The translations under genes were made by a program, and so were the position numbers. Below the pieces are notes generated by a model. That model had not been told where the DNA came from, did no database searches, and saw only the letters and a program-made list of their open reading frames with translations. This document shows positions 1-42,299 of a DNA stretch of 42,299 nt, piece after piece (the stretch's first letter is position 1; each line of letters opens with the position of its first letter). The DNA comes from Dehalococcoidia bacterium (GTDB lineage Bacteria; Chloroflexota; Dehalococcoidia; GIF9; AB-539-J10), in the NCBI GenBank assembly GCA_046483735.1, contig JAWOCP010000072.1, forward strand, positions 1 to 42,299. Reading direction: 5' to 3'.

Positions 1-1
1 C

Positions 2-1327
2 AACCCGATAAGACAGGTGGCCATCTTCGAGGCTGACACCCTCAATAGCTCCTGCCCTGGCTATCATGCCATGCGTAATTCTCGCTCCCTCCATAGCCGG
101 ACCAGCCGCTGCCGAGCACGTCAGCAGTCTCTGGCCGTTGCCGAGGAAAATTTCGCCGTTGGTGCCAAGGTCCACTCCCAGTATGACTTCGTCCTGCTGT
201 TCGGAAACCCCGGAGGTCATAATGAAGGCCAGCAGGTCTCCACCGATGTAGCCGGATTTCATGGGCAGGGTATAGAGCAAGGCCGCCGGATGTAGCTGGA
301 GGCCAACATCCGCGGCATGCACAATCAGCCCGTCGGTCAAAACGGGAGAGAAGGGGGCTTGCGCGATGCCAACGGGCGATAATCCCAGAACAAGATGTTG
401 CATGGTTGTGTTACCGGCGGCGACGGCAACGAAGATATCCTCTGGCTCGATGCCGGCGGTTGTTAACAGGTTTGCCGTAATCTGGTTCAGGTCCTTGAGA
501 ATTAGAGATTGCAGGATTTTCACGCCCCTCGGGTGCTTCTGGCAATACTGGAGCCGGCTGATTACGTCTGGACCATACCTCTTCTGACTATTGAGGCAGG
601 AACTGACGGCAACCTCGCTGCCGTCCGCTAGACTGAAGAGTTTGCCCACCAGTGTGCTGGTACCGAGGTCGAAAACCAGCCCGTACTTGCGGTCTATACG
701 CTCGTCATCCTGCCAGTCCAGTAGACAGTGTTCATGGAGGACCGCCACGCCATGGAATTGGCTTCCATCCAGGCTCTGGCATAGTGCGCGCAGGCAATGA
801 AGCGAGGCTCTCAGGTCTTTGTATTCTGGGCCCAGCCCCAATTTGATTAAGTCCAGGTTCGAAATCCCTTCGTTCTGAATGCTGAAGGGCACGGTAACCA
901 GACGTTTGTCTATCAGGGGCTCGAGCTGCGATGGCGGTATATATGTGCTGGCCGGGATATGGCTGGTGGTGAGGATGTTGAAATACTCCGTGGTGTCCTC
1001 CGCTTCCCCGGTAGAGATTGCCAGGTCTCGATTTGCCCTGGTGCGGCAGGCAAGGCGCATTCCTTGTTCCAGTTCCTCTTCGTCAAGTAACGCCTTTTCT
1101 TCATCTGACGGCTCTTCTATTTCGGAGAGGATTTTTACCCGGCACTTGGCACAGTTTCCCAACCCACCGCACTCCCCTGCCAGCTCCACATCCGTCGACT
1201 GCAAGGCTTCCCAGATAGTCTCCCCGCGGGGAATACGAAACCATTTGTCATCTGGCAAGACATGCAGCCAGACGTATCTCATCCTGCGTTTTCTTTTGTT
1301 CAATCTTTCATTGACTGGAGTATTCAT
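2..1327 (-). CDS. ASKHA-domain (DUF4445/RACo/RamA-like) ATP-dependent corrinoid reactivation protein with N-terminal 2Fe-2S domain; runs off the left edge
   Basis: Not in the ORF track because it has no stop in the window. Manual translation gives MNTPVNE...MRYVWLHV...ECGGLGNCAKCRV...RLACR (2Fe-2S), FDLGTSTL, YGPDVISR, GNTTMQHL, GYIGGD, VDLGTNGEI, CSAAAGPAMEG. GGAG RBS before ATG 1327; alternative ATG at 1282. Confidence 0.9.
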   Translation of the reverse strand, partial: MNTPVNERLNKRKRRMRYVWLHVLPDDKWFRIPRGETIWEALQSTDVELAGECGGLGNCAKCRVKILSEIEEPSDEEKALLDEEELEQGMRLACRTRANRDLAISTGEAEDTTEYFNILTTSHIPASTYIPPSQLEPLIDKRLVTVPFSIQNEGISNLDLIKLGLGPEYKDLRASLHCLRALCQSLDGSQFHGVAVLHEHCLLDWQDDERIDRKYGLVFDLGTSTLVGKLFSLADGSEVAVSSCLNSQKRYGPDVISRLQYCQKHPRGVKILQSLILKDLNQITANLLTTAGIEPEDIFVAVAAGNTTMQHLVLGLSPVGIAQAPFSPVLTDGLIVHAADVGLQLHPAALLYTLPMKSGYIGGDLLAFIMTSGVSEQQDEVILGVDLGTNGEIFLGNGQRLLTCSAAAGPAMEGARITHGMIARAGAIEGVSLEDGHLSYRV

Positions 1328-1448
1328 GTTAACTCCAGAGCTCAGGGCATTGTCCGGCTTGCGGGCACGAAACATAATTCAATATACACCAAACTGTAAA
1401 TCTGTGAAATCTCTACCGGCTTCAGTCCTGGACTGCGCATGTTCTGCA

Positions 1449-2045
1449 CTAGAGTAGAGCGGCCAGCATCTTGTCCAGGTATGAGTAATCTGCATCTCCA
1501 ACCCGCAGAGACAGCCCCAGGAATTCAGCTACTTCGTCAGCCTGCGGCATAAGGTCCGGGTCAGCCGGTTGCCGTATATAGAGCAGTCTTTGATACTGCC
1601 CAAAGCAGGATGCTCTCATTTCCTCGTCCCTCAGTTCCAGGGGCCTCACGCAATATTCCTCGAAGTTAAGCAGGAGATCCTTCTCAACGAAATAAGTTCC
1701 CGCCGTCTCGTCAATAAGCTGCTGGAATCGCTCCTTGCCCAGCAGCATCTCATAACAGTAATGCCCCGGCACCTTGAACACTTCGTTTTGCCGGCAGAAA
1801 TCATCGATCTCGGTGAAACACTCGCCGTAGACACAAATGATTCGTTCGTCGTTCTTCTTCGCCGATGTAATCGCTTTCTTGAGACGCCTTCTCAACTCCT
1901 GCGGTTTCAAATGGAGATAGGATGGCAAATATGTCAGACGCAGGTCAGGGTATCTGTCCTCCAGTTCAATAGCATCGAAGGCCGGTTTGAAGACGGCACA
2001 AGCGATGATGCGTGTGATTGTTGCGGTCTTATTAGCAGTTGTCAT
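1449..2045 (-). CDS. DUF1638-like protein, commonly associated with corrinoid methyltransferase clusters
   Basis: Motifs IIAC, LPSYLHLKP, VYGEC, HYCYEMLLG, GTYF; lies between MttB and the ASKHA activator. Confidence 0.75.
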   Translation of the reverse strand: MTTANKTATITRIIACAVFKPAFDAIELEDRYPDLRLTYLPSYLHLKPQELRRRLKKAITSAKKNDERIICVYGECFTEIDDFCRQNEVFKVPGHYCYEMLLGKERFQQLIDETAGTYFVEKDLLLNFEEYCVRPLELRDEEMRASCFGQYQRLLYIRQPADPDLMPQADEVAEFLGLSLRVGDADYSYLDKMLAALL

Positions 2046-2046
2046 C

Positions 2047-3483
2047 TCAGAAATTCTGTATGCCAGGATAGGTTTTCACTATCTCAGCAATCAAGCCTGA
2101 GTCAAGAATACCGTCTCTATTCTCCCTCAGGATGCTCCGCACCACATCACTGGCACGGCTCAACATATCGGGGCGGCCTCTTTCTTCCCAGACATCGAAG
2201 TTATAGCGCACGCTCAGCTCGGGATAGAAGAACTCGTCCATCATATGCTCAACAGTATGGTCCTCCATGACATAGTTCCCGCCGGGACCTACTTTCTCGA
2301 TTACATCGAAGCCCAGGGTCTTCTGGGTAACCTTAATACCCGCCAGTAGCCTGTGAATTATGGCAATGATTTCGTTATCGATGACATACTGTTCATAGGA
2401 AATGGAGTTTCCCGAGTCCAGTATTCCCGCTGCCAGACGAACGCAGTCTGCGCCGGCCATGGCCACCATCAAATTAGAAATGCTTTTTTCAATACCCGCC
2501 TGTATGTCGGGCCTTTTCGCCTCAGTAAGCCCCCCCGAGACGTAAACAGGCAAATGGTAGCGTTTTGCCAGCTGGACTGCGGCAGCATTCATCATTGCCA
2601 TTTCTACTGAGCCTACGGCTAATTCCATTCTCCGCAAATCCATGGTCATGGGTACTGCACTGTAGATTACCTTGGCTCCCGGACTCAGTACCTGGGCCAT
2701 GGCCACCCCCGCCAGTGCTTCGGCATGCATCTGGGCCAGCGTACCGGCTAAACTGGCTGGTGCGGTGGCTCCGGCAATAGGCGCCGGCGCGCAGGTAACC
2801 GGAATACCGTGTGTAGTGCAAAACTGGAGGACGTTCAATGTGTTCAGTTCAATGGTGAGAGGGCTTATCGGGTTGGTGATTACAGAAACGAAGGGCTTCT
2901 CCCTGAGTCTGTCCTCGCCCCCGGCAATTAAGCTGGCTATTTGCCGCATTTGCCGGACGCCTTCCAGATTGTCACAGCCACCCATCACGTGCTTCGTGGT
3001 ATGGTTGAAGGCATGATAGAAGTCGTTCAAATGGTAGTTTTGAGCTGGCAAATCATGAACCTGGCAGGCGATGACGTAGAAACGAATGTGGTCCAGATGT
3101 TGCACCAGGGTGGCGGTGTTCGCCACATCCCTGAGCATGGTCAGACGGTAACCACCGGTCCTCATATCGAGGATACGGAAGACCCGCCCCCCGTTGGCGA
3201 AGTGAACGCTGCCGTTCCCTAAAGCCAGGTCATTCTTGCCATCTCGGGAATAGAGCGTAAAATGGGACGGAGCATGACCCAGGACCTCGTCAAGCCATTC
3301 CCCGCCGAATCGTACCCTCTGTTCCTCATAATCAACCCGGGCTCCTGCTTTCTTGAATGCATCCAGAAAAGTGCTGTCGTTGATCCTGACGCCGATGCGC
3401 TCCAGTATCCGGCGTCCGGTCCGGTCGATTTGTTCTATATCCGCACGTGTCGGTGGTCTGTAATGCGGTAGACCTGTTCCCAT
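2047..3483 (-). CDS. mttB: Trimethylamine methyltransferase (MttB) superfamily, non-pyrrolysine
   Basis: TNPISPL, AGATAPASLAGTLAQ, GSVE, TEAKRPDIQAGIEK, AGILDSG, EQYVIDNE, VGPGGNY. Start moved to ATG 3483 (MGTGLPHY) because the 3789 start overlaps the upstream gene. No in-frame TAG. Confidence 0.9.
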   Translation of the reverse strand: MGTGLPHYRPPTRADIEQIDRTGRRILERIGVRINDSTFLDAFKKAGARVDYEEQRVRFGGEWLDEVLGHAPSHFTLYSRDGKNDLALGNGSVHFANGGRVFRILDMRTGGYRLTMLRDVANTATLVQHLDHIRFYVIACQVHDLPAQNYHLNDFYHAFNHTTKHVMGGCDNLEGVRQMRQIASLIAGGEDRLREKPFVSVITNPISPLTIELNTLNVLQFCTTHGIPVTCAPAPIAGATAPASLAGTLAQMHAEALAGVAMAQVLSPGAKVIYSAVPMTMDLRRMELAVGSVEMAMMNAAAVQLAKRYHLPVYVSGGLTEAKRPDIQAGIEKSISNLMVAMAGADCVRLAAGILDSGNSISYEQYVIDNEIIAIIHRLLAGIKVTQKTLGFDVIEKVGPGGNYVMEDHTVEHMMDEFFYPELSVRYNFDVWEERGRPDMLSRASDVVRSILRENRDGILDSGLIAEIVKTYPGIQNF

Positions 3484-3499
3484 AGTCGAATTCTCCTGG

Positions 3500-4948
3500 T
3501 CACCTCGCTCGAACAATTCGTTCGATTTCTTGGAGGACCTTGTCCGGCTTGGCTGCCACCTGGTGCTCCATAAGTATTCTCTTTGCCTCTGCGTTGCACC
3601 GCTGGCAGAGTTCCTTAGCCCCTGCCCCTTGCCATGAATCGTAGCGGGAGCGGTCCAGAAGCCTTGGCAGAAACTGGGCCTCCATGAAATGCTCGAAGGT
3701 GTGGTCATCCATGAGAAAAATAGAACCGGGACCACCGGACGCCACCCGTTCGATTGCTTCGAGTGCCAGTGTTTCCTTGTTGACCGCAATACCCCGGGCG
3801 AAGAAACGGCTCATTGCTACCAGTTCGTCGGCCATCGTCACCATCTCAAGCGAAGAGGTGCTTCCGTATTCCAGGAAGCCCACATCGTGAATCAGGTTAG
3901 CTCCGGAGAGCAGGGCAGTGATGATGGAAAACATGGCCTCCGCCCCGGCCTGGGCGTCCATAACCTTGGCGTCGGAAGCGCCGGCAAATGCCCATACGGG
4001 CAGGCCGTAGATTTCATCACGCATGTCGGCAAGTGCTGCCTGGGTGAGACTCCATTCGGGGCCGCCGTACGAGACGACAGTGGATTTCATATCGAGAACA
4101 CTGACGTTGGGGCCGAACAAGAATGGTGCACCTTTGCTGGCCGACTGGTGCACGGTGAGTCCGACCAGGTTTTCGGCGATCCCCATGGCCATGGCCCCGG
4201 CCAGCGTAACCGGCGCTCCGCCACCGGCGTTAGAACCGGAAGGAAGGCAAACGGGGATTCTGTGTTCGGCGCAAAAAATGAGCTTCTCCATCACGTTTTG
4301 CGGGAAACGCAACGGGCTGATGGCCTCCGAGTAGTTGAGCAGAAACGGCTTCTGCTGAAGGTTCTCTTCGCCTGACGCTACCTGGCAGGCAATCTCATGT
4401 ATCCTGGCGATGTCTTTGCCGCTGTCGGCAATGAATACAATCGGTTTAGTGGTGTTCCTGACCATCTCGGCGAAAACGTGCACGTATATTTCTTCGACCG
4501 GCACGTCTTCCGGGTTAGCCATAGACATGGCAAACACCATGTTCTCCAGTCCGTCCACCAGCCGGGCGAAATTGGCGACGTCTGTCAGGACCGTCCGACG
4601 ACGCTGGCCGGTCTCCAGGTCCAGGGTAAACGTGGCGTCAGAACCGGTGCCGTAGAATGAGTTGCCATCCGCCAGACACATCGCTTCATTACCGTGCTGG
4701 TCATAGAGGTCGATTTGCCGGGGGGCTGATTTCATGGCTTCTTCGACTGCCCTGGCAGGGAGCTTGAGCCAGTCACCGTCGGTAACCGTAGCTCCAGCGT
4801 CGACCAGCATTCTCAGCGCACCGGGATGCTCCATCTTGAAGCCGGTCTTTTCCAGTATCTCTAATGCGGCTGCGTGGATTGCCCATGCCTGCTCACGGTT
4901 CAGGACTTTCAGCCGGGGTTGAAAGGTAGCTGCTTCCAATGGTTTCAT
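3500..4948 (-). CDS. mttB: Second MttB-superfamily methyltransferase, non-pyrrolysine
   Basis: IHAAALEILEKTG, YSEAISPL, GGGAPVTLAGA, YGGPE, SDAKVMDAQAGAE, LIHDVGFLE. GGGAG RBS. Confidence 0.92.
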   Translation of the reverse strand: MKPLEAATFQPRLKVLNREQAWAIHAAALEILEKTGFKMEHPGALRMLVDAGATVTDGDWLKLPARAVEEAMKSAPRQIDLYDQHGNEAMCLADGNSFYGTGSDATFTLDLETGQRRRTVLTDVANFARLVDGLENMVFAMSMANPEDVPVEEIYVHVFAEMVRNTTKPIVFIADSGKDIARIHEIACQVASGEENLQQKPFLLNYSEAISPLRFPQNVMEKLIFCAEHRIPVCLPSGSNAGGGAPVTLAGAMAMGIAENLVGLTVHQSASKGAPFLFGPNVSVLDMKSTVVSYGGPEWSLTQAALADMRDEIYGLPVWAFAGASDAKVMDAQAGAEAMFSIITALLSGANLIHDVGFLEYGSTSSLEMVTMADELVAMSRFFARGIAVNKETLALEAIERVASGGPGSIFLMDDHTFEHFMEAQFLPRLLDRSRYDSWQGAGAKELCQRCNAEAKRILMEHQVAAKPDKVLQEIERIVRAR

Positions 4949-4969
4949 ACTAAACTCCCTGCATTTCTC

Positions 4970-5608
4970 TCAGGAAATGCCCAGTAACTCCTTGGCCTTA
5001 ATCACAGCAGAGCCGGCATCGGAGGCGTAAGAGTCGGCGCCGATTTTCTGGGCATACTTCTCGGTAACCGGTGCTCCCCCAATCATTATCTTGACCTTCT
5101 TCCTGATTCCGGCTTCCTGTAGAGCGTCGATGGTATCGGCCATGGCTGGCATGGTAGTGGAAAGTAGCGCGGACATGCCCACGATATCCGGTGCCACCTC
5201 TTTCGTTTTTTCGACAAAATTCTGGGGAGGAACGTCCACGCCCAGGTCTACGATTGTGAATCCGGCGCCCTCCATCATCATGGAAACGAGGTTCTTGCCG
5301 ATATCGTGCAAATCACCCTTGACGGTGCCCATCAACACCGTTCCCTTGGAAGTAACGTCGCCCTCTTGAAAATATGGTTTGAGCAGCTTGGTGCATTCTT
5401 GCATTGTCCTGGCAGAGCGCAACATCTGGGGGACAAATATCAGCCCCCTGGAAAATCTATCGCCCACTTCGTTCATGGTGGCAATGAGTCCCTTATCGAG
5501 AATCTGTTGAGCACTTACGCCTGCATCCAGGGCGCTCTGCGTTTCGGCCACCGCTTTGTTGATGTCTCCCTTGCTAATAGCTTCAGACAATACCTTGAAG
5601 TCGCTCAT
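4970..5608 (-). CDS. Cobalamin-binding corrinoid protein (MttC/MtbC-like)
   Basis: GTVKGDLHDIGKNLV (DxHxxG), SALLSTT, IMIGGAP. AGGAGG RBS before ATG 5608 (MSDFK). Confidence 0.93.
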   Translation of the reverse strand: MSDFKVLSEAISKGDINKAVAETQSALDAGVSAQQILDKGLIATMNEVGDRFSRGLIFVPQMLRSARTMQECTKLLKPYFQEGDVTSKGTVLMGTVKGDLHDIGKNLVSMMMEGAGFTIVDLGVDVPPQNFVEKTKEVAPDIVGMSALLSTTMPAMADTIDALQEAGIRKKVKIMIGGAPVTEKYAQKIGADSYASDAGSAVIKAKELLGIS

Positions 5609-5657
5609 TTTCAACCTCCTTACGCTGATTCTCAATCAAGTCCTGATTACAGGACTA

Positions 5658-6455
5658 TCATCCAACCATATGGCCGCTTTGATAGGCGTCAATGAAATTC
5701 CCGCAGTATTCATCCCGTCCCAGGAGCATCTCCACCGTAAGCAAGGTGGCCGTGAGTTGCTTATCGGTGGGGTCCAGGATAACCGCAGAGAGGCCATAGG
5801 CAATACAGAGAGCCAGAAAGTTGCGGTTGATCAGATGGCGTTGCGGGAGACCGAAGGAAATATTGGAGAGGCCACAGATGGTGTTCACGCCCGGGAAATC
5901 GCCCATTATCTTCCTGATGGCTCCCAGGGCGGCGATTCCCATGTCGGTGTTCACGGAAACAGGCTGTATCAGAGGATCTACATAAAGCTTCTCACGGGGA
6001 AACCCTGCGGCGGTAAGCTTATCGATAAGTTCCGAGCCAACCTCGACTCTTTCTTCCGTGGTGATGGGCATTGCTGTTCTAGCCATGCAAAGGGCAACCA
6101 CAGAGCAAGGCTGACGGGTAATGACCGGCAGAAGTGAGTGAAAGCGTTCCTCTTCCAGGGAAATAGAGTTAACCATCGGCTCGCCCTTGTGCAGCTTCAT
6201 TGCTTCGGATAGGGCTTTGGGATTGGGACTATCCAGGCTCAAGGGCAGAGCAACTTCCTCCTGTACCGTCTCGGTCAACCAGCACAGGCAATCAACTTCC
6301 TGGTCGAGGAAAGTGCCGGCGTTTATGTCGATGTAGTGAGCCCCGGCCTCAGCTTGCTCGCGTGCCATCCTGGCGATAAAGGCGGCATCCCGGTTCCTCA
6401 CCGCGTCTTCGACATTCTTTCGGCTGGTGTTTATCTTCTCACCGACGATGACCAT
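5658..6455 (-). CDS. Methyltetrahydrofolate:corrinoid methyltransferase (AcsE/MtgA-like, pterin-binding)
   Basis: IVGEKIN, YIDINAG, LSLDSPNP, NSISLE, YVDPL, CGLSNISFGLPQR, AVILDP. Confidence 0.9.
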   Translation of the reverse strand: MVIVGEKINTSRKNVEDAVRNRDAAFIARMAREQAEAGAHYIDINAGTFLDQEVDCLCWLTETVQEEVALPLSLDSPNPKALSEAMKLHKGEPMVNSISLEEERFHSLLPVITRQPCSVVALCMARTAMPITTEERVEVGSELIDKLTAAGFPREKLYVDPLIQPVSVNTDMGIAALGAIRKIMGDFPGVNTICGLSNISFGLPQRHLINRNFLALCIAYGLSAVILDPTDKQLTATLLTVEMLLGRDEYCGNFIDAYQSGHMVG

Positions 6456-6607
6456 GGTTCATCTCTCCTTCATCAGGCTGATACCGCCAGCCGGTGTGTC
6501 CACCCACGCCTGGCTCACGCCAGTTCCAAACACAGACGAAAACAGACGCAGAGCCTAATTGTAGCAATCAACGATGACGGTGTGCAACGATAACTGATAC
6601 TAAAAGG

Positions 6608-7741
6608 TCATAATTGCGGCATTCCCACCATGTCCCTGGCATGGACATGCATCCATTCTCCGACTCGCAAGCCTTCTTCGATTAGCTGCAAGACCTTTCC
6701 TTTTTCTTCCGGGAGTTTGTATCCTTCGTAGTCTTGCGTGAACAGAAGCCGGCCGGCTTTGTTATGCCAGGCATTCCTCATGTGGTCGAAACACAGGCGA
6801 GATGTAACCGTCAAAGCGGCAACCATGGTTCTGAGCTCTCTCAGGAGCTCGTGGGGTGATGATAGCTGGAATTCGCCCCTTTGGTATTCCTCGAATGCAG
6901 GTGTATTGGGCCTGGGCACGAAGGGGCGCAGCCTGATGTAGTGTGGGTCGATTTCGTTAAGCACTCGCGCAGTGTTCTTTGCGTGCTGCTCGGCTTTGAT
7001 GCGGCCTCCCAGACCGGGCATTACGTAGGCCGAGAACTCAAAACCAGCCTCCTTGGCTTTCTTTCCTGCCGTGATGTGTTCTTCAGCAGTCACACCTTTA
7101 TCGTAATGTCTCAGCAGTTCATCATCACCGGACTCCAGGCCAACGTGCAATCTGTTCAAGCCGGCGGCCCTGATGTCCTTCAGTTCGTCCAGGCTCTTGT
7201 GGCAAATGGTCTTGGACCTGGCGTAACAAGTAATCCTCTGCACACTCGGAAAAGTCTCCTTCAAGTACCTGACCACTTCGATTAGGTCAGGAGTTCGCAT
7301 GATAAGCGAGTCAGCATCTTGTAGAAATACAGTGCCTCCACCGGCGCTTAACCACTCGAATACCGTAAGAAAACTATAACTCCGGCGCAGTTCCGGTTCT
7401 CCCTCGAGTATCCTTGTCCCGACCGCACTGTTTATCTGGCCGGCGTACCCAAGCTGCCAGGATACCTGTGTGAGCTCATCGGCGATCACCTTGACTGCCT
7501 GGATATCCTGCTTGATTTCCTCCACCGTTCTCAACTGGAACTTCTCACGGTTATAGGGCGTACCGTAACAAAACTTACACCGACTCCAGGGGCAATTCCG
7601 GGTTACCCGGAGCAGCAGAGAGTAACTTCCGCCTTCGCTGGGCGGTCTGATAGCGCCAATTTCGAAAGAACATGCGCTCAATTCTCTCATCTTGCCTCCC
7701 TGTTCCTCCCCACTACCTGCGGGGTAACTCTTGTCATCCAA
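6608..7741 (-). CDS. Radical SAM protein
   Basis: IRPPSE...RVTRNCPWSRCKFC (CxxxxCxxC), FLQDADSL, HVGLESG, YVMPGLGG. Start is either TTG 7741 or ATG 7690; both have a GGAGG RBS. Confidence 0.88.
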   Translation of the reverse strand: MDDKSYPAGSGEEQGGKMRELSACSFEIGAIRPPSEGGSYSLLLRVTRNCPWSRCKFCYGTPYNREKFQLRTVEEIKQDIQAVKVIADELTQVSWQLGYAGQINSAVGTRILEGEPELRRSYSFLTVFEWLSAGGGTVFLQDADSLIMRTPDLIEVVRYLKETFPSVQRITCYARSKTICHKSLDELKDIRAAGLNRLHVGLESGDDELLRHYDKGVTAEEHITAGKKAKEAGFEFSAYVMPGLGGRIKAEQHAKNTARVLNEIDPHYIRLRPFVPRPNTPAFEEYQRGEFQLSSPHELLRELRTMVAALTVTSRLCFDHMRNAWHNKAGRLLFTQDYEGYKLPEEKGKVLQLIEEGLRVGEWMHVHARDMVGMPQL

Positions 7742-7774
7742 TGTTGCTGCCTCCCTTTATTGGTTAAGCTGTCT

Positions 7775-7980
7775 AGTTTTGATTTTTCCATTCAATTCTA
7801 GCCATTTTGTCCCGACAAGTCGGGGCTTTCACCTCCAACATCCCCCCTTAAAATACGGGGGATAAAGGGGGGTTATCTCCTTATTCATAACTCCCCTGAC
7901 CCCTCTTATCTTAAGAGGGGTAATCGGCGGATGAACTTGCCCGTTATGAGCGAGCCCAGTAAATTGGGCAACTACATTTT
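7775..7980. repeat. Composite palindromic REP/MITE-like element, copy 1
   Basis: Homologous to about 22105..22369 (shared ccgacaagt, ttcacctcc, ggttatctccttattcataactcccctg, atcttaagagggg, cgagccc..gggcaactac). Several hairpins; GTAG+palindrome on the minus strand at 7954..7975. Confidence 0.85.
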
Positions 7981-8043
7981 TCAACAGCCTCATTACGCTG
8001 TCCTGGCAGTTATTATTATGCACCGTGCAGCAGCGTTATCAAG

Positions 8044-8676
8044 TTACCTGAGAAAAGGATTGTCCCGCCGCTCCCGGCCGATGCTGGTCTTCGGTCCGTG
8101 CCCGGGCAGGACAATTGTCTGTTCCGGCAGGACCAGTAACTTGGCACGTATGGCGGAGGTCAGCAGATCGTAGTCACCACCGGGGCCGTCGGTCCGGCCG
8201 ATGCTCATATTGAACAGTGCGTCCCCGGTAAAGGCAACCCCGTGTCCCACAAGGCATATGCCGCCGGCGCTGTGGCCCGGAGTGTGCAACACCTGAAATG
8301 TCAGGTCGCCAACGAAGATAGAATCGCCATCTTCGAGCAGTCTGTCTGGCGGCGGCGGCTGCTTGAAAGCCGGGTCAAAGGCACTGAATTGACGGAAGTC
8401 ATAACGCTGTATCATCTCAGCCTCGGCTATATGGACGGCAAAGCTTGCTCCGGTATGTTCTACGATATCTCGAACGGCTCCCAGGTGGTCCGGATGGGTG
8501 TGAGTAAGCACAATCAGGCCTACCTTGAGCCCCAGTTCACGTATGTTGCTCAGGATTCTGGGAGCATCTCCCGCCGGGTCAATGACCATACCGTCCCGGG
8601 TCCGTTCCGACGCAACGAGGTAACAGTTTGTCCCGAAGGGCATTATCTCAAGTGTTCTGTAAATCATTTTTGCCAT
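8044..8676 (-). CDS. MBL-fold metallo-hydrolase (glyoxalase II/YcbL-like)
   Basis: TNCYLV, IDPAG, THTHPDHLGA, HTPGHSAG, FTGD, PGHG. GGAGG RBS before ATG 8676. Confidence 0.9.
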   Translation of the reverse strand: MAKMIYRTLEIMPFGTNCYLVASERTRDGMVIDPAGDAPRILSNIRELGLKVGLIVLTHTHPDHLGAVRDIVEHTGASFAVHIAEAEMIQRYDFRQFSAFDPAFKQPPPPDRLLEDGDSIFVGDLTFQVLHTPGHSAGGICLVGHGVAFTGDALFNMSIGRTDGPGGDYDLLTSAIRAKLLVLPEQTIVLPGHGPKTSIGRERRDNPFLR

Positions 8677-8781
8677 GGGGGACCTCCATGAAATCGGATT
8701 GCCATATTCCAGCGCTGCCGTCAGGACACGGCCCTTCATATATGGTTCGTAAGGTGGACCGAGAACTCCGGCCAGCGCATT

Positions 8782-9039
8782 TCAGAGTTCACGAAGTTCT
8801 ACCTGCGTGGCGCCTATACCCCCATGATAGCGGTCGGCCGGTCTATGAGCCTTGACCAGAGGGTGCTTTGACAGGTAACGGCCGACTTGCTGGCGCAGTA
8901 CGCCTGAGCCCTTGCCGTGAACAACCAGAACGCGATATAACCCGGCCCGAAATGCTGCGTACAGGAAATCATCGAGCCTGGGAAGGGCCTCCTCCACAGT
9001 CAGGCGATGTAAATCTATTTCTTCTTCAATCGGAATCAT
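8782..9039 (-). CDS. Stand-alone Smr/MutS2 C-terminal domain protein
   Basis: IDLH, VEEA, VVHGKGSGVLR, GGIGATQV. Confidence 0.88.
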   Translation of the reverse strand: MIPIEEEIDLHRLTVEEALPRLDDFLYAAFRAGLYRVLVVHGKGSGVLRQQVGRYLSKHPLVKAHRPADRYHGGIGATQVELREL

Positions 9040-9219
9040 CTGTCAATTACCGGACGAAGGCAAAGTCCGCAGCTTCTCGGCCGGACAGATTATACCATTG
9101 TTTCATGCCGGTTATCCGTGGATTCGTTCAGTCCGGCGCCCACAGAGTTCAAACAATGGCGACACATTAAGATGACAGGTGTAGCGCCCGGCACGAAAAG
9201 ACGGGATGCCGGACGAGCA

Positions 9220-10428
9220 TCATCGACTATGTCTGGCCAGGCTCTTGCTTTCTGCCGGGTGCCGTCGTGGCTGTCTCGAAAGGCCTGATTGTCTGTCCGG
9301 TGCCGGCCTGCTGTAATCAAAGCCCTGAAGGGTCAGACGCTCCAGCGGAGCGTCGAGAAGTTGTTCAAGGGCGCTTATCTTGTCTGCATCGGCGCTGGTG
9401 ACAAAGGTAATCGCATTTCCGTTTTTCTCAACCCTTCCGGTGCGGCCGATGCGGTGGATATAGGCATCCGTATTCTCTGGCATATCGTAGTTAATGACGT
9501 GTGAAATGCTCAATACATCGATACCGCGGGCGGCGATATCGGTTGCCACCAGAATCTTGATCGAGCCGTTACGGAAACCGTCCAGTGCGGCTTGACGTCG
9601 GTTCTGGGGAAGGTCGCCCTGCAGAGAAGTCACCCGATAGCCGTCTCTTGCCAGTTGCTGTGCCACACGTTCGGCTCTGTGTTTGGTACGGGTGAAGACC
9701 AGCACCGACTCCATCCTGGTTCTCTTTAGAATTTCCTTCAGCAAATTCGTCTTCAGGTGCTGTTGCACCGGGTACAGAGCATGTGACACTGTTTTTGCCG
9801 GTAGCTGGGGGTCGACTTGCACTGTGACCGGGTCATGCAGGATTTCGCGCGCCAGTCGCCGGATATCGGCAGGCATGGTAGCCGAGAAAAGCAATGTCTG
9901 GTGTTTGTGGAGGATGCACCTCAGAATACTGCGTACATCGGGCAGAAAGCCCATATCGAACATACGGTCAGCCTCGTCAATGACGAGGATTTCCAGCTCT
10001 GATAGGCTGATAGTCCCTTTCCAGAGATGGTCGAGCAAACGGCCGGGGCAGGCCGTGACAATCTGAGCGCCGTTGCGCAGTCCACGGCTCTGCTGTTCCA
10101 TGCTCACCCCGCCGTAGACAGCAATGCCCTGCAACCCGGTTCTGCTCCCCAGGTTGCTGATAACCTCGCAGGTCTGCTCCGCCAGCTCGCGTGTCGGTGA
10201 AATTATCAGGGCCCGGACGCATCCTTGAGGACCCGACCGCAGACGTTCCAGGATCGGCAGTACGAAAGCGGCTGTCTTGCCTGTGCCGGTCTGCGCCAGT
10301 CCGATGACATCACGCCCCTGCATTATCAATGGGATGGCCTGTGCTTGAACTGGTGTGGGTACGGAATAACCGAGCGCACGTACACCGGCCATGATGCTCG
10401 GATGCAAATCAAATGTTTCGAAATTCAT
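9220..10428 (-). CDS. rhlE: DEAD-box RNA helicase, RhlE-like
   Basis: Q motif PTPVQ, AQTGTGKT, PTRELA, DEAD, SAT, ARGID, HRIGRTGR. AAGGAG RBS before ATG 10428 (MNFETF). Confidence 0.93.
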   Translation of the reverse strand: MNFETFDLHPSIMAGVRALGYSVPTPVQAQAIPLIMQGRDVIGLAQTGTGKTAAFVLPILERLRSGPQGCVRALIISPTRELAEQTCEVISNLGSRTGLQGIAVYGGVSMEQQSRGLRNGAQIVTACPGRLLDHLWKGTISLSELEILVIDEADRMFDMGFLPDVRSILRCILHKHQTLLFSATMPADIRRLAREILHDPVTVQVDPQLPAKTVSHALYPVQQHLKTNLLKEILKRTRMESVLVFTRTKHRAERVAQQLARDGYRVTSLQGDLPQNRRQAALDGFRNGSIKILVATDIAARGIDVLSISHVINYDMPENTDAYIHRIGRTGRVEKNGNAITFVTSADADKISALEQLLDAPLERLTLQGFDYSRPAPDRQSGLSRQPRRHPAESKSLARHSR

Positions 10429-10471
10429 TAAACTCCTTGGTGAAGGCGGCTCTTGTGGGTGGCCAGGTCGC

Positions 10472-10858
10472 CTAGTATCTTCGTTGCCTGCCACCACCCG
10501 AGCGGCCCTTACCCCTGCCCCTGCCGCCACCATAGCCACCACCATAACCACCACCATAACCGCCGCCATAACCGCTACCGCTCCTGTTGCCATAGGAACC
10601 GCCACCCCTGTTGTCCACACGAGGGCGGGACTCATTAACAACAAGCGTTCTGTCCATAAGCGTCTGGCCGTTCAGCCCCGCAATGGCAGCCGCGGCCTCA
10701 GACTGTGATGGCATATCAATGAAGGCGAAGCCCCTCGGTCGTCCGCTCAGCCTGTCGGCAGGAATAGCCACGGATTCCACCTTACCATAGACACCGAATT
10801 CTGCTGCCAGGTTATCCTCGGTAACCTCAAAGGCTAGATTGCCCACATAGATCTTCAT
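10472..10858 (-). CDS. RRM RNA-binding protein with glycine-rich tail
   Basis: KIYVGNL (RNP2), RGFAFIDM (RNP1), GGGY-repeat C-terminus. Confidence 0.95.
   Translation of the reverse strand: MKIYVGNLAFEVTEDNLAAEFGVYGKVESVAIPADRLSGRPRGFAFIDMPSQSEAAAAIAGLNGQTLMDRTLVVNESRPRVDNRGGGSYGNRSGSGYGGGYGGGYGGGYGGGRGRGKGRSGGGRQRRY
10524..10573. repeat. 12-bp coding tandem repeat (about 4x GGGY) in the RRM tail
   Basis: Imperfect (ccaccaccataa)n seen directly in the sequence. Confidence 0.8.
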
Positions 10859-11003
10859 GATTATTGCTCCTTTATCATTTATTTTGTTCGCTGTTTCGCT
10901 TGATAGCCCTGCCGTCGTTTCTCCTCAAAGCACGGCAGCAGGCATTACTGTGAAGTGCATTCACACATTGGTACTGCTAAGGGCAAAGCTGAGATTTGAC
11001 CGG

Positions 11004-11039
11004 GCCACATCCAGGCCGGTCGCCCGACCCGGATGTGAC
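11004..11039 (-). other. 16-bp RNA hairpin with GCGA (GNRA) tetraloop between the zinc-ribbon and RRM genes
   Basis: Minus strand gucacauccgggucgg-GCGA-ccggccuggauguggc pairs fully when G-U pairs are allowed; no U tract follows. Confidence 0.7.
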
Positions 11040-11056
11040 TCATGACCTGACCTCAC

Positions 11057-11356
11057 CTATCTGGCGGGTCGGACTTTGCGGTAGCAATCGCTACAATAAA
11101 CGGGCTTATCACCGCGGGGTTGAAACGGGACTTCGGTGCTTTTGCCGCATTCGGCGCAGGTCGCAGGGAACATCTCGCGCGGAGCTCCGTAGCTGTTATT
11201 GCCAAAGCGTTCCGCTTTCCTTGTCCTTCGGCATTCCGGGCAACGTTTGGGCTCGTTAGTGTAGCCCTTGGACTGGAAAAATTCCTGGTCCTCGGCGCTA
11301 AAGGTAAACGTGACGCCGCAATCCGCGCATTCGAGAGACTTGTCTTGAAAGCTCAT
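11057..11356 (-). CDS. Zinc-ribbon / CxxC-x17-CxxC domain protein
   Basis: DKSLECADCG..FTFS.EDQEFF..KG..NEPKRCPECR and CAECGK..VPFQPRGDKPVYCSDC. GGAGG RBS. Confidence 0.92.
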   Translation of the reverse strand: MSFQDKSLECADCGVTFTFSAEDQEFFQSKGYTNEPKRCPECRRTRKAERFGNNSYGAPREMFPATCAECGKSTEVPFQPRGDKPVYCSDCYRKVRPAR

Positions 11357-11471
11357 TGGATACCCTCCTCTCTTTACAATTAGTTAGCGTTCGGGTCATC
11401 CAATACTTCAGAAGACTCTGTGTAAATACCTTCCGACAAAATTGCTATAACCTAAACTGAAACTTATGTTC

Positions 11472-11500
11472 AATATACCATAAGAAATGCCACAATGCAA
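11472..11500 (-). promoter_or_regulatory. sigma70-type promoter for the zinc ribbon-RRM-helicase unit
   Basis: TTGCAT-17 nt-TATATT with an extended -10 TG. Confidence 0.55.
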
Positions 11501-11535
11501 CAAATACTGCAACAGTGTAACAAAATGGTGAACGG

Positions 11536-13698
11536 TCAAGATAGCAGAATTCGGGCGTCGACCACGACATACCCTTTCCCCTGCTCTTGAGCTTTCACCG
11601 GATTGAGGTCCATCTCGGCTATCTGGGGCAAGTCTTCCACCATAGCAGACACTCTCAGCAGGAGGTCTTCAAGCGCCTCGACGTCGGTCGGCTTGGAGCC
11701 TCGCCAGCCGGCAAAGAGCTGATGGGCCTTTACCGAGCGCACCATGTCCTGGACATCAATGTCGGTCAACGGGTGAATACGGAATGTAATGTCCTTGAAG
11801 AACTCGGCATAAATGCCGCCCATACCGAACAGGATGAGAGAACCGAAGGAAGGGTCCTGGGTCAGGCCGACGATTACCTCGATCCCCTCGGGTATCATCT
11901 GTTGAATGGTGACGCCCTGCATCTCATCTGCTTTGCCCAGACCCTCGAGGCGTTCTCTGATCTGGTTGAAGGCCTGTTTCACCTCGCCCGGTGAGCGCAC
12001 TGATAGTATCACTCCTCCGACATCTGTCTTGTGGACTATCTTGTCTGAGACAAGCTTAACTGCAACTGGGAAGCCGATTTCTTCAGCGGCCCTGGCTGCG
12101 TCCTCAGATGTCTGTGCCGACTTCGACACTGCGACCCTGATTCCATAAGAGTTGAGCAGGTCGGAGATGGAGGAAGCTTCCAGCCAGAGGGGTCGGGCGG
12201 AGCTTCGCTCTAAGGCTGATGCCACTATCTCACGGGCCTTTTCTCTGTTGATCCGTGTCAATTTGGGAACCACCCCTCTTGGTCTTTGTAGCCACCGACT
12301 GTACTCATACGCTCCGGCGAGAGCAACCGCTGTATGCTCAGGGAAAGTGAAATTGGGTATGCATCCCCCGTCCTTGGGCTCGCACTCGATGACGGCACCA
12401 TGCGAACCCATGAACGAAGCCACCAGTGTCTTGCCGCACCTGCGAAACTCAGGTGCCAGCTCCTTTATGGCATTGGCTACCGGTTCAGCCTGGATGAGTA
12501 TGGGCGGGATGAAGATGACTATCACCATATCTATGCCGTCGTCACGCGCCAGAATTTTCAGCGCCCGGCTGTAATCTTCGGGGGAAGCCTCAGCCGTCAT
12601 ATCGACGGGATTGGTAACGCTGGCTCGAGATGGGAGAAAGCTCTTCAGCTCGGAGACGCTGTCATCTGAAAGAGCGGGCAATTCCAGTCCTCTGTCGGCA
12701 CAGGCATCGGCGGTCATTATGCCCGGCCCTCCTCCATTGGTGAGAATAGCCACTCTTCCTCCCCTGGGGACGGGTTGGTTACATAGCAGGTTGGCCACAT
12801 CGAAAAGCTCTTCCAGTGTATCCACCCGGACCACGCCGGTCTGGGTAAACAGCGCTTCGGACGCCACCTCGGTAGTAGCCAGCGCCCCGGTATGTGAGGC
12901 GGCAGCCCGTGAGCCTGCCGGGGTGCGCCCGCTTTTCACCGCTACTACCGGTTTGGTCAGTGTAATGTTGCGGGCTATGCGGCCAAAGTTCTTGGGATTA
13001 CCGAAAGATTCGAGGTAAAGGAGTATGACCCTGGTGGACGGGTCATTTCCCCAGTACTGGAGCAGGTCGTTGCTGGAGACATCGGCCCTGTTTCCGATGC
13101 TGACGAAACTGGATAGCCCGACATTCAGGTTCCTGGCATACTCCAGGATGGTCTGTCCCAGCGCACCGCTCTGGGTACCCATGGCGATACCGCCGGTGGG
13201 AGGGAACACGGGGGAGAAAGTGGCGTTCATATTGACTTCCGGGTCGGTGTTGACGATGCCCATGCAGTTCGGTCCCACTATGCGCATCCCGTAGCGCCGG
13301 GCAATTTCAACTATCTCATCCTGCTTCGCCTTTCCCTCAGGGCCGCTCTCTGCAAAACCCGCTGAGATTACAACCACGCCGCGCACCCCTTTTTGCCCGC
13401 ACTCTTCCATCAGTCGGGGGGTACTATCCGCCGGGGTGATGATGATGGCGAGGTCCACGTCCCCCGGTATATCCAGGACAGATGGGTATGCCTGCACCGC
13501 GGCCACCACTTTGGCGTTGGGGTTCACCGGGTAGACGACCCCAGTGAACTCATGCTGCAACAAATTACGGAACAACCTGTTGCCGATAGTGAGATTTCTG
13601 CGTGAGGCTCCGATAACAGCTATGGAGCGAGGCTTTAACATAGCCTCGAGCGAGGCAATGTCAGAAGATTTCTCTTGTTCCGAGGGCATCCGGTCCAT
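11536..13698 (-). CDS. ADP-forming acetate/acyl-CoA ligase (fused alpha-beta)
   Basis: SIAVIGAS, GPNCMG, QSGALG, SHTGALA (phospho-His), TNGGGPG, NPVDM, HKTDVGGV, EMDLNP. Confidence 0.92.
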   Translation of the reverse strand: MDRMPSEQEKSSDIASLEAMLKPRSIAVIGASRRNLTIGNRLFRNLLQHEFTGVVYPVNPNAKVVAAVQAYPSVLDIPGDVDLAIIITPADSTPRLMEECGQKGVRGVVVISAGFAESGPEGKAKQDEIVEIARRYGMRIVGPNCMGIVNTDPEVNMNATFSPVFPPTGGIAMGTQSGALGQTILEYARNLNVGLSSFVSIGNRADVSSNDLLQYWGNDPSTRVILLYLESFGNPKNFGRIARNITLTKPVVAVKSGRTPAGSRAAASHTGALATTEVASEALFTQTGVVRVDTLEELFDVANLLCNQPVPRGGRVAILTNGGGPGIMTADACADRGLELPALSDDSVSELKSFLPSRASVTNPVDMTAEASPEDYSRALKILARDDGIDMVIVIFIPPILIQAEPVANAIKELAPEFRRCGKTLVASFMGSHGAVIECEPKDGGCIPNFTFPEHTAVALAGAYEYSRWLQRPRGVVPKLTRINREKAREIVASALERSSARPLWLEASSISDLLNSYGIRVAVSKSAQTSEDAARAAEEIGFPVAVKLVSDKIVHKTDVGGVILSVRSPGEVKQAFNQIRERLEGLGKADEMQGVTIQQMIPEGIEVIVGLTQDPSFGSLILFGMGGIYAEFFKDITFRIHPLTDIDVQDMVRSVKAHQLFAGWRGSKPTDVEALEDLLLRVSAMVEDLPQIAEMDLNPVKAQEQGKGYVVVDARILLS

Positions 13699-13823
13699 AT
13701 CACGTCCACCGTTGGTGATGGTATGAATGATTATATGTCAAAGCCGTGGTTCATGTCTAATTCAGGGACTTGACCGGAGTTGCACCGTCCGTTGCCGCCG
13801 GGTTCATCTGGCTTTTTCTGCTG

Positions 13824-13990
13824 GGGCGGTCCCCGCCTTTGCCTTCAAGAATTCTGACCACATTACCAAAGTCATCGCCACATCGAGGACCCTGGAAATT
13901 CACACGTCCCACCTGGTCGACGGCGTAGTCTACCCCAAATTCGCGAGGGATGAGTTGATTAAACTCCGTCGAGCGAATGGTTATCTGCCA
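13824..13990 (+). pseudogene. Internally deleted fragment of the phosphodiesterase-like gene at 15716..16486
   Basis: 13824..13947 aligns to 15894..16017 and 13948..13990 aligns to 16318..16360, so 300 bp are missing. The N-terminal HxHxDH motif is absent. Confidence 0.85.
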
Positions 13991-14131
13991 GTTGAAAGCA
14001 GGCCAGTGGTAGTATAATATTCGTAGAGAAATGCTTGTACGGGTATTCATCAGCTGGATTAAGACATTGCTGGATAAGAGATGGGACCACTTAGAAAGGC
14101 ACGAATAGAACTTCATAGCTGAGAGGAGCTT

Positions 14132-15574
14132 ATGGCCACGCATAAATATGACCTGGTCGTTCTCGGTTCTGGCCCGGCAGGTGAGAAAGGCGCTGCGCAG
14201 GCTGCCTATTTCGGCAAGAGAGTGGCCATGGTAGAGCGGGACTACTATCTAGGCGGCGCCGCAGCCAGTACCACAGTCCCGAGCAAAACTCTGCGCGAAA
14301 CAGCGTTGACGCTCTCCGGGTTACGTGCACGCCGCCTCCATGGTGTGAATCTTTCGCTCAAACATCGGCCCACGGTCCAAGATTTCCTCCAGCACGAGCG
14401 TGTCGTAAAGGACGCTGAGTGCAGTCGCGCGATGAATAACATGCGTCTCCATGGCGTGGATATCTTCAGAGGCATGGGTTCATTCATAGATGAGCGGACA
14501 ATCAAGGTGGAGGTCCGCGGCAAGACACCCGAGTTCCTCCAGGGCGACGTTATACTGATCGCAACGGGGTCGTCTCCACGCTATCCCGAGAACTTCCCCA
14601 GAGACCGCTGCATCTACGACTCAGACTCTATACTAGGCATCAAGAGCATGCCCAGGAATATGGTGGTGGTGGGTGGTGGCGTGATTGGATGTGAATACGC
14701 CTGCATCTTCGCTGAGTTAGGGGTAGACGTGTCCCTGATCCATAACAAGGATATCCTGCTGCCATTCATGGATCACGACATCTCCCTTGCACTCGAGAAC
14801 AGCATGCTGAAGTTGGGCATAAACCTATTGATGCCCGATAGCGTAGACTCTTGCACGAGAGAGACCGACGGGTTAGTGATTAGACTGGGTTCAGGGAATT
14901 GCATCACGACTGAAGCCGTGATGCTCGCAACCGGCCGGTTCAGTAACACCGGCGAGCTGAATCTCGAGGCTGCCGGGGTCAAGCCCGGCAAGTATGGGCT
15001 GCTGGTGGTAGACGAAACATACCAGGTCGTGCACCCGGAAACCCGAAAACCCGTGCCCGGCATCTATGCCGCCGGGGATGTCATAGGCGCGCCAGCCCTA
15101 GCCTCGACTTCCATGGAACAGGCTCGTTTCGCCATGATAAAGGCCTTCAATCTAGAGCCCTACAAGGAACAAGTGGCGCCGATCCTGCCGTTTGGCATTT
15201 ATACCATTCCTGAGTGCTCCGGGGCAGGCAAGACCGAGGAAGAGTGCCAGCGGGAAAAGATCGATTATGTGGTGGGCAAGGCTGCCTATAATCAAAACGT
15301 CCGGGGCATGATAATCGGCGATAACGACGGCTTTTTGAAATTGATTTTCGAGTTCAACGATGACATCAGGCGCCCTATGAAACTGCTGGGTGTACACGTT
15401 ATTGGCGAGATTGCCTCTGAGTTAGTCCACATCGGCCTCAGTGCTTTGCTGGTGGGTGGAGCCAGCGATATGTTCATTAACACCTGCTTTAACTATCCGA
15501 CACTTGCTGAACTTTACAAATATGCTACGTACGACGCTATGGGCAACCGGGCAAAACGCCTCAAACCGAAATAG
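14132..15574 (+). CDS. sthA: Soluble pyridine nucleotide transhydrogenase
   Basis: GSGPAGEKGAAQAAYFGKRV, PSKTLRE, YDSDSIL, GGGVIGCEYA, GDVIG.PALASTSMEQAR, GIYTIPE, FNYPTLAE. GAGGAG RBS. Confidence 0.9.
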   Translation: MATHKYDLVVLGSGPAGEKGAAQAAYFGKRVAMVERDYYLGGAAASTTVPSKTLRETALTLSGLRARRLHGVNLSLKHRPTVQDFLQHERVVKDAECSRAMNNMRLHGVDIFRGMGSFIDERTIKVEVRGKTPEFLQGDVILIATGSSPRYPENFPRDRCIYDSDSILGIKSMPRNMVVVGGGVIGCEYACIFAELGVDVSLIHNKDILLPFMDHDISLALENSMLKLGINLLMPDSVDSCTRETDGLVIRLGSGNCITTEAVMLATGRFSNTGELNLEAAGVKPGKYGLLVVDETYQVVHPETRKPVPGIYAAGDVIGAPALASTSMEQARFAMIKAFNLEPYKEQVAPILPFGIYTIPECSGAGKTEEECQREKIDYVVGKAAYNQNVRGMIIGDNDGFLKLIFEFNDDIRRPMKLLGVHVIGEIASELVHIGLSALLVGGASDMFINTCFNYPTLAELYKYATYDAMGNRAKRLKPK

Positions 15575-15715
15575 CCCGTAAGTTGCCGGCGAAGAGGCTG
15601 TTGCTATGATGACCAGAATTGATTGGCATACAACAACTGCCGTTATCCGAAGGAAGGCGCAAATTGGCCAAATTTCTGGAAGACCAAAGTATGAGATGGC
15701 CCTGAAATAACTTCA

Positions 15716-16486
15716 ATGATAATCAGATTTCTGGGTACGCACAATGCGGAGTCCGAGAACACGAGGCTCGTGTCCTTGCTCATCGATGATATCCTCGCTG
15801 TAGATGCCGGGAGCCTGACTTCCGAACTGACATTCGCCGAGCAGAGGAAGATAAGGGCTATATTGCTTTCTCACGGGCATTACGACCATATCAGGGCTGT
15901 CCCTGCCTTTGCCTTCAACAATAGTGACCACATTACCAAAGTCATCGCCACATCGAGGACCCTGGAAATTCTCACGTCCCACCTGATCGATGGCGTGGTC
16001 TACCCCAAATTCGCGAGCGAGGTTTCATTTCGACGAAAGGCGACACTTCAATTGGTCCCGGTGGAACCTTTCGATCGGCACAACATAGAAGGATACGAGG
16101 TCATGGCAGTGCCTGTGCGGCATCCTCTTGACGGCGTGGGCTTTGAAATAAGTTCCGGAGATGAAAAGACTGTTTTCTGTACCGGTGATACCGGTCCCGG
16201 GCTTTCTTCTGTGTGGGCCAACGTCTCTCCGCAATTGATAATAGCTGATGTGACCTGGCCTAATAGCCTCGCCAGTGCAGCCAAGGATGCAGGGCATCTC
16301 TGTCCGGAGATGCTCAAGGATGAGTTGACTGAGTTCCGTCGAGCAAAGGGTTATCTGCCAAAGGTGGCTGTGATTCACCTCAGCCCACAGCATGAGCCCG
16401 AGATAGAGAGAGAAATCGGGGGAGTAGCCACATTGCTGGGAACCCCGATTGATATTGCCCGCGAGGGCGAGGAGCTTATCCTATAG
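15716..16486 (+). CDS. MBL-fold hydrolase, probable class II 3',5'-cyclic nucleotide phosphodiesterase
   Basis: FLGTH, AVDAGSL, LLSHGHYDHI, TGDTGP, GHLCP, IHLSP; near an adenylate cyclase gene. Confidence 0.72.
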   Translation: MIIRFLGTHNAESENTRLVSLLIDDILAVDAGSLTSELTFAEQRKIRAILLSHGHYDHIRAVPAFAFNNSDHITKVIATSRTLEILTSHLIDGVVYPKFASEVSFRRKATLQLVPVEPFDRHNIEGYEVMAVPVRHPLDGVGFEISSGDEKTVFCTGDTGPGLSSVWANVSPQLIIADVTWPNSLASAAKDAGHLCPEMLKDELTEFRRAKGYLPKVAVIHLSPQHEPEIEREIGGVATLLGTPIDIAREGEELIL

Positions 16487-16602
16487 CGGACACATGCTGT
16501 TATCTATAGGCTGTTTGAGAATAAGAAGGCAATCTTAAGGAGCGGCTGTTTCTCCTGGTCCTGGGCCTTTGTCCAGCTTCTCCCTCCCAACATGGAATCC
16601 TA

Positions 16603-16631
16603 TTGACAAGGCAATTATAGCAGAGTATTAT
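16603..16631 (+). promoter_or_regulatory. sigma70-type promoter upstream of the FecR-RCC1 gene
   Basis: TTGACA-17 nt-TATTAT. Confidence 0.65.
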
Positions 16632-16853
16632 GAAGCTTTGTATAGCGCGTAAGCATCTTGGCTACTAATGAGCCATCCAGTCGCTACCCCATGTGAGTAG
16701 AATTATCGCGCCAGTAGCCAAGGCAGTCAGAATTAGCGGGGAGAAATCATACGTTGGGTATAAGAACAAGTGAAGCATTACGAATAAGCGGTAGATATCG
16801 TGAAGAGCCCGTGCTGCTCGCAAAGCACGCTCGCCTGTTACAGGAGGACTAGC

Positions 16854-18245
16854 ATGTGTAAGAAACTGCTGTCGATGTTTGCCCTGGCTATTCTGGTAGC
16901 CTCGGCTTCAGTGGGCTGCGGCGGGTCGCCGTGTCCTGATACGCTTACGATACTTTCAATAACGGAGGGGGATGTGTTTGTGATGAAGGCAGGTACGGAC
17001 ACCTGGGTAGAAGCACAGGTTGAAATGTCTCTGGAAGTCGGCGACACCATAAAGACCGGCGAAAACTCCGGCGCTGAAATTACTTTCTTCGATGGTAGCA
17101 CCATAGAATTGGAGGCTGGCACCCAGATCGAAATTCTCTCGCTCGATGTTGCCTGCGACACCGGCGTCACAACTATCACTCTTTTGCAGACAATAGGGAC
17201 CACCATAAGCCGCATCACGAATATTCTCGACCCGGCATCTAGCTACGAAATCGAGACACCAACGGGTGTAGCAGGGGTGAGGGGCAGTGTCATGGTAGTT
17301 ACCGTTGGTGAAGACGGCACAACCTGGATAACCAATCTGGAAGGGGATATATATGCCATTGCACAGGGTGTGGAATTGCAGGTCCCTAAGGGGCAGCAAT
17401 GCATTATCAGGCCCGGTCAGCCCCCTGAACTCATAATGGTCGCCGCAGGCAGCCATCATACGGTGGGGCTTCAGGCTGATGGCACCGTGGTCGCCGTGGG
17501 ATTGAACGACGACGGGCAGTGTGATGTCGGTGACTGGACTGACATCACCCAGGTCACCGCAGGCAGCGAGCACACGGTGGGACTCAAGGCCAACGGCACC
17601 GTCGTCGCCGAGGGATGGAGCGGCGACGGACAGTGCGATGTCGGCGGCTGGACGGGCATCATCCAGGTTGACGCAGGTGACCTTCACACGGTGGGCCTCA
17701 GTTCCAATGGTTCTGTGGTCGCCGTGGGATACAACGCCTTTGGGCAGTGCGATGTCGACGATTGGACGGACATCATCCAGGTCGCCGCAGGTCCGCTTCA
17801 CACGGTGGGCCTTAAGTCGGACGGCACTGTGGTGGCTGTGGGACCATCGGGGGGCGAGCCCAATTTCGGGCAGTGCGATGTTGGCAACTGGACGGACATC
17901 ATCCAGGTCGCCGCAGGTCGCTATCACACGGTGGGGCTCAGGTTCGACGGCACTGTCGTCGCCGTGGGACGGGACTCTGACGGGCAGTGCGATGTCGACG
18001 ACTGGACCAACATCACCCAGGTGGCCGCAGGCAGCCATCACACGGTGGGGCTTAAGTCCGACGGCACCGTGGTCGCCGTGGGATTGGACAGCAGCGGGCA
18101 GTGCAATGTCGGTGGGTGGATGAACATCATCCAGGTAGCCACAGGAGCGGCGCACACGGTGGGGCTGAACACCGACGGCACCGTGGTCGCCGTGGGAGAT
18201 GATGCTTACGATCAGTGCGCTGTCGGCAGCTGGGACCTGAAATGA
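16854..18245 (+). CDS. Lipoprotein with a FecR domain and a C-terminal seven-repeat RCC1/BLIP-II-like beta-propeller
   Basis: AGGAGG RBS before ATG 16854. Signal peptide MCKKLL...SVG-C. FecR motifs GDTIKTG, ITFFDGS, YEIETPTGVAGVRGS. Seven repeats of VAAGxxHTVGLxxDGTVVAVG..GQCDV..W. Confidence 0.85.
   Translation: MCKKLLSMFALAILVASASVGCGGSPCPDTLTILSITEGDVFVMKAGTDTWVEAQVEMSLEVGDTIKTGENSGAEITFFDGSTIELEAGTQIEILSLDVACDTGVTTITLLQTIGTTISRITNILDPASSYEIETPTGVAGVRGSVMVVTVGEDGTTWITNLEGDIYAIAQGVELQVPKGQQCIIRPGQPPELIMVAAGSHHTVGLQADGTVVAVGLNDDGQCDVGDWTDITQVTAGSEHTVGLKANGTVVAEGWSGDGQCDVGGWTGIIQVDAGDLHTVGLSSNGSVVAVGYNAFGQCDVDDWTDIIQVAAGPLHTVGLKSDGTVVAVGPSGGEPNFGQCDVGNWTDIIQVAAGRYHTVGLRFDGTVVAVGRDSDGQCDVDDWTNITQVAAGSHHTVGLKSDGTVVAVGLDSSGQCNVGGWMNIIQVATGAAHTVGLNTDGTVVAVGDDAYDQCAVGSWDLK
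17436..18240 (+). repeat. Seven tandem coding repeats of about 114 bp (38 aa; one unit of 42 aa), RCC1-like
   Basis: Recurring cacacggtggg / ggcaccgtggtcgccgtggga / gggcagtgcgatgtcg. Confidence 0.92.
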
Positions 18246-18340
18246 AACGTTTGCGCAGCATGTTGATGATGACGATGTCGTCTCAGGGGTGCCGCCAGGA
18301 AACGGATACCTAGAGGCGAATCAAGATTACAGCTAATCCG

Positions 18341-20212
18341 TTGTCCAAACATAGAATGACCAGACGCCAACGCAAGCGTCTTTACCACACTTTGGTACTC
18401 ATAGGAGTGGGTTGTCTCTTTACGCTGGTGGCGTTGCTGATTCAACCATTCTATAGCATCAATCTGTGGTTTTCCGACCAGCTTTTCGCCTCTGAACATC
18501 CTTCTCCCAACATTGTTATCGCCGGTATTGATGATAATACGCTTGCAGCTTATGGTCGGTGGGCAGAGTGGCCACGCAGCCTCCATGCCCAGGCCATCGA
18601 CAACCTAAACCAGGCTGGAGCCAAGGTAATCGGCTTTGATGTCATCTTCACCGATACTTCCACCGATGATGAAATGCTGGCGGCAGCAATAGCCCAAGCG
18701 GACAATGTTGTTCTGGCTGGGGTTGGCACTCAACCTGTCTCACAATCTGGAGCTGTGATTACCTATGATAATTTCCTGTTGCCGGTTGCCTCTTTAGAAC
18801 AGGCTGCCAGCAACATCGGACATGCCAATGTGGTTCCCGACGGCGATGGCACGGTGCGGCGGCTACCGCTGATCGTCGCGTCAAGCTCAGGACAGGTCTA
18901 TCCCTCACTGACCCTGGCTGTGCTTCACAGGCTGTTCTCCATGCCCTTGCCGCAGGAATATGCGATCCAAGACGGCGCCGTTAACCTGTTGGCCCGTGAT
19001 ATTCCCGTTGATGATTCATATTTCCTACGCATCAACTTCTCCGCCGACAATGACGCACGCCCGTATGTCTCTTACGGTGACGTTATCAGCGGCAACTTTG
19101 ACTGGTCGTTAGTCAGGAACAAAATCGTATTGATCGGGATGACCGCTACCGGTGAGCCTGACACTTGGGCTGTCCCCACCTCAGCCAGCAAGATTCCCGG
19201 AGTTTTCATACACGCCTCTGCCATGGATACCATTCTCACACAGCGTTTCTTGATAGAGCCTGGCGTCATCATCACGCTCGTGATTATGCTGCTGCTAGTT
19301 GGCATCACTGCTTTTGCCTTGCCCCGGTGTGGGACCCGGCACTGGACGGATGTGGCAAAGGGAGCGGGAATAACCGTGGGCTTGTTTATCGCTTGCCTGA
19401 TAGCCGCCTTCATTGCTTTCGACAGAGCATATGTTCTAGATCTACTTTACCCCCTGCTGCTGCTACCAGTCATCTATGTCGGTAGCGTTCTTTGCATGGT
19501 CGTTATTGAGCAGTCCGATAAACGGTTTGTCAAGGAGCTTTTCGGTCGGTATATTTCGCCTCAAATAGCCACGGAGATAGTCAGCCGAGCTGATGCTGGG
19601 GAGCTTCGCCTGGGAGGGGAGCAAAGGGAGGTAACTGTGCTCTTTGCGGATATCCGCAATTTCACCATGATAAGCGAGCAGTTATCTCCTGAATCTACAG
19701 TGCAAATGCTCAATGATTATTTGGCAGTTGTGACCGACGCAGTAATACAGCAGGACGGGATAGTTAACAAGTTTGGCGGCGATAATATCATGGCTGTATG
19801 GAACGCGCCACAATCTCAGCCCGAGCACGCATTGCTGGCAGTAAAGGCAGCGTGGGAAGCACAGCAGAAAGTTGCTGAACTACAGCGAAGTGAAAGCCGG
19901 CTGCTCCCGGTGCAATTTGGCATCGGCATCAACACCGGCATGGCCTTAGCCGGCAATATAGGCTCGGTTGGACGCACCGAATACACCGTCATCGGAGACT
20001 CCATTAACATTGCTTCACGCATTTGCAGTAGCGCCCCCGGCGGTGAAATCTGGATTGGTGCTGACACGTATAATAAAACAAAAGACTACATAGAAACCGT
20101 GGGACTCGAGTCACAAAAGCTTAAGGGGAAATCAGCACCAATTGCAGTATATCGAGTAACTGCCTGGCGGCCTGTAGCCCCTCAGAACAACGGTACTTCG
20201 TCGCCCTCCTGA
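18341..20212 (+). CDS. CHASE2-domain class III adenylate cyclase
   Basis: CHASE2 motifs IVIAGIDD, WPRSLHA, GAKVIGFDVIF, DGDGTVRR, NKIVLIG, PGVFIHA; three TM segments. Cyclase motifs VLFADIRNFT, KFGGD, GIGINTG, YTVIGDSINIASR; Lys/Thr indicate ATP specificity. Start may be ATG 18356. Confidence 0.93.
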   Translation: MSKHRMTRRQRKRLYHTLVLIGVGCLFTLVALLIQPFYSINLWFSDQLFASEHPSPNIVIAGIDDNTLAAYGRWAEWPRSLHAQAIDNLNQAGAKVIGFDVIFTDTSTDDEMLAAAIAQADNVVLAGVGTQPVSQSGAVITYDNFLLPVASLEQAASNIGHANVVPDGDGTVRRLPLIVASSSGQVYPSLTLAVLHRLFSMPLPQEYAIQDGAVNLLARDIPVDDSYFLRINFSADNDARPYVSYGDVISGNFDWSLVRNKIVLIGMTATGEPDTWAVPTSASKIPGVFIHASAMDTILTQRFLIEPGVIITLVIMLLLVGITAFALPRCGTRHWTDVAKGAGITVGLFIACLIAAFIAFDRAYVLDLLYPLLLLPVIYVGSVLCMVVIEQSDKRFVKELFGRYISPQIATEIVSRADAGELRLGGEQREVTVLFADIRNFTMISEQLSPESTVQMLNDYLAVVTDAVIQQDGIVNKFGGDNIMAVWNAPQSQPEHALLAVKAAWEAQQKVAELQRSESRLLPVQFGIGINTGMALAGNIGSVGRTEYTVIGDSINIASRICSSAPGGEIWIGADTYNKTKDYIETVGLESQKLKGKSAPIAVYRVTAWRPVAPQNNGTSSPS

Positions 20213-20334
20213 CGTGTCCGTAGACCTGCGAATGGAGCTCTATCGAGACTCGCAATTGATGTCACAATCTGAGTTCCAGTTGAACTGGGCAAGGCTGGGC
20301 TGAACAATCCCGAGTGCTGTATAATTGTTTCCTA

Positions 20335-20685
20335 TCAAGGTATCAGGCCTTCCAGTACTGACCTGTCAGCACCGAAGTGCACGTTATCGCCAATACGAAC
20401 GATGGGTCTGCGGATAAGTCGTGGCTCTTTAAGCATAAGTTCAATGAGTTCGTCATCACTCAGGTTCTCCCTCGACAATCCCAGTTGCTTGAAGCTTGGG
20501 CTTCTGAAGTTTAACATTTCGGAAGCGGACCTGCCCTTGAGCAAATCCCTGATTTCATCCCGCGTAAAAGGGTTCTTGAAGAAATCGCGCTCGTTGATCT
20601 CCACGTCCTTTTGCGAAAGAAACTCTTTCGCTTTGCGACAGGTAGTTCACCTTACCCAGCAGTAGAAGTCCAGCTTCGTAGCCAT
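20335..20685 (-). CDS. ArsC/Spx-family thioredoxin-fold selenoprotein (UxxC), in-frame TGA at 20647..20649
   Basis: AAGGAGG RBS, then MATKLDFYCWVR-U-TTCRKAKEFLSQKDVEINERDFFKNP...EPRLIRRPIV. The TGA sits at the first Cys of the family CxTCRKA motif. Confidence 0.85.
20613..20631 (-). promoter_or_regulatory. Candidate bacterial SECIS hairpin for the UGA at 20649
   Basis: GCGAAAGA-GUU-UCUUUCGC: 8-bp stem starting 15 nt after the UGA, loop begins with GU. Confidence 0.65.
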
Positions 20686-20722
20686 CTGATCATCCTCCTT
20701 TTCCATCGTAATACTGCCATTA

Positions 20723-21124
20723 CTATGATCCATACCATAAGTAATTGATTCTCGGCGTTTCTGCCCACCCATACTTTGAGTAATAACAATAATCCTTGGC
20801 CAATAATGCTGCCCTGTGTGAAGCATGGAACTCTTCAATACCAAGCCACCACGGATAAGCTATCTCGCATCCGGCGAGGTCATATATACCCAGGTTGTTC
20901 CGATAGCCACGCCTGACCCATTCCTCGACCATCACGTTTGAATACAGTTTGAGTGCGTTTTCAAAACCCGTCCACATTCTAACGATTGGGTGATTTGACC
21001 AGCCACTTCCAAGGGTGATCGCGCGTACAATCTGAAATGCCTCCACTCTTTGCTTGCCCAGCCGTTGTCTGTCCAAAACGGCTGCTGATTTATCGAATTC
21101 GGGGTATGGTAGAAACGTCTGCAT
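20723..21124 (-). CDS. Pyrimidine-dimer DNA glycosylase-like (MSMEG_6728-type) protein
   Basis: MQTFLPY..F..SA..LDRQRLGKQRVE..QI, WSNHP, PWWLG..EFHASHRAALL.KD. The track labels it +, but CAT at 21122..21124 and CTA at 20723..20725 show it is on the minus strand. Confidence 0.85.
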   Translation of the reverse strand: MQTFLPYPEFDKSAAVLDRQRLGKQRVEAFQIVRAITLGSGWSNHPIVRMWTGFENALKLYSNVMVEEWVRRGYRNNLGIYDLAGCEIAYPWWLGIEEFHASHRAALLAKDYCYYSKYGWAETPRINYLWYGS

Positions 21125-21283
21125 TTCTGAATATCTTTGCTAGATGAACTATACTGAATATTCTATACGGGTGCCCGTCACCTTTTCCGGAACTGCCGGG
21201 CCACGGGAGTCCTGAATTCACAGTCGAGAACAGATGGCCCCAAGGTTAGCCTCATGATCGATGGAAATATGCAGGAAGGAGCA

Positions 21284-21307
21284 GTGCCCTCTTCACGAGA
21301 GGGTCAC
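21284..21307 (-). promoter_or_regulatory. Candidate SECIS hairpin after the UGA at 21319..21321
   Basis: GUG-A-CCCUCU-CGUGA-AGAGGG-CAC; loop begins 21 nt after the UGA; GU at loop positions 2-3; no poly-U tail. Confidence 0.45.
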
Positions 21308-21462
21308 TTTGCCACCTGTCAGCAGCCGGGTTCGCCGGGATGCCCGCAACAGCGCTGTCGCCTGGCTATCTTTATGGCATTGTTGCGCAGAACAAGGTAG
21401 AGCTTTCTGCGGAGAGGCATCTTAACCGACATATTTGTGAAGATTCCCTGTAGTATTGACAC
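21304..21462 (-). CDS. Unannotated basic, Cys-rich microprotein: 47 aa to TGA 21319, or 52 aa if that UGA is read as Sec
   Basis: AAGGAGG RBS 4 nt before GTG 21462: MSILQGIFTNMSVKMPLRRKLYLVLRNNAIKIARRQRCCGHPGEPGC-(U)-QVAK. Below the size cutoff of the ORF track. Confidence 0.7.
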
Positions 21463-21584
21463 GGTTCCTCCTTACACATCAGGTTGGAGTCCTGTCGTAA
21501 CAACCTGGTTTCTGCGGATTCCCGTTCAGAGTTAGCTGAGTTGCATTGCACATATACTCCTGCAGCTCTTTTGCCACCGCAGCA

Positions 21585-22070
21585 TCAGCAGATAGTGAAT
21601 TTCCGCTTCAACTCAGAGAGTTGCCTGACGTGCGATTTCTCCTCGGCTATGATCTTGTCCACTGTTGACTGTGCTCGCTGAGGCATTATCTCTTTCATCG
21701 TATAGTAGAACAGTATGGAATCCTTCTCGGCGCCTATACCCAGTTCCAGAGCCTTAATATCGCTGTCCGCCCCGGTCGCCATTTTGCTGTTGATCAAGTC
21801 ATCGCTGAAGACAGCAGTGTCAACCAGTGCCTGGACATAAGCAGCATATTCCTCGGTACAGGCCTCTGTGATTTCGTATTTGTCTGCTTCGGTCAACATG
21901 GCCTGGAAGGTCTGAACATGCTCTCTTTCCATATCGGCAAGATACCGAAAGATCCTGCGAGCTTCAGCACTATCGGCTGCATCTGTCAGGACATCGTAAA
22001 AGGCGAGCCCCCTTCTCTCATTACCTATAGCTATGTTGATAAGTTCGCTGGCAGAAAAAGCGACAGACAT
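21585..22070 (-). CDS. Ferritin-like/rubrerythrin-family diiron protein
   Basis: AIGNERRGLAFY, LADMEREH, AEKDSILFY, IAEEKSH (paired ExxH). AAGGAGG RBS. Confidence 0.9.
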   Translation of the reverse strand: MSVAFSASELINIAIGNERRGLAFYDVLTDAADSAEARRIFRYLADMEREHVQTFQAMLTEADKYEITEACTEEYAAYVQALVDTAVFSDDLINSKMATGADSDIKALELGIGAEKDSILFYYTMKEIMPQRAQSTVDKIIAEEKSHVRQLSELKRKFTIC

Positions 22071-22104
22071 TTCTCAATTACCTCCTTGCTTTTATTCAGT
22101 CTGC

Positions 22105-22369
22105 TTGGTTTTGATTTTGCCATTCCATTTCGGCCATTTTATACCGACAAGTAGGGATTTTCACCTCCGACACCCCCCTTAGAACAAGGAGGCTAAGGAG
22201 GGTTATCTCCTTATTCATAACTCCCCTGCCCGCCGACGCCACAGGCTCGCCTGCTGGAGTCATACGGCGAGCAGGCTCAGGCGGGCCAGTCCCTGTCATC
22301 TTAAGAGGGGCAATCTGTAGTTAGACTTCCCCATTATGACCGAGCCCGATGAATCGGGCAACTACGTTT
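22105..22369. repeat. Composite REP/MITE-like element, copy 2, with a nested palindromic insertion of about 60 bp
   Basis: Colinear with 7775..7980. The extra segment 22228..22286 is bounded by gcccgcc/ggcgggc and has an inner gctcgcc/ggcgagc pair. Confidence 0.85.
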
Positions 22370-22541
22370 CTTGGACGGCTTAGTGAATATTGTACGACTT
22401 TGCAGACAATCAAACAAGTTATGCCCGGTGTCTGTGGCGCCGTAACCGCTTCCTATGTCAAAGCATTTGTAAGAATACGCATGGCGCAGGCTGTCCTTGA
22501 AACTTGTCAACGCTCTTCGTGACATATAGAATGGCAAAGAT

Positions 22542-23510
22542 ATGGACGTTTTCCTGGTTACTTTACAGGCTGTATTTGCGCTCCTCGGCATAGGCGTCCT
22601 GGGCTTCTGGATTATCGGTAGGAGACGAGTGCCGTCCGAAACGCTGGCTTTTCTGTCTTCACTGGCCATTGATATAGCCTTACCTTTACTTGTGCTCGGC
22701 AATCTGATATTGAATTTCTCGCCGCAGGAGTATCCGGACTGGTGGCATATGCCGCTCTGGTGGCTGGTTTTTACAGTCGTGGCACTGGCCCTTTCGCTAT
22801 CGGCATCCTTCCTGGTGAGAAAGGAGATCCGTGGTGAGTTCACCATCGGACTCTTCTACCAGAACGGGCTTTTCTTCCCCATATTGATTGTCGGGGGCAT
22901 TTTCGGTCAGGGTAATGCCTATCTGGTGCCGCTGTTTCTGTTCATGATATTTTATCCTTCGATGGTGTTCAGCACATACACCTTGTTCTTCAGAGGGGGC
23001 ATTGACAAGGAAAAGCTAAGCTGCCGCAGAATCGTTAATCCCGTGCTGGTTTCAACTATTGTCGGCCTTATTATCGGCCTTGTCTCCGCCGGGGACTACA
23101 TACCTGATTTCTTCATCACTATCGTCACCATGGTCGGAGCCATTGCCACGCCACTCTTTATGCTGATACTGGGCGGGAACATCTATAACGATTTCATGTG
23201 CAAAGCAGACGATAACAAGAAGAAGTGGTACATCCCGGAAGTTGTCAAGTTCGTCGTGATTAAGAACATTGTCTTCCCGCTGGTTTTTCTCGCCCTGTTA
23301 CTCTGGCTCCGCCCTGATTTCGGTATCGCCCTGATTGTAATACTTCAGGCTGTGGTACCGCCCATTACGGCAATACCTATCCTGGTCGAGCGCTGCGGAG
23401 GGAATCGGAAGATAGCCAGCCAGTTTGTACTTGCTAGTTTCGTGGTCTCCATATTCTCGATCCCGGCATTCATCTTCCTCTTCAACAGGTTTTTCCCTTT
23501 GCCTTTGTGA
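22542..23510 (+). CDS. AEC (auxin efflux carrier/malate permease) family transporter
   Basis: About 10 hydrophobic segments; IALPLL, QNGLFFP, IVNPVL, ATPLFMLILG, KNIVFPL, PPITA. Confidence 0.85.
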   Translation: MDVFLVTLQAVFALLGIGVLGFWIIGRRRVPSETLAFLSSLAIDIALPLLVLGNLILNFSPQEYPDWWHMPLWWLVFTVVALALSLSASFLVRKEIRGEFTIGLFYQNGLFFPILIVGGIFGQGNAYLVPLFLFMIFYPSMVFSTYTLFFRGGIDKEKLSCRRIVNPVLVSTIVGLIIGLVSAGDYIPDFFITIVTMVGAIATPLFMLILGGNIYNDFMCKADDNKKKWYIPEVVKFVVIKNIVFPLVFLALLLWLRPDFGIALIVILQAVVPPITAIPILVERCGGNRKIASQFVLASFVVSIFSIPAFIFLFNRFFPLPL

Positions 23511-23637
23511 TAGCAGGCATCCGGCGCGACAGAGCACTAGAACGGGAGGGCGACAGATTACTCAGAACTCTCCTTGATATGGCCAGTGGTTGACAGGTAC
23601 TATATGAGACGTAGAACTTATGCTGTAATCGGGGCCG

Positions 23638-25029
23638 ATGAATAAGAAGGTAATGGTTATCCTGGCCAACTGCGCCGACATTGATGAAGGCTATGGCTTG
23701 CTGGGCCCGCAGATGGCAGCCACCATTATCCAGGACAATACCGACTATGAGTGTGTGGTAGTAGCTATAGGTCACGATTTTGATAAGGAACGCATCAAGA
23801 AGAACGTATTTCAGGTCTTTGGCAGCGAGAGGTCGATTATTGGCTTCAGCAGCCTAGGAGGTCGTCCTGAGCTGTGGGAGCTGGCCAGGGAGCTGAAGGC
23901 GGAAGGGGCTATAACGATTCTGGGTGGTCCTCAAGCAGACGTCGATTATGCAGGAGAGACAGGTTGGGAACGACATCCTCACCGATTTCCCGGGCTAAGG
24001 GATAGCTTCAGTCTCGCTTTGCAAGGACCTGCTGAGCAGCTAATCCCCTTTATCGATTTTCAGGGCGGAGAGGTGCCTGGTGACATCCCGGGGGCGCTTT
24101 TCACTCAGAATGGCGAATGCCGGATAAATGAGCGGGATAGGTGGAATGGAGATTTTCTTGGGAAGGTCAACTGGGGGAATCTGTACAGGCTGGGCCCATC
24201 GGGACTGGAGCCGGTGTCTGTAACCAGTGCTCAGGTGGTGCAACAGATAGGGTGTCCTTATGCTGCCAGGACGGTTAGGGTCAGCGTTGATTATCCAACT
24301 AACCTGGAAGACGCCCCCTTCGACAAGAGGGGCCAGATATCCCTCAACCTCCGGGGTTGTAGCTTCTGTGATGTCGCCCGGGATAAAGGGTTTGGCGGTA
24401 ATCTACCACTCAACAATGTGCTGGCACAAATAATCAACTTACCCGAGGATGCGGAGGGGACAAAAATCCCCTTTGAGTTGATAAACGAGGCATCACTGGC
24501 CACGCTGCCTGAATTGCTGTCGGCTATCGAACAGCAGGGGCTGAGGATTTCTCAGATGGAGCTGGTCAGCCGGGCCGATTGGCTGATAATGGGCGAAGAG
24601 AAACTCCGCGTTTCCTTGAAGCTGGCCAGGGCCATGAACGCACGTGTCCTTATGTCGGCGGTAGGCTTTGAATCCTTCGCCGACTCTATCTTGAGGAATT
24701 TGAATAAGGGCTATACGGTCGATACAAACCTCTCCGCCATCAGGCTCATGAGGCAGCTAAAGGAAGAGTTCCCGGATAACTGGTTCTATGCGACCGGCGA
24801 CGGGGCAAGCCATGGCTTCATGCACCCCACCCCTTGGGATTCCACGGAGACTGAGCGCGAGACGGGTAGCGTCATATTCGCTTGCGGTCTGAATCGGGAT
24901 ATTCTTCCCAGGCTGAGTATTCCGCTAATTATCCATCACGCCTGCGGGTTGGCCGATTGGATAAGAGAACTGGAGATGGCGGAAGGGATAGCACTGAAGA
25001 GAAGGGGCTCTATTATTGAGTGGTGGTAG
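23638..25029 (+). CDS. Radical SAM-like protein with an N-terminal B12-binding-like domain and a split Cys motif
   Basis: IIGFS, TILGGPQA, GPAE; GCPY-x31-GCSFCD (CX34CX2C); SRAD, VGFESF..ILRNLNKG, PTPWD. Confidence 0.65.
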   Translation: MNKKVMVILANCADIDEGYGLLGPQMAATIIQDNTDYECVVVAIGHDFDKERIKKNVFQVFGSERSIIGFSSLGGRPELWELARELKAEGAITILGGPQADVDYAGETGWERHPHRFPGLRDSFSLALQGPAEQLIPFIDFQGGEVPGDIPGALFTQNGECRINERDRWNGDFLGKVNWGNLYRLGPSGLEPVSVTSAQVVQQIGCPYAARTVRVSVDYPTNLEDAPFDKRGQISLNLRGCSFCDVARDKGFGGNLPLNNVLAQIINLPEDAEGTKIPFELINEASLATLPELLSAIEQQGLRISQMELVSRADWLIMGEEKLRVSLKLARAMNARVLMSAVGFESFADSILRNLNKGYTVDTNLSAIRLMRQLKEEFPDNWFYATGDGASHGFMHPTPWDSTETERETGSVIFACGLNRDILPRLSIPLIIHHACGLADWIRELEMAEGIALKRRGSIIEWW

Positions 25030-25153
25030 GTGATGGGTGCCAAATGGCCTACTGAGCTGCCAATACGTTACACTAACTGGCTGTGTAGGGAAACCGGTCA
25101 TTTGGGGAACGAGCCGCTAGGCAGGAGAAGCGTTCACTTTGGGGACGAATGTG

Positions 25154-25183
25154 TTGATAAAAGAGTGGAGAAAGGGATAAAAT
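25154..25183 (+). promoter_or_regulatory. Possible sigma70 promoter for pfk-fba
   Basis: TTGATA-18 nt-TAAAAT. Confidence 0.45.
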
Positions 25184-25299
25184 TGGAATCGGCTACATAG
25201 CATTGCTGCCCAGTGTCTACCGGTCCTGAGGTGACAGAGGCAAAGCGGTAGCCAATGCAAGCCGGTTCAAGTTACGCGGACAGCAAGGAGGGGCGTCAG

Positions 25300-26430
25300 G
25301 TGCCAGTGAAAAAACGCAGAATAGGTATTCTCAGCGGCGGCGGCGATTGTGCCGGCATAAATCCAGCCATCAAATGGGTGGTGAAAACAGCGATGGATGA
25401 GCGGGTACACAAAGAGAAGGGTATCCACTATGAAGTGTTAGGGATTAAGGATGGGTGGGAGGGACTGGCTCAGCCTGAGCCTTCCCGGGAGTACCTGGTG
25501 TCACTGGACCCGGCGGTGGTAAGAACATGGGACAGATATGGTGGCACCATGCTTGGCACATCTCGAACAAATCCTTATGAACGAGAGCATGACAGTTCAA
25601 AACTGGTGATAAACAATGTCGATAAGCTGGGCATTGACGCCCTGATAGCTATAGGTGGCGACGATACTCTGGGGGTCGCGCACAGGCTGGCTGTAGAGGG
25701 AATAAACGTTATCGGCATTCCCAAAACGATTGACAAGGACCTCTGCGAAACCGAGTATACTCTGGGCTTTGAAACGGCGTTAGAGGTCATTACCCAGGAA
25801 GTCGACCGCTTGAGGACAACTGCCGGCTCTCATAAGAGGATATTTGTTGTGGAGACAATGGGGAGACATGCCGGCTGGCTTGCCCTGGAAGGGGGAGAGT
25901 CCAGCGGAGCCTACATCATCCTTATCCCCGAGTATGACTTCTCTATTGATAAGGTGAATGAACTCGTCCTGGAAGGTCGGCAGGCTGGGACGAGGTACGA
26001 CATTGTTCTGGTTGCTGAAGGGGCTAAACCTGAAGGATATACCGAGTTCACTCGGGAAGTGCGTCTGGATGCCTTCGGTCACAAAGTGCTGGGCGGCATT
26101 GGCGATTTTCTGGCACACGGTATAGAGGATGGCACCGGTCTGGAGACACGCTGTGTTGTGCTCAGCCACCTGCAGCGCGGTGGTGCGCCTTGCGCTTATG
26201 ACCGCCGAATGGGCAGGTACTTCGGGATTGCTGCGGTCGACCTGGTCCATGCCAGAGAATTCGGCAAGATGGTCTGCTACAGGGATGGACGGATTACAGC
26301 CTGCCCGCTGGACAAAGTTGTCGGCAGGCTAAAGCAGGTTGATGTCAGCACACTATACGACGTTGAAAGATATAACGGGCGCCGGACTATTCTGACTGAG
26401 TCCTGCTCAACCGAAAAGGAGGGAGACTGA
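25300..26430 (+). CDS. pfkA: 6-phosphofructokinase (PfkA family) with PPi-type signature
   Basis: SGGGDCAGIN, GGTMLGTSR, IGGDD, PKTIDKD, ETMGRHAGW, HLQRGG. AAGGAGG RBS before GTG 25300. Confidence 0.92.
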   Translation: MPVKKRRIGILSGGGDCAGINPAIKWVVKTAMDERVHKEKGIHYEVLGIKDGWEGLAQPEPSREYLVSLDPAVVRTWDRYGGTMLGTSRTNPYEREHDSSKLVINNVDKLGIDALIAIGGDDTLGVAHRLAVEGINVIGIPKTIDKDLCETEYTLGFETALEVITQEVDRLRTTAGSHKRIFVVETMGRHAGWLALEGGESSGAYIILIPEYDFSIDKVNELVLEGRQAGTRYDIVLVAEGAKPEGYTEFTREVRLDAFGHKVLGGIGDFLAHGIEDGTGLETRCVVLSHLQRGGAPCAYDRRMGRYFGIAAVDLVHAREFGKMVCYRDGRITACPLDKVVGRLKQVDVSTLYDVERYNGRRTILTESCSTEKEGD

Positions 26431-27737
26431 TGAATGCAAACCGGAAATCATCGGCAAAAAGAACGACCTCAGGTAAGCCCGCTCGTGAGAAAATCGACCA
26501 TCTGGTGCAGGACGCTGTCTTCGGGGCAGATGATGTCAGGGCAAGCGCACGGCGGCAGATTATCGAGGCGGCGACAAGAGAGGGTATTTTCCCCGCCAGC
26601 ATTCAGGGCTTGTATGACGCACGGGGCAGAAACCTCTATTCTGGCGTCACTGTGCCGGCAATAAACATCCGCGGTATTACCTATGATGTAGCTAGAGCCG
26701 TATTCAGGGCGGCTGTGCAGCACTCTGTTGGGGCTTTCATCTTTGAGATAGCCCGGTCTGAGATAGACTATACCGGGCAAAGGCCCGGCGAATACGCAGC
26801 CTGCGTGCTTGCCGCGGCACTCAGGGAGGGATTCAATGGCCCGGTCTTTCTCCAGGGTGACCACTTTCAGTTCAGACGCAAGCGCTATCAGTCAGACCCG
26901 AAAGGGGAGATGGAAGCGGTCAGGAGCCTTGTAAGAGAGGCGATAGACGCCATGTTTTTCAATATTGATATCGATGCCTCTACGCTTGTCGATATAGAAA
27001 AGCTTGGCCTTGAAGAGCAGCAAGAGGAAAACTGCCTGGTAACAGCCGAGATGACGAGGTTCATACGGACTATAGAGCCGGAGGGGGTAACCATATCGAT
27101 TGGTGGTGAGATTGGCGAAGTAGGTAGAAAGAACAGTACGGTCGAAGAGCTGCAGGCTTTTATGTCCGGCTACCTTTCGCGGCTGGGTACGGGCATACCG
27201 GGAATTTCCAAAATCAGCGTACAGACGGGGACAACTCACGGTGGGGTCGTGCTCCCCGACGGTTCCATTGCGCAGGTGGAGATTGACTTCAATGCGCTAC
27301 AAGAGCTGTCTGCAATGGCACGCGAAAAATACGGCATGGCCGGTGCGGTACAGCATGGCGCTTCCACGCTCCCGGAAGAGGCTTTCGATATGTTCCCCAA
27401 GGTTGACTGTGCTGAAATTCATCTGGCGACCGGCTTTCAGAATATCATCTATGACAGCCCCGATTTCCCCCGGGAACTGAGAGGTGAAATCAACCGGCAT
27501 CTACTCGAACAATATAGCCACGAGAGAAGTGAAAGGGATACCGACGAGCAGTTCATCTACAAAACCCGAAAAAAGGCCTTTGGCGATTTCAAGAAAGAGC
27601 TCTGGAATCTGCCTCAAGATGTTCTGGGGAAGATAGGTGCAGCACTTGAGGAACGTTTTGCCCTGCTCTTCAAGAAGCTGAATGTTGCCGGTACGGCAGA
27701 CCTGGTGAACAAGTATGTGGCTAAGCCAGGAGCATAG
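26430..27737 (+). CDS. fba: Class II fructose-bisphosphate aldolase family (long form)
   Basis: TVPAINIRG, FEIARSE, QGDH, IDIDAS, GGEIGEVG, QTGTTHGG, VQHGASTLP; translationally coupled to pfk. Confidence 0.85.
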   Translation: MNANRKSSAKRTTSGKPAREKIDHLVQDAVFGADDVRASARRQIIEAATREGIFPASIQGLYDARGRNLYSGVTVPAINIRGITYDVARAVFRAAVQHSVGAFIFEIARSEIDYTGQRPGEYAACVLAAALREGFNGPVFLQGDHFQFRRKRYQSDPKGEMEAVRSLVREAIDAMFFNIDIDASTLVDIEKLGLEEQQEENCLVTAEMTRFIRTIEPEGVTISIGGEIGEVGRKNSTVEELQAFMSGYLSRLGTGIPGISKISVQTGTTHGGVVLPDGSIAQVEIDFNALQELSAMAREKYGMAGAVQHGASTLPEEAFDMFPKVDCAEIHLATGFQNIIYDSPDFPRELRGEINRHLLEQYSHERSERDTDEQFIYKTRKKAFGDFKKELWNLPQDVLGKIGAALEERFALLFKKLNVAGTADLVNKYVAKPGA

Positions 27738-27943
27738 GCTGATAGTCAGCGCCGGATTGTATGGTCAAATCATGGATTTATCAGACACGCTACGCCGATA
27801 GTCTTAGGGTAACGGCGACAAGCGCTCTGGGAGAGTTCCAGGAATACCGTGCCAGTTAGGCCTGCTACAGACGCCACATATGGCGTGTTGCTCTTGCCAT
27901 TAATTTCGGTAATGGTCTCCATTATGCTAGGATGTAGGCAGAT

Positions 27944-29323
27944 ATGCAAGAAGGCTTCCTGAGCCAGCTGATTGATATTGTTGGCCAGGATTATGTGTCA
28001 AACCGCCCCGAAGACCTGTATCTCTATTCGCGTGACCCGGGGGCACAGAAGCCGCGCCGGGCCGACTATGTGGTGATGCCCCGAACAGTGGACGAGGTGC
28101 AGCAGATAGTCAGGCTGGCAAACCAGGAGAAGGTCCCCCTCACCCCGATGGGGGCGGGACTGACCCTGTCGGCCCTCACCGTTCCTCTCGAAGGTGGCGT
28201 TGTGCTGGACATGAAGAGGATGGATACCATAATAGAGGTAAATGAAGCCAGTCGTTACGCCGTAATTGAGGCCGGCGTCACCCAGGCGGCCCTCAGGGCC
28301 TACCTTGAGAAGCATTATCCCCACCTCCAGCACTCAACCCCTGAGGCACCCCCCACTGCTACCATAGTCGGCAACATACTGATTCAGGGGCACGGACACC
28401 TGACACCGAGGTACGGCGTTAACTCGCAGATGGTCAACGGCATGGAGGTGGTCTTGCCCACCGGCGAGGTATGCAAGCTGGGCTCAAGCTCGATAAGTCC
28501 CAAATGGTTCAGCCGGGATCCCCTCCCCGACCTTATGGGTCTCTTTCTGGGCTGGCTGGGAACGACCGGTATCGTCACCAAGCTGTCAATGCAGCTCTTC
28601 CCCAAACCCAACTACAGGGGCCTTTTGCTGTTCGTTTCCGATAGCACTGAGCTGATTCCGGAAATTATCGCCGATCTGAGCCAGCTAAACCTCCTGGAGA
28701 ACTGCTTCATTATCACCCAGGAGAAGCCGAGGTGGGCGCAACGCATATATTATATTATTGACATCTCCGGGCAATCGCAGGTGGAGTTTGAGACCAAGAA
28801 GGGAGTGCATAACCAGCTTTTCCAGAAATACCAGGACAGGGTGTGGCCGGTAAACGAAGAGCCGGCGCTGACACCGCTGCGGGAGAGATTTCTCGGCGTG
28901 CCTCCATTTGCCGCCACTGCCGCCGATTTCAGGAAAGGCGGCGGCTTTGAATACACAGGGGCCATACTGCCCATAGAGGTGATACCCCGGGCCTGGCAGA
29001 GCGGAATTGAGATTGCCCACAAGTATGACCTGTTGTACCAGCTGGGAATACAACTACTGCCCAACGGCCACAGCGTTATGCTCGCCTACTCTTACCCTTT
29101 CAACCGGGCTGTCGCGGACGAGGCAGATAGGGCCAGACGCGCCCTCGATGAGACCAACCGCCTGACCCTGGAGTTGGGTGGGGTGGTCTGGAAGCCGGAA
29201 CTACCGGCGCAGAAGCTAATCCTGGAGAGAATGGACGCCGGCACGCGTCAGTTGATAGACAGGATAAAGAAGGTGCTGGACCCGAACGGCATCATGAATC
29301 CGGGAAACTGGGAGGTGAGCTAA
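27944..29323 (+). CDS. FAD-binding oxidoreductase (GlcD/D-lactate dehydrogenase-like)
   Basis: VVMPRTVDEV, PMGAGLTL, IEAGVT, MEVVLPTG, GTTGIVTK, KKVLDPNGIMNPG. Confidence 0.88.
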   Translation: MQEGFLSQLIDIVGQDYVSNRPEDLYLYSRDPGAQKPRRADYVVMPRTVDEVQQIVRLANQEKVPLTPMGAGLTLSALTVPLEGGVVLDMKRMDTIIEVNEASRYAVIEAGVTQAALRAYLEKHYPHLQHSTPEAPPTATIVGNILIQGHGHLTPRYGVNSQMVNGMEVVLPTGEVCKLGSSSISPKWFSRDPLPDLMGLFLGWLGTTGIVTKLSMQLFPKPNYRGLLLFVSDSTELIPEIIADLSQLNLLENCFIITQEKPRWAQRIYYIIDISGQSQVEFETKKGVHNQLFQKYQDRVWPVNEEPALTPLRERFLGVPPFAATAADFRKGGGFEYTGAILPIEVIPRAWQSGIEIAHKYDLLYQLGIQLLPNGHSVMLAYSYPFNRAVADEADRARRALDETNRLTLELGGVVWKPELPAQKLILERMDAGTRQLIDRIKKVLDPNGIMNPGNWEVS

Positions 29324-30496
29324 ATTTCCCTGGAGGATTATAAAGACGTAATCCACAGGTGCTTTGGCTGTGGGTATTGCCAGCTGACTGTAGACTATTC
29401 GGCCTTTAACTGCCCTATCTACAACAGGTTCCGTCTGAAGAGCTACTCGCCGGGTGGCTTGCTCTGGCTAATTCGGGCCTGGGAGGGAAAAGAAATAGAA
29501 TGGTCCGAGTCGCTGGGCAGAATACTCTTCTCCTGCACCACCTGCAATAACTGCGTCCAGAGCTGCAAGTTCTCCTTCAACAAAGATATTGTCAATATGG
29601 TAATAGCGGCCAGAGAGGAGATGGTGAATAACGGCCTGGTTACTCCCATGGTGGCACGCTTCTTCCGTAATATCGAAGCCTATGGCAATCCCTACCGGGA
29701 ACTGAGAGAGAAGCGAGGCCAGTGGGCTGACAGTATGGGAATAGAGCCTTATGAGGGCCAGGAGTTCCTCTTCTACGTTGGCTGTGTTGGGTCGTTTGAT
29801 GAGAAGGCGCAGAAGGCTGCTCAAGCAGTGGGGGGACTGCTTCTTGAGGCTGGTGTTTCATTTGGCATATTAGGCCCTGCCGAAGAGTGCGATGGCAATG
29901 AAATCCGCGTACTGGGCGAGAGACGTGTTTTTGAGACGCTGAGAGACAGGAATACCGCCATTTTCGAGAAGGTTGGTGTCAAGAAGGTTATAACACTGTC
30001 CCCGCATTCCCTTAATGTCTTCCGGAATGAATACCCGGATAGATTTGAAGTATTTCACTATACCCAGGTACTCCGTGACCTTATTAAACGGGGAAGACTG
30101 AAGCCAGGCTCAAAGCTGAACATGAGAGTGACCTACCACGACCCGTGTTTTCTGGGAAGACATGCCGGAGAGTATGAAGCGCCCCGTGAGATACTGAGGG
30201 TCATCCCCGGCATCGAGATCGTGGAGATGGAAAGGAACCGCCAGAATTCTTTCTGCTGCGGCGGGGGCAGCGGCAATTTCTACACCGATTCCTTTGGCGG
30301 CGGCGAAAATAGCCCCTCGAGAATCAGGGTGCGAGAGGCCGATAAGAGTGGGGCTGGCATCTTAGCGGTAGCCTGCCCAACCTGTGCCGTAATGCTTGGC
30401 GAAGCGATCAAGGACGAGGGAATAGAAGAGAGGCTGATTGTCAAAGATATCTCAGAAATTGTAAAACAGACCTGTGCTAAGCGCATGGCTGATTGA
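29324..30496 (+). CDS. Fe-S oxidoreductase with CCG domains (GlcF/HdrD-like), probable AUU start
   Basis: The frame is open upstream of the track start to ATT 29324 and adds HRCFGCGYC...NCP, the first 4Fe-4S motif. Also CTTCNNCVQSC, YHDPCFLGR, CCGGG, ACPTC. GGAGG lies 8 nt before the ATT. Confidence 0.85.
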   Translation: MSLEDYKDVIHRCFGCGYCQLTVDYSAFNCPIYNRFRLKSYSPGGLLWLIRAWEGKEIEWSESLGRILFSCTTCNNCVQSCKFSFNKDIVNMVIAAREEMVNNGLVTPMVARFFRNIEAYGNPYRELREKRGQWADSMGIEPYEGQEFLFYVGCVGSFDEKAQKAAQAVGGLLLEAGVSFGILGPAEECDGNEIRVLGERRVFETLRDRNTAIFEKVGVKKVITLSPHSLNVFRNEYPDRFEVFHYTQVLRDLIKRGRLKPGSKLNMRVTYHDPCFLGRHAGEYEAPREILRVIPGIEIVEMERNRQNSFCCGGGSGNFYTDSFGGGENSPSRIRVREADKSGAGILAVACPTCAVMLGEAIKDEGIEERLIVKDISEIVKQTCAKRMAD

Positions 30497-30615
30497 GCAT
30501 ACCTTCAGCTGCCCGCACCAAGCTCTGGCCCGTCTTACTTGTGTCGGGCCTATTGAAAAGGAACTCGGAAGAATTCATGGCCTACTATTGCCCATTTGGT
30601 CAACCATTACACGGG

Positions 30616-30645
30616 TTGACTTCTGCTTTTGACACAGGGTACAAT
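30616..30645 (+). promoter_or_regulatory. sigma70 promoter for cooC-folD-fhs
   Basis: TTGACT-18 nt-TACAAT. Confidence 0.55.
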
Positions 30646-30658
30646 GTGCGGTCGGGGA

Positions 30659-31453
30659 ATGAAAGTCGCTGTTAGTGGCAAAGGAGGCGTAGGCAAGACA
30701 ATGTTTGTCTCCCTCCTTTCTACTATATTTAGCGAGTCTGGCTATACTGTCCTGGCCATAGATGCCGACCCCAATGCCACCCTGGCAACTGCTCTCGGTT
30801 TTCCCCATCCAGAAAAGATAACCCCGATATCTGAGATGGCAGACCTGATTGAAGAAAGGACAGGCGTACGTCCCGGTCAGGCAGCACCTTACTTCAAGTT
30901 GAATCCCAAGGTGGATGATATACCGGAGAAGTATTGGGTGGAGCATAACGGAATCAGGTTAATGGTGATGGGGCGGTTAAAGAAGGGTGGCAGCGGTTGT
31001 TATTGTCCCGAAAACGCCTTACTGGAAGCTCTGGTTGCTCACTTGCTACTGCAGAGAGATGAAGTAGTCATAATGGACATGGAGGCCGGGGTAGAGCATT
31101 TCGGGCGGGCGACGGCAAAGGCGGTGGACGAGCTGATAGTGGTGGTAGAGCCGGGCAAGGGAAGTGTGGAAACAGCGTTCAGGATAAGAGAGCTGGCCAA
31201 AGACATCGGTTTAGAAAGCATTAAGGTGGTAGCCAACAAGGTTCGAAGTGACAAGGACAGGGAGTTTCTGCTGGCGGCGATGCCGGATTTTGAGTTTCTG
31301 GGCTTTGTTCCCTATGACCAGAGCATAATAGAAGCCGGTCTTGGAAATATTTCCCTCAGCAAGCTAAGTCCCGTGGTCATCAGCCAGGTGAAGGATATTG
31401 CGGCGCGCCTCAGCGCCGGTAAATTAGGAATTATCGGTGAGCCGACAACTTAG
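30659..31453 (+). CDS. cooC: CooC/AcsF-type nickel-insertion ATPase (CODH/ACS maturation)
   Basis: MKVAVSGKGGVGKT, AIDADP, FKLNPKVDDIP, GGSGCYCPEN, DMEAGVEHFGR. Confidence 0.92.
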   Translation: MKVAVSGKGGVGKTMFVSLLSTIFSESGYTVLAIDADPNATLATALGFPHPEKITPISEMADLIEERTGVRPGQAAPYFKLNPKVDDIPEKYWVEHNGIRLMVMGRLKKGGSGCYCPENALLEALVAHLLLQRDEVVIMDMEAGVEHFGRATAKAVDELIVVVEPGKGSVETAFRIRELAKDIGLESIKVVANKVRSDKDREFLLAAMPDFEFLGFVPYDQSIIEAGLGNISLSKLSPVVISQVKDIAARLSAGKLGIIGEPTT

Positions 31454-31477
31454 AAGCTTAAGAAAGGAGGTGTTTAG

Positions 31478-32386
31478 ATGACGGCAAAGATAATCTCTGG
31501 AACCGAGGTAGCGAAGGAGATCCGCGCTGAGTTGACAGAGCGGGCATCCAAGCTCAAGAGTCGGGGAGTAACGCCGGGCCTGGTCATGATTCGCGTGGGA
31601 GAGGACCCTGCATCCGTTTCCTACGTGTCGGGCAAGGAAAAGGCGGCGGAGGAGATAGGCGTGTGGTCGGAAACCATTGTGCTGCTGGAGAGCGCTTCCG
31701 AACAGGAACTGCTCTCCAAAGTGGAGGAAATGAACAAAGCAGAACATGTCGACGGCATACTGGTCCAACTGCCATTGCCAAAGCACATCAACGCGGACAA
31801 AGTGTTGAATCTCATCGACCCGGCTAAAGACGTGGATGGCTTCCACCCCATCAACGTGGGCAAGATGCTCATCGGAGACCCGTATTTCATGCCCTGTACC
31901 CCGCATGGCGCGGTGGAGTTGATGATTCGCAGCGGCAACCCGCCTGAAGGCAAGCATGTGGTCATATGCGGCCGAAGCAACATAGTAGGCAAGCCTCTCA
32001 TGGCCATGCTGGTACAGAAGAACAAGCGTGCCAATGCTACTGTGAGCGTCGTCCACACGGGAACTAAGAACATGGCCGAAATCACAAGACAGGCGGATAT
32101 ACTGGTTGCCGCAATGGGCTCTCCGGAAGTCATCAAAGCGGACATGGTAAAGGAAGGGGTGGTCGTTATCGATGTGGGGGTGAACCGGGTGGGATGGAAA
32201 CCCAGCAAAGCGGACCCCAACAAGCAGGTCCCAGACCTCAGGGGGGATGTAGAGTTCGAGGCGGTCAAAGAGAAGGCCAGCGCTATTACTCCAGTGCCTG
32301 GAGGGGTGGGACCGATGACTATCACCATGCTCATGGTTAACACGGTAGTAGCGGCCGAGCGCAGGGCCGAGCGCAAGGGAAAATAG
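31478..32386 (+). CDS. folD: Methylene-THF dehydrogenase/cyclohydrolase
   Basis: [50 protein letters not shown]. Confidence 0.97.
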
Positions 32387-32418
32387 TAACAGAACAGCAA
32401 ACTACAGAGGAGGTTATC

Positions 32419-34182
32419 ATGGCTTATGATGCGACAAAACTAAAAGACTGGCAGATTTCGGAAGCAGCCGAAGAAAACATGCCAACCCCCGATGAGTGGC
32501 GGGAAAAATTGAACTTAGCGAAGGATGAGGTTATCCCTTACGGAAGATTGTGCAGGCTCGATTTCCTGAAGATTATCGAGCGCCTCAAGGACAGGCCGGA
32601 CGGCAAGTACATCGAGGTGACTGCCATAACTCCCACGCCACTGGGTGAAGGAAAAACCACGACCAGTATGGGACTCCTGGAAGGTATGGGCAAGCGAGGT
32701 TGGAATGTGGGAGGTGTAATACGTCAGCCCTCCGGTGGTCCGAGTATGAATATCAAGGGTACCGCTGCCGGCGGTGGCAATGCGCTATTGATTCCCATGA
32801 CCGAGTTCTCTTTGGGGCTTACCGGTGACATCAATGACATAATGAACGCTCACAATCTGGCCATGGTGGCGCTCACATCCCGGATGCAGCACGAGCGCAA
32901 CTACAGCGATGAGGAACTGGCCAAGCGCACGAGGATGCGCCGACTGAATGTTGACCCGACAAGGGTGGAAATGGGCTGGATAATAGATTTCTGTGCCCAG
33001 AGCCTCAGGAATATCGTAATAGGCCTTGGCGGCCGCATGGATGGCTACACCATGCAGTCCAGGTTCGGCATTGCTGTCAGCTCCGAGCTTATGGCTATGC
33101 TATCTATTGTCACAGACCTGGCAGACCTGCGCAAGAGGATGGATGAAATTACCGTTGCCTTTGATAGGGACGGTAATCCAGTTACCACTGGCGACCTGGA
33201 AGTTGGTGGGGCAATGACGGCCTGGATGCGCAACACAATCAACCCTACCCTGATGTGCACCGCAGAGTATCAGCCCTGCCTGGTGCACGCTGGCCCCTTT
33301 GCCAACATCGCCGTAGGACAGTCTTCCATCATCGGTGACCGCATTGCGCTCAAGATGTTTGACTATAATGTCACCGAGAGCGGCTTTGCTGCCGACATAG
33401 GATTCGAGAAGTTCTGGAACGTGAAATGCCGGCTCAGCGGTCTCAAGCCGCATGTGTCGGTACTGACCACCACCATCAGGGCGTTGAAGATGCATGGTGG
33501 TGGCCCCAAGGTAGTGGCGGGCCTGCCCCTGCCAGATTCCTATACCAAGGAAGACCTGGGGCTATTGGAGAAAGGTCTCTCCAACATGCTCCACCACATC
33601 AACACCATCAGGACGGCAGGCATCAACCCCGTGGTCTGTATCAACGCCTTCCACACCGATACCAAGGCCGAAATTGACATGGTGCGTAAGGCAGCCGAGG
33701 CAGCCGGGGCGCGTTGTGCCCTCAGCGAGCACTGGCTCAAGGGTGGTGATGGTGCTCTGGAACTTGCCGATACGGTTAAGGAAGCCTGTGAAGAGAAGAA
33801 CGACTTCAAATTCCTTTACCCCAAGGAAATGAAGCTGCGAGAACGGGTTGACAAGATTGCTAAAGTCGTCTATGGAGCAGATGGCGTGTCATGGACTCCC
33901 GATGCCGAGGCCAAGGCCAAGATGCTCGAGGCCGATTCCAAATTTGATGATTACGCTACCATGATGGTGAAGACCCACCTGAGCCTATCGCACGATCCGA
34001 CTCTCAAGGGTGTGCCTAAAGGCTGGACCCTGCCCATTCGTGACGTGTTGATTTATTCCGGGGCGAAGTTCCTCTGTCCCTGTGCCGGGACGATCAGCCT
34101 GATGCCAGGCAGCAGCTCCGACCCCGCCTTCAGGCGGGTAGATGTGGATACGAAGACCGGCAAGGTACAGGGGTTGTTCTAA
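32419..34182 (+). CDS. fhs: Formate--tetrahydrofolate ligase
   Basis: [51 protein letters not shown]. Confidence 0.97.
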
Positions 34183-34255
34183 GGTGCGATAGGCCGGTTC
34201 AGGAAGATACTTTGGCCCTGAGCTTTTCTCTCTCTTCAGGGAGAGAAAAGAGGTG

Positions 34256-34927
34256 ATGGTACTGGCAAAAGCTAAGAGCGTCTCTCTGACGATAGATGGT
34301 AAGAAAGTAAGAGCTGCCCCGGGCGGAAAAGTCCTGTGGGCAGCTCTGGACAATGGCATCTACATCCCCAACCTTTGTGCCATTCGGGAGAAGAGCGAGC
34401 CTTATGCCTCTTGTCGCCTCTGTTTTGTGGAGGTCGAAGGTAAGGATACTCCGGTTACAGCCTGTACCACACCTGTAGCAGAAGGTATGGTGGTTAGTAC
34501 CAGGGGGGCAAAGGCATTGAGGCTGGCCCGCACCGCTTTGGAATTGCTCCTGGCCAGCCATCCTGTGGATTGCACCCACTGTCTAAGAAGTGGTTCCTGC
34601 GAACTTCAGAAGCTGGCCAAGCACCTCGGCGTGAAGCTCAAGACGAAACGGTTCAGCAAGATATTGCCCGACCTGCCCATAGATGAAAGCAGTCCTTTGT
34701 TCATCTACGACCCCAATAAGTGTGTACTCTGTGGCAGGTGCGTTTGGGTATGCCGGGAAAAACTGGGCAAGGGGATGATTGGTTTCGCCTACCGCGGCTT
34801 CCGGAGGATGGTCACCACTTTTGGGGACGAGCCAATGGGGAGAGCCGGTTGTGAGGACTGCAGCGAGTGTGTTGTCGTCTGCCCTGTTGGTGCCCTGGTA
34901 CTGCGCGAGGTTACAGCAAGCTCTTGA
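34256..34927 (+). CDS. 2Fe-2S/4Fe-4S protein (NuoG/HoxU/FdhA N-terminal-like)
   Basis: YIPNLC, CRLCFVE, TACT, HPVDCTHC..SGSCELQ, KCVLCGRCVWVC, CEDCSECVVVCPVGAL. Confidence 0.88.
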   Translation: MVLAKAKSVSLTIDGKKVRAAPGGKVLWAALDNGIYIPNLCAIREKSEPYASCRLCFVEVEGKDTPVTACTTPVAEGMVVSTRGAKALRLARTALELLLASHPVDCTHCLRSGSCELQKLAKHLGVKLKTKRFSKILPDLPIDESSPLFIYDPNKCVLCGRCVWVCREKLGKGMIGFAYRGFRRMVTTFGDEPMGRAGCEDCSECVVVCPVGALVLREVTASS

Positions 34928-37661
34928 TGTTGTCAGCCATCTCGCCCCAGTTCCTGCCCAGCTTGATGTCCACTTTCAAGGGGACACGGAGTTCAACAGC
35001 CCCGGGCATGAGCTCGGCAACCAGGGATTTGATTTCCTCCAGTTCTTCCTCAGGCACCTCGAAGAGCAAATCATCGTGTATTTGTAACAGCATCTTGCTC
35101 TTGAGATTCCGCCTTTCCATTTCCCGATGTAGATTTATCATGGCAATCTTAATGATATCGGCAGAGCTGCCCTGCACCGGGGCATTTATCGCCATACGCT
35201 CGGCAGCCTCCCTGACCACCCGGTTCGAGGAAGTAGTCTCGGGCAGGAGCCGCCGCCTGCCCGAGACTGTCTGGACATAGCCCAGTTTCCGAGCCTGCTC
35301 CTTGGTTGCCTCAAGATATTCCTTCACCCTGGGATATTTCTCAAAATACAGGGTGATAAACTGGGAAGCTTCCTCCCGGCTGAGATTGGTGGCTTGCTCC
35401 AATCCGTAATCGCTCATGCCATAAACAACTCCAAAATTGACCGTCTTGGCATTTCGGCGCATCTCGGAAGTTACTTCGTCCCTGGAAACGCCAAAGAGCT
35501 TGGAGGCAGTCGTGGCGTGGATATCCTCGTCCCGGGCAAAGGAGGCAATGAGACCGGGGTCTTGAGAGAGGTGTGCCAGGACTCTGAGGTCAATCTGGGA
35601 GTAATCGGCGCTCAGAAGATATGTCCCGGGCGGAGCTATGATTGCTTTCCTTATCTTGCTTCCCATCTCCCCCCTTATAGGTATATTCTGAAGATTGGGC
35701 CCGCTGGAGGAGAGTCGACCGGTCGCTGTACCTGTCTGGTTGAAGGTGGTATGCACTCTCCCTGTCTTATGATTAATCAAAGCTGGCAGGGCATCGACAT
35801 AGGTGGACTTAAGCTTACTGAGCTGCCGATATTTCAATATCAGTTCGATGATGGGATGGGCGCCTTTCAGCGATTCTATGACCGAAGCTTCGGTAGAATA
35901 GCCGGTCTTCGTCTTGCGAGACTGAGGCAGCTTGAGCTCCTGGAAAAGCACCTTGCCTAATTGCTGAGGCGAGTTGATATTGAACTGGTGACCGACACTG
36001 CTGTAGATTTCCGTCTCCAGTCTCAGCAATTCCCGTCCCAACTCGACAGACATCTGACGGAGCAGGTCGGTATCCAGAAGAATGCCGTGCCTCTCCATAC
36101 CTACCAGGACAGGAATCAAGGCCATTTCCACTTCAGTGAAGAGCTGCCATAGTCCTTGCTTTCGCAGCTCAGCTTCCAAACTGTCCTTCAAACTCCAGAT
36201 GAGGTCAAACCTGGACAAGTCGTAGTCGGGAATCTGGTCTGGCCCGATGTAATCGGGGGATACGGGGCCTCGTTTCTTTCCGGCGCCAGTTACCTTAGCA
36301 GGGGTTGACATTTCAGTGCCCAGCCTGTTGAAGACCAGTGCTTCGAGCCCCAGGTTCTTCTCGCCAAGCAGATAAGCAGCGAGCATTGAGTCGAAATGCA
36401 GGTTTTCAAGCTTCACCCCAAAGCCGGCCAGTACAGCCATAACATGTTTGCCATCATGGGCGATTTTGCCTGTGCCGACGTCTTCCAGAATTGCTTTGAG
36501 CCTGGCAATGATCTCATCTGGCGGCGACTGCTGCGCCTCATATAGACCCTGGTGTCGGAGAGGTATATGGAACGCCTTTCCTGCGGCTGGCGATATCCAG
36601 ATACTAATCGGGGCGCCTGTCAGGGCCACCATGGCAGCCTTGTCGCCTCCAGTTGCAATCTCTATAACCAGGTCCTGTGCTCCGCGCAGTTCACCTGTAA
36701 GTTGTTCCAGGGCTGTCTCGTTGTTCACTACGATACAATCGGGGTGGCAACCGGACGCTGAGGGCTGATTGCTCCCGGTGTTTATCTGGGGCAGTCTGGG
36801 AAGTAATCTGATGAACTCAAGCTCCTGGAAGAGCTTTGCCACCTCTTTTCGGTCGTAGTGACTTACCCGGCAGGCTTCCAGGTCCAGCTTGATGGGAACT
36901 TCTCTGACTATGGTGGTCAGTTCTTTGCCACGGAAGGCCTGAGTGCGATGTTGGAGTAGCGTTGTCTGCAACTTGCCTGGCGTTATGTCTTCAATATGGT
37001 CGTAGATTCCCTGGAGGCTACCGTATTGCTGAAGTAATCTGGTGGCTGTCTTCTCACCAACACCTGGCAGGCCCGGTATGTTGTCCGAGACATCGCCAAC
37101 CAGTGCCTTAAGGTCAGCGAGCTGTTCCGGCTTGATGCCATATTTATCCTTTACCGCCTCCTCGTCGTAAAGGATGGTATCTGTGAAGGTCCGCTTAGGA
37201 GCGAGGGCTTTTACTCGAGGCAAAACTGCCTGGAGCATGTCATTGTCCCCGGTAACGATGATGGTCTCGACACCCTGCTCATCGGCCTGCTTACTCAGGG
37301 TGCCCAGGACGTCGTCGGCCTCGAAGCCGTCGATTTCAAAAACGGGAATATGGAAAGCCTCCACCAGCTGGTGTACCCTTTTTATCTGGCTTTTCAGCTC
37401 CTCCGGCGTGGCCGGGCGCTGCGCTTTGTACTCCTCAAACATTTCATGTCTGAAGGTCGGGGTAGGACGGTCAAAGGCGATAGCCCAATGAGTAGGCTTG
37501 AAATCGGCAAACACTTTGAGCAAGGTACTGGCAAAGCCATAGACGGCGTTTATCATCTCCCCCGTCCTAGGTTGGGTGAGGGGGGGCAGAGCGTGAAAAG
37601 CGCGATGCACCAGGGCATTGCCGTCGAAAAGCAGCAAGAGCGGTCCCCTTTCGGTCGCCAT
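34911..37661 (-). CDS. polA: DNA polymerase I
   Basis: DGNALVHRAFHA, EADDVLGT, GDVSDNIPG, FNINSPQQL, TGRLSS, ADYSQIDLR, KTVNFGVVYG, NAPVQGSSAD, QIHD. Confidence 0.98.
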   Translation of the reverse strand: MATERGPLLLLFDGNALVHRAFHALPPLTQPRTGEMINAVYGFASTLLKVFADFKPTHWAIAFDRPTPTFRHEMFEEYKAQRPATPEELKSQIKRVHQLVEAFHIPVFEIDGFEADDVLGTLSKQADEQGVETIIVTGDNDMLQAVLPRVKALAPKRTFTDTILYDEEAVKDKYGIKPEQLADLKALVGDVSDNIPGLPGVGEKTATRLLQQYGSLQGIYDHIEDITPGKLQTTLLQHRTQAFRGKELTTIVREVPIKLDLEACRVSHYDRKEVAKLFQELEFIRLLPRLPQINTGSNQPSASGCHPDCIVVNNETALEQLTGELRGAQDLVIEIATGGDKAAMVALTGAPISIWISPAAGKAFHIPLRHQGLYEAQQSPPDEIIARLKAILEDVGTGKIAHDGKHVMAVLAGFGVKLENLHFDSMLAAYLLGEKNLGLEALVFNRLGTEMSTPAKVTGAGKKRGPVSPDYIGPDQIPDYDLSRFDLIWSLKDSLEAELRKQGLWQLFTEVEMALIPVLVGMERHGILLDTDLLRQMSVELGRELLRLETEIYSSVGHQFNINSPQQLGKVLFQELKLPQSRKTKTGYSTEASVIESLKGAHPIIELILKYRQLSKLKSTYVDALPALINHKTGRVHTTFNQTGTATGRLSSSGPNLQNIPIRGEMGSKIRKAIIAPPGTYLLSADYSQIDLRVLAHLSQDPGLIASFARDEDIHATTASKLFGVSRDEVTSEMRRNAKTVNFGVVYGMSDYGLEQATNLSREEASQFITLYFEKYPRVKEYLEATKEQARKLGYVQTVSGRRRLLPETTSSNRVVREAAERMAINAPVQGSSADIIKIAMINLHREMERRNLKSKMLLQIHDDLLFEVPEEELEEIKSLVAELMPGAVELRVPLKVDIKLGRNWGEMADNIKSLL

Positions 37662-37702
37662 AGCTTCATTATACTACGGCACCGCTCTACATTGCCTGCC
37701 GA

Positions 37703-38281
37703 TCACTTCTTACTTGCTTTCGGCAATCCTAACCATCTCGGCGTCCTGTCAATATACTCACGATAGGCATCGCCGTACTTCTCAAGGCAGAAGCGTTCCT
37801 CTTCGACTGCCGAAATTCTTATCGAGACTGACTGCACAACGAAAACCAACAGGAAAACCCATGAGGCTGAAGCTATACCAACGCTAAAATATATCAACAA
37901 TGACGACAAATACAATGGATGTCTCGAATAATGGTATATCCCTCTGGTAATCGGTACATCCATCGGTGTCGTGGCAAAATTAAATGTAGCAGTCGTAAGT
38001 ACCACCAGGCCTATTAGGAAAATGGCAAGGCCAGCATAGAAACATATCGTGCCTAATTTGAGCGGCAAAAAAATAGAATACGCGACAGCCATAGTATCTA
38101 TTACCATAGATACAGAACTGACCGCCCTGTATCGTTGGCTTGTTTTCATATCAGATTGCCCTGACGCTCTCCGGTATACATCTAACCCAACAAGCCTTAC
38201 TGCGAGCGTATCTACCCACGGCCAAATCATGAAAATCCAGGCGTTCCAGACACCTATTTCAAAGGCTGGTATGAGCGAAAT
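37703..38281 (-). CDS. Isoprenylcysteine carboxyl methyltransferase/PEMT-family membrane protein, paralog B, probable AUU start
   Basis: GIYHYSRHPLY, EERFCLEKYGDAYREY. The frame extends to ATT 38281 (ISLIPAFEIGVWNAWIF), matching the paralog's MSLIPAFEIGVWNAWIF. AAGGAG 6 nt upstream. Confidence 0.85.
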   Translation of the reverse strand: MSLIPAFEIGVWNAWIFMIWPWVDTLAVRLVGLDVYRRASGQSDMKTSQRYRAVSSVSMVIDTMAVAYSIFLPLKLGTICFYAGLAIFLIGLVVLTTATFNFATTPMDVPITRGIYHYSRHPLYLSSLLIYFSVGIASASWVFLLVFVVQSVSIRISAVEEERFCLEKYGDAYREYIDRTPRWLGLPKASKK

Positions 38282-38291
38282 TTTTCTCTCC

Positions 38292-38864
38292 TTATGATTT
38301 GGGTATTCCCAGATATTTGGGGGTCCTATTCATGTATTCTCGATAGGCATCGCCATACTTCTCAAGGCAACTCTGTTCTTCAAGGGGAGCAAAATAGAAC
38401 GAAGCGGCCATCAGCAAAATGGTGAACAACAGGAAAACCCAAGAAGCCGCGGCTATGCTCACCCCCATGAAAAATACAAAAGAGGTTACGTACATGGGGT
38501 GCCTTGAGTAACGGTAAAGCCCGTTGGTTACAGGTTCACCGACGGGGCTGGCCGCCCAGTTTAATATGACTATGGCACCGGTAATAAAACCTATTAAAGT
38601 GATAGGAAAGCCTACATAAAACCACACTGTTCCCAGTTTTAGAGGCAGGAATATAGAGTATATAAAGGCCGGAATATATATTATCTTGGAAGAATAAAGT
38701 GTTATCCTTGCAGTCCTCGACAGGGCAGAAACCTGCCTTCTGCCTTCGACTTCTGGAGCCCTTCCTGTGGCGATACGGGTAAACAAGGGAAACGTTAATA
38801 CCTCAAGAAGCATGAAAATCCAGGCGTTCCAGACGCCTATTTCAAAGGCTGGTATGAGCGACAT
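38292..38864 (-). CDS. ICMT/PEMT-family membrane protein, paralog A
   Basis: GLYRYSRHPMY, EEQSCLEKYGDAYREYMNRTPKY. GGAGG RBS. Confidence 0.88.
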   Translation of the reverse strand: MSLIPAFEIGVWNAWIFMLLEVLTFPLFTRIATGRAPEVEGRRQVSALSRTARITLYSSKIIYIPAFIYSIFLPLKLGTVWFYVGFPITLIGFITGAIVILNWAASPVGEPVTNGLYRYSRHPMYVTSFVFFMGVSIAAASWVFLLFTILLMAASFYFAPLEEQSCLEKYGDAYREYMNRTPKYLGIPKS

Positions 38865-38867
38865 AAT

Positions 38868-39110
38868 TCACCTCCTCCAATTTGCTTGCCCAACCTCTTC
38901 AACTTTCGACTGTTGGGCATAGCGTTTATTGATTAGATTGCAGCCACGGTAGCCTTCCTGGCTGCTCAAACACATCTTGTCAGGATTCCCTTTGGAAAAT
39001 GTCGTGCAGCCCCAGCATTGTAGCCAAGCGAACGTGTACCACTTACCACGATTCTCCTGACGGATTTCGGTACACAGTTGCAGAGCTACTTCTCTGGGTA
39101 TAGCATTCAT
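38868..39110 (-). CDS. Small Cys-rich hypothetical protein
   Basis: GGAGG RBS; five Cys including QCWGC; 3 nt gap to the downstream gene. Confidence 0.7.
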   Translation of the reverse strand: MNAIPREVALQLCTEIRQENRGKWYTFAWLQCWGCTTFSKGNPDKMCLSSQEGYRGCNLINKRYAQQSKVEEVGQANWRR

Positions 39111-39128
39111 ACAATAACCTCCCTATTT

Positions 39129-39203
39129 AGATTATTCTTGGTTTGTGTAGTTGTCAATACCTCTTCGCCTTCATTGACAAGCTAGCCATAGAGGGATAAT
39201 AAT
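39129..39203. promoter_or_regulatory. Back-to-back divergent sigma70 promoters
   Basis: Minus strand: TTGACA (39157..39152)-17 nt-TAATCT. Plus strand: TTGACA (39174..39179) with an AT-rich -10 region near 39195..39203. Confidence 0.55.
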
Positions 39204-39229
39204 TACACGAATCTTTCCAGGACCATCTG

Positions 39230-39763
39230 ATGTCGAAAAAGCTAACGGTAATCCCTGAACAGTGTTCCGGTTGCAGAATCTGTGAACTTGTATGTGCAAT
39301 CAAACATTTTGGAGTGAACAATCCCAAGAAGGCGGCCATAAGAGTCTTGACCACATATCCTCAACCGGTCGTGAGAATGCCGATTGTGTGCAGCCAGTGT
39401 AAAGTGCCGGCATGTGCACAAGTATGTCCCACCGATGCCTTGCGATGGCTTGATGGCGTTGTGCAACTGGATGAGGAGAATTGCAGCTCTTGTTACAAAT
39501 GCGTGGAAGCCTGTCCTTTTGGAGCAATATATATACACGAAGATTATGACCTGCCCATCAAGTGTGATATGTGTGGAGGAGACCCGGAGTGCGTCAGGAA
39601 ATGTCCCAAGGGAGCACTCAGGCTGATACCGGAGGCTGCCCTGGGCGAATCAAGGCGTCTCAACAACGTCCTCAGCTACACTCAGATGAAAGAAATTGAG
39701 TTCTATGAGAAGGGCGAAAAGAAGGTCATCCGCTATGCTGAGGTAGGAAAAGAAGAGCTATGA
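39230..39763 (+). CDS. 4Fe-4S dicluster electron-transfer subunit (DmsB/HydN-like) partnering AOR
   Basis: CSGCRICELVC, CSQC.VPACAQVCP, CSSCYKCVEACP, KCDMCGGDPECVRKCP; ATGA overlap with aor. Confidence 0.92.
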   Translation: MSKKLTVIPEQCSGCRICELVCAIKHFGVNNPKKAAIRVLTTYPQPVVRMPIVCSQCKVPACAQVCPTDALRWLDGVVQLDEENCSSCYKCVEACPFGAIYIHEDYDLPIKCDMCGGDPECVRKCPKGALRLIPEAALGESRRLNNVLSYTQMKEIEFYEKGEKKVIRYAEVGKEEL

Positions 39764-41589
39764 GCATAAAGAGCGGATATTTCAAGCAACACCTGCACAT
39801 AGATCTTACCAGAGGCACTGCTGAGCGCCGAACTATTGCGGACGCTTTCATCGAAGAATATATCGGGGGACGTGGCTTTGGTGCGAAACTGGTCTGGGAC
39901 AACCTGAGGAAGCATGATTTCAAGATAGATCCCCTTGGCCCTGAGAATCTTCTGGTTGTGGCGCCGGGACCTCTGACCGGAGTATACCTGCCCTCATCGG
40001 GAAAGAACTCCTTTGTTGCTATCTCACCGGCTACCGGGCTCTACGGTGATTCTTCCATGGGTGGCGGCTTCGGTATCGAACTCCGACAAACGGGCGTCGA
40101 TGTTCTCTCTATTGATGGCAAGGCACCGGAACTATCTGTTGTTTTTATCGACAATGGTGACACGACAATCATTCCCATGCCTGAACTGAAAAGAACAAGC
40201 TGCCTGGAAGCGGAAGGGATGATCAAGGAGCGGCTGGGCACTCACGCAATCCATGTTGCCGCGATAGGCATTGGGGGTGAGAACCTTGTTAAGTTCGCCA
40301 GTGTCAACACCGACTGGAGCCGCAATGCTGGCAGGGCTGGGATGGGCGCAATCATGGGGGCCAAGAACCTCAAGGCAATTGTTGTTCGGGGGCACAGGGA
40401 CCTTCCCGTCTACGATTTGGCCGGGCTGACGGCAGAAGCTGACCAGGCCTTCAAGTATATGGAGGAACACAAATATTTCAAGCTGTGGCAACAGGAAGGC
40501 CTGATGAACGTCATCGACTACGCCAACGAGAAAGGGATTCTGCCGACATACAATTTCAAGGATAGCGTTTTTGCCAAGCATGACCAGGTCAACGGCACGA
40601 CAATGTTACACCGCTACAAGATAGGTGATAGCGCATGCTTTTCCTGTCCCATGTGTTGCGGCAATATCTGCCTCGTTAAGAGCGGAAAATTTGCGGGCAC
40701 GGTAGTCGAGGGACCGGAATATGAAACCTGTGCTATGCTGGGACCAAACCTGGGGATTGACAACTTCGCTGCCATACTTTCTGCAACCCGGCTGTGCGAT
40801 GAACTGGGTATAGATACAATCTCCACAGGCAACCTCGTGGGAGCTACGATAGAGGGGTACGAAAAGGGGATTCTGTCGCTCGGCGACCTCGATGGCAGAG
40901 AGATCGCCTGGGGAGATGAGGACGCCATCCTGGGACTGATAGAGAAAATTGCCTACCGGCAGGGCATCGGCGACGTCCTTGCTGATGGCTCCCGTCGTAT
41001 TATTGAGAAGTGGCCCGAAATGGACAAAATCATCCTCCAGGTCAAGGGCCTTGAGCAGTCGGCCTACGACAGCCGCGCCAGCATTTCCATGGGACTGGCC
41101 TATGCTACCTCCGACATAGGTGCGCATCACACACGGGCCTGGACGATTGCCAAGGAAATGGAAGAGGGGCAGAACTGGACTGACGACGAGAAGGTTGACA
41201 CCGTATTATATCACCAGAAACTGCGCCCCTTGTTTGATATGCTTGGTGTTTGCCGATTGCCCTGGATTGAACTCGGGCTGAGTGAGCAGCACTATGCGAA
41301 CTTCTACAAATATGTCACCGGAAACGAAGCGTCCCTTGAGGAGCTTCTGGAGCTCTCGAATGACATATACGACCTGACAAGACTGATAAATGCCCGCCTC
41401 GGTATGAGCCGCAAAGATGACAAGCTTCCCCACAAAGTCTGGGCCAATCCTGCTCTCACGGGTCCGAACGCGGGCAAGGTGATTGACCGGGAAGATTTCC
41501 AGAAGCTTCTTTCACTGTACTATCAGAAGCGCGGCTGGGATGAAAACGGCATTCCACCAGCTGAGGTGGAAGAGAAGTTTTCAGACTAG
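39760..41589 (+). CDS. aor: Tungsten aldehyde:ferredoxin oxidoreductase family
   Basis: YIGGRG, DPLGPEN, SPATG, AGRAGMGAIMGAKNLKA, CFSCPMCC, GPEYET, DELGIDTIS, VKGLE, GAHH, YYQKRGWD. Confidence 0.93.
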   Translation: MSIKSGYFKQHLHIDLTRGTAERRTIADAFIEEYIGGRGFGAKLVWDNLRKHDFKIDPLGPENLLVVAPGPLTGVYLPSSGKNSFVAISPATGLYGDSSMGGGFGIELRQTGVDVLSIDGKAPELSVVFIDNGDTTIIPMPELKRTSCLEAEGMIKERLGTHAIHVAAIGIGGENLVKFASVNTDWSRNAGRAGMGAIMGAKNLKAIVVRGHRDLPVYDLAGLTAEADQAFKYMEEHKYFKLWQQEGLMNVIDYANEKGILPTYNFKDSVFAKHDQVNGTTMLHRYKIGDSACFSCPMCCGNICLVKSGKFAGTVVEGPEYETCAMLGPNLGIDNFAAILSATRLCDELGIDTISTGNLVGATIEGYEKGILSLGDLDGREIAWGDEDAILGLIEKIAYRQGIGDVLADGSRRIIEKWPEMDKIILQVKGLEQSAYDSRASISMGLAYATSDIGAHHTRAWTIAKEMEEGQNWTDDEKVDTVLYHQKLRPLFDMLGVCRLPWIELGLSEQHYANFYKYVTGNEASLEELLELSNDIYDLTRLINARLGMSRKDDKLPHKVWANPALTGPNAGKVIDREDFQKLLSLYYQKRGWDENGIPPAEVEEKFSD

Positions 41590-41624
41590 CTTCTGCGGTG
41601 TCATTCATCCGTTCTGGATAAGCT

Positions 41625-42122
41625 ATGGAAACCAAATTCATTGCAGACAACAACGTCGGCAAGCTTGCTCGATGGTTAAGGCTGATTGGCTACGACACTG
41701 TGCTGTTCAAGCAGAAAGACGACGGCAGGATGATCAACACGGCTCTTAATGAAGATAGGGTGATTTTGACGAAGGACAGTCAGTTCATGAAAAGACGCCT
41801 GGTTACAGATGGCAAACTCAAGACCGTACTGATTGAACATGATGATCCTGAAAGTCAAATAAGAAGAGTGGTGGAAGCTTTGAAGTTAGATTATCATTTC
41901 AGACCCTTTTCGCTTTGTCTAGAATGTAACGAACCATTGCTGCCTCGGAGTAGAGAAGAGGTGCATAATCTGGTTCCGCCTCACGTTTCCGAGACGCAAA
42001 CTCAATACACCCAATGTCCTGCCTGCCATCGCGTCTACTGGCAGGGGACACATTGGCGGGCAATGATCAAGCAGTTGCAGGACCTGCGAGGAGAGAGCGG
42101 CGACAATCACACGGCTAGCTAA
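41625..42122 (+). CDS. Mut7-C RNase (PIN/DUF82) domain protein
   Basis: KFIADNNVGKLARWLRLIGYD, ILTKD, CLECN, CPACHRVYWQGTHW. Confidence 0.9.
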   Translation: METKFIADNNVGKLARWLRLIGYDTVLFKQKDDGRMINTALNEDRVILTKDSQFMKRRLVTDGKLKTVLIEHDDPESQIRRVVEALKLDYHFRPFSLCLECNEPLLPRSREEVHNLVPPHVSETQTQYTQCPACHRVYWQGTHWRAMIKQLQDLRGESGDNHTAS

Positions 42123-42299
42123 TGCCTGTCTTTTTGGCCTCAAGCTTCGAGGCGCGTCAACTCATACAATAATGTTACCGAACAGAGGTTGTTCCTTCAT
42201 TTAGAAATGTTACCGGGCTAATGCCGCCTCCTTTCTGGTTGTTGTGTCGGGCTGAGGGTATTCCCAGAGTTGTTGCACTGCTGCGTAGATCTGTCTGCG

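Follow-up and report, generated by a model that had tools for sequence, protein, structure and literature searches.

Does the apparently empty gap between two co-directional genes in the genome of a Dehalococcoidia bacterium hold a gene of its own, and does the UGA at the end of its reading frame stop translation or encode selenocysteine (Sec)? The window analysed here is the whole 42,299-nucleotide stretch of contig JAWOCP010000072.1 (assembly GCA_046483735.1). The initial annotation, which gave no strand, had described an RBS and a GTG opening a 47-codon ORF that ends CCGHPGEPGC-TGA, a read-through product continuing as U-QVAK, and a following hairpin with a GU-containing loop and no terminator U tract. 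All of these elements are present, and every element of the locus is carried on the minus strand (Table 1). The tail CCGHPGEPGC precedes the TGA at 21321-21319 and the predicted window product is MSILQGIFTNMSVKMPLRRKLYLVLRNNAIKIARRQRCCGHPGEPGC-U-QVAK, where QVAK are the residues added after UGA.

Table 1. Positions of the predicted micro-selenoprotein, its SECIS-like hairpin and neighbouring genes within the window.
Feature	Position	Strand	Remarks
RBS AAGGAGG	21467-21473	(-)	4 nt 5′ of the GTG start; read directly
Apparent ORF	21319..21462	(-)	47 aa; GTG start 21462-21460
Full CDS of micro-selenoprotein (predicted)	21304..21462	(-)	52 residues; true stop is the second TGA, 21306-21304
Start of invariant Cys motif CCGHPG, residues 38-43	21334..21351	(-)	Continues E44-P45-G46-C47-U48 to 21319
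In-frame UGA, residue 48, predicted Sec	21319..21321	(-)	Directly 3′ of Cys47, giving ...GC-U-Q
SECIS-like hairpin	21283..21308	(-)	Lower stem AGUG/CACU, 21308-21305 with 21286-21283; bulged A 21304
Hairpin upper stem	21303-21298 with 21292-21287	(-)	CCCUCU with AGAGGG; loop CGUGA 21297-21293
Rubrerythrin/ferritin-like protein	21585..22070	(-)	161 aa; upstream, co-directional; Pfam Rubrerythrin 49.5 bits
Pyrimidine-dimer DNA glycosylase	20723..21124	(-)	133 aa; downstream, co-directional; Pfam Pyr_excise 85.8 bits
ArsC/Spx-family selenoprotein gene	20335..20685	(-)	In-frame TGA 20649-20647; U-x-x-C motif (U-T-T-C)
Radical SAM gene	23638-25029	opposite to micro-selenoprotein	Pfam 25.6 bits, below cut-off 29.5; 2 kb away

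Comparison with homologues indicates that the gap at 21304-21462 (minus strand) holds a real, previously unannotated gene. The locus stands above chance because its homologues show it, and not on the window sequence alone. Across 95 distinct homologues the entropies at the three codon positions were 0.57, 0.40 and 1.39, highest at the third position, which points to purifying selection on the frame. In the same set, synonymous single-nucleotide differences outnumbered nonsynonymous ones 31362:5505 in the coding frame. Four other frames showed the reverse pattern, and the antisense frame sharing third positions gave 23416:17464. A GGAGG-type RBS and a start codon are kept in homologues, the close ones having ATG at the position of the GTG, after GGAGG. 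It is barely conceivable that no protein is made and that the conservation comes from an RNA element or from one of the two plus-strand ORFs overlapping the site (21254-21400 and 21261-21425, 48 and 54 aa), as synonymous changes dominate in the minus-strand frame alone, a pattern that contradicts a plus-strand ORF and led us to drop it, the RBS and start codon are conserved, and the whole window had no Rfam match at gathering score. A tRNA search of the window likewise found none.

Homologues were present in 35 of 61 related genomes and in 155 of the 401 genomes of a class sample, leaving 246 family-negative. A pattern scan recovered 517 relatives among 185,579 species genomes and a profile search gave 419 clusters at 50% identity. 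This previously unnamed family is common in Dehalococcoidia and occurs also in Desulfobacterota-type metagenome-assembled genomes. Its proteins are 47-70 aa long, begin MPxxxAFF and carry 1-35 residues after the CU pair; distant members have N-termini such as MC..H.H. Columns C38, C39, H41, G43, E44, P45 and C47 are invariant in 101 sequences. Distant relatives have CCGN.G[EQ]PGC, and the family-wide motif is CCG[HN]xG[EQ]PGC. AlphaFold2, run on a 101-row alignment, returned two helices and a disordered tail at a mean pLDDT of 59.5, too poor for a fold search. The micro-selenoprotein is modelled as two short helices with many basic residues, followed by a putatively flexible C-terminal C-C-G-H-P-G-E-P-G-C-U-Q motif.

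Searches with Sec and Cys forms against Pfam (E up to 10) and NCBIfam (E up to 1) gave no model match, one sub-threshold score aside. This was a single Cys form scoring 15.0 bits (E 0.028) against the CCG cysteine-rich domain (PF02754, HdrB-like), the others giving nothing; membership of that domain was rejected, as the score falls below the Pfam gathering cut-off of 20.6. The ESM Atlas returned solely 'hypothetical protein' clusters (scores 0.86-0.89), which we treat as leads only. Moreover, a 2026 inventory listing 119 families of prokaryotic selenoproteins does not include this one, and a literature text search found no mention of the motif string. It would add to the bacterial selenoproteome a family missed by current models and by the latest inventory, and one among the shortest selenoproteins. 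The databases record its members as truncated hypothetical proteins, with hundreds of entries cut at the putative Sec codon or never called. In five database proteins predicted with TGA=W, the sequence extends as CW... with a His-rich tail; TGA as Trp was seen solely as this gene-caller artefact and was dropped.

The initial annotation had asked whether the codon after EPGC is TGA or Cys. At the DNA level, the codon following ...PGC was TGA in 115 of 154 homologous loci, Cys (TGT/TGC) in 38, TTG in a single degenerate copy and TAA or TAG in none, counts that are not independent events because the genomes are related. These loci comprise 114 hits (TGA 75, TGT 24, TGC 14, TTG 1) together with 40 instances from distant families, where TGA was found in 40/40. 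The true stops further downstream are mixed, being TGA in 29, TAA in 26 and TAG in 14 of the TGA forms, and TAG in 20, TGA in 11 and TAA in 9 of the distant set. A Sec site, by the criterion put forward in the Haft and Gwadz preprint, is always TGA and no other stop codon, and this is the pattern of the present family.

Conservation in frame also runs beyond the UGA. Of 65 Sec forms, 41 have Q immediately after U, 23 have E and one has R; in the Cys forms the residue after C is E in 25/25. In both forms His-rich tails then follow, with at least two His in 20/65 Sec forms and 11/25 Cys forms. Among the distant Sec forms, 17/40 have tails with at least three His (e.g. ...GSHHHHHHDE), and some tails end HHHHHH. 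Natural Cys forms include a ...GCCE type and a ...GCCEGSSAKPHSHG type. The tail of the window's gene is short.

The initial annotation had also suggested checking whether TGA forms are limited to selB-positive genomes. The window's own genome encodes selB (76.3 bits), an adjoining tRNA-Sec (77.4 bits), selA and a selD with its own TGA. Across genomes, selB was detected in 83 of 94 TGA-form genomes (9/11 + 36/45 + 38/38) versus 1 of 24 Cys-form genomes (0/19 + 1/5). The 11 TGA-form genomes without detected selB are all draft metagenome-assembled, with completeness given for two of them (69% and 85%). Within the class sample there were 155 family-positive and 306 selB-positive genomes, and Sec or Cys was assigned at 40 of those loci. 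One genus contains TGA forms with selB alongside Cys forms without selB. Lineages that lost the Sec machinery carry Cys at the site.

The hairpin of the window begins 15 nt 3′ of the UGA; with the U of that codon taken as nt 1, its loop G falls at nt 26. A 50-nt piece starting at the UGA has a folding energy of -21.8 kcal/mol, compared with -13.75 on average for shuffled versions (z -2.67; matched by 3/200 shuffles). A longer 81-nt piece has an ordinary fold (z -0.44; 57/200 shuffles) and the single-sequence fold is therefore weak evidence. Covariation, which had been suggested as a check, was found in the homologues: RNAalifold called 4 pairs with compensatory changes in all, and a 7-pair helix was paired in 80.5% of cells versus 65.8% in shuffles (0/500 shuffles reaching the observed value) and 41-61% in slid controls, with 98 double-change cells versus 38 in shuffles. 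A strict hairpin rule was satisfied by 62/72 distinct Sec forms, 2/27 Cys forms and 62/1440 shuffles. The ten Sec forms that fail it have, by eye, shorter stems or GGC/GGA loops. The loop G lies at nt 26 in 45 of the 62 strict-hairpin Sec forms. In the distant set the strict hairpin occurs in 34/40 and its loop G lies at nt 23 in 24/34; the E. coli fdhF SECIS has loop G23. The hairpin lacks a U tract and 0 terminator-like sites were found in 20600-22400, and a terminator reading of the hairpin was dropped on these grounds.

In many members, the window's gene included, the true stop precedes the hairpin wholly or partly. A SECIS behind the true stop would be a useful test case for bacterial Sec insertion rules and for gene finders. 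Within the window's own genus, between two and five Cys forms retain the hairpin; we read it there as a relic, although it could instead signal another role of the hairpin. TGA and Cys forms within one genus, with relic hairpins in some of the latter, would represent Sec-to-Cys replacement in progress.

These comparisons bear on one alternative, namely that translation simply stops at the UGA, giving a 47-residue Cys-rich product, with the hairpin serving as an RNA-stability or termination element. Gene callers do end the protein there (127/212 database proteins end at ...PGC), the tail of the window's gene past the UGA is only four residues long, the hairpin persists in some Cys forms and the 81-nt fold is unremarkable. 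However, an ordinary stop sits poorly with a site that never holds TAA or TAG although all three stops occur further on, with Cys aligning at that site in genomes without selB, with a frame conserved past the UGA (Q/E, His-rich tails), and with a hairpin that has no U tract and keeps a loop GU at a fixed distance. We consider it highly improbable. The initial annotation had named one combination as telling against Sec, in which homologues end at will in TAA or TAG, TGA forms occur in Sec-negative genomes and the hairpin is not conserved. This was not seen, and the proposal of a new selenopeptide family, or at least a missed microprotein, is supported, as each of the three checks named there gave a favourable result. 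Sequence comparison established the coding status, this alternation, the SECIS covariation and the selB link, from which we infer actual Sec insertion; the apparent stop UGA almost certainly encodes Sec.

Taken as a whole, the locus is best explained as a gene for a 52-residue selenoprotein with a UGA-decoded Sec, belonging to a widespread family, and we hold this to be very likely. SelB and tRNA-Sec would decode the UGA after Cys47 as Sec, recruited by the hairpin 3′ of the UGA, which shows GU in its loop. Translation would then add QVAK and end at the second UGA. A Gly/Pro turn may bring the vicinal pairs CC and C[U/C] together. Along with the His or Asn residue and the His-rich tails seen in many members, these pairs may coordinate a metal or metalloid of soft or borderline character, with Ni, Co, Zn, Cu(I), As(III) and Hg(II) as candidates. 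The small peptide might thereby buffer or chaperone the metal, docked to a partner by its conserved basic helix.

As to what such a peptide does, its small size, conserved N-terminal part and Cys-rich C-terminal part would also suit a RiPP precursor on the model of SCIFF/ranthipeptides or selenobacteriocins, with the conserved helix as leader and the Cys/Sec tail as core. A radical SAM gene (with a Pfam score below cut-off) lies 2 kb off in the window, but on the other strand, and it is not conserved beside homologues. Moreover, none of the 30 most frequent neighbour clusters at 101 loci is a radical SAM, protease or exporter gene, NCBIfam RiPP-precursor models gave no match at E up to 1, and the supposed core hardly varies within the class, as would be unusual in a RiPP. 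A RiPP precursor is therefore very unlikely, and the evidence leans towards metal binding.

The metal-binding reading is proposed because of the CC-x7-C[U/C] arrangement together with the His tails, and the MC..H.H-like N-termini of distant members favour it too. Judging by these motifs, soft-metal binding is the most likely role, with a chance we put at about even, and a thiol/selenol redox relay comes second. The Haft and Gwadz preprint describes the CU dipeptide as uncommon and as clustering in mercury and organometal systems. A more specific proposal, which we offer tentatively and rate as somewhat less likely than not to hold in full, is that this is the founding member of a group of free-standing Sec metallopeptides of ~50 residues, with a basic helical handle and a CC-x7-CU claw, often with poly-His, that would capture or hand over soft or borderline metals. 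Selenium would here serve as a metal ligand and not as a redox catalyst, with sulphur replacing it once the Sec machinery is lost. The metals concerned could be Ni and Co destined for corrinoid enzymes, hydrogenases and CODH, on which Dehalococcoidia depend, or toxic As, Hg and Cd. Should the metal-binding reading hold, the family would provide a peptide small and manageable enough for work on how selenium serves as a metal ligand, and would point to metal handling in Dehalococcoidia, which are important in dehalogenation and sediment carbon cycling. Against a metal role, metal genes do not adjoin the family gene consistently, His-rich tails are absent from most members, including the window's with its QVAK, the AlphaFold model is poor with a disordered tail, and the rubrerythrin, desulfoferrodoxin, MsrA and glyoxalase neighbours equally suit redox.

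The same gene and the same Sec decoding could instead serve redox chemistry, the GC-U and CC pairs forming a selenylsulfide/disulfide relay that passes electrons to or from oxidative-stress enzymes. Recurrent neighbours of this kind exist: among 101 distinct loci the family gene adjoins a rubrerythrin-like gene in 8, heliorhodopsin in 8, TspO in 5, MsrA in 4, glyoxalase in 4 and a 463-aa pyridine-nucleotide disulfide oxidoreductase in 4, although these are raw counts without a background rate. Desulfoferrodoxin domains adjoin it in loci L021 and L030. In the window the gene sits between the rubrerythrin-like gene and the UV-repair glycosylase, with a thioredoxin-fold selenoprotein beyond. An enrichment of oxidative-stress genes around heliorhodopsin has been reported (PMC8612252), and known selenoproteins are described as mostly redox proteins (PMC13188914). 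However, no neighbour is constant across the 101 distinct loci, the commonest being GGACT and AdoHcy hydrolase (14-15/101 loci), and a pure relay leaves the poly-His tails unexplained. We regard a purely redox function as possible but rather unlikely. Redox and metal roles are not mutually exclusive.

Comparison with known systems touches on both metal binding and redox. Animal thioredoxin reductase carries a C-terminal Gly-Cys-Sec-Gly tail on a large flavoenzyme. The family shares G-C-U near a flexible C-terminus, a motif-only comparison that suggests a selenylsulfide redox centre, but is a free peptide without a flavin domain. Metal proteins such as ArsD, HypB, CooJ and UreE can be compared for their vicinal thiol pairs or poly-His stretches. 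With these and with MbdU the family has in common vicinal thiol pairs a few residues apart and poly-His stretches; no homology was detected, and metal binding by the family is putative. CU motifs have already been linked to metal binding in MbdU, according to a review table.

Closer in architecture is KCU-star/DUF466 (NF033934, PF04328), in which, according to the Haft and Gwadz preprint and a review table, E. coli YbdD and YjiX end Cys-Cys and Campylobacter forms have Lys-Cys-Sec. As described there, these too are small stand-alone proteins of unassigned function that carry adjacent Cys-Cys or Cys-Sec residues close to or at the C-terminal end, and whose SECIS must sit at or past the end of the coding region. 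The two families have no sequence relation (no NCBIfam match at E up to 1 or Pfam match at E up to 10), and unlike KCU-star the present family has 1-35 residues after its CU, a second CC pair before it and no transporter linkage. SaoC (NF040734) of the SAO organometal locus is described in the same preprint as earlier 'dark matter' with CC/CU alternation at the C-terminal end and a hairpin with a G-containing loop after the UGA, all of which is shared here. In that account SaoC has a mean length of 158 aa, carries a signal or lipoprotein peptide and is always found in a nine-gene locus, whereas our family is 47-70 aa, with no signal peptide by inspection and no fixed locus. The NF040734 HMM gave no match to it, its neighbours vary and an ABC transporter is not recurrent among them.

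Lastly, no terminator-like site lies between the rubrerythrin-like gene and the micro-selenoprotein, and the two are possibly in one transcript. The initial annotation had pointed to a likely selenoprotein about 600 bp away, and this is real: it is the ArsC/Spx-family gene, which scores 69 bits against Pfam ArsC and 85.3 bits against TIGR01617 (cut-off 75). It has a hairpin of its own with a GUU loop, and a 50-nt piece starting at its UGA has a folding energy of -15.8 kcal/mol (z -2.82).

The micro-gene occupies a 460-bp intergenic gap, where the initial annotation had correctly described an ORF of 47 codons with a GTG start, an AAGGAGG ribosome-binding site and a terminal TGA, all of which lie on the minus strand. 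The ORF ends in ...RRQRCCGHPGEPGC-TGA, and read-through gives the anticipated U-QVAK before a second TGA. The hairpin described after the first TGA is likewise present and follows directly: it consists of a 4-bp lower stem, a bulged A and an upper stem in which CCCUCU pairs with AGAGGG around a CGUGA loop, and neither a terminator-like site nor a match to an Rfam family was found at the gap. A 50-nt piece starting at the UGA folds better than its shuffles (z -2.67; 3/200 shuffles as good), whereas a longer one of 81 nt does not (z -0.44), and thus the window sequence alone offers little proof.

Features of the window at and around the micro-gene
Feature	Position	Strand	Remarks
CHASE2-domain adenylate/guanylate cyclase gene	18341-20212	plus	623 aa
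ArsC/Spx-family thioredoxin-fold gene	20335-20685	minus	in-frame TGA 20649-20647; FYCWVR-U-TTC-RKA; U-x-x-C motif
Pyrimidine-dimer glycosylase gene	20723-21124	minus	downstream neighbour
Second TGA of micro-gene	21306-21304	minus	end of read-through frame
Micro-gene ORF	21319..21462	minus	ends at first TGA
Ribosome-binding site	21467-21473	minus	4 nt ahead of start
Rubrerythrin-like gene	21585-22070	minus	upstream neighbour
Gene for 463-aa protein	23638-25029	plus	

Homologues of the window peptide were found in 35 of 61 related genomes, many at E values of 1e-13 to 1e-28, and a profile detected the family in 155 of 401 genomes sampled across the class. Scanning 185,579 species genomes for the pattern returned 517 relatives, the best 80 of which were retrieved, and a profile search of 1.84 billion representative proteins gave 419 clusters (E up to 0.001), the best 150 of which included no fusion to a larger domain and no length over 132 aa. 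Hosts, where the sources name them, are Dehalococcoidia, other Chloroflexota and Desulfobacterota-type metagenome-assembled genomes. The proteins are nearly always called 'hypothetical protein'; a few IMG entries carry an automatic and unrelated label, YbiA (DUF1768). For 95 distinct homologues the first, second and third codon positions have entropies of 0.57, 0.40 and 1.39, and single-nucleotide codon differences in the micro-gene frame are synonymous in 31362 cases versus 5505 nonsynonymous. Four other frames show the opposite pattern; in the antisense frame with the same third positions the ratio is 23416:17464. The micro-gene is a real, conserved gene. The family consensus is MPxxRAFFTNMSVPMPLxRKLYLVFRNNxIKIxKRQxCCGHPGEPGC[U/C], with N10, P16, K20, C38, C39, H41, G43, E44, P45 and C47 invariant in 101 sequences; distant members carry CCGN.G[EQ]PGC in place of CCGHPGEPGC.

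The initial annotation proposed to check whether the codon after EPGC is nearly always TGA or Cys, and it is so at every locus read except one. Among 114 hits, a tally that counts some genomes twice under two handles, the codon is TGA in 75, TGT in 24, TGC in 14 and TTG in a single degenerate copy, and neither TAA nor TAG occurs at this site in the loci read at DNA level. Deduplication leaves 65 Sec-type proteins, 25 Cys-type and 1 other. In the distant set, 40 loci chosen among weaker matches of the class sample, the motif was found by pattern in 38 loci and TGA follows in all 40 instances. The residue 3′ of the site is Q or E in 64/65 Sec forms and E in 25/25 Cys forms, and final stops are mixed (TGA 29, TAA 26 and TAG 14 in TGA forms; TAG 20, TGA 11 and TAA 9 in the distant set). 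His-rich tails such as U-QAAASTPGPGESAGHRHNH, U-RVDGGPGAGSHHHHHHDE and C-EGSSAKPHSHG are frequent in both forms, at least 2 His being present in 20/65 Sec and 11/25 Cys tails and at least 3 in 17/40 distant Sec forms. Of 212 database proteins, 127 stop exactly at ...PGC, 21 continue with C, and 5 continue with W, which is the mark of a gene call reading TGA as W, and then with a His-rich tail. Haft and Gwadz, in the available part of their text, ask of a new selenoprotein family that it have at least 10 examples, that the site be TGA in 100% of them and that homology extend through it; the comparative evidence for the micro-gene family is of this type. We regard it as very likely that the micro-gene encodes a selenoprotein.

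For 72 distinct TGA forms, RNAalifold returned a 4-pair helix with compensatory changes in every pair. In a 7-pair helix that we specified, 80.5% of cells are paired versus 65.8% in column shuffles (0/500 equal it) and 98 cells show double changes versus 38, so the covariation that the initial annotation wished to see is present. Sliding the partner by 1-3 columns lowers pairing to 41-61%, and the loop G and U are kept in at least 90% of alignment rows. A strict hairpin (5 or more pairs, 3 or more of them G-C, with GU in a loop of 3-7 nt) is found in 62/72 Sec forms versus 2/27 Cys forms and 62/1440 shuffled controls; the ten failing Sec forms have shorter stems or GGC/GGA loops. Counting the U of UGA as 1, the loop G lies at nt 26 in 45 of these 62 hairpins and, in the distant set, at nt 23 in 24 of the 34 strict hairpins (34/40). 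In the E. coli fdhF element, nt 23 and 24 are the G and U of the loop, and selD of the window's genome has a GU loop near nt 23-24. By these comparative criteria the micro-gene hairpin is a SECIS element.

The window's genome, a 1.82-Mb draft (91.5% complete, 7.3% contaminated), carries selB, an adjoining tRNA-Sec, selA and selD, the last itself with a TGA. The genome has a pair of selD-like genes on different contigs (C50:969-1895 and C104:1236-1574), both with an in-frame TGA; given the estimated contamination, one may come from another organism in the bin. Among the 61 relatives, selB is present in 9/11 genomes with TGA forms, the two negatives being 69% and 85% complete, and in 0/19 with Cys forms; for 50 named loci the counts are 36/45 and 1/5, and for the distant set, which has no Cys forms, 38/38. 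The expected restriction of TGA forms to selB-positive genomes held in 83/94, with no selB found in 11/94, and selB was found in 1/24 genomes with Cys forms; these totals are tallies that are not independent, since the first two samples share genomes and kinship inflates any such statistic. Within the class the Sec trait is widespread (selB in 306/401 genomes, including one unpublished genome, G298), and in the window's genus it is rare (4/36 sampled). Cys forms of that genus (g1) that end CCE-stop retain remnants of the Sec arrangement (TGA to TGY, CAG to GAG, a new stop), and five of them, in genomes without selB, keep the old post-UGA sequence including the hairpin (L007, L008, L015, L016, L034). 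This looks like recent Sec-to-Cys replacement following loss of the machinery.

The likely selenoprotein that had been noted nearby is the ArsC/Spx-family gene, whose TGA is followed 15 nt downstream by a hairpin of 8 bp with its GUU loop occupying nt 27-29. Its score passes the TIGR01617 cut-off, but with the 'ArsC family (seleno)protein' model it reaches only 37.7 bits, against a cut-off of 85. It is probably a second selenoprotein of the same co-directional gene row.

No model in Pfam-A (E up to 10) or NCBIfam release 20.0 (E up to 1) matches the micro-gene family. A review of prokaryotic selenoproteins from May 2026 (PMC13188914) tables 119 families and subfamilies, almost all of which carry a model accession; the micro-gene family is absent from these entries, and the tabled NCBIfam and Pfam models give no match. 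The available portions of the deep-Sep paper and of BSepDB, including a search of its supplement, do not mention it, and BSepDB as there described covers known families only. The motif string is in no paper searched, and an earlier mention may exist in Haft and Tolstoy 2025 or in model-less candidate lists. The family is new to the inventories checked, and its predicted mechanism is ordinary bacterial Sec decoding.

The commonest neighbours among 101 distinct loci are AdoHcy hydrolase (15), a GGACT-fold protein (14), sugar-nucleotidyl transferase (12), rubrerythrin-like protein (8), heliorhodopsin (8), MTHFR (6), TspO (5), MsrA (4), glyoxalase (4) and disulfide oxidoreductase (4). The heliorhodopsin gene lies ~55 nt 3′ of the micro-gene on the same strand (L041, L048, L052, L060, L072, L074, L078, L094), in many cases with a DegV gene after it; in other loci the adjoining genes encode TspO and Staygreen (Mg-dechelatase-like). 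These neighbours may tie the micro-gene to light or tetrapyrrole stress. The CHASE2-domain cyclase gene adjoins the gene row in the window, and Crp-family regulators adjoin the micro-gene in 5 other loci. For the 463-aa protein, the radical SAM match is weak (25.6 bits, below cut-off) and the resemblance to the 'CUAEP/CCAEP-tail radical SAM (seleno)protein' model is at chance level (E 0.07); its gene is not conserved beside the homologues.

AlphaFold2 predicts helices at 3-11 and 17-34 and a disordered Cys tail at low confidence (mean pLDDT 59.5). The strongly basic, amphipathic body is conserved to the same degree as the tail, which suggests that it docks a specific partner. In the tail a G-E-P-G turn lies between two vicinal pairs, CC and C[U/C], with a spacing of seven residues that includes His or Asn. 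ArsD binds As(III) through vicinal Cys pairs spaced a few residues apart, and in HypB, CooJ and UreE Ni is bound by segments of Cys-rich and His-rich sequence. The His-rich tails, which reach HHHHHHH, and the N-termini of the MC..H.H kind in distant members point to metal binding; we give this predicted role about an even chance. According to the available part of the Haft and Gwadz preprint, CU is an uncommon dipeptide concentrated in mercury and organometal systems. Against metal binding, no metal gene is a constant neighbour in the 101 loci. A redox relay is a less probable role, with which the stress-related neighbours fit, as do heliorhodopsin surroundings described as rich in oxidative-stress genes in the available text of PMC8612252. 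That the peptide is a RiPP precursor is very improbable; no maturase recurs among the 30 commonest neighbour clusters.

One Sec-type homologue (L013; G057:C12, ~24596-24730) has an additional in-frame TGA at the Trp17 of its relatives (PMP-W-HRKL), which could mean that it is a pseudogene, or could have arisen by faulty assembly or in another way. Two genomes (L158 in G292 and L162 in G408) hold two tandem micro-gene copies ~290 nt apart, both with TGA and long poly-His tails.
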